From assembly GCA_965612785.1 (NCBI GenBank), contig CBFDTC010000002.1, forward strand, positions 978-24,977: a DNA stretch of 24,000 bases, written 5' to 3'. The DNA comes from Candidatus Bathyarchaeota archaeon (lineage in GTDB: Archaea; Thermoproteota; Bathyarchaeia; TCS64; CBFDTC01). This document shows, in pieces, positions 1 to 24,000 of this stretch (the first letter of the stretch is position 1; every line of letters starts with the position of its first letter). Under the pieces are notes generated by a model. That model was not told the origin of the DNA. It ran no database searches and worked only from the letters and a program-made list of their open reading frames with translations. The position numbers and the translations under genes are program-made.

Positions 1-29
1 CTATGCCCACAACCCTACCACCCATCCCC

Positions 30-1027
30 TCAGCCCCTCGTCCTCCACATCCTCGGGTACACCCCCCTGGGCATCAGAACCCTCTCCGTCTTGGCCACGA
101 GACCATGCTGAGCCTCGACTATCTGCTCGCTCGTCATCAAGGCCTTGGCCAGGGCCACAGCCTCCCCCTTCTGCGTCATGACCGCCACGAGGCCCCCCGG
201 AGTTATGCCCGTCTCCACGCTGAGGACTCCCGGAGCCGCCAGATGCGCTCCGTGGCAAACGGCGTCCACGGCGGAGTCTCGGATGTATATCTTGGGCAGG
301 TGGTCCAGGGCTTTCTCCATGGGCTTGACGACGTTTCTGATGAGCCTCTCGTCTCCGTCCTCCCTCCACGCCATCACAGCCTCGACGAGGTCGTGCATAG
401 TGGCGCACTCATCCTCCACGAACGGTCCAGCCCTGGTCCTCCGGAGCTCCCTCATGTGGGCTCCGCATCCGAGCACCTCTCCGACGTCGAAGCATATCTT
501 CCTGACGTACACGCCGGCCTCGCATCCGACCCTGAACAGCACGTCCTGCCCGTCCACCTCCAACACGTCCAGGTAGTATATCCTCCTCTTACGGACACGC
601 CTCTTTACCGAGGACCTGAGAGGCGGTCTCTGGTATATCGTCCCGACGAACTCAGCCATCACCTCCCGGACACGCTCCTCATCCACAGGCTCGTGCAACC
701 TCATGACCGCTACGTACTCCTTCCCAGCCGTCAACAGGGCCGTCAACACCTTTGTAGCGCTGTTCAGGGCGACGGGCAGGACACCCGTAACCTTGGGATC
801 TCCCCGACCCCTCACGGGGTCCCTAGGGTCCCACCGTGTCCAGCCCGTCGGACGCCGAGGATTCGCTTAACCCAGGCTGTGACCTCGTGGCTCGTGGGGC
901 CCGGGGGCTTGTCTATGGCGGCGACGCCGAACTCTATGTACGTCTCTATGGGCCTGCTCTCAGGCTCGCATCCATACGCCGGGTTTGTTCCCTCCTCAGC
1001 CTTGACGAGGAGCTCCCTCTTAACCAT
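30..1027 (-). CDS. cbf5: Cbf5 / TruB-family box H/ACA RNA pseudouridine synthase, interrupted by a 23-nt intron (exon 1 = 1027..823, exon 2 = 799..30; 324 aa after splicing)
   Basis: Track ORFs 812..1087 and 30..815 together match archaeal Cbf5 end to end: [48 protein letters not shown] then [43 protein letters not shown] and a PUA-like C-terminus. The break falls inside the catalytic GHGGTLDPKVTG motif. Removing 800..822 restores both the frame and the motif (205 + 770 nt = 325 codons). The start is taken at ATG 1027, because the upstream part of the track ORF does not resemble Cbf5. Confidence 0.9.
800..822 (-). other. Bulge-helix-bulge (BHB) intron in the cbf5 pre-mRNA, 23 nt (5'-GGACCCCGUGAGGGGUCGGGGAG-3' on the minus strand)
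   Basis: Minus-strand RNA from 833..794 folds as follows. An outer 5-bp helix (833-829 with 798-794). A 4-bp central helix CCCU/GGGG (828-825 with 805-802). A 3-nt bulge AGG (824-822). A 6-bp inner helix GACCCC/GGGGUC with a GUGA tetraloop (821-806). A 3-nt bulge AGA (801-799). Cleavage between bulge nucleotides 2 and 3, as in tRNA BHB sites, joins ...CUAG to AUCCC..., giving GGG ACC CUA GAU CCC AAG, which encodes GTLDPK. Confidence 0.8.
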
Positions 1028-1204
1028 CCAGGGGGCCTCCAACACAACCACCAACAAAAATACAACCACCGCAGAAGATAAGCCCAACCTGAATCATAGT
1101 GCGACCGAGCGGCGGAGCATAAGATTTCTTTACGCAATCAACAATCCGCCCGTAAGGCTGAGAACATGACGCTTAAGCCCTGAGAAGGCCACCTCTACAA
1201 CGCC

Positions 1205-1528
1205 GTGCCCAAACCGGGCTACACCACCATAACCCTCAAAACTCACGTCAAAGACCGCCTCTACCAAGCCATGCACCAGGCCGGATACACAAGCCTAAAC
1301 GACTTCATACTCCACCTCTTGAGGACCGTCCTGGGACGATCCCAAAACGCCCGAACAGAAGCCCTTTGGTGCGGCCGCCGGGATTCGAACCCGGGACCCC
1401 CGGCTCGGGAGGCCGGTGTCCTCGACCAGGCTAGACGACGGCCGCCTCCGTTGTTTTTAGGTGGTCTGGTGGTTTATGTCTTTTTCGTCGGCGGGTTGGT
1501 TATTACGTTGTCCGTGGTGTTCGGGTGA
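1205..1528 (+). CDS. Hypothetical ORF with a ribbon-helix-helix-like N-terminus that reads antisense through tRNA-Gly; possible integrated-element remnant or spurious
   Basis: It starts at GTG. Its first ~45 aa (PKPGYTTITLKTHVKDRLYQAMHQAGYTSLNDFILHLLRTVLG) fit a strand-helix-helix (CopG/Arc-like) pattern. Codon use is atypical for this window: all 3 Lys codons are AAA, and CGC, CGA and CAA are used. From residue ~55 the ORF simply translates the complement of the tRNA and the G+T-rich spacer. Confidence 0.3.
   Translation: MPKPGYTTITLKTHVKDRLYQAMHQAGYTSLNDFILHLLRTVLGRSQNARTEALWCGRRDSNPGPPAREAGVLDQARRRPPPLFLGGLVVYVFFVGGLVITLSVVFG
1367..1445 (-). tRNA. tRNA-Gly (anticodon CCC), with genomically encoded 3' CCA and no intron
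   Basis: The reverse complement is GCGGCCGTCGTCTAGCCTGGTCGAGGACACCGGCCTCCCGAGCCGGGGGTCCCGGGTTCGAATCCCGGCGGCCGCACCA. The acceptor stem is GCGGCCG/CGGCCGC and the D stem is GTCT/GGAC. The anticodon stem is CCGGC/GCCGG with loop CT-CCC-GA. The T arm is CCGGG-TTCGAAT-CCCGG, the discriminator is A, and CCA follows. Confidence 0.95.
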
Positions 1529-1753
1529 TGTTTTTCACGTTCCGTGTAACATGGAGGATTGTGTTACAGCTGGTTTCTGGTGTTCGTGTCCTTCCGCTGA
1601 CCACCCCCCTCCGTGGGGTTTGAAACGTTGCCAGCTGGTTTAACGTCTCCCACCCTGATTTCCTCGTGGTTTATGGCTACTTGAAAAAGCAGTTCAGCAT
1701 GGTGGACTCAGGTCTTATCTCCCCGTCTTTTCAGAGTTGGTTTGGGGTTGGCC

Positions 1754-2581
1754 ATGGAGGAGCTCATCGTATGTCAAAACTGTGGTAGGGAGGTACCCAA
1801 GACGCTGTACTGCATATACTGTGGAGCCGAGCTTCCGAGAGACTTCTTCAAGAAGGAGGAGTCCACAGGCGTCAGAGCCCCCACGCCTCCGGTAAGCCTG
1901 GACGTGGCCCAGCTTATGAGCGGGATAATGAAGTACTACACCTGGAAGATACGTCTGTTCGGAGTGCTGAAGGACGGCGGTGTCTCGGAAAGTGTGTTCA
2001 AGAGGCTGTTTGAAGAGTACGTCTCCAACCTGAACAGGCTGATGAAGGAGCGGAACGAGAGGCTGGAGAACTACCTGACGGAGCTGAAGGAGAAGCAGAA
2101 GAGGCTTGAGGAGATAAAGATGACGCTGGAGGAGTTGAAGGTCAGGTGTGCGGTCGGGGAGATAAACGAGGACGAGTACAGAGTCAAAGCCCCCGACCTG
2201 GAGGGTGAGGCGGTCAAGCTGGAGGACGAGGTGAACATGCTGAAGAGACACATAGACTACCTGAACAACGTGTTCGCCGGAAAGAGGCCGAAGGAGGTTC
2301 TGGAACTGGAGAAGGTGGCCAAGGAGTGCTACGCCTCGATAGACGACCTCGTGAACAACGGCGTGATAAGCCGGGAGACCGCCGAGGAGGTCAGGAAAGA
2401 CCTCGAGGAGACTCTGAAGTTCTTCGAGACGGTCATAGGGGACCGTAAGGAGAGGGAGAAGGCGCTGAAGGAGGAGCTCTCGACGCTCGAGGCGAGGTAC
2501 AAGGTCGGCGAAATCTCGATAGCTGAGTACGAGAGGGCTAAGAGGGAGATTAAGGCTGAGTTGGAGAAGATATGGAGTTAA
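1754..2581 (+). CDS. Zinc-ribbon plus coiled-coil protein with four SHOCT-like G(E/V)(I/V)S...(Y/F)..K..L repeats; function unknown
   Basis: The N-terminus carries CQNCG-x10-CIYCG (CxxC..CxxC). A long Glu/Lys-rich heptad region follows. The repeated motifs are DGGVSESVFKRLFEEY, VGEINEDEYRVKAPDL, NGVISRETAEEVRKDL and VGEISIAEYERAKREI. ATG 1754 is preferred over the track's TTG at 1742. Confidence 0.7.
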   Translation: MEELIVCQNCGREVPKTLYCIYCGAELPRDFFKKEESTGVRAPTPPVSLDVAQLMSGIMKYYTWKIRLFGVLKDGGVSESVFKRLFEEYVSNLNRLMKERNERLENYLTELKEKQKRLEEIKMTLEELKVRCAVGEINEDEYRVKAPDLEGEAVKLEDEVNMLKRHIDYLNNVFAGKRPKEVLELEKVAKECYASIDDLVNNGVISRETAEEVRKDLEETLKFFETVIGDRKEREKALKEELSTLEARYKVGEISIAEYERAKREIKAELEKIWS

Positions 2582-2640
2582 TGTAGGGGAGAAACCTTTA
2601 AACCGACGGCTATTCAACTACCTTAATAGGTGTTAGGGGG

Positions 2641-2940
2641 ATGAACGACAGGGCGATTGGAGGTTTGATACTAGCGTTAAGCGTCCTCGCCATGATAGGG
2701 TACTTCCTGTGGTTCTTCGGCCCCTACCTTCCGGGATGGTCTTGGTGGGGTGAAGGCGTCAGCGAGTGGGCCATAAGGATACCCGTGATAATCGCTGTGT
2801 ACGCCGTCTTGGGTGTTTTAGGTTGGATAGGCTACACGATGGCCACGACGCCCCCACCGGTTCCGATAGAGAAGACTTTGGAGCTCGGTGAAGGCGAGTC
2901 CTCTGAAGGTGGCTCAGAAAAGAAGGAGGAGGGCGGTTAG
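2641..2940 (+). CDS. Small membrane protein with two predicted TM helices and an acidic Gly/Glu/Ser tail; function unknown
   Basis: There are two hydrophobic stretches (GGLILALSVLAMIGYFLWFFG and IRIPVIIAVYAVLGVLGWIGY) and a C-terminal ELGEGESSEGGSEKKEEGG. It starts at ATG, 59 nt after the preceding gene on the same strand. Confidence 0.6.
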   Translation: MNDRAIGGLILALSVLAMIGYFLWFFGPYLPGWSWWGEGVSEWAIRIPVIIAVYAVLGVLGWIGYTMATTPPPVPIEKTLELGEGESSEGGSEKKEEGG

Positions 2941-2949
2941 GGGGAGACG

Positions 2950-3798
2950 CTACTTCTCGACAGCTGCGTCCACCCTCACCTTCCAGACCCTCGGTGCGTA
3001 GGGTAGTACCCTCCGTCTGCCAACTATTTTCACTTTGCATCCTTGTCTTTCAGCCTCCTTCTTGAGGAGTCCCTCAGCCTCCGAGAACAGGTCGGGCTCC
3101 CTAGCCCAGTGGTAGAAGTGTATCACACCCCTACGTTTCAGGCACTTTATGGCCAGGTCGAGGAACATGTAGGCTCCCTTCGGTAGGGGCATGACAACTC
3201 TGTCGAACATCCCCTCCATGGACGGACACACCTCCCTGACGTCCCCCGGCAGGGGTACGACCTTCCCCTCAACCTTGTTCAACCTGACGTTCTCGACGCA
3301 GTACCTGTGGGCATCCGGGTTCAGCTCGACTCCGTACACGACCTCCACGAGGGGCTGGGTCTTGGCTATGGTTATCGGGTACGGGCACACACCGCTGAAC
3401 ATCACCAGAACCCTCTCGCCCGGAGAGACCATCCTGGCGATACGCATCCTCTCCGTCGCCTCCCGCGGGGAGAAGTAGACCTTCCTCGGGTCCAGCTTGA
3501 ACACGCATCCATGCTCTTTGTGGACCACCTCGGTGTCCTCGTCCCCGTACACGAGCTCCAGCCTCCTGAGCCTGTATTCCCCCAGCCTCTCGGAGGCCTT
3601 CACGAGGACGGACTTCACGTTCTTGTGTATCGACATGATGGCCTTGGCCACCTCGACCGCGTACGGCTTGACCTCGTCCGGAAGCTCTACTATGGCCACG
3701 GACCCTGTCCTCGAGCCGACTATGTCGAAGGACCTCGGGACGAGCTGCAGGAGATTGTCCGGTATCTTCCCTTTGAGCAGCTCCCTGAGTCTTGCCAT
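2950..3798 (-). CDS. Trm5/TYW2 (Met-10+) family SAM-dependent tRNA methyltransferase (Trm5a/b or Taw22-like, short form without a D1 domain)
   Basis: The layout matches archaeal Trm5/Taw2: LELVYGDEDTEVVHKEHGCVFKLDPRKVYFSPREATERMRIA, then the SAM motif VLVMFSGVCPYPI, then DRVVMPLPKGAYMF (compare the Trm5 NLP motif), then GVIHFYHW and a C-terminal YAPRVWKVRVD. Confidence 0.8.
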   Translation of the reverse strand: MARLRELLKGKIPDNLLQLVPRSFDIVGSRTGSVAIVELPDEVKPYAVEVAKAIMSIHKNVKSVLVKASERLGEYRLRRLELVYGDEDTEVVHKEHGCVFKLDPRKVYFSPREATERMRIARMVSPGERVLVMFSGVCPYPITIAKTQPLVEVVYGVELNPDAHRYCVENVRLNKVEGKVVPLPGDVREVCPSMEGMFDRVVMPLPKGAYMFLDLAIKCLKRRGVIHFYHWAREPDLFSEAEGLLKKEAERQGCKVKIVGRRRVLPYAPRVWKVRVDAAVEK

Positions 3799-3820
3799 CT
3801 CCCTGAGTCCCTCTCCACTC

Positions 3821-4120
3821 TTAGTACAGTATCTTCTCCCCCACCTTCTTGAACAGCTTACCCCTGACCTTAACGCCTATCTCAGGCTCCTTCTCCGGCC
3901 CTCCCCTCTCGACGGTCCGTCTCTTCACGGTCATGGCGCAGACTCCGTTGGGCAGAAGCCTCCTCTTGGCGCAGGCGGCGTAGTTGCATATGGCTGGGTT
4001 GCACTCGTCCCCGGTCCACGCGCACCACATGGAGTCTCCGCGTGGCCTTAGAGCTCTCTTCTTACATATGAAGAACCTACACTTAGGGGAGCAGAGACCC
4101 CCCTGAGAAGGTGCTCCCAA
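3821..4120 (-). CDS. Small cysteine-rich protein with 8 Cys in the first ~61 aa and a basic tail; probable metal-binding protein of unknown function
   Basis: The sequence is MGAPSQGGLCSPKCRFFICKKRAL..WCAWTGDECNPAICNYAACAKRRLLPNGVC followed by a Lys/Arg-rich tail. It starts at TTG. It lies 22 nt upstream of the Trm5-like gene and 60 nt downstream of the radical-SAM gene, on the same strand. A TATA-like TTTATTAG (minus strand, about 4163-4170) is upstream. Confidence 0.55.
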   Translation of the reverse strand: MGAPSQGGLCSPKCRFFICKKRALRPRGDSMWCAWTGDECNPAICNYAACAKRRLLPNGVCAMTVKRRTVERGGPEKEPEIGVKVRGKLFKKVGEKILY

Positions 4121-4180
4121 CCCTACTCCCCTGACCCATGGAATAGAGGCATTCCAGACCTAATAAATTCTTCCTTTTTG

Positions 4181-5317
4181 TCAGGCTCTCATGAACTCGA
4201 CGAGTCTCCTCGCAGCCGTCTGCAGGAAAGCCCTGACATGCCCAATGCCCTTCACCCCTTTCCCGACGGCCACACGCACCCTAACCGCGTCCACCTCGAC
4301 CCGGATGGGCTTGACGCCGACCAGCCTGTACACGGCCTCGGCCACGTCGTCTTCATCCACTTCCGGGACCTTCTCGACGCAGTCGTTCGGGCATCCCGTG
4401 CACATGCCCGTCGCCCAGCATACGCTCATACAAGGCACCGAGGCTGTGTAGGCGTTGGCGCAGCACGCTGATGCGAACGGTGTAAGCCCCATGGAGTCGG
4501 CGTGTTCGATTATCCTGGCTTTCAGGCTTCCGAGGGGGAGCGTCTTGAACCTCCCTTTCCCAGGCTTGAAACTCGTTGCGAGGCCTATGGTTGAGAGACG
4601 CCTGGCTATCCTCTCCGACAGCCTTAGGGAGCCCACGACAACCCCCTCAGCTCCGCTTTCCAGGGCCCTGGAGAGGATGCGCTGGTACTCGTGCTCCACC
4701 AACCCCCTTATGGCAGGCCTGAGGAAGAGCATCGGCCTCAGACCGAGGTCGGCCATGTCCCCGATCATCTGGAACCTCTCCTCCGGAGTCGGGGCGTTGG
4801 GCTCAAGCCTGCGGTGGGCTCTGAGCGTGACTATCGTTACGAGGGGGTTCAGGGACACCCGCAGGCTCGCAAGCCTCCTCAACACCTCCCTGGCCACGGG
4901 GGTCTTGGTCGAAAGCTGACAAGGGTTTCCAAGCCACCTCGAAACAGCTTCGAGGTACTCGACTGTCTTCGGGACGACTCTCGGATGGAAAGGGTCGCAC
5001 AGACTTCCGAACGCCAGGAACGTGCCCTCAGGACCTGGGACGAAGCTCGGGTTGTGTAGGAGGGCTGCCACGACCTCCAGGCCGGACAGGCCGTACAGCT
5101 TAGGTGGATCGTCTACAGAGACTATGTCAGGGACGTAGCAGTAAAGGCATCCGTTGGGGCATCCCAGGGCTGGATGTACGGTCATCCCACAAGGCCTTGG
5201 GGTCCTCCTGGCGTGGTAGTCTGCGTGGGCCTTCCTACGTGAGTGTTCGTCGAGTAGTTGGTCCACCTCCTCCCTGAGCTTCCTCTTCCGGTCCAGAAGT
5301 TTGGTTATCCGTCTCAC
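4181..5317 (-). CDS. Radical SAM protein (COG1533 / SplB-like layout) with an extra C-terminal Cys-rich segment; substrate unknown
   Basis: The CxxxCxxC motif is GCPNGCLYCY near residue 53. Downstream are GSLCDPFHP, QLSTKTPV and LEPNAPTPEERF, typical of the COG1533 family. The C-terminal cluster is CCANAYTASVPCMSVCWATGMCTGCPNDC (Cx3Cx5Cx2Cx3C), which suggests an auxiliary Fe-S site. It starts at GTG. Confidence 0.8.
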   Translation of the reverse strand: MRRITKLLDRKRKLREEVDQLLDEHSRRKAHADYHARRTPRPCGMTVHPALGCPNGCLYCYVPDIVSVDDPPKLYGLSGLEVVAALLHNPSFVPGPEGTFLAFGSLCDPFHPRVVPKTVEYLEAVSRWLGNPCQLSTKTPVAREVLRRLASLRVSLNPLVTIVTLRAHRRLEPNAPTPEERFQMIGDMADLGLRPMLFLRPAIRGLVEHEYQRILSRALESGAEGVVVGSLRLSERIARRLSTIGLATSFKPGKGRFKTLPLGSLKARIIEHADSMGLTPFASACCANAYTASVPCMSVCWATGMCTGCPNDCVEKVPEVDEDDVAEAVYRLVGVKPIRVEVDAVRVRVAVGKGVKGIGHVRAFLQTAARRLVEFMRA

Positions 5318-5325
5318 AACCTGCC

Positions 5326-5356
5326 ATCTTATAAGGTTTGAGTGCGATAAATTTTG
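5326..5356. promoter_or_regulatory. Interleaved divergent promoters in the 41-nt gap between the radical-SAM gene and aIF5A
   Basis: TTATAAGG (5329-5336) lies about 27 nt upstream of the aIF5A ATG at 5359. GATAAATTTT (5346-5355), read on the minus strand as AAAATTTATC, lies about 33 nt upstream of the radical-SAM GTG at 5317. Each TATA-like box sits closer to the other gene. Confidence 0.5.
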
Positions 5357-5358
5357 GT

Positions 5359-5766
5359 ATGTCCTACAAGGTGGTTAGGGCTGGAAGCCTGAAAGTGGGA
5401 AGCTACGTCATGATAGACGGAGAGCCCTGCGAGATAGTGGAGCTCTCGAAGAGCAAGCCCGGGAAGCATGGGAGCGCCAAGCTCAGGGCGGTGGCCATAG
5501 GCGTGTTCGACGGCGTTAAGAGGACGCTGCTCTGCCCCGTGGACACGCAGGTGAACGTGCCGGTGATCGAGAAGCGTAGCGGCCAGGTCCTGTCCGTCTC
5601 CGGCGAGTCTGTCCAGCTGATGGACTTGTCGTCCTACGAGGTGTTCGAGGCTCCCATGCCGAGGGAGAAGGAGGTTAGGGACAAGCTCACACCAGGCGTC
5701 GAGGTCTCGTACTGGAGGGTTGGAGACAGGATTAGGATAGTCAAGGTTAGGGCAGGCGAGAGTTGA
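5359..5766 (+). CDS. eif5a: Translation initiation/elongation factor aIF5A (hypusine-containing)
   Basis: MSYKVVRAGSLKVGSYVMIDGEPCEIVE..SKPGKHGSAK contains the hypusine-site motif GKHG. An OB-fold C-terminal half follows. ATG 5359 is preferred over the track's TTG at 5338. Confidence 0.93.
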   Translation: MSYKVVRAGSLKVGSYVMIDGEPCEIVELSKSKPGKHGSAKLRAVAIGVFDGVKRTLLCPVDTQVNVPVIEKRSGQVLSVSGESVQLMDLSSYEVFEAPMPREKEVRDKLTPGVEVSYWRVGDRIRIVKVRAGES

Positions 5767-6689
5767 GAGAGGTCAAGCCAATCCGAGTCAAGCCTGGAAT
5801 GTCCGTCAGGGAACTCGTCGAGGAGATGGAACGCTCAGGAGTACTCGGAGCCGGCAGGGTCGCCAAGGCTTCTCGCATAGTCGCCGAGATGTTCTCAGAC
5901 CGAGACTACACGGTCTTCCTTTCGATAGCCGGCCCCCTCGTCCCAGGAGGCCTCCGCAGGGTCATCTCGGACCTTATAGACATGGGTCTAGTACACGCCG
6001 TGGTGACGACGGGTGCGAACGTCACCCACGACATAATGCTCGGCATGGGCATGCCCATCCTGGTGGGCTCCCACAGGGCCGACGACAAGAGGCTTTGGAG
6101 GCGTGGGTTGAGCAGGATATACGACATGTACGTCAGGCGTGTGGACATAGAGGAGTTCGAGAGGCGTATATGGGCCATTCTCGACGAGGTTCCAGAGGAG
6201 GTTCGGAACGGTACATCCATATACAGGCTCATGTGGGAAATCGGTTCAAGACTCCCCGACGACTCTTCGATACTGAAGAAGGCGTACGAGAGAGAAGTTC
6301 CCGTGTTCTCACCCGGCCTGCTCGACTCGATGCTCGGGATGCAGCTCTGGATGTACAGCAGGCTGAAGAAGCTGGTCATAAACCCGCTCCTCGACTTCGA
6401 GAAGTTCTCGGACCTCGTGTACGAAGCCCGTAAGGCTGGTGCCATAATCCTCGGAGGCGGGACGCCGAAGCACCACGTCCTGTACATGAACACGCTCAGA
6501 GGGGGTCTTGACGCCGCTGTTCAGATAACAACCGCCACGCCTGAAGACGGAAGCCTCAGCGGCGCTCCGTTGGAGGAGGCTGTCAGCTGGGGTAAGGTTA
6601 AGACTGACAGGTTCGTGACGGTTCACGGAGATGCAACGATAATATTTCCGGTCGTCGTGGCGGCCGCCCTGGAGCTCTGCGGAGGCTGA
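5763..6689 (+). CDS. dys: Deoxyhypusine synthase
   Basis: Family-typical segments are present: GAGRVAKA, FLSIAGPLVPGGLR, VTTGANVTHD, ILGGGTPKHH, SLSGAPLEEAVSWGK. The TTG start at 5763 overlaps the aIF5A stop (TTGA). Confidence 0.9.
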   Translation: MREVKPIRVKPGMSVRELVEEMERSGVLGAGRVAKASRIVAEMFSDRDYTVFLSIAGPLVPGGLRRVISDLIDMGLVHAVVTTGANVTHDIMLGMGMPILVGSHRADDKRLWRRGLSRIYDMYVRRVDIEEFERRIWAILDEVPEEVRNGTSIYRLMWEIGSRLPDDSSILKKAYEREVPVFSPGLLDSMLGMQLWMYSRLKKLVINPLLDFEKFSDLVYEARKAGAIILGGGTPKHHVLYMNTLRGGLDAAVQITTATPEDGSLSGAPLEEAVSWGKVKTDRFVTVHGDATIIFPVVVAAALELCGG

Positions 6690-6693
6690 CGGG

Positions 6694-6984
6694 CTACTTC
6701 CTCGGAATCCTTATCTCCAGCATTCCCCTGCTGAACTTGACGACCATCCTCCTGACGTCCACGCTGACCGGTATCTCGACGAGCTTGAAGAAGCACTCTA
6801 TGCATCCCCTTCTGTGTCCCATGCCGAGGTCCGAGAACTCTACTCGACGCCTCATCCTGGCGTATATCTCAACCTGGCTCTCGCCGACGGGCCTAACCCT
6901 GAGCGACTGGGGGTCGGCGAGGGGGAGGTCGGCGGTTATCAGAACCTCATCCCTGGCGACCGTCACGTTCGTCAGAGGCTCCAT
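6694..6984 (-). CDS. Hsp20 / alpha-crystallin-domain-like small protein (start uncertain; see finding)
   Basis: It shows the ACD pattern: DEVLITADLPLADPQSLRV...VEIYA...FFKLVEIPVSVDVRRMVVKFSRGMLEIRIPRK. The first canonical start is ATG 6984. Thirty-five further in-frame sense codons upstream (to 7089) look like an sHsp N-terminal arm but contain no ATG, GTG or TTG. Confidence 0.65.
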   Translation of the reverse strand: MEPLTNVTVARDEVLITADLPLADPQSLRVRPVGESQVEIYARMRRRVEFSDLGMGHRRGCIECFFKLVEIPVSVDVRRMVVKFSRGMLEIRIPRK

Positions 6985-7097
6985 GGACTTCGACCTGACG
7001 TCCCAGCTCGGCCTCTCCTCGAGTATCTCGGATATCCTCCTCTCGAACTCCCGGAGGATCCTCCTCCTAACCTCCTCGTACAGCCTTCCTCACCCCC

Positions 7098-7859
7098 TCA
7101 GATGTATATTGGAGGCGGTATGTCCAGCTCGCGGTCGCTCTTCATCTTCATGAGCTCCTCCTGAGTCCTCTTCATCATGTCCCTGGCCCTAAGCCGTATC
7201 TCCTCTCCACGCTCTATCAACTCCGAGACCTCCACGTCCACGCCTACGAGCTTGTTTAGGACTGTTATCGTGGCCGCGGCCGCCTCGGGGTCGGGGTAGT
7301 TGAAGAACGATTCGGCGAGTATCGAGATGGAGGGGACGCCGACCTGCCTTGCGTAGGCCATGATGACGGCGTAGGGGCCTACCATGTACCCCTCCTCCAT
7401 AATCTTGACACCCGTCTCCTTCAAAAGTTTTAGTGAATCCTCGTCCGAGGCTACTGCGAACGTGGAGGGCTGCTCGATTTCCCCCCTGTTGGGAACCGCT
7501 ATGCCCCCTAGCGACACGATCATCTTTACCTTCTTCTCGGCAGCCCAGTCCACGAGGCTTCTCGACAGCGTGTAGACCGCCGTGCTTGGTATCGGAATCT
7601 CAGACAGGACTGCGAGGAGTTCGTGGTTGCCGTGTATCCTTATCGGGGCGTGTGGAAGCCCTCCGTGTAGGACGGTTATGGGGGGCAGCAGCGGGGAATC
7701 TACGTAGGCCACTTCCTGGAGCTTAAGCATCCTGACGATGTGGGAGACGGCTATGACGCCGACGAGGCCGACTCCCGGAAGCCCGTTCACCATTATGGCG
7801 CCGGGAGGCACGTCCTTCAGCTCTACTATTCTCACGGGCTTCTCCGCACGGCTGGACAT
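7098..7859 (-). CDS. PAC2-family proteasome assembly chaperone / activator (PbaB-like) with a C-terminal HbYX motif
   Basis: It has the COG1938/PAC2 layout: AIMVNGLPGVGLVGVIA near the N-terminus, GPYAVIMAYA, and a coiled C-terminal helix. The last three residues are I-Y-I, which fit hydrophobic-Tyr-X. ATG 7859 is preferred over TTG 7862. Confidence 0.8.
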   Translation of the reverse strand: MSSRAEKPVRIVELKDVPPGAIMVNGLPGVGLVGVIAVSHIVRMLKLQEVAYVDSPLLPPITVLHGGLPHAPIRIHGNHELLAVLSEIPIPSTAVYTLSRSLVDWAAEKKVKMIVSLGGIAVPNRGEIEQPSTFAVASDEDSLKLLKETGVKIMEEGYMVGPYAVIMAYARQVGVPSISILAESFFNYPDPEAAAATITVLNKLVGVDVEVSELIERGEEIRLRARDMMKRTQEELMKMKSDRELDIPPPIYI

Positions 7860-7931
7860 CAAAGGATAACAACTCGTGATAAGGACATAAGCGTTCCCAT
7901 AGCTTATTATGGTTCAAGACGGATTAGAAGG

Positions 7932-9263
7932 ATGGATATGGTCTTAGAGTCCCTCGGCTCCTCGCTGTACAACGCCCTGAAGAAGTTCATCAGAGCCTCC
8001 ACGGTGGACGAGGAGACTGTGAGGGAGCTGGTGAGGGACTTCCAGAGAGCCTTGCTCAAGGCCGACGTGAACGTCGGCTTGGTCTTGGAGCTTTCTAAAC
8101 GCATAGAGGACAGAGCTCTCAGGGAGGAGCTTCCGCCAGGCATATCCAGACGCGAACACACCATAAGGGTCGTCTACGAGGAGCTGACCAGGATACTCGG
8201 TGAGAAGCCCGCCAAGCTGGAAATCAAGCCTGGTGGAAGGAACGTCATAATGATGGTCGGCATCCAAGGCTCCGGTAAGACAACCTCGGTCGCCAAGCTC
8301 GCCAGGTACCTCCAGAAACGCGGTTACAAGGTGGCCGTAGTCTGCGCCGACACTTTCAGGCCTGGAGCCTACGCCCAGCTCAGGCAGCTGCTGGAGGGGA
8401 CGGGCATACCCGTGTACGGGGAGGAGAGGGGGGACGCGGTCTCCGTGGCGGTCAGGGGATGCGAGAAGTTCAGGGACTACGAGGTCGTAATCGTCGACAC
8501 GGCTGGGAGACACAGGGAGGAGGAGGGGCTGCTGAGGGAGATGGCTGAGATGGCTGAGGCGATAAAGCCGACGGAGATAATGCTCGTCGTGGACGCGACG
8601 ATAGGACAGCAGGCGGCCTCCCAGGCGGAGGCTTTCCACAAGGCCACGGGCATAGGCTCGATATTCCTCGCAAAGCTCGACGGCTCAGCCAGGGGCGGCG
8701 GAGCCCTCTCCGCCGTGGCGGCCACGGGGGCTCCGATAAAGTTCATAGGGACGGGGGAGAAGCTGGAGGACATAGAGCCCTTCGACCCCCCGAGGTTTGT
8801 GGGCAGGCTTCTGGGCATGGGGGACATCGAGGCCCTCGTGAGACGCGTCAGGGAGGCGGAGGTCAAGGTCTCCGAGAAGGATGTCAAGGCTTTCCTGACC
8901 GGGAAGTTCACGCTCCAGGACATGTACGAGCAGATGCTCGCCCTCAGGAAGATGGGGCCTCTGAGGAAGATACTCGGGATGATACCCGGCTTCGCCTACA
9001 ACATACCGGTGGAGGAGCTGGACGTGGCCGAGGAGAAGCTTAGGAGGTGGGGTGCGATAATACAGTCGATGACACCCGAGGAGAGGGAGAACCCCAAAAT
9101 CCTGAACGCGTCCAGGGTTAGGAGGATAGCCAGAGGCTCAGGCACCTCGGAGGCTGAGGTTAAGGAACTGGTGAAGCAGTACTTCGCAGCTAAGAAGCTC
9201 ATCAAGGCTTTGAGGGGTAAGAGGATGTTGAGGATGAGGGGTAGGCTCCCGAGGTTTGCCTGA
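7932..9263 (+). CDS. srp54: Signal recognition particle protein SRP54
   Basis: The N domain is MDMVLESLGSSLYNALKKF. The G domain has the P-loop GIQGSGKTT, plus DTAGR and AKLDGSARGGGALS. The M domain is Met-rich. The TATA-like CTTATTAT at 7903-7910 is about 26 nt upstream. The track ORF's extension back to 7740 overlaps the divergent PAC2 gene and is rejected. Confidence 0.95.
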   Translation: MDMVLESLGSSLYNALKKFIRASTVDEETVRELVRDFQRALLKADVNVGLVLELSKRIEDRALREELPPGISRREHTIRVVYEELTRILGEKPAKLEIKPGGRNVIMMVGIQGSGKTTSVAKLARYLQKRGYKVAVVCADTFRPGAYAQLRQLLEGTGIPVYGEERGDAVSVAVRGCEKFRDYEVVIVDTAGRHREEEGLLREMAEMAEAIKPTEIMLVVDATIGQQAASQAEAFHKATGIGSIFLAKLDGSARGGGALSAVAATGAPIKFIGTGEKLEDIEPFDPPRFVGRLLGMGDIEALVRRVREAEVKVSEKDVKAFLTGKFTLQDMYEQMLALRKMGPLRKILGMIPGFAYNIPVEELDVAEEKLRRWGAIIQSMTPEERENPKILNASRVRRIARGSGTSEAEVKELVKQYFAAKKLIKALRGKRMLRMRGRLPRFA

Positions 9264-9270
9264 CGTTCCG

Positions 9271-9300
9271 GTGAAAGGGTTTTTAGTGGAAGGGTTTTTC
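9271..9300 (+). terminator. Two oligo-T tracts in a tandem GAAGGGTTTTT repeat: likely the SRP54 terminator, with the first tract doubling as the L21e TATA-like box
   Basis: The sequence is GTGAAAGGGTTTTTAGTGGAAGGGTTTTTC. T5 runs lie at 9280-9284 and 9295-9299, directly after the SRP54 stop at 9263. The first run is about 25 nt upstream of the L21e ATG at 9307. Confidence 0.45.
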
Positions 9301-9306
9301 TGATAG

Positions 9307-9618
9307 ATGGACGAGGTGTTTATTGGGTTGGGCAAGAAGTCTCAGGGTTTAAGGAGGAAGAGCCGTAAGGTGCTCAGGAAATCCCCCAGGGAGAGGGGGA
9401 AGCTCGGCCTAAGTAGGACGCTCCAGACGTTCCAGGAGGGCGACAGGGTTGCCATAGACATAGACCCAAGCTTCCACCACGGCATGCCCCACCGGAGGTA
9501 CCAGGGTAAGGTTGGCATAGTCGTGGGAAGACGTGGAAGGGCTTACATACTCAAGATTCCGCAGAGGAAGACCTACAAGACCATAATAGCCCTCCCGGAG
9601 CACCTCAAGCCGGTCTGA
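9307..9618 (+). CDS. rpl21e: Ribosomal protein L21e
   Basis: SQGLRRKSRKVLRKSPRERG..LQTFQEGDRVAIDIDPSFHHGMPHRRYQGKVGIVVGRRGRAYIL..PEHLKP matches the L21e pattern. The start could instead be the in-frame GTG at 9316 or TTG at 9328. Confidence 0.9.
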   Translation: MDEVFIGLGKKSQGLRRKSRKVLRKSPRERGKLGLSRTLQTFQEGDRVAIDIDPSFHHGMPHRRYQGKVGIVVGRRGRAYILKIPQRKTYKTIIALPEHLKPV

Positions 9619-9628
9619 GGTGGAGGTC

Positions 9629-9955
9629 ATGCGTGTGGTGGACGAGGTGAAGGTTACTGTCCCAACCGTCAAGAAAATCCTCGAGGAGCTCGACTCGAAG
9701 GGCGTCGAGCTCGACCCACTCCAGAGGAGGGTTCTCGACTACGCCACGAAGTTCTCGAAGGCTCCGCCCGAGGATGCTGAGAAGGCCGTTGAGAAGCTCG
9801 TAGAGGTGGGTGTCGAGAGGGATGTGGCCATACAGATGGTGAACTGTCTTCCCAAGAGTTTGGAGGAGGTTAGGGTGTTCATAGGTAGGCATAGGATAAT
9901 TTCTGAGGAGACGCTGAAGAAGATATTGGACATAATTAAGGAGGTTTCCGGTTAA
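9629..9955 (+). CDS. rpoF: DNA-directed RNA polymerase subunit F (Rpo4)
   Basis: VTVPTVKKILEELDSKG.ELDPLQRRVLDYATKFSK..AEKAVEKLVEVGVERDVAIQMVNCLPKSLEEVRVF is typical of RpoF. ATG 9629 is preceded by the SD-like GGTGGAGG. The track start at GTG 9620 is an alternative. Confidence 0.85.
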   Translation: MRVVDEVKVTVPTVKKILEELDSKGVELDPLQRRVLDYATKFSKAPPEDAEKAVEKLVEVGVERDVAIQMVNCLPKSLEEVRVFIGRHRIISEETLKKILDIIKEVSG

Positions 9956-9960
9956 GAGCC

Positions 9961-10530
9961 TTGAAGTCGGAAGCAGAGAGAAAGAAATACGAGGAATACG
10001 CATACATACTCGACATACTCCCCCACGGTAGGCCAGGAGTCCCCAGGTACTCCACGAGGGACGGACCCCTCGTCCAGATGGTGGGGGAGAAGTACTTCAC
10101 CCTGCTGGAGGGGGTGGCCAGGAAGTTCGTCCCGATAAAAGTGGGTGAGAGGGTCTACATAGGGAAGGCCCTGAGGGAGAAGGTCAGCAGGATACTCGGC
10201 AGGGTCCGCTACGAAGACCTGACGGCCGCCGCTAAGGAGGAGCTGGAGAGGATTGTGGAGCAGATAGTCAAGGCGAACGAGGAGAGGTTTGTCAAGTTCT
10301 TCAACGAGGCCCAGCCTGTGACTCCGAAGATGCACGCCTTGGAGCTCATGCCTGGCATAGGGAAGCGTTACATGTGGCAGATCATCAGGGAGCGTGAGGC
10401 TAAGCCTTTCACCAGCTTCGACGACATAAGGAGCAGGACGAACATACCAGACCCGGTGAAGATGATTGTCAAGAGGATTCTGGAGGAGCTGATGGAGGTG
10501 GACAGGTACCGCCTGTTCACGGCTCCCTAA
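9961..10530 (+). CDS. DUF655 / COG1491 putative nucleic-acid-binding protein (conserved partner of L21e-RpoF)
   Basis: It has the N-terminal KKYEEYAYILDILPHGRP signature and a helix-hairpin-helix-like C-terminal part (LELMPGIGKRYMWQIIRER). It starts at TTG and occupies the conserved archaeal position after rpoF. Confidence 0.8.
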   Translation: MKSEAERKKYEEYAYILDILPHGRPGVPRYSTRDGPLVQMVGEKYFTLLEGVARKFVPIKVGERVYIGKALREKVSRILGRVRYEDLTAAAKEELERIVEQIVKANEERFVKFFNEAQPVTPKMHALELMPGIGKRYMWQIIREREAKPFTSFDDIRSRTNIPDPVKMIVKRILEELMEVDRYRLFTAP

Positions 10531-10565
10531 CGTTTTTAAGCCGCCCAGCCCTTTCCTTGTCGGAT

Positions 10566-11066
10566 ATGAGAGCCTCAACGTACCGAAAGATAGACAGGAT
10601 GCCCTACGTCAGGCGGGAGTACATTCCAGGGTTTCCGCCTCCGAGGATAACGAAGTTCACGATGGGAGACCCGAAGGGAGAGTACGATGTCAGGGTCTCT
10701 CTCGTGGCCCTCAAGGACTGCCAGATAAGGCACAACGCCCTGGAGGCGGCCAGGGTAGCGGCCAACAGGTACCTGAGCAAGAAGCTCGGCAAGAACTACC
10801 TGTTCAGGATACTCCCGTACCCCCACCACGTCCTCAGGGAGCACAAGCTCCTCGGAATGGCCCAGGCTGACAGGTTCCAGAAGGGCATGAAGAAGCCTTT
10901 CGGAAAGCCATTCGGAACTGCGGCGAGGGTCAGCAGGAACCAGGTTCTGGCTATCGTGGACGTCAGGAGGCAGGACCTGGAGGTTGCCAAGGAGGCTCTG
11001 AGGAGGGCTTCCTACAAGTTCCCGATTCCCTGTAGGATTGTGGCTGAGGAGATTGAGGCAGACTAA
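10566..11066 (+). CDS. rpl10e: Ribosomal protein L10e (uL16)
   Basis: MRASTYRKIDRMPYVRREYIPGFPPPRITKFTMGD and ...ILPYPHHVLREHK..GMAQADRFQKGM match the family. The TATA-like GTTTTTAAG at 10532-10540 is about 30 nt upstream of ATG 10566. Confidence 0.92.
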   Translation: MRASTYRKIDRMPYVRREYIPGFPPPRITKFTMGDPKGEYDVRVSLVALKDCQIRHNALEAARVAANRYLSKKLGKNYLFRILPYPHHVLREHKLLGMAQADRFQKGMKKPFGKPFGTAARVSRNQVLAIVDVRRQDLEVAKEALRRASYKFPIPCRIVAEEIEAD

Positions 11067-12072
11067 CCTGGAGTACGTCCTCGACCTGGATGGTCTTGTC
11101 AGGAGAGTTGTCGAGAGGGGTTTTAGGAAGGCCGTGGTACAACTTCCAGAGGGGCTGAGAACCCTCGCTCCGAAGGTTGTGGAAACCCTAAACGAACACG
11201 GCGTAGAGGCAGTGATATCCGCGGAGACCTGCTACGGAGCCTGCGACCTGGCCGTCTGGGACGCCGAGACGGTCGGGGCGGACGTCATAGTCCACGTCGG
11301 CCACAGCCCGATGGGTGTGACAGCCCCCCTACCGACCCTGTACGTGGACGTCTCCCTGAGGGGCATGGTTCGGGAGGCCGTGTCCGACGCTGTAGGGATG
11401 CTGGGGGGCTTCAGAAATGTCGGGGTTGTCTCGACGATACAGCACGTGGACCACCTCCAAGAAGCCTGCGAAGTCCTGGAGGCGGAGGGCTTCAAGCCCC
11501 TGGTCGGCGGGGTTGGATTCAGGGCATCCGTGAGGGGCCAGGTTCTCGGATGCGACTACAGGGCCGCCACGTCCATAGCCGACCGAGTGGACTGCTTCGT
11601 CATACTCTGTGGAGGGAGGTTCCACCCCGTAGGCTTGGCGGCGGCCACGGGTAAACCAGTCTTCGCGGCAAACCCCTACACGGGCAGGGCATGGGCCGTA
11701 GGAGACGAGGGTAGGAGGATGCTGGCTAAGAGGGCTGCGGCCATAGAGGAGGCCTCCGAGGCCGAGACCTTCGGCGTCCTCGTGGGGTTGAAGTTCGGTC
11801 AGACCCAGCTCAGACGTGCCTCCAGGATTGCGGAGCTCCTGAGGAGGGATGGCCGCCGCGTCTACACGTTCACGGTCGGCGAGGTGACCGCTGAGAAGTT
11901 GCTGTCCTTCGGGTGGGTTGACGCCTACGTGAACACGGCCTGTCCGAGGATAGCCTTCGACGGCCTTCCATCCCTCAGGAAGCCCCTGATAAACTACGTG
12001 GAGGCCCTCGTGATGCTGGGCGTCATGGGGTGGGATGAGGCCTGCCGTGGGGGAAGATTGTTAGAAGGGTGA
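11038..12072 (+). CDS. dph2: Diphthamide biosynthesis protein Dph2 (2-(3-amino-3-carboxypropyl)histidine synthase)
   Basis: AVVQLPEGLRTLAPKVVETL, ISAETCYGACDLA, ADVIVHVGHS and VLGCDY follow the archaeal Dph2 layout with its conserved Cys residues. The start is ambiguous (TTG 11038 or TTG 11053). Either choice overlaps the L10e 3' end. Confidence 0.85.
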   Translation: MWLRRLRQTNLEYVLDLDGLVRRVVERGFRKAVVQLPEGLRTLAPKVVETLNEHGVEAVISAETCYGACDLAVWDAETVGADVIVHVGHSPMGVTAPLPTLYVDVSLRGMVREAVSDAVGMLGGFRNVGVVSTIQHVDHLQEACEVLEAEGFKPLVGGVGFRASVRGQVLGCDYRAATSIADRVDCFVILCGGRFHPVGLAAATGKPVFAANPYTGRAWAVGDEGRRMLAKRAAAIEEASEAETFGVLVGLKFGQTQLRRASRIAELLRRDGRRVYTFTVGEVTAEKLLSFGWVDAYVNTACPRIAFDGLPSLRKPLINYVEALVMLGVMGWDEACRGGRLLEG

Positions 12073-12668
12073 AGTTGGAGAGGGCGATAGCGGGGCTTAA
12101 GCCCCATCCCCAGCCCAAGGTTTGGCTCGAGCAGTACACCATACCTCCGGACGTGGCGTCGGAGCTCCTTTTCACGGCCACGTACATCTACGGAGACATA
12201 CCAGGCAGGACGGTCATAGACCTTGGGTGCGGGACAGGTAGGCTGACCATAGGGGCCGCCATGCTCGGAGCAGATCTAGCGGTCGGGGTGGACGTAGACC
12301 CAGTTGCGATTCGGGTTGCTGTGGAGAACTCGGAGCTTGCATCCGTCTCGGACAGGGTTAGGTTCGTCGTGGCGGACATATCTGCTGTTAGAGGACGCTT
12401 CGACTGTGTCTTGATGAACCCCCCTTTCGGCGTCAGGAGGAGGCACATGGACGTGGAGTTTCTCAGGAAGGCCGTCCAGCTCTCGGACACCGTTTACTCG
12501 ATACACAAGGCGTCCACGATACGCTACGTGTCCAGGTGGCTCGGGAGCCGGGGATGGAGGGTGGACGCAGCCCTCGGCATGAAGCTGAGGATACCGAAGA
12601 TGTTCAGGTTCCACGAGAAGAGGTTTCACTCCGTGGACGTGGCCATCATAAGGGCCGTGAGGGAGTAA
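12069..12668 (+). CDS. SAM-dependent methyltransferase, COG2263 / METTL5-like (putative rRNA N6-adenine methylase)
   Basis: Motif I is VIDLGCGTGRL and motif IV is LMNPPFG. The N-terminal segment LEQYTIPPDVASELL is characteristic of COG2263. The GTG start overlaps the Dph2 stop (GTGA). Confidence 0.8.
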   Translation: MKLERAIAGLKPHPQPKVWLEQYTIPPDVASELLFTATYIYGDIPGRTVIDLGCGTGRLTIGAAMLGADLAVGVDVDPVAIRVAVENSELASVSDRVRFVVADISAVRGRFDCVLMNPPFGVRRRHMDVEFLRKAVQLSDTVYSIHKASTIRYVSRWLGSRGWRVDAALGMKLRIPKMFRFHEKRFHSVDVAIIRAVRE

Positions 12669-12696
12669 CTTTTAACCATGCCGGAGCAGGCTATTC

Positions 12697-13266
12697 ATGG
12701 TGTCCTCCGTGGCCAAGGGGCTGAAAGACAGGATCGGTATGTTCGTCCTACCCGGCGACGAGGTCGGGATAATAGAGGAATTCAGGTGTGGGAGAGGCAC
12801 GTACGTCGAGAGGGCTGTGATAAGGTCTAAGATAATAGGTTCGCTCCTGGTGAACCCCAAGACCAGGAAGGCGTTCATATACCCGAGGGTGAGAATACCA
12901 GCCTTCCCAAGAAGGGGAAAACGGGTCTTAGCCGAGGTCTTGGAGGTCAAGAAGAACCTCGCCATCGTGGACATAGTCAAACTGGGCGGAACACCCCTGA
13001 AGACAGGGTTCCTGGCAGTACTCCACCTTCCCGAGGGGTGGAGAGGTAAGCCCGTGGCCGTCGGGGACCTGGTCAGGGCGAGGATAGTGAACACGAGGAA
13101 CGGCGCCATACAGCTACTCATGGACAGGCCCAACCTGGGCGTCGTCTACGCGTTCTGCTCCAAGTGTGGGGAGGCCCTCAAAAAAGTCGGGGATGTTTTG
13201 AAGTGCCCGTTGTGTGGAAACGTTGAAAACAGGAAAGTGGCAGTAAAATACGGTGTGGGGCTCTGA
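12697..13266 (+). CDS. csl4: Exosome complex RNA-binding subunit Csl4
   Basis: It has an N-terminal VLPGDEVG, an S1-like central domain, and a C-terminal zinc ribbon CSKCGEALKKVGDVLKCPLCG. The TATA-like ACTTTTAACC at 12668-12677 is about 25 nt upstream of the ATG. Confidence 0.85.
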   Translation: MVSSVAKGLKDRIGMFVLPGDEVGIIEEFRCGRGTYVERAVIRSKIIGSLLVNPKTRKAFIYPRVRIPAFPRRGKRVLAEVLEVKKNLAIVDIVKLGGTPLKTGFLAVLHLPEGWRGKPVAVGDLVRARIVNTRNGAIQLLMDRPNLGVVYAFCSKCGEALKKVGDVLKCPLCGNVENRKVAVKYGVGL

Positions 13267-13267
13267 G

Positions 13268-13570
13268 ATGAACGTGAAGGTCCTGGAGAGAAGTGAGAAG
13301 TCGCTGAAGATAGAGGTCTCGGGAGACGGACACAGCCTGTGCAACCTGATACAGGAGGGACTACTCGAAGACCCTTCCGTTGAAATAGCCGGATACCACA
13401 GGGTCCACCCCCTCTCAGATAGGTTCGTCATATACGTGAGGGTTAAGGAGGGAGACCCCGACGAAGCCGTTCTCAGAGCCGTCGAGAGGGTTAGGAAACG
13501 CCTCACGGAGCTCCGATCCATCGTGGGGGAGGCCTTAGGCGGTGGGGAGGACACGGATAAGGGAAGTTAA
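13268..13570 (+). CDS. rpoL: DNA-directed RNA polymerase subunit L (Rpo11)
   Basis: MNVKVLERSEKSLKIEVSGDGHSLCNLIQEGLLEDPSVEIAGYHRVHPL..FVIYVRV fits the family. The ATG is 2 nt after the Csl4 stop. The track's GTG at 13253 is rejected. Confidence 0.88.
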   Translation: MNVKVLERSEKSLKIEVSGDGHSLCNLIQEGLLEDPSVEIAGYHRVHPLSDRFVIYVRVKEGDPDEAVLRAVERVRKRLTELRSIVGEALGGGEDTDKGS

Positions 13571-14132
13571 GGACGAGATAAGGGTCCTCGGGGTGGACGA
13601 CGGAAGGTTTAAGCCAAGGCGCTCCAGACACGTGGACCTCATCGGGGTCGTCTTCAGGGGTGGGATGTGGCTGGAGGGCGTCCTGAGGTCGAGGATAGAG
13701 GTCGACGGCATGGACGCCACGGACAGGATAATCGAGATGGTCAAGTCCTCTCCACACTACGGCCAGCTCAGGGTGATCATGCTCAGCGGCATAACGTTCG
13801 GGGGGTTCAACGTCGTGGATGTTAGGAGGCTGTACGAGGAGACGGGCCTACCGGTAATAGTGGTCAGCGAAAGGATGCCCGACATGGACAGGATAAGGGA
13901 GGCCTTGAAGAACCTTCCGGAGTGGGAGGAGAGGTGGAGGCTGATACGTGGAGCTGGCGAGATGTTCGAGGTTGAGGTTGTGGAGGGCTCTAAGCCGATA
14001 TACGTTCAGGCCGTGGGGATACCCAAGGAAAAAGCCGTCGAAGTGGTCAGGAAGACGTGTGTCAGGGGTAGGGTTCCAGAGCCCATTAGAGTCGCCCATT
14101 TAATATCTTCGGCCATATCTGAGGCCAGTTAG
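13542..14132 (+). CDS. DUF99 / UPF0215 family protein (EndoV-like fold; conserved neighbour of csl4 and rpoL)
   Basis: IRVLGVDDGRF...LIGVVFRGG.WLEGVL...VDGMDATD...LRVIMLSGITFGGFNVVD...GLPVIVV is the DUF99 signature. The GTG start overlaps the rpoL 3' end by 29 nt. Confidence 0.8.
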   Translation: MGRTRIREVKDEIRVLGVDDGRFKPRRSRHVDLIGVVFRGGMWLEGVLRSRIEVDGMDATDRIIEMVKSSPHYGQLRVIMLSGITFGGFNVVDVRRLYEETGLPVIVVSERMPDMDRIREALKNLPEWEERWRLIRGAGEMFEVEVVEGSKPIYVQAVGIPKEKAVEVVRKTCVRGRVPEPIRVAHLISSAISEAS

Positions 14133-14140
14133 CATCGTAC

Positions 14141-14167
14141 GTGTTGCGAAAAGTTTAAACGTAACAC
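14141..14167. promoter_or_regulatory. tfs promoter: a TATA-like box (AAAAGTTTAAA) bracketed by an 8-bp imperfect inverted repeat
   Basis: GTGTTGCG (14141-14148), then AAAAGTTTAAA, then CGTAACAC (14160-14167). The arms are reverse complements with one mismatch. The box is centred about 36 nt upstream of the tfs ATG at 14191. Confidence 0.45.
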
Positions 14168-14190
14168 ATTCGGTTTAGGAAAGAGCTTAG

Positions 14191-14517
14191 ATGAGGTTCT
14201 GCGTCAAGTGCGGCACGAGGATGAAGAGGAAGCTGGAGAAGGGTAAGCTCGTGTTCAAGTGCCCCGTCTGCGGGTACACGGAGGTCGGTGAGGGGACGCT
14301 CAGGAGCGAGGCCAAGAAACCCTCCAACGAGGGTGTTGTGGTCATAGGCAGGGACGAGGACAAGCTTAGGACCATGCCTCAGGTAAGGATAGAGTGCCCA
14401 AGATGCGGGCATATGAAGGCCTACTGGTGGATGGTTCAGACGAGGAGTATAGACGAGAGCCCAACACAGTTCTACAGGTGTGTTAAGTGCGGATACACTT
14501 GGCGTGAGTACAGCTAA
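14191..14517 (+). CDS. tfs: Transcription factor S (TFS; RNA polymerase subunit M-like transcript-cleavage factor)
   Basis: The N-terminal zinc ribbon is CVKCG..CPVCG. The C-terminal zinc ribbon is CPRCG...QTRSIDESPTQFYRCVKCG, which retains the acidic D-E hairpin. Confidence 0.92.
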   Translation: MRFCVKCGTRMKRKLEKGKLVFKCPVCGYTEVGEGTLRSEAKKPSNEGVVVIGRDEDKLRTMPQVRIECPRCGHMKAYWWMVQTRSIDESPTQFYRCVKCGYTWREYS

Positions 14518-14560
14518 AGCTCATCATATGTCGGAAACGTGGTGAAAAGGCCGTAAGGTA

Positions 14561-14806
14561 TTACGCATTAGGAGAACCTTTCTCCGGGCAGGCTTGATTA
14601 GGTTGACGAAGACGGTTGATAAGGTTGGAGTGACTGCGATGGTCTATCCAGTAGGATGCTGTCATGGCTGTCTGTTTACACGTATCGTTCACGCAGAAGT
14701 CGGGGTGATGTACTGTCTTTCCAAAAACCTTTTCAACCGAGTTGAGCAACACTTTACCTGTTCTCCATATTTTTCCACCATTTTCGTCCAAGGTCGTCCC
14801 AACCAT
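14561..14806 (-). CDS. Candidate orphan ORF (81 aa) inside a low-GC spacer; very uncertain
   Basis: An ATG at 14806 opens MVGTTLDENGGKIWRTGKVLLNSVEKVFGKTVHHPDFCVNDTCKQTAMTASYWIDHRSHSNLINRLRQPNQACPEKGSPNA. Codon use (GAA, AAA, AGA, CGT) is unlike the surrounding genes. I recognise no family, and a competing plus-strand ORF (14594..14812) covers the same DNA. Confidence 0.2.
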   Translation of the reverse strand: MVGTTLDENGGKIWRTGKVLLNSVEKVFGKTVHHPDFCVNDTCKQTAMTASYWIDHRSHSNLINRLRQPNQACPEKGSPNA

Positions 14807-14843
14807 GCCTGAACATTTAAGTTTTAATCCCCTCTGATAACAT

Positions 14844-15608
14844 GTGGTGTCCGGCTTGCTCAAGGCCACGCTCATAAACGCCGGCAGGTTCCAGAAGCTG
14901 GTGAAGGCTCTCTCCACGATAGTCGAGGAGGGCTGTTTTACGGCCGATGAGAACGGGCTCAGGCTCACGGCCCTGGATCCGTCCCACGTGGCTATGGTGG
15001 ACTTCAAGTACCCGAGGGAGGCGTTCGAGGAGTACGTCTGCGACGAGGAGCTGAAGATAGGCATGAACCTTCTGGAGTTTCTCAAGTTCCTCAAGAGGGT
15101 TGAGGGTGGGGAGAGGGTCACGCTCACGTACGATAAGGGTAAGGGCAAGCTCGAGATGACGTGTGAGAGGGGTGGCAGGGTTAGGTCGTTCATTATACCG
15201 ACCATAGAGGTCGTCGAGGAGGAGACCCCATCTCCGAAGGTCTTCTTCAAGGCAAGCGCCAAGATGCTGACGAAGAGCGTCGAGGGGGCCATAAAGGACG
15301 CTTCGCTCGTGAGCGACCACGTGAGGTTCGAGGTGAGCGAGGGGCAGCTTAAGATGAAGGCCGTCGGAGACCTTGGGACAGTCGAGGTGGTCTGGAAGGA
15401 GGGCTCGGACGAGCTGCTGGAGCTCGACGCAGAGGAGGACGTCCACGCCACCTTCAGCCTGAGCTTCCTTAGGGACATATTCAAGGCGGCTGGGAAGACT
15501 TCCGAGATAGTCGTTCTGGAGCTGTCCACGGACATGCCGATAAAGTTGGACTTCGCCATACCTGAAGGGAGACTGATATACTATCTCGCCCCATGTATAG
15601 GTGTATGA
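14844..15608 (+). CDS. pcn: DNA polymerase sliding clamp PCNA
   Basis: It has PCNA length and pattern: LKATLINAGRFQKLVKALSTIVEEGCFTADENGLRLTALDPSHVAMVDF...FSLSFLRDIFKA...PIKLDF...YYLAP. The start is ambiguous (GTG 14844 or 14847, or TTG 14856). The TATA-like TTTAAGTTTTAAT lies at 14815-14827. Confidence 0.9.
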   Translation: MVSGLLKATLINAGRFQKLVKALSTIVEEGCFTADENGLRLTALDPSHVAMVDFKYPREAFEEYVCDEELKIGMNLLEFLKFLKRVEGGERVTLTYDKGKGKLEMTCERGGRVRSFIIPTIEVVEEETPSPKVFFKASAKMLTKSVEGAIKDASLVSDHVRFEVSEGQLKMKAVGDLGTVEVVWKEGSDELLELDAEEDVHATFSLSFLRDIFKAAGKTSEIVVLELSTDMPIKLDFAIPEGRLIYYLAPCIGV

Positions 15609-16636
15609 GCCTAACCCCCCTCTCCTGGCACGCCAAATACCCGTTCTCCAGGAGGACGTTCGACCACCTGAGGGAGATAGGGTTCAAGCTCGAGGACGTG
15701 GCATCCACCGACAACCCCGTCGTCGAGAGGGCTCTGGGCAGGATAGACGAGGCCATAGAGAGGGGGGTTGTGGAGGACAGGGTTGAGGCAGGCCTCGTGG
15801 ACGCCATGTCCTTCCTCACGGCCGCCGCCATAGTCTCCTGGGCGGGTGAACCCCTCCTGATGAGGCGTTACGCCCTGGCCGAGGCGAAGAGGGCTGGACG
15901 GATACTCGTCAGAGAGAGCCTGAGGGACCTGATCTCGCTGGCGTCCAACACCTTCAGGTGGACGGTGAAGCCCGCTGGGCGTGAATGGCATCCCTACGAG
16001 GTGGCCGTACACGTGAAGGACTACCTGAGGAACGCCGTGCCGCTTAGGGCGGCTAAGTGGAAGCTCGTGAACAGGCTGGTGGACGGTGGGTACGTCTACG
16101 TGACCAAGGGGGAGGCCGCCAGGCTGCTCGAAGTCGAGGTTGAGAGACTCGTCACGGACATCGTCTCGGACTTCTCGGCGTCTCGGATGCCGGACGGCTT
16201 CAGGAAGGCGGTTGAGGAGGTTAAGGCGAAGTTCTCCGAGAAGAGGCCGTACGAGGTTGCCCAGCCCCTCGGAGGCGTCAAGGTCGAGGCTTTTCCGCCG
16301 TGTATGAAGGCCATGTACTCCAAGCTGAGGGCTGGCGCCAAGCTCTCCCACATGGAGAGGTTCTCGATAACAGCCTTCCTCATAGGGATCGGGATGGACT
16401 TGAAGGACATATTCAGCCTTTTCACATCCGTCTCAGACTTCGACGAGAGGCTGACGTGGTACCAGATAAGGCACATAGCGGGCCAGGTCGGAGGCGGAAC
16501 GAAGTACTCCCCACCGAAGTGTGAGACGCTGAAGACCCACGGCCTGTGCGTACAGCCTGACAGGCTCTGCGGTAGGATAAGGCATCCGATAAGCTACTAC
16601 AGGATAAAGGTGAGGGGTGCCAAGCGTGGAGGCTGA
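15605..16636 (+). CDS. priL: DNA primase large (regulatory) subunit PriL
   Basis: N-terminal KYPFSRRT.. begins a helical domain. The C-terminal Fe-S domain has Cys ligands at FPPCM, PPKCETLKTHGLC and LCG. ATG 15605 overlaps the PCNA stop (ATGA). Confidence 0.88.
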   Translation: MSLTPLSWHAKYPFSRRTFDHLREIGFKLEDVASTDNPVVERALGRIDEAIERGVVEDRVEAGLVDAMSFLTAAAIVSWAGEPLLMRRYALAEAKRAGRILVRESLRDLISLASNTFRWTVKPAGREWHPYEVAVHVKDYLRNAVPLRAAKWKLVNRLVDGGYVYVTKGEAARLLEVEVERLVTDIVSDFSASRMPDGFRKAVEEVKAKFSEKRPYEVAQPLGGVKVEAFPPCMKAMYSKLRAGAKLSHMERFSITAFLIGIGMDLKDIFSLFTSVSDFDERLTWYQIRHIAGQVGGGTKYSPPKCETLKTHGLCVQPDRLCGRIRHPISYYRIKVRGAKRGG

Positions 16637-17846
16637 GACCCTCAGGTTCGTGCGGGAGATGTTCAAGAGGTACTACACGGAGCGCATGGGCGAGATAACG
16701 CCGCCCTCGAGGATGGAGCTCAGGGAGTTCGGGTTCCTGGAGTTCGGGGAGAAGATGATGATAAGACACAAGGCCTTCAGAACCCCGGAGGAGCTTCGGG
16801 CCTTCATAGCCCAACACGTCCCGGCGCACGTCTACTACTCCTCAGCCTACTACAGGGACCCCGAGGCCGACATGGAGCTGAAGGGGTGGCTCGGCGCCGA
16901 CCTCGTGTTCGACATAGACGCAGACCACATACCGACCCCATGCAAGGAGAAACACGACAGGTGGGCCTGCAGGGAGTGTGGGACGGCCGGCAGGGGGATG
17001 GCCCCGGACAGGTGTCCCTCCTGCGGGGGCGTCGTCGAGTCCGAGGTGTGGTTCTGCGACATGTGTCTGGAGGCGGCCAAGGAGGAGACACTCAAGCTTC
17101 TGGACATACTCGTCCAGGACTTCGGACTCTCCTACGGGGAGCTGAGCGTGTGCTTCTCGGGACACAGGGGGTACCACGTCCACGTCGAGGACGAGACCCT
17201 GAAGGAGCTGGGGAGGGAGGAGAGGAGGGAGATAGTGGACTACGTACGCGGACAGGGGATAGAGGCAGACCTCCACGGCGTCCTGGAGAAGCCGGACCTC
17301 ACGTCGCCGGGGTGGAGGGGGCGCCTCGCCAGGGGCATGTACGAGGTCCTGCTGAGGTACGGGGAGGAGGACTTCAAGAGGATGGGCCTGAAACCCCGAG
17401 TGGTCAAGGCCCTAACATCCAAGAGAGACGCCATACTGAGGAGGATCGAGGAGGGCCTACAGCTCGACTCCGTACCCGGCGTGGGAGAGGCGTCCTGGAA
17501 GGTCATAGCCATGGAGGCCGCCAGGGAGTGCGGGGCGCTCGTCGACACGGTCGTCACGGCGGACGTTCACAGGCTGATAAGGATGCCCTCCACACTCCAC
17601 GGGAAGACCGGTTTCAGGACCGTTGAGGCCCCTGTCAAGGGTCTCGAAGGTTTCGACCCGTTGAGAGAGGCTGTGGCATTTAAGGGTGGGAGCGTTAAGG
17701 TTTTTGTGGAGAGGGCGTTGAGGTTCAGGGTTGGAGACGTTTTCTACGGTCCATTCGAGAAAGAGGTTGTGGAACTCCCCATCCAACCCGCCCTCCTCCT
17801 TCTCTGCAAGGGTGTTGCGAGGTTGGTGGAGGTTGGAGAGGTATAA
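16617..17846 (+). CDS. priS: DNA primase small (catalytic) subunit PriS
   Basis: LRFVREMFKRYY and REFGF are present. The catalytic motif is DLVFDIDADH. The zinc knuckle is CRECG..CPSCG. SGHRGYHVHV and DVHRLIRMPSTLHGKTG follow. The start is GTG 16617 or GTG 16626, and both overlap the priL 3' end. Confidence 0.9.
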   Translation: MPSVEAETLRFVREMFKRYYTERMGEITPPSRMELREFGFLEFGEKMMIRHKAFRTPEELRAFIAQHVPAHVYYSSAYYRDPEADMELKGWLGADLVFDIDADHIPTPCKEKHDRWACRECGTAGRGMAPDRCPSCGGVVESEVWFCDMCLEAAKEETLKLLDILVQDFGLSYGELSVCFSGHRGYHVHVEDETLKELGREERREIVDYVRGQGIEADLHGVLEKPDLTSPGWRGRLARGMYEVLLRYGEEDFKRMGLKPRVVKALTSKRDAILRRIEEGLQLDSVPGVGEASWKVIAMEAARECGALVDTVVTADVHRLIRMPSTLHGKTGFRTVEAPVKGLEGFDPLREAVAFKGGSVKVFVERALRFRVGDVFYGPFEKEVVELPIQPALLLLCKGVARLVEVGEV

Positions 17847-18390
17847 GCGCCTCCAGGAGGCCCTGAAGAAGGAGGCTGAGAACCCCGAGGTGCAGGCAGT
17901 CCCCCCCAACCTGTACAGGGAGCTCGCCGATTACATGAAGTCCCTCAGGTCCGAGGTGAGGATGGTCTCCCCCGAATCCCTCAGGGGCCAGCTCGTCAGG
18001 AGGGAGCTGGAGGTCGTCGAGCGTATGGTCAAGCAGCTCCTCGAGCTGAGGATGCGTAAGATACTCTCGGCGCTCACGGAGGGGGTCAAGCCCCCGGCTG
18101 AGAGGCTCACCGTCGAGGAGAGGCGTGTCGTGGACGCCGTGGAGAGGGCCTTGGAGGAGTTCAGGGGAATGGTCGAGGACATCCTGATGGGGAGGCCTCC
18201 GAAGGCCCCGGCTGAGAGGCCTGCCGACGTCAAGATGGTTAGGATTTTAAAGCCCCTCCCCCAGATAGTTGGGTCAGACATGAAGGTGTACGGTCCCTTC
18301 AAGCCCGAGGACATAGTCCTGTTGCCCGTTAGGGATGCTGAAAACTTAATTAGGGGCGGGGTTGCTGTGGAGGTGGAGGTCGAGGGATGA
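17833..18390 (+). CDS. gins15: GINS complex subunit Gins15 (Gins51)
   Basis: It has a helical A domain (YKRLQEALKKE...LYRELADYMKSLR...) and a small B domain (VRILKPLPQIVGSDMKVYGPFKPEDIVLLPVRDAENLIRGGVA). It sits directly after priS, as in other archaea. The start is tentatively TTG 17833, because the track's ATG at 17731 lies deep inside priS. Confidence 0.8.
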   Translation: MERYKRLQEALKKEAENPEVQAVPPNLYRELADYMKSLRSEVRMVSPESLRGQLVRRELEVVERMVKQLLELRMRKILSALTEGVKPPAERLTVEERRVVDAVERALEEFRGMVEDILMGRPPKAPAERPADVKMVRILKPLPQIVGSDMKVYGPFKPEDIVLLPVRDAENLIRGGVAVEVEVEG

Positions 18391-18662
18391 AGGTTCCGAG
18401 CGTGATTAGGACGTACTGCCCGAGGTGTAACGCCCACACGGAGCATTCAGTTAGCCTGTACAAGCACGGCCGTAGAAGCAAGCTCCGCTGGGGTGAGAGG
18501 AGGCACGAGGAGGACAAGCACGGGTACGGGGGACAGAAGTACCCAATTCAGAGGAAGTTTGCTAAGACGACGAAGAAGCAGACGCTGAAGCTCGTCTGCA
18601 AGGTCTGTGGCTACACGAGACACAGGGAGGGCATAAGGCTCAAGAAGCTCGTCATAGAGTGA
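18387..18662 (+). CDS. rpl44e: Ribosomal protein L44e (eL42)
   Basis: MKVPSVIRTYCPRCNAHTEH...GYGGQ..P...K.AKTTKK..LKL.C..CG fits the family. The ATG overlaps the gins15 stop (ATGA). Confidence 0.92.
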   Translation: MKVPSVIRTYCPRCNAHTEHSVSLYKHGRRSKLRWGERRHEEDKHGYGGQKYPIQRKFAKTTKKQTLKLVCKVCGYTRHREGIRLKKLVIE

Positions 18663-18668
18663 TGGGCC

Positions 18669-18866
18669 ATGTCCGACATAAGCGAGCTGATACCGAGGCC
18701 GAAATCCCGGTTCCTGCTCGTAAGATGTCCGGAATGCGGTAAGGAGCAGATAGTTTTCAGCCACGCCAAGATGGTCGTGAAGTGCAACTCATGCGGCTTC
18801 GTGTTGGCCGAGCCGAGGGGTGGCAAAGCGAAGATAAACGGCGAGATACTGACCGTCCTGGGGTGA
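18669..18866 (+). CDS. rps27e: Ribosomal protein S27e
   Basis: [42 protein letters not shown] is a C4 zinc ribbon typical of S27e. Confidence 0.92.
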
Positions 18867-18872
18867 CGACGC

Positions 18873-19658
18873 ATGGCTGAGGAGGATGTCTGGCCTGAGG
18901 TCGGGGAGCTCGTCGTCGCCACGGTGAAACGCATCGTCCCCTACGGGGCGTACGTGGAGCTCGACGAGTACGGCGGGAAGGAGGGTCTCATACACATCTC
19001 TGAGATATCGTCCAGCTGGGTTAGGAACATAAGGCACTTCGTCAGGGAAGGCCAGAAAGTGGTCCTACAGGTCCTGAGGGTCGACAAGGCCAAGGGTCAC
19101 ATAGACCTCTCGCTGAGGAGGGTCAGCAAGTCCGAGAGGCGTAGGAGGATGCTGGAGTACAAGCGGGAGAGGAAGGCCGAGTCCGTCATAATAACCGCAG
19201 CCGAGAGGCTTGGAATGGCCCCTGAAGAGCTGTTCGACATGGTTGGGGACAAGCTTCTGGAGGTGTACGACACGCTGTACGAGGGCATGATAGCGGTTAT
19301 CAAGAAGGGTCCAGAGATGTTGGAGAAGCTCGGCGTCCCACCGGACATCGCCAAGGTCGTGGCGGACGTAGCCTCCAAGAAGGTTAGGATACCCATGGTA
19401 AAGATATCCGGGACGCTCACCCTAACCTGCTACAAGCCCGACGGCGTCAAGTCGATAAAGGAGGCCCTGATATCCGCGGAGAAGAGTGCCTCCAGGGGCG
19501 TCGAGGTCAGGGTCTACACGGTAGGCCCTCCGAAGTACAAGATTGAGGTTAAGGCTGAGAACTACAAGAAGGCTGAGAAGGCCTTGAGCAGGGCTGTGGA
19601 GAAGGCGTTAGCGGTCATAAAGGCTCGGGGAGGCTCCGGAAGCTTTGAGAGGGACTGA
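18873..19658 (+). CDS. eif2a: Translation initiation factor aIF2 alpha subunit
   Basis: The N-terminal S1 domain is PEVGELVVATVKRIVPYGAYVELDEYGGKEGLIHISEISSSWVRNIRHFV. Helical and alpha-beta domains of the expected length follow. Confidence 0.92.
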   Translation: MAEEDVWPEVGELVVATVKRIVPYGAYVELDEYGGKEGLIHISEISSSWVRNIRHFVREGQKVVLQVLRVDKAKGHIDLSLRRVSKSERRRRMLEYKRERKAESVIITAAERLGMAPEELFDMVGDKLLEVYDTLYEGMIAVIKKGPEMLEKLGVPPDIAKVVADVASKKVRIPMVKISGTLTLTCYKPDGVKSIKEALISAEKSASRGVEVRVYTVGPPKYKIEVKAENYKKAEKALSRAVEKALAVIKARGGSGSFERD

Positions 19659-19661
19659 GTT

Positions 19662-19835
19662 ATGGTGTGGCTTCTCAGGAGATGCGAGGTCTGTGGGAGG
19701 TACACCCTGAGGAAAGACCGGTGCCCTGCCTGTGGGGGGCCTGTGAGGGTCCCTCATCCGGCGAGGTTTTCCCCGGACGACAGGTACCTAAGGTACAAGA
19801 TTATGGCTAAGAGGTCTACTCGACCTTCACGTTGA
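19662..19835 (+). CDS. nop10: H/ACA RNP protein Nop10 (57 aa; absent from the supplied ORF track)
   Basis: My hand translation is [57 protein letters not shown]. It shows the Nop10 zinc ribbon (CxxC..CxxC) and the HPxRFSPxDxY motif. It starts 3 nt after the aIF2alpha stop, and its 3' end overlaps the convergent L5 gene by 20 nt. Confidence 0.85.
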
Positions 19836-20346
19836 ACTTCTCCTCGATGAACCTTATGGCCTCCTCCCTGGAGACCCTGTGCTTCCTTGGAACCTTTGCC
19901 CTACACCTCTTACGTCTCATTATCCTGTAGCCGGGTCTCTCCACGGAGACGCAGACGTCCATCCCGAATATGCCGACCTTCGGGTCGTACTTGGTTCCGG
20001 GTATGTCTATGTGCTCCCTTATGCCGAAGGAGAAGTTCCCGTACTCGTCGAAGGAGGATGCCTTAAGCCTTCTTCCAACGGCCTCCAAAGCCCTGTCCAG
20101 AAACTCAACGGCTTTCTCCCCTCTCAGCGTCACGACGCAGGCTATGGGCTCCCCCTTCCTTATCCCGAAGGGCTTTATCGTCTTCTTAGCCCTCCTCACG
20201 CAGGGCTTCTGACCCGTCAACTCCTCCAGAACCTTCATGGCCCTCTCCAACGGCTCCCCCGAGGTGCCCACGCATATGTTGACGACCACCTTCCCGATCC
20301 TCGGCTGGAGCATCGGGTTCTGCTTCGGGGCCTCCTCGCCCATCAT
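19816..20346 (-). CDS. rpl5: Ribosomal protein L5 (uL5)
   Basis: [35 protein letters not shown]...[20 protein letters not shown] matches the family. Confidence 0.93.
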
Positions 20347-21086
20347 GGACCACCCGGCAGGGATATCAGGGGCTTCTCGACGCCTAAGGCGAACACGTAC
20401 TCTCTAACCGTCTCGAACGTCGAGCCGTCGACTCTCCGAAGCTTCACGGTCCAGGGTTTGAGCATGCTCCCCCTGGAGACCTCGACGACCCTGCCCACCT
20501 CACCCATCCTCCTACCCCACGTGACGATGGCGTACACCCCCTCGCCGAACTTTATGTGCTCCAGGACCTCCTGCTCCGGTATCGATATCTTGAGAACGTC
20601 GTAGGTCTTGTACACGTCTTCGACGGGGTTCCTCGGGTTTTCGACCCTTATCAGGACGTTCCTGCCGTCGTGGAGGTTCAGCTGTATGTGTCCACCCTTC
20701 ACGGTCGTCTTGTTCTCTATCCTGCAAAGCTTGAACCCCTTCTCCTCCTCACCCACAGGATGCAGCACGAACCGCCCCTTCCCGGGTAGAACCCTGTAAG
20801 CCTCTCCGGCGTCGGGTACCTCGACGACGTCCATCAGGCCGACGGGGTACTTGGGGTCCCTCCTGACCTTGCCGTCTATGAGGAACCTCCCCTCCTTTAT
20901 GAGTATCCTCGCCTCCCTGCTCGTCTCGGCGTACCCCAAGACATCCCTTACAAGAACCAGCAGCGGTATACATGCCTCCTGTGGATGTGGTCCTGGTCTG
21001 GGCTTTACGGTCCACACGGCCTCCTTACGCTTTATCGGCCAAGTCCTCGGAGCCGGAAGCCTCTTAAGGTGTCTGGACCCCATCAC
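20343..21086 (-). CDS. rps4e: Ribosomal protein S4e
   Basis: [29 protein letters not shown] is followed by a KOW-like central region. The gene overlaps L5 and L24 by 4 nt each. Confidence 0.93.
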
Positions 21087-21475
21087 TCCGCACCAACCTT
21101 AGCCTCGTATCCTCTACGCTTCAGGATTTTCCTCCTCCAGTCATCCAACTTGAGCTCGGTTATCATCACGTTGCAGGGTCTTATCGGTATCGGGACGGTT
21201 GAGCCGTCAGCCTTCTCCCGGGTCAGGCCCTCGATGTATATGAAGCCCTTCTTAGTGTCCACTCTTATGACTTTCCCCTCCCTCATCTTATAGTCCCCCT
21301 TCAGCACCATCACAACGTCGTCCTTCCTCACGGTCATAGTCCTCACACCGTACTCGGCCCTGAGCCTCGGGGAAAGCGGGGCGGACAGAAACTTCCTCCT
21401 TATGTGGTGTGGGGCGTTGTACAGCCTCTTACGGGCCTTCCCAGGCTTCCTCGTCTTCATCTTGGCCACACCCAT
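21083..21475 (-). CDS. rpl24: Ribosomal protein L24 (uL24)
   Basis: KTRKPGKARKRLYNAPHHIRRKFLSAPLSPRLRAEYGVRTMTVRKDDVVMVLKGDYKMREGKV contains a KOW motif. The start is ambiguous (ATG 21475, GTG 21469 or ATG 21460). The track extension to 21550 overlaps L14 and is rejected. An SD-like GGGGGTGAT lies just upstream. Confidence 0.88.
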   Translation of the reverse strand: MGVAKMKTRKPGKARKRLYNAPHHIRRKFLSAPLSPRLRAEYGVRTMTVRKDDVVMVLKGDYKMREGKVIRVDTKKGFIYIEGLTREKADGSTVPIPIRPCNVMITELKLDDWRRKILKRRGYEAKVGAE

Positions 21476-21483
21476 CACCCCCT

Positions 21484-21903
21484 CTACACCACCATGCCCG
21501 CTATGCTGGCTATCTTGGGCCACTTGTCCACGGCCTCCCTGGCGACGCAACCCTTTATGGCGGAGCCCTTAGGCGTCCCGTCGGGCGTCATGATGACGGC
21601 GGCGTTGTCCTCGAACTGTATCCAGGTTCCATCCGGCCTCCTGTACGGTTTTCGCTGCCTCACTATGACGGCTGGGAACAGCTGTCCCTTCATGTCCGGC
21701 GGCCCGTCCCTGACGGAGACTATGACCAGGTCTCCGACGCCTATGGCCGGCCTACGTCTCTTACGGCCCTTGTAGCCGACGAGCTGGATTATCTTCAGCT
21801 TCTTGGCTCCCGTGTTGTCTGCGCAGACGACTATGGAGCCTATCGAAAGTCCTCCTGAGACCCGCCTCCCACTGGCCTGTTTCAGTCCTCCCTTAACCGG
21901 CAC
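21484..21903 (-). CDS. rpl14: Ribosomal protein L14 (uL14)
   Basis: [22 protein letters not shown]...[15 protein letters not shown]...[25 protein letters not shown] matches the family. It starts at GTG. Confidence 0.92.
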
Positions 21904-22228
21904 GCTTACCCTCCTCCAGCTTCTCTATGACCACGAAAGCTTTTGTCTTGCTCAAAGGCCTACACTCGGCTATGCGAACCCTGTCGCCGACCCTGGCGTC
22001 TATGCAAGGCGGGTTGTGGGCTGGTATTCGGCTCCTCCTACGCTCGTACCTCTTGTACTTCCTGTCATACTTCAGGTAGTCCACGCGGACTATGACCGTC
22101 TTCTGCATCTTGTCGCTGACGACGGTCCCCTCGAGCACTATCCCCCTTACCTTCAGGTTCCCGTGGAACGGGCAGTTCTTGTCGTCGCACTTCCTAGCAG
22201 GCGGCTTTACACCTTCCAGACCTACCAA
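21893..22228 (-). CDS. rps17: Ribosomal protein S17 (uS17)
   Basis: [60 protein letters not shown] matches the family. The TTG start overlaps the Rpp29 stop. Confidence 0.92.
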
Positions 22229-22512
22229 AGCCTCCTAACCCTCCTCTTAACCCTATCCTCAGGCCTCCCGACGAGCAGCTTCCCATCCACCTCGACGACC
22301 GTCCCGTCGGGAAGCCTGAACCTGAACGTGGAAACCGCCTTCGGGACCATCTTACGGCCCCTCTCGGTCTCTATGACGAGCATGTTCCTAGTCTCATCCA
22401 CCACGAGGCCCCTTATACCCACGTATCCCCTGTGAGTGCTCTTCGACACACGGGCCTCAAGCCCTATGAGCTCATGCCTGATTATGTTTCTGGGCGTTAT
22501 GGGGGTCATCAC
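22222..22512 (-). CDS. rnp1: RNase P protein component 1 (Rnp1 / Rpp29 / Pop4)
   Basis: [49 protein letters not shown]...[22 protein letters not shown] matches the family. It occupies the conserved position between L29 and S17. Confidence 0.88.
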
Positions 22513-22721
22513 CGGGACCTCCCAACCTCCTCCTCACGCATTATGGTGAGAAGCCTGGCTATGGCCCTGCGGAGCTCCCTGATCCTGGCGGGGTTCTCCA
22601 CCGAGCCCCCGGCCTTGACCACGGCCCTGAGCTTCATCAACTCAGTCCTCAACTCCCTGAGCTTCTTCACCCTCTCCTCGGGCTTCATCTTCCTTATCTC
22701 TGACGGCCTTAGGATCGGCAT
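22509..22721 (-). CDS. rpl29: Ribosomal protein L29 (uL29)
   Basis: [56 protein letters not shown] matches the family. Confidence 0.9.
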
Positions 22722-22723
22722 GT

Positions 22724-23380
22724 CTATTCGACCTCCTCGGGAGGCGTTCCCTCACCCTCCTCTACCACGAACTCCTCCTCGGACACGGGTCTCTTTATCT
22801 CAACCCTGTCCGGGAACTCCGCACCAGGGGGGAGTATACGAACCTTTATTCCGTAAACGCCGGGTTTGAGCTTAGCGTGAACGGTGGCCTTCCTCACGTA
22901 CCTCATGGCAGGCTCCCCAGCCTTCGGCAGGTACCCGGCCGTGACCTTCTCGAACCTCGACCTGTCGCTCCTCAACTTACCGCTGACGACTATCTCAGCC
23001 CCCATAGCCCCAGCCTCCATTATACGCCTAAGGGCCCAGAATATGGCCCTCCTGTAGTGGACACCCCTCTCCAAGGCTGAGGCTATCCGTGAGGCCATTA
23101 TGTACGGGTTGAGCTCCGGAACCTCCACCTCGACGACGGTTATCTGAGGGTTCTTCAACCCGAACTTCGTCTCAAGCTCCTCGGCGAGCTCCTTTATGCC
23201 CGTGCCGTGTCTCCCGATTATCCTCCCAGGCCTCATGACGTGGAGGACCACGTAGGTTCCGAGTGGGGTTTCGGTTATCGTGACCCCTCCGAAACCTGCG
23301 TCGCTGTACTTCTCCGCCAGGTACTCCTCAAGCTTCATCCTGAGCTTAGCCTTCTCTATGAAGTATCTCAGCCTACTCAA
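22724..23380 (-). CDS. rps3: Ribosomal protein S3 (uS3)
   Basis: It has a KH domain ([14 protein letters not shown]), then [11 protein letters not shown]...R...F..G, and an acidic C-terminal tail. The TTG start overlaps the L22 stop. Confidence 0.92.
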
Positions 23381-23838
23381 ACCTCCTCCACCACCACCTC
23401 TATGTGCGTCAGCTGCTCGTTCCAGGGAGAGGCCCTTCCGAAGGCCCGTGGCATATAGCCTCTAATCTTGGTTCCCTTCTGAGCTGCTATGTGTATTATC
23501 TTAAGCCTCTCCGTGTCCAGGCCCTTGAAGTCCGCGTTCGCCTCCGCGTTCTCCAAGACCTTCAGTATCTCCTTGGCCGCCTTCACGGGATACTTGCCCG
23601 CGTAGAAGCCTTGAAGGCCACGCCTGTGAGCCTGCTTCTTCTTGAACCTCCTGAACGGGACGGGGCGCTTCTTGGCTATGACCTCCTCCAGGAACCTCTT
23701 GGCATCCTGGAGCATCATCCCCCTTATGGCGTTGCAAACCTCGACGGCGGCCTTGTACGAAATCCTCAGGTCCCTACCGCTGGCTAAGGCTGTCCTGTCG
23801 GGGTCCAGCTCCGAGACCGAGTACCTCCACGTCGGCAT
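23377..23838 (-). CDS. rpl22: Ribosomal protein L22 (uL22)
   Basis: [45 protein letters not shown]....AHRRG...[22 protein letters not shown] matches the family. ATG 23838 (MPTWRYSV...) is preferred over the track's TTG at 23871. Confidence 0.9.
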
Positions 23839-23867
23839 CCTGTTTCGACCACAAACAAATGTTCGAG

Positions 23868-23879
23868 GCAATAAAAACG
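23868..23879 (-). promoter_or_regulatory. TATA-like box (minus strand CGTTTTTATTGC) upstream of rpl22, the likely start of the L22-to-L5 transcription unit
   Basis: This is the only A/T-rich element in the 114-nt divergent gap. It is centred about 36 nt upstream of ATG 23838. No S19 or L2 gene lies upstream, unlike in the classical S10-like operon. Confidence 0.45.
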
Positions 23880-23952
23880 TTATCGAGCTTCCCTCAAACC
23901 ATAGCCTGAATAAACTATTTATGGTGTATCCTCATTCTAATACGAGTTTGCC

Positions 23953-24000
23953 ATGAGCTCGAAAGCCAAGGCCACGGCGTTTATAGCCATGATGGCGGCC
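23953..24000 (+). CDS. 5' end of an unidentified gene (16 codons, runs off the window)
   Basis: ATG 23953 opens MSSKAKATAFIAMMAA..., which stays in frame to the window edge. An A/T-rich GAATAAACTATTTATGG lies upstream at 23908-23924. The fragment is too short to identify. Confidence 0.3.
   Translation, partial: MSSKAKATAFIAMMAA

Follow-up and report, generated by a model that had tools for sequence, protein, structure and literature searches.

A probable BHB intron in the catalytic aspartate codon of cbf5 from a Bathyarchaeota-affiliated archaeon

How can a gene whose reading frame breaks within its own catalytic motif still yield a complete protein? The question is raised by a stretch of 24,000 nt from Candidatus Bathyarchaeota archaeon (hereafter the window), on the minus strand of which cbf5 is interrupted by 23 nt at positions 800-822. 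The gene appears as two overlapping ORFs, 812..1087(-) and 30..815(-), which share 4 nt and break within the catalytic motif; all these details of the original prediction hold, the strand being minus, as does its warning that gene callers would miscall cbf5 as two ORFs, since the fragments are recorded as separate public proteins (P0001 and P0141). The host gene was indeed cbf5: the product obtained by joining the two parts scored 480 bits against the NCBIfam Cbf5 model NF003280 (cut-off 242), carried the DKCLD, TruB_N, TruB_C_2 and PUA domains, and aligned without gaps to Pyrococcus furiosus Cbf5 (crystal structure 3lwo) through AGHGGTLDPKV.

Translation and the Pfam and NCBIfam matches of this spliced product support placing cbf5 exon 1 at 823..1042(-), comprising the DKCLD domain, the first part of TruB_N as far as ...AGHGGTL, and G823, the first base of the catalytic Asp codon. 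Which start codon exon 1 uses is uncertain, ATG at 1027 being the minimal choice and TTG at 1042 or GTG at 1045 the more likely ones; an APW motif coded immediately 5' of ATG 1027 is kept in related Cbf5 (A1 consensus) and in a sister lineage (L007-L013). Exon 2 occupies 30..799(-), with its stop codon at 32-30, and contains the AU of the Asp codon followed by PKVTGVLPV..., the remaining part of TruB_N, TruB_C_2 and the PUA domain. Upstream of the gene, a CTTATCTTC element at 1074..1082(-) is conserved between the window and L007-L013 lineages despite diverged flanks, and is a candidate TATA-like promoter box. A bacterial promoter and terminator scan was uninformative, the host being archaeal, and an Rfam search of the window matched tRNA families only.

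The RNA around the interruption was folded with RNAfold, by itself and within 100 nt of context. The minimum free energy (MFE) structure of UGGGACCCUAGGGACCCCGUGAGGGGUCGGGGAGAUCCCA (833..794(-)) was (((((((((...((((((....))))))))))...))))) at -23.1 kcal/mol, and the refold in context retained the identical hBHBh' structure at 794..833(-), reproducing exactly the textbook BHB fold that had been predicted. It consists of an outer helix of 5 bp (UGGGA/UCCCA, 833-829 with 798-794), a central helix of 4 bp (CCCU, 828-825, with GGGG, 805-802), two 3-nt bulges on opposite strands (AGG, 824-822, and AGA, 801-799), an inner helix of 6 bp (821-816 with 811-806), and a GUGA hairpin loop (815-812), all on the minus strand. 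The motif is of the strict hBHBh' form, having two 3-nt bulges, a 4-bp spacer helix and flanking helices that each exceed the minimum of 2 bp (5 and 6 bp). The outer helix and the 5' central strand (CCCU) are exonic, while the 3' central strand (GGGG) and the 6-bp hairpin are intronic. In some strains (L002, L007-L013) the Asp codon is GAC, which leaves an A·C mismatch adjoining the 3' bulge and slightly relaxes the motif. Extended exon-exon helices around the BHB (GGACAC/GUGUCC and CGACGGGC/GCCCGUCG) were also considered and set aside as lineage-specific or coincidental, being absent from the sister lineage (L007).

Under the bulge rule, the splice sites fall between 823 and 822 (5') and between 800 and 799 (3'), which delimits a 23-nt BHB intron, GGACCCCGUGAGGGGUCGGGGAG, at 800..822(-). 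As predicted, its excision in silico restored both the frame and the catalytic Asp, giving GGG ACC CUA GAU CCC AAG with the junction after the first letter of the Asp codon (...CUA G / AU CCC) and an open frame of 1035 nt that begins at TTG 1087 and runs through to the stop. We infer the steps from how tRNA, rRNA and cbf5 transcripts are known to be spliced in archaea: EndA, the tRNA-splicing endonuclease, would cut each 3-nt bulge between nucleotides 2 and 3 (AG/G and AG/A), and an RtcB-type ligase would join the exons, so that G + AU again make up the catalytic Asp codon and a full-length Cbf5 of 324-329 aa results. Translation of the unspliced mRNA would end at the in-frame UGA in the intron loop (812..814(-)), which also terminates ORF 812..1087, and release an N-terminal fragment of ~71-81 aa (...GGTLGTP) without the catalytic Asp. 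Output of active Cbf5 would thereby be coupled to splicing, and a regulatory role for this step may be conjectured. Against the splicing model we count that the cbf5 mRNA is near-leaderless, so that splicing would have to outpace coupled translation. The protein collection contained no spliced full-length protein of the window lineage, the top match being the exon-2 fragment and the next only 68% identical. Neither endA nor rtcB was among the identified genes of the window (Pfam on ten ORFs, the rest by reading translations); EndA is known to be near-universal across archaea.

Could such a motif arise by chance? The fold energy was too weak to serve as support for an intron (z = -1.84, not significant; 11 of 200 shuffles folded equally well). 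A geometry-only scan of the window returned 60 helix-bulge-helix-bulge-helix motifs where dinucleotide shuffles gave 51±8, which shows that BHB geometry alone is no better than chance. The window is GC-rich, and BHB-like geometry is common there by chance; a long hairpin flagged by the same scan at 4190-4290(-) was not significant either (z = -1.18). Far beyond chance are three features: the motif lies at the frame break of a conserved gene, its excision restores the catalytic motif exactly, and covariation is seen across the sequences compared. The case for an intron rests on frame restoration, purifying selection on both exons, and exon-intron covariation.

Among close relatives, at least 10 independent assemblies, from the same lineage and the sister one, show the split of cbf5 again, and the insert was found independently in assemblies from ENA, JGI, Logan and NCBI. 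In the inner helix, the 23-nt inserts of these relatives show compensatory changes from A-U to G-C. Compared with L009, the window intron differs at 5 of its 23 positions, two of them forming one such compensatory change and three lying in the loop. For the same pair, dN/dS was 0.046 in exon 1 and 0.061 in exon 2 at a dS of 0.77, indicating purifying selection. Neither the window nor the related loci retrieved contained a second copy of cbf5.

The comparison was extended to unrelated contigs by a metagenome scan constrained on the exon flanks only. It recovered at least 120 contigs and, among the matches listed, all had an insert of 14-42 nt at the catalytic-Asp site of cbf5, excision of which by the bulge rule always restored the frame despite the variation in length. 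Across 122 distinct junctions from other contigs, the central helix was fully paired in 121, and 111/122 showed the strict hBHBh' form. The synonymous exon variants CCCU, CUCU, CCUU and CUUU covaried with the intron sequences GGGG/AGGG, AGAG/GGAG, AAGG and AAAG, respectively. In a register-fixed alignment, pairing reached 99.7% in the central helix (two covarying pairs) and 95.4% in the inner helix (three); the observed covariation was equalled by none of 500 shuffles, and slid registers reached at most 56% pairing. These compensatory changes point to maintenance of the BHB structure by selection. Turning to the exons, we found that the outer helix could be formed in only 2 of 78 intron-less cbf5 genes (GGG at the Gly codon in 14/78), compared with all four intron-bearing lineages that had been found without nucleotide constraint, which argues that synonymous exon sites are co-adapted to the RNA structure. 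The same 2/78 ruled out the idea that the site was predisposed by a pre-existing GGGA/UCCC.

These observations allow other readings of the locus to be weighed. Since two ORFs with a 4-nt overlap are called and both fragments are recorded as separate proteins, cbf5 might be a genuine split gene, the N-terminal (~71-81 aa) and C-terminal (~261 aa) polypeptides of which assemble, as reported for some Nanoarchaeum split genes. This is highly unlikely, because the break lies inside the catalytic Asp codon and leaves neither fragment with the Asp, and because no start of exon 2 is conserved: the GTG of the window (815-813) sits in the variable intron loop and is missing in L007-L013, and the exon-2 products called in relatives differ in their starting points (231, 234, 255 or 261 aa). 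Inserts of such varied length whose removal always restores the frame, and covariation preserving an RNA structure for which two separately translated ORFs would have no use, weigh in the same direction. A frame-breaking insertion in a conserved gene also resembles decay or mis-assembly, and the non-significant fold energy does nothing to oppose it; a pseudogene, or an assembly or sequencing artefact, is nonetheless exceedingly improbable given the recurrence of the insert in the four sets of independent assemblies, the strong purifying selection in the spliced frame, and the lack of any second cbf5 in the sequences covered.

Least probable, to the point of being negligible, is that the 23 nt are dealt with in translation, through ribosomal bypassing (hopping) or programmed frameshifting. 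A stable hairpin and an in-frame stop right after the take-off region may seem superficially reminiscent of the phage T4 gene 60 bypass, but the take-off and landing codons are unmatched (CUA before the gap, GAG-AUC after it), inserts of 14-42 nt in relatives would each demand a different hop, and the conserved BHB register (3-nt bulges, 4-bp central helix, exon-intron covariation) is specific to EndA recognition. Positions 800-822 are thus, with high probability, a real EndA-type BHB intron in cbf5, predicted from sequence to be spliced.

A BHB intron in cbf5 pre-mRNA is a known class, as the original prediction had stated for Aeropyrum and Sulfolobus, having been described in these and in other Desulfurococcales and Sulfolobales (Watanabe et al. 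2002; Yoshinari et al. 2006; Yokobori et al. 2009; PMC2738675). The published introns measure 16-44 bp, lie between the first letter and the second in the catalytic Asp codon, and are experimentally spliced (PMC2738675); the comparison of intron position that had been proposed showed the window intron to occupy this same site. It thus shares host gene and insertion point with the crenarchaeal introns, its 23 nt fall inside their range of length and hold no ORF, its boundaries are of BHB type with predicted cuts after the second of the three bulge nucleotides, and its helices are apportioned between exon and intron as in the Desulfurococcales metagenome-assembled genome (MAG) L081 (36 nt). It differs in that its host is Bathyarchaeota-affiliated rather than a member of Desulfurococcales or Sulfolobales, and in that splicing, demonstrated there, is inferred here. 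The original prediction was silent on a further contrast: the published cbf5 introns mostly have a relaxed, unconventional BHB, thought to require a heterotetrameric endonuclease (PMC2738675), whereas the window motif is strict hBHBh'.

With archaeal tRNA and rRNA BHB introns and the processing stems cut by EndA, the motif has in common the opposite-strand 3-nt bulges, the 4-bp spacer and the helices h and h'; unlike them, it lies in a protein-coding mRNA, where ligation must keep the frame and no tRNA body aids recognition. The order of elements on its 5' strand (outer helix, central helix, bulge, inner helix) is one that we take to match the anatomy of tRNA introns at 37/38. The BHB intron of Haloferax volcanii HVO_1309 (PMC7714728) is likewise an EndA substrate inside an mRNA, but is located in a 5'-UTR and not in a codon, and belongs to another gene and another lineage.

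The original prediction had also read the intron as a sign of crenarchaeal origin, and this was not supported, as the neighbouring genes and closest homologues are labelled Bathyarchaeota. Two proteins of the same species (HDD72349.1 and HDD72075.1) carry the NCBI label 'Candidatus Bathyarchaeota archaeon', nearly all the SRP54 homologues that carry a name and share 66-70% identity come from Bathyarchaeota or Bathyarchaeia, and the spliced Cbf5 shares 63-68% identity with Bathyarchaeota as against 54-55% with Desulfurococcales. On these similarities the host is taken to be an uncultured Bathyarchaeota-affiliated archaeon, outside the orders where the cbf5 intron was described. Presence of the intron is in any case undiagnostic of Crenarchaeota, given that same-site introns occur in contigs labelled as, or best matching, Bathyarchaeia and DPANN.

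Published surveys give a narrow distribution: no cbf5 intron was reported in Thermoproteales, Korarchaeum, Cenarchaeum or Nitrosopumilus, and a single gain was placed in the ancestor of the two carrier orders (PMC2738675). Reviews of 2020 and 2023 still confine the intron to a small set of related crenarchaea, and the searchable literature on a cbf5 intron in Bathyarchaeota, Thaumarchaeota and DPANN returned only crenarchaeal reports. In our material, same-site introns of 14-42 nt were found in many contigs resembling Bathyarchaeia or DPANN (ultrasmall archaea); carriers among Bathyarchaeia include the window and a GTDB species-representative genome (L016), and the others comprise Nanoarchaeota/Woesearchaeota-like DPANN contigs and further unassigned lineages. 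A scan of genome contigs yielded, among the matches listed, labelled references and two intron-bearing genomes (L016 and L081), though not the source species, its search pattern AGHGGTLDP spanning the intron site, which biases it against intron-bearing genes and makes it unsuited to prevalence. Near-identical intron-less relatives exist, presence varying among Cbf5 proteins that share 93-95% amino-acid identity, and L005 and L214, a pair at 88.5% nucleotide identity, are separated by no indel other than the intron. A homing endonuclease was suspected in a long in-frame ORF 5' of cbf5 in a DPANN-like locus (L138) and dropped, the ORF having no Pfam match.

On balance, we favour the view that the Asp-codon intron of cbf5 is not peculiar to Desulfurococcales and Sulfolobales, and is either ancient with many precise losses or subject to a site-specific mechanism of gain or transfer. 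If so, the intron would be far older than the published single-gain scenario allows, or BHB introns would be gained or transferred site-specifically in protein-coding genes. The likeness of architecture between the crenarchaeal introns and those found here could reflect descent or convergence, since sequences this short, and under such structural constraint, do not let homology be judged.

While the intron class is known, what is new is a distribution wider than published, extending to more than 100 other environmental cbf5 genes, including DPANN-like ones, at the same nucleotide. Because callers split this essential gene into two database entries, Cbf5 would be scored as missing or broken in such MAGs. 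The matter bears on more than annotation: cbf5 belongs to a very small number of protein-coding genes in archaea that are known to depend on tRNA-type splicing, and the tuning of its synonymous exon sites to the intron offers a clear case of selection for RNA structure acting on coding sequence. The wider distribution reopens the timing of the origin of the intron and the question of BHB intron gain and loss, which the natural intron-present and intron-absent pairs allow to be tested.

On the minus strand of the window, cbf5 is broken into two open reading frames that overlap by 4 nt, one covering the 5' part of the gene (812..1087) and the other its 3' part (30..815). The RNA running from 833 to 794 on this strand (UGGGACCCUAGGGACCCCGUGAGGGGUCGGGGAGAUCCCA) adopts a minimum-energy fold of (((((((((...((((((....))))))))))...))))) at -23.1 kcal/mol, which is identical when placed in a 100-nt context. 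This bulge-helix-bulge (BHB) comprises an outer helix of 5 bp, a central helix of 4 bp (CCCU/GGGG), a 3-nt bulge on either strand (AGG and AGA), and an inner helix of 6 bp capped by GUGA, the same helices, bulges and loop as those of the original prediction. Its strand order (5' outer-central-bulge-inner; 3' inner-central-bulge-outer) corresponds to that of tRNA 37/38 introns. A cut between bulge nucleotides 2 and 3 would remove a predicted 23-nt intron (822..800, minus strand; GGACCCCGUGAGGGGUCGGGGAG) and generate the in silico junction ...GGG ACC CUA G + AU CCC AAG..., in which the catalytic Asp codon is made of G823, A799 and U798. On unspliced mRNA, translation would end at UGA 814-812, within the intron loop. 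The BHB of the window lineage is lengthened by the exon-exon pairs GGACAC/GUGUCC and CGACGGGC/GCCCGUCG (764-863, minus strand), a pairing that is not kept in the sister lineage (L007-L013).

The predicted spliced product scored 480 bits against the NCBIfam Cbf5 model NF003280 (cut-off 242), contains the Pfam domains DKCLD, TruB_N, TruB_C_2 and PUA, and aligned with P. furiosus Cbf5 (PDB 3lwo) without gaps through the junction (E = 4e-128). Both the gene identity and, in silico, the restoration of the frame and the catalytic Asp by the proposed removal of 800..822 were borne out. The start of the gene is ambiguous (1027-1087 region), ATG 1027 being the minimal one; the APW motif encoded just upstream of it recurs in related Cbf5 proteins and is also kept in the sister lineage, suggesting that translation starts at TTG 1042 or GTG 1045. 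A conserved CTTATCTTC element (1082-1074, minus strand) is a candidate promoter box.

An intron-less tRNA-Gly(CCC) with an encoded 3' CCA (1367-1445, minus strand) lies on the same strand as cbf5, some 280-340 nt upstream of its start, depending on the start codon chosen. On the plus strand, 1742-2581 encodes a 279-aa protein consisting of a Cys-rich, zinc-ribbon-like N-terminus, a long coiled coil and a C-terminal SHOCT domain; for the coiled coil, a CdvA-like match fell below threshold (E = 1.8e-4, 22 bits versus a cut-off of 30). The cbf5 of another locus, L217, is also adjoined by a SHOCT-containing gene. Information-processing genes are densely packed in the stretch 2950-24000, where Pfam identified TYW2/Trm5 methyltransferase, radical SAM, PAC2, DUF655, Dph2, methyltransferase, Endo_dU, PCNA and Gins51 genes, and where the translations read as what are presumably aIF5A with deoxyhypusine synthase, SRP54, L10e, Csl4, TFS, PriL, PriS, aIF2-alpha and a ribosomal-protein cluster (L5, S4e, L24, S3, L22). 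In L001, a locus of the source species, cbf5 is followed downstream by genes for a DUF429 protein and a cytosine/purine-type permease, then by an MttB-family (trimethylamine methyltransferase-like) gene.

By itself, the BHB structure is not beyond chance: its fold energy z-score is -1.84, and the bare strict geometry with outer and inner helices (hBHBh'), G-U pairs permitted, occurs 60 times on both strands of the window versus 51±8 in dinucleotide shuffles. Its significance comes from context and comparison, and BHB pattern searches in GC-rich archaeal DNA are meaningful only with such context (frame break, conservation). At least 10 independent assemblies of the window and sister lineages, from ENA, JGI, Logan and NCBI, share the same cbf5 split. 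The introns of the window and of L009, from the sister lineage, differ at 5 of 23 positions: two of these together turn an A-U pair of the inner helix into G-C, a compensatory change, and three lie in the loop (GUGA to UUAG). For the exons of this pair, dS was 0.77 and dN/dS in the spliced frame 0.046 (exon 1) and 0.061 (exon 2), low values which imply that cbf5 is functional, and as a single reading frame.

JGI metagenome contigs were then scanned with a pattern fixing the exon flanks only (GGGAC plus certain codons downstream), with 14-44 nt free between them; at least 120 contigs matched, and all those listed encode Cbf5 once spliced. Across 122 distinct junctions (listed matches and further loci), the four exon bases after GGGA fully pair with intron positions -6..-3 in 121, with exon and intron covarying: CCCU with GGGG or AGGG, CUCU with AGAG or GGAG, CCUU with AAGG, and CUUU with AAAG, the exon variants being synonymous. 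When 80 distinct sequences were aligned with the register fixed, pairing was 99.7% in the central helix and 95.4% in the inner one; none of 500 shuffles reached the observed covariation, and pairing was at most 56% once the register was slid. The outer helix is possible in only 2 of 78 intron-less cbf5 genes (14 have GGG at the relevant Gly codon), whereas it is possible in all intron-bearing lineages found without nucleotide constraint (the window, L005, L016 and the Desulfurococcales MAG L081), which argues that the RNA structure holds synonymous sites.

These data bear on the other ways in which a broken cbf5 could be read. That the gene encodes two separate polypeptides is contradicted by the position of the break within the Asp codon, by selection acting on an RNA fold, and by the lack of a conserved exon-2 start, since the GTG of the window lies in the variable loop and has no counterpart in L007-L013. 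A pseudogene or an artefact is likewise contradicted, by the dN/dS values and by independent assemblies sharing the insert. Were ribosomes to cross the insert by translational bypass, the take-off and landing codons would be mismatched, and a BHB register conserved over insert lengths of 14-42 nt would be left unexplained. On the sequence evidence, the cbf5 insert is a real and canonical BHB intron of a class already known.

Yokobori et al. described cbf5 introns of 16-44 bp, with mostly unconventional BHB motifs, in Desulfurococcales and Sulfolobales only; they found none in Thermoproteales, Korarchaeum, Cenarchaeum or Nitrosopumilus, and inferred that the intron was gained once and secondarily lost (PMC2738675). 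Comparison with these genes, as the original prediction had proposed, placed the window intron at exactly the same nucleotide and within the published size range, although its motif is strict. In L081 (36-nt intron), exon and intron contribute to the helices in the same way as in the window. A 2020 paper still called cbf5 in Crenarchaeota the sole such case (PMC7714728), and the freely accessible literature searched contained crenarchaeal reports only and none from Bathyarchaeota, Thaumarchaeota or DPANN. The host phylum is one without a described cbf5 intron in the literature searched. A crenarchaeal origin, for which the intron had been taken to argue, was not supported: the same-species proteins HDD72349.1 and HDD72075.1 are labelled 'Candidatus Bathyarchaeota archaeon' by NCBI, whose taxonomy sets the phylum Bathyarchaeota apart from Thermoproteota, and among the best 120 SRP54 matches, 11 of the 12 organism-named ones (66-70% identity) are Bathyarchaeota/Bathyarchaeia and one is Nitrososphaerota. 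The full-length relative nearest to the spliced Cbf5 shares 68% identity with it; the figure is 63-64% for proteins labelled Bathyarchaeota and 54-55% for those of Desulfurococcales. As the lineage is deep, with at most ~70% identity outside its species group, we assign it only as 'Bathyarchaeota-affiliated'.

The most interesting outcome is the same-site distribution of the intron together with its presence/absence polymorphism. Inserts of 14-42 nt occupy the identical G|AY of the Asp codon in more than 120 environmental contigs (L094-L213 from JGI metagenomes, L016, L005/L006), nearly all of those listed having strict BHB geometry; such counts are not prevalence, which is not estimable given a pattern that forced GGGAC and downstream codons, a number of matching contigs that is a lower bound (at least 120), and a genome scan biased against introns. 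With best matches serving as taxon labels for metagenome contigs, Bathyarchaeia MAGs provide the best labelled match to 104 out of 135 listed loci with an intron (57-95% identity), and 14 listed loci are Desulfurococcales/Sulfolobales-like (Desulfurococcaceae contigs, 49-78%). The locus L016 (24-nt intron) comes from a GTDB species-representative genome labelled Bathyarchaeia. For a DPANN-like, AT-rich group, whose introns measure 14-17 nt, the best named relatives are Nanoarchaeota and Woesearchaeota (61-67%), and an exon-2 fragment of this group is recorded, like that of the window lineage, as a separate protein, P0352. Grouping the intron-bearing sequences listed gave 96 intron-only clusters at an amino-acid identity of 90% and 25 such clusters at 70%. 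Three contigs in GTDB genomes labelled as bacteria (L035, L046 and L047: Anaerolineales bacterium, Candidatus Sulfotelmatobacter and delta proteobacterium) also carry archaeal cbf5 genes, which share 55-59% identity with the query; these contigs are probably mis-binned archaeal, Bathyarchaeia-like ones. Close pairs differ in the intron: L005 (17 nt) and the intron-less L214 share 88.5% nucleotide identity, their sole indel being the 17 nt at G|AT, and L162 (24 nt) and L027, which lacks the intron, share 94.8% protein identity. L214 retains GGG...CCC and could still form the outer helix, as only 2 of the 78 genes without an intron can, a state compatible with a precise and recent intron loss.

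At the sequence level, the strict BHB of cbf5, its conservation and the exact restoration of the frame are established. By analogy with the established splicing pathway of archaeal tRNAs and rRNAs and of crenarchaeal cbf5 (PMC2738675, PMC7714728, PMC10485636), the tRNA-splicing endonuclease EndA would cleave the pre-mRNA at 823|822 and 800|799, and an RtcB-type ligase would then join the exons; neither gene lies within the 24-kb window. Since a strict hBHBh' should suit every EndA architecture, no special enzyme would be needed. A regulatory role, likewise a matter of conjecture for the crenarchaeal cbf5 intron, may be imagined, whereby the production of active Cbf5 would depend on the availability of the splicing machinery.
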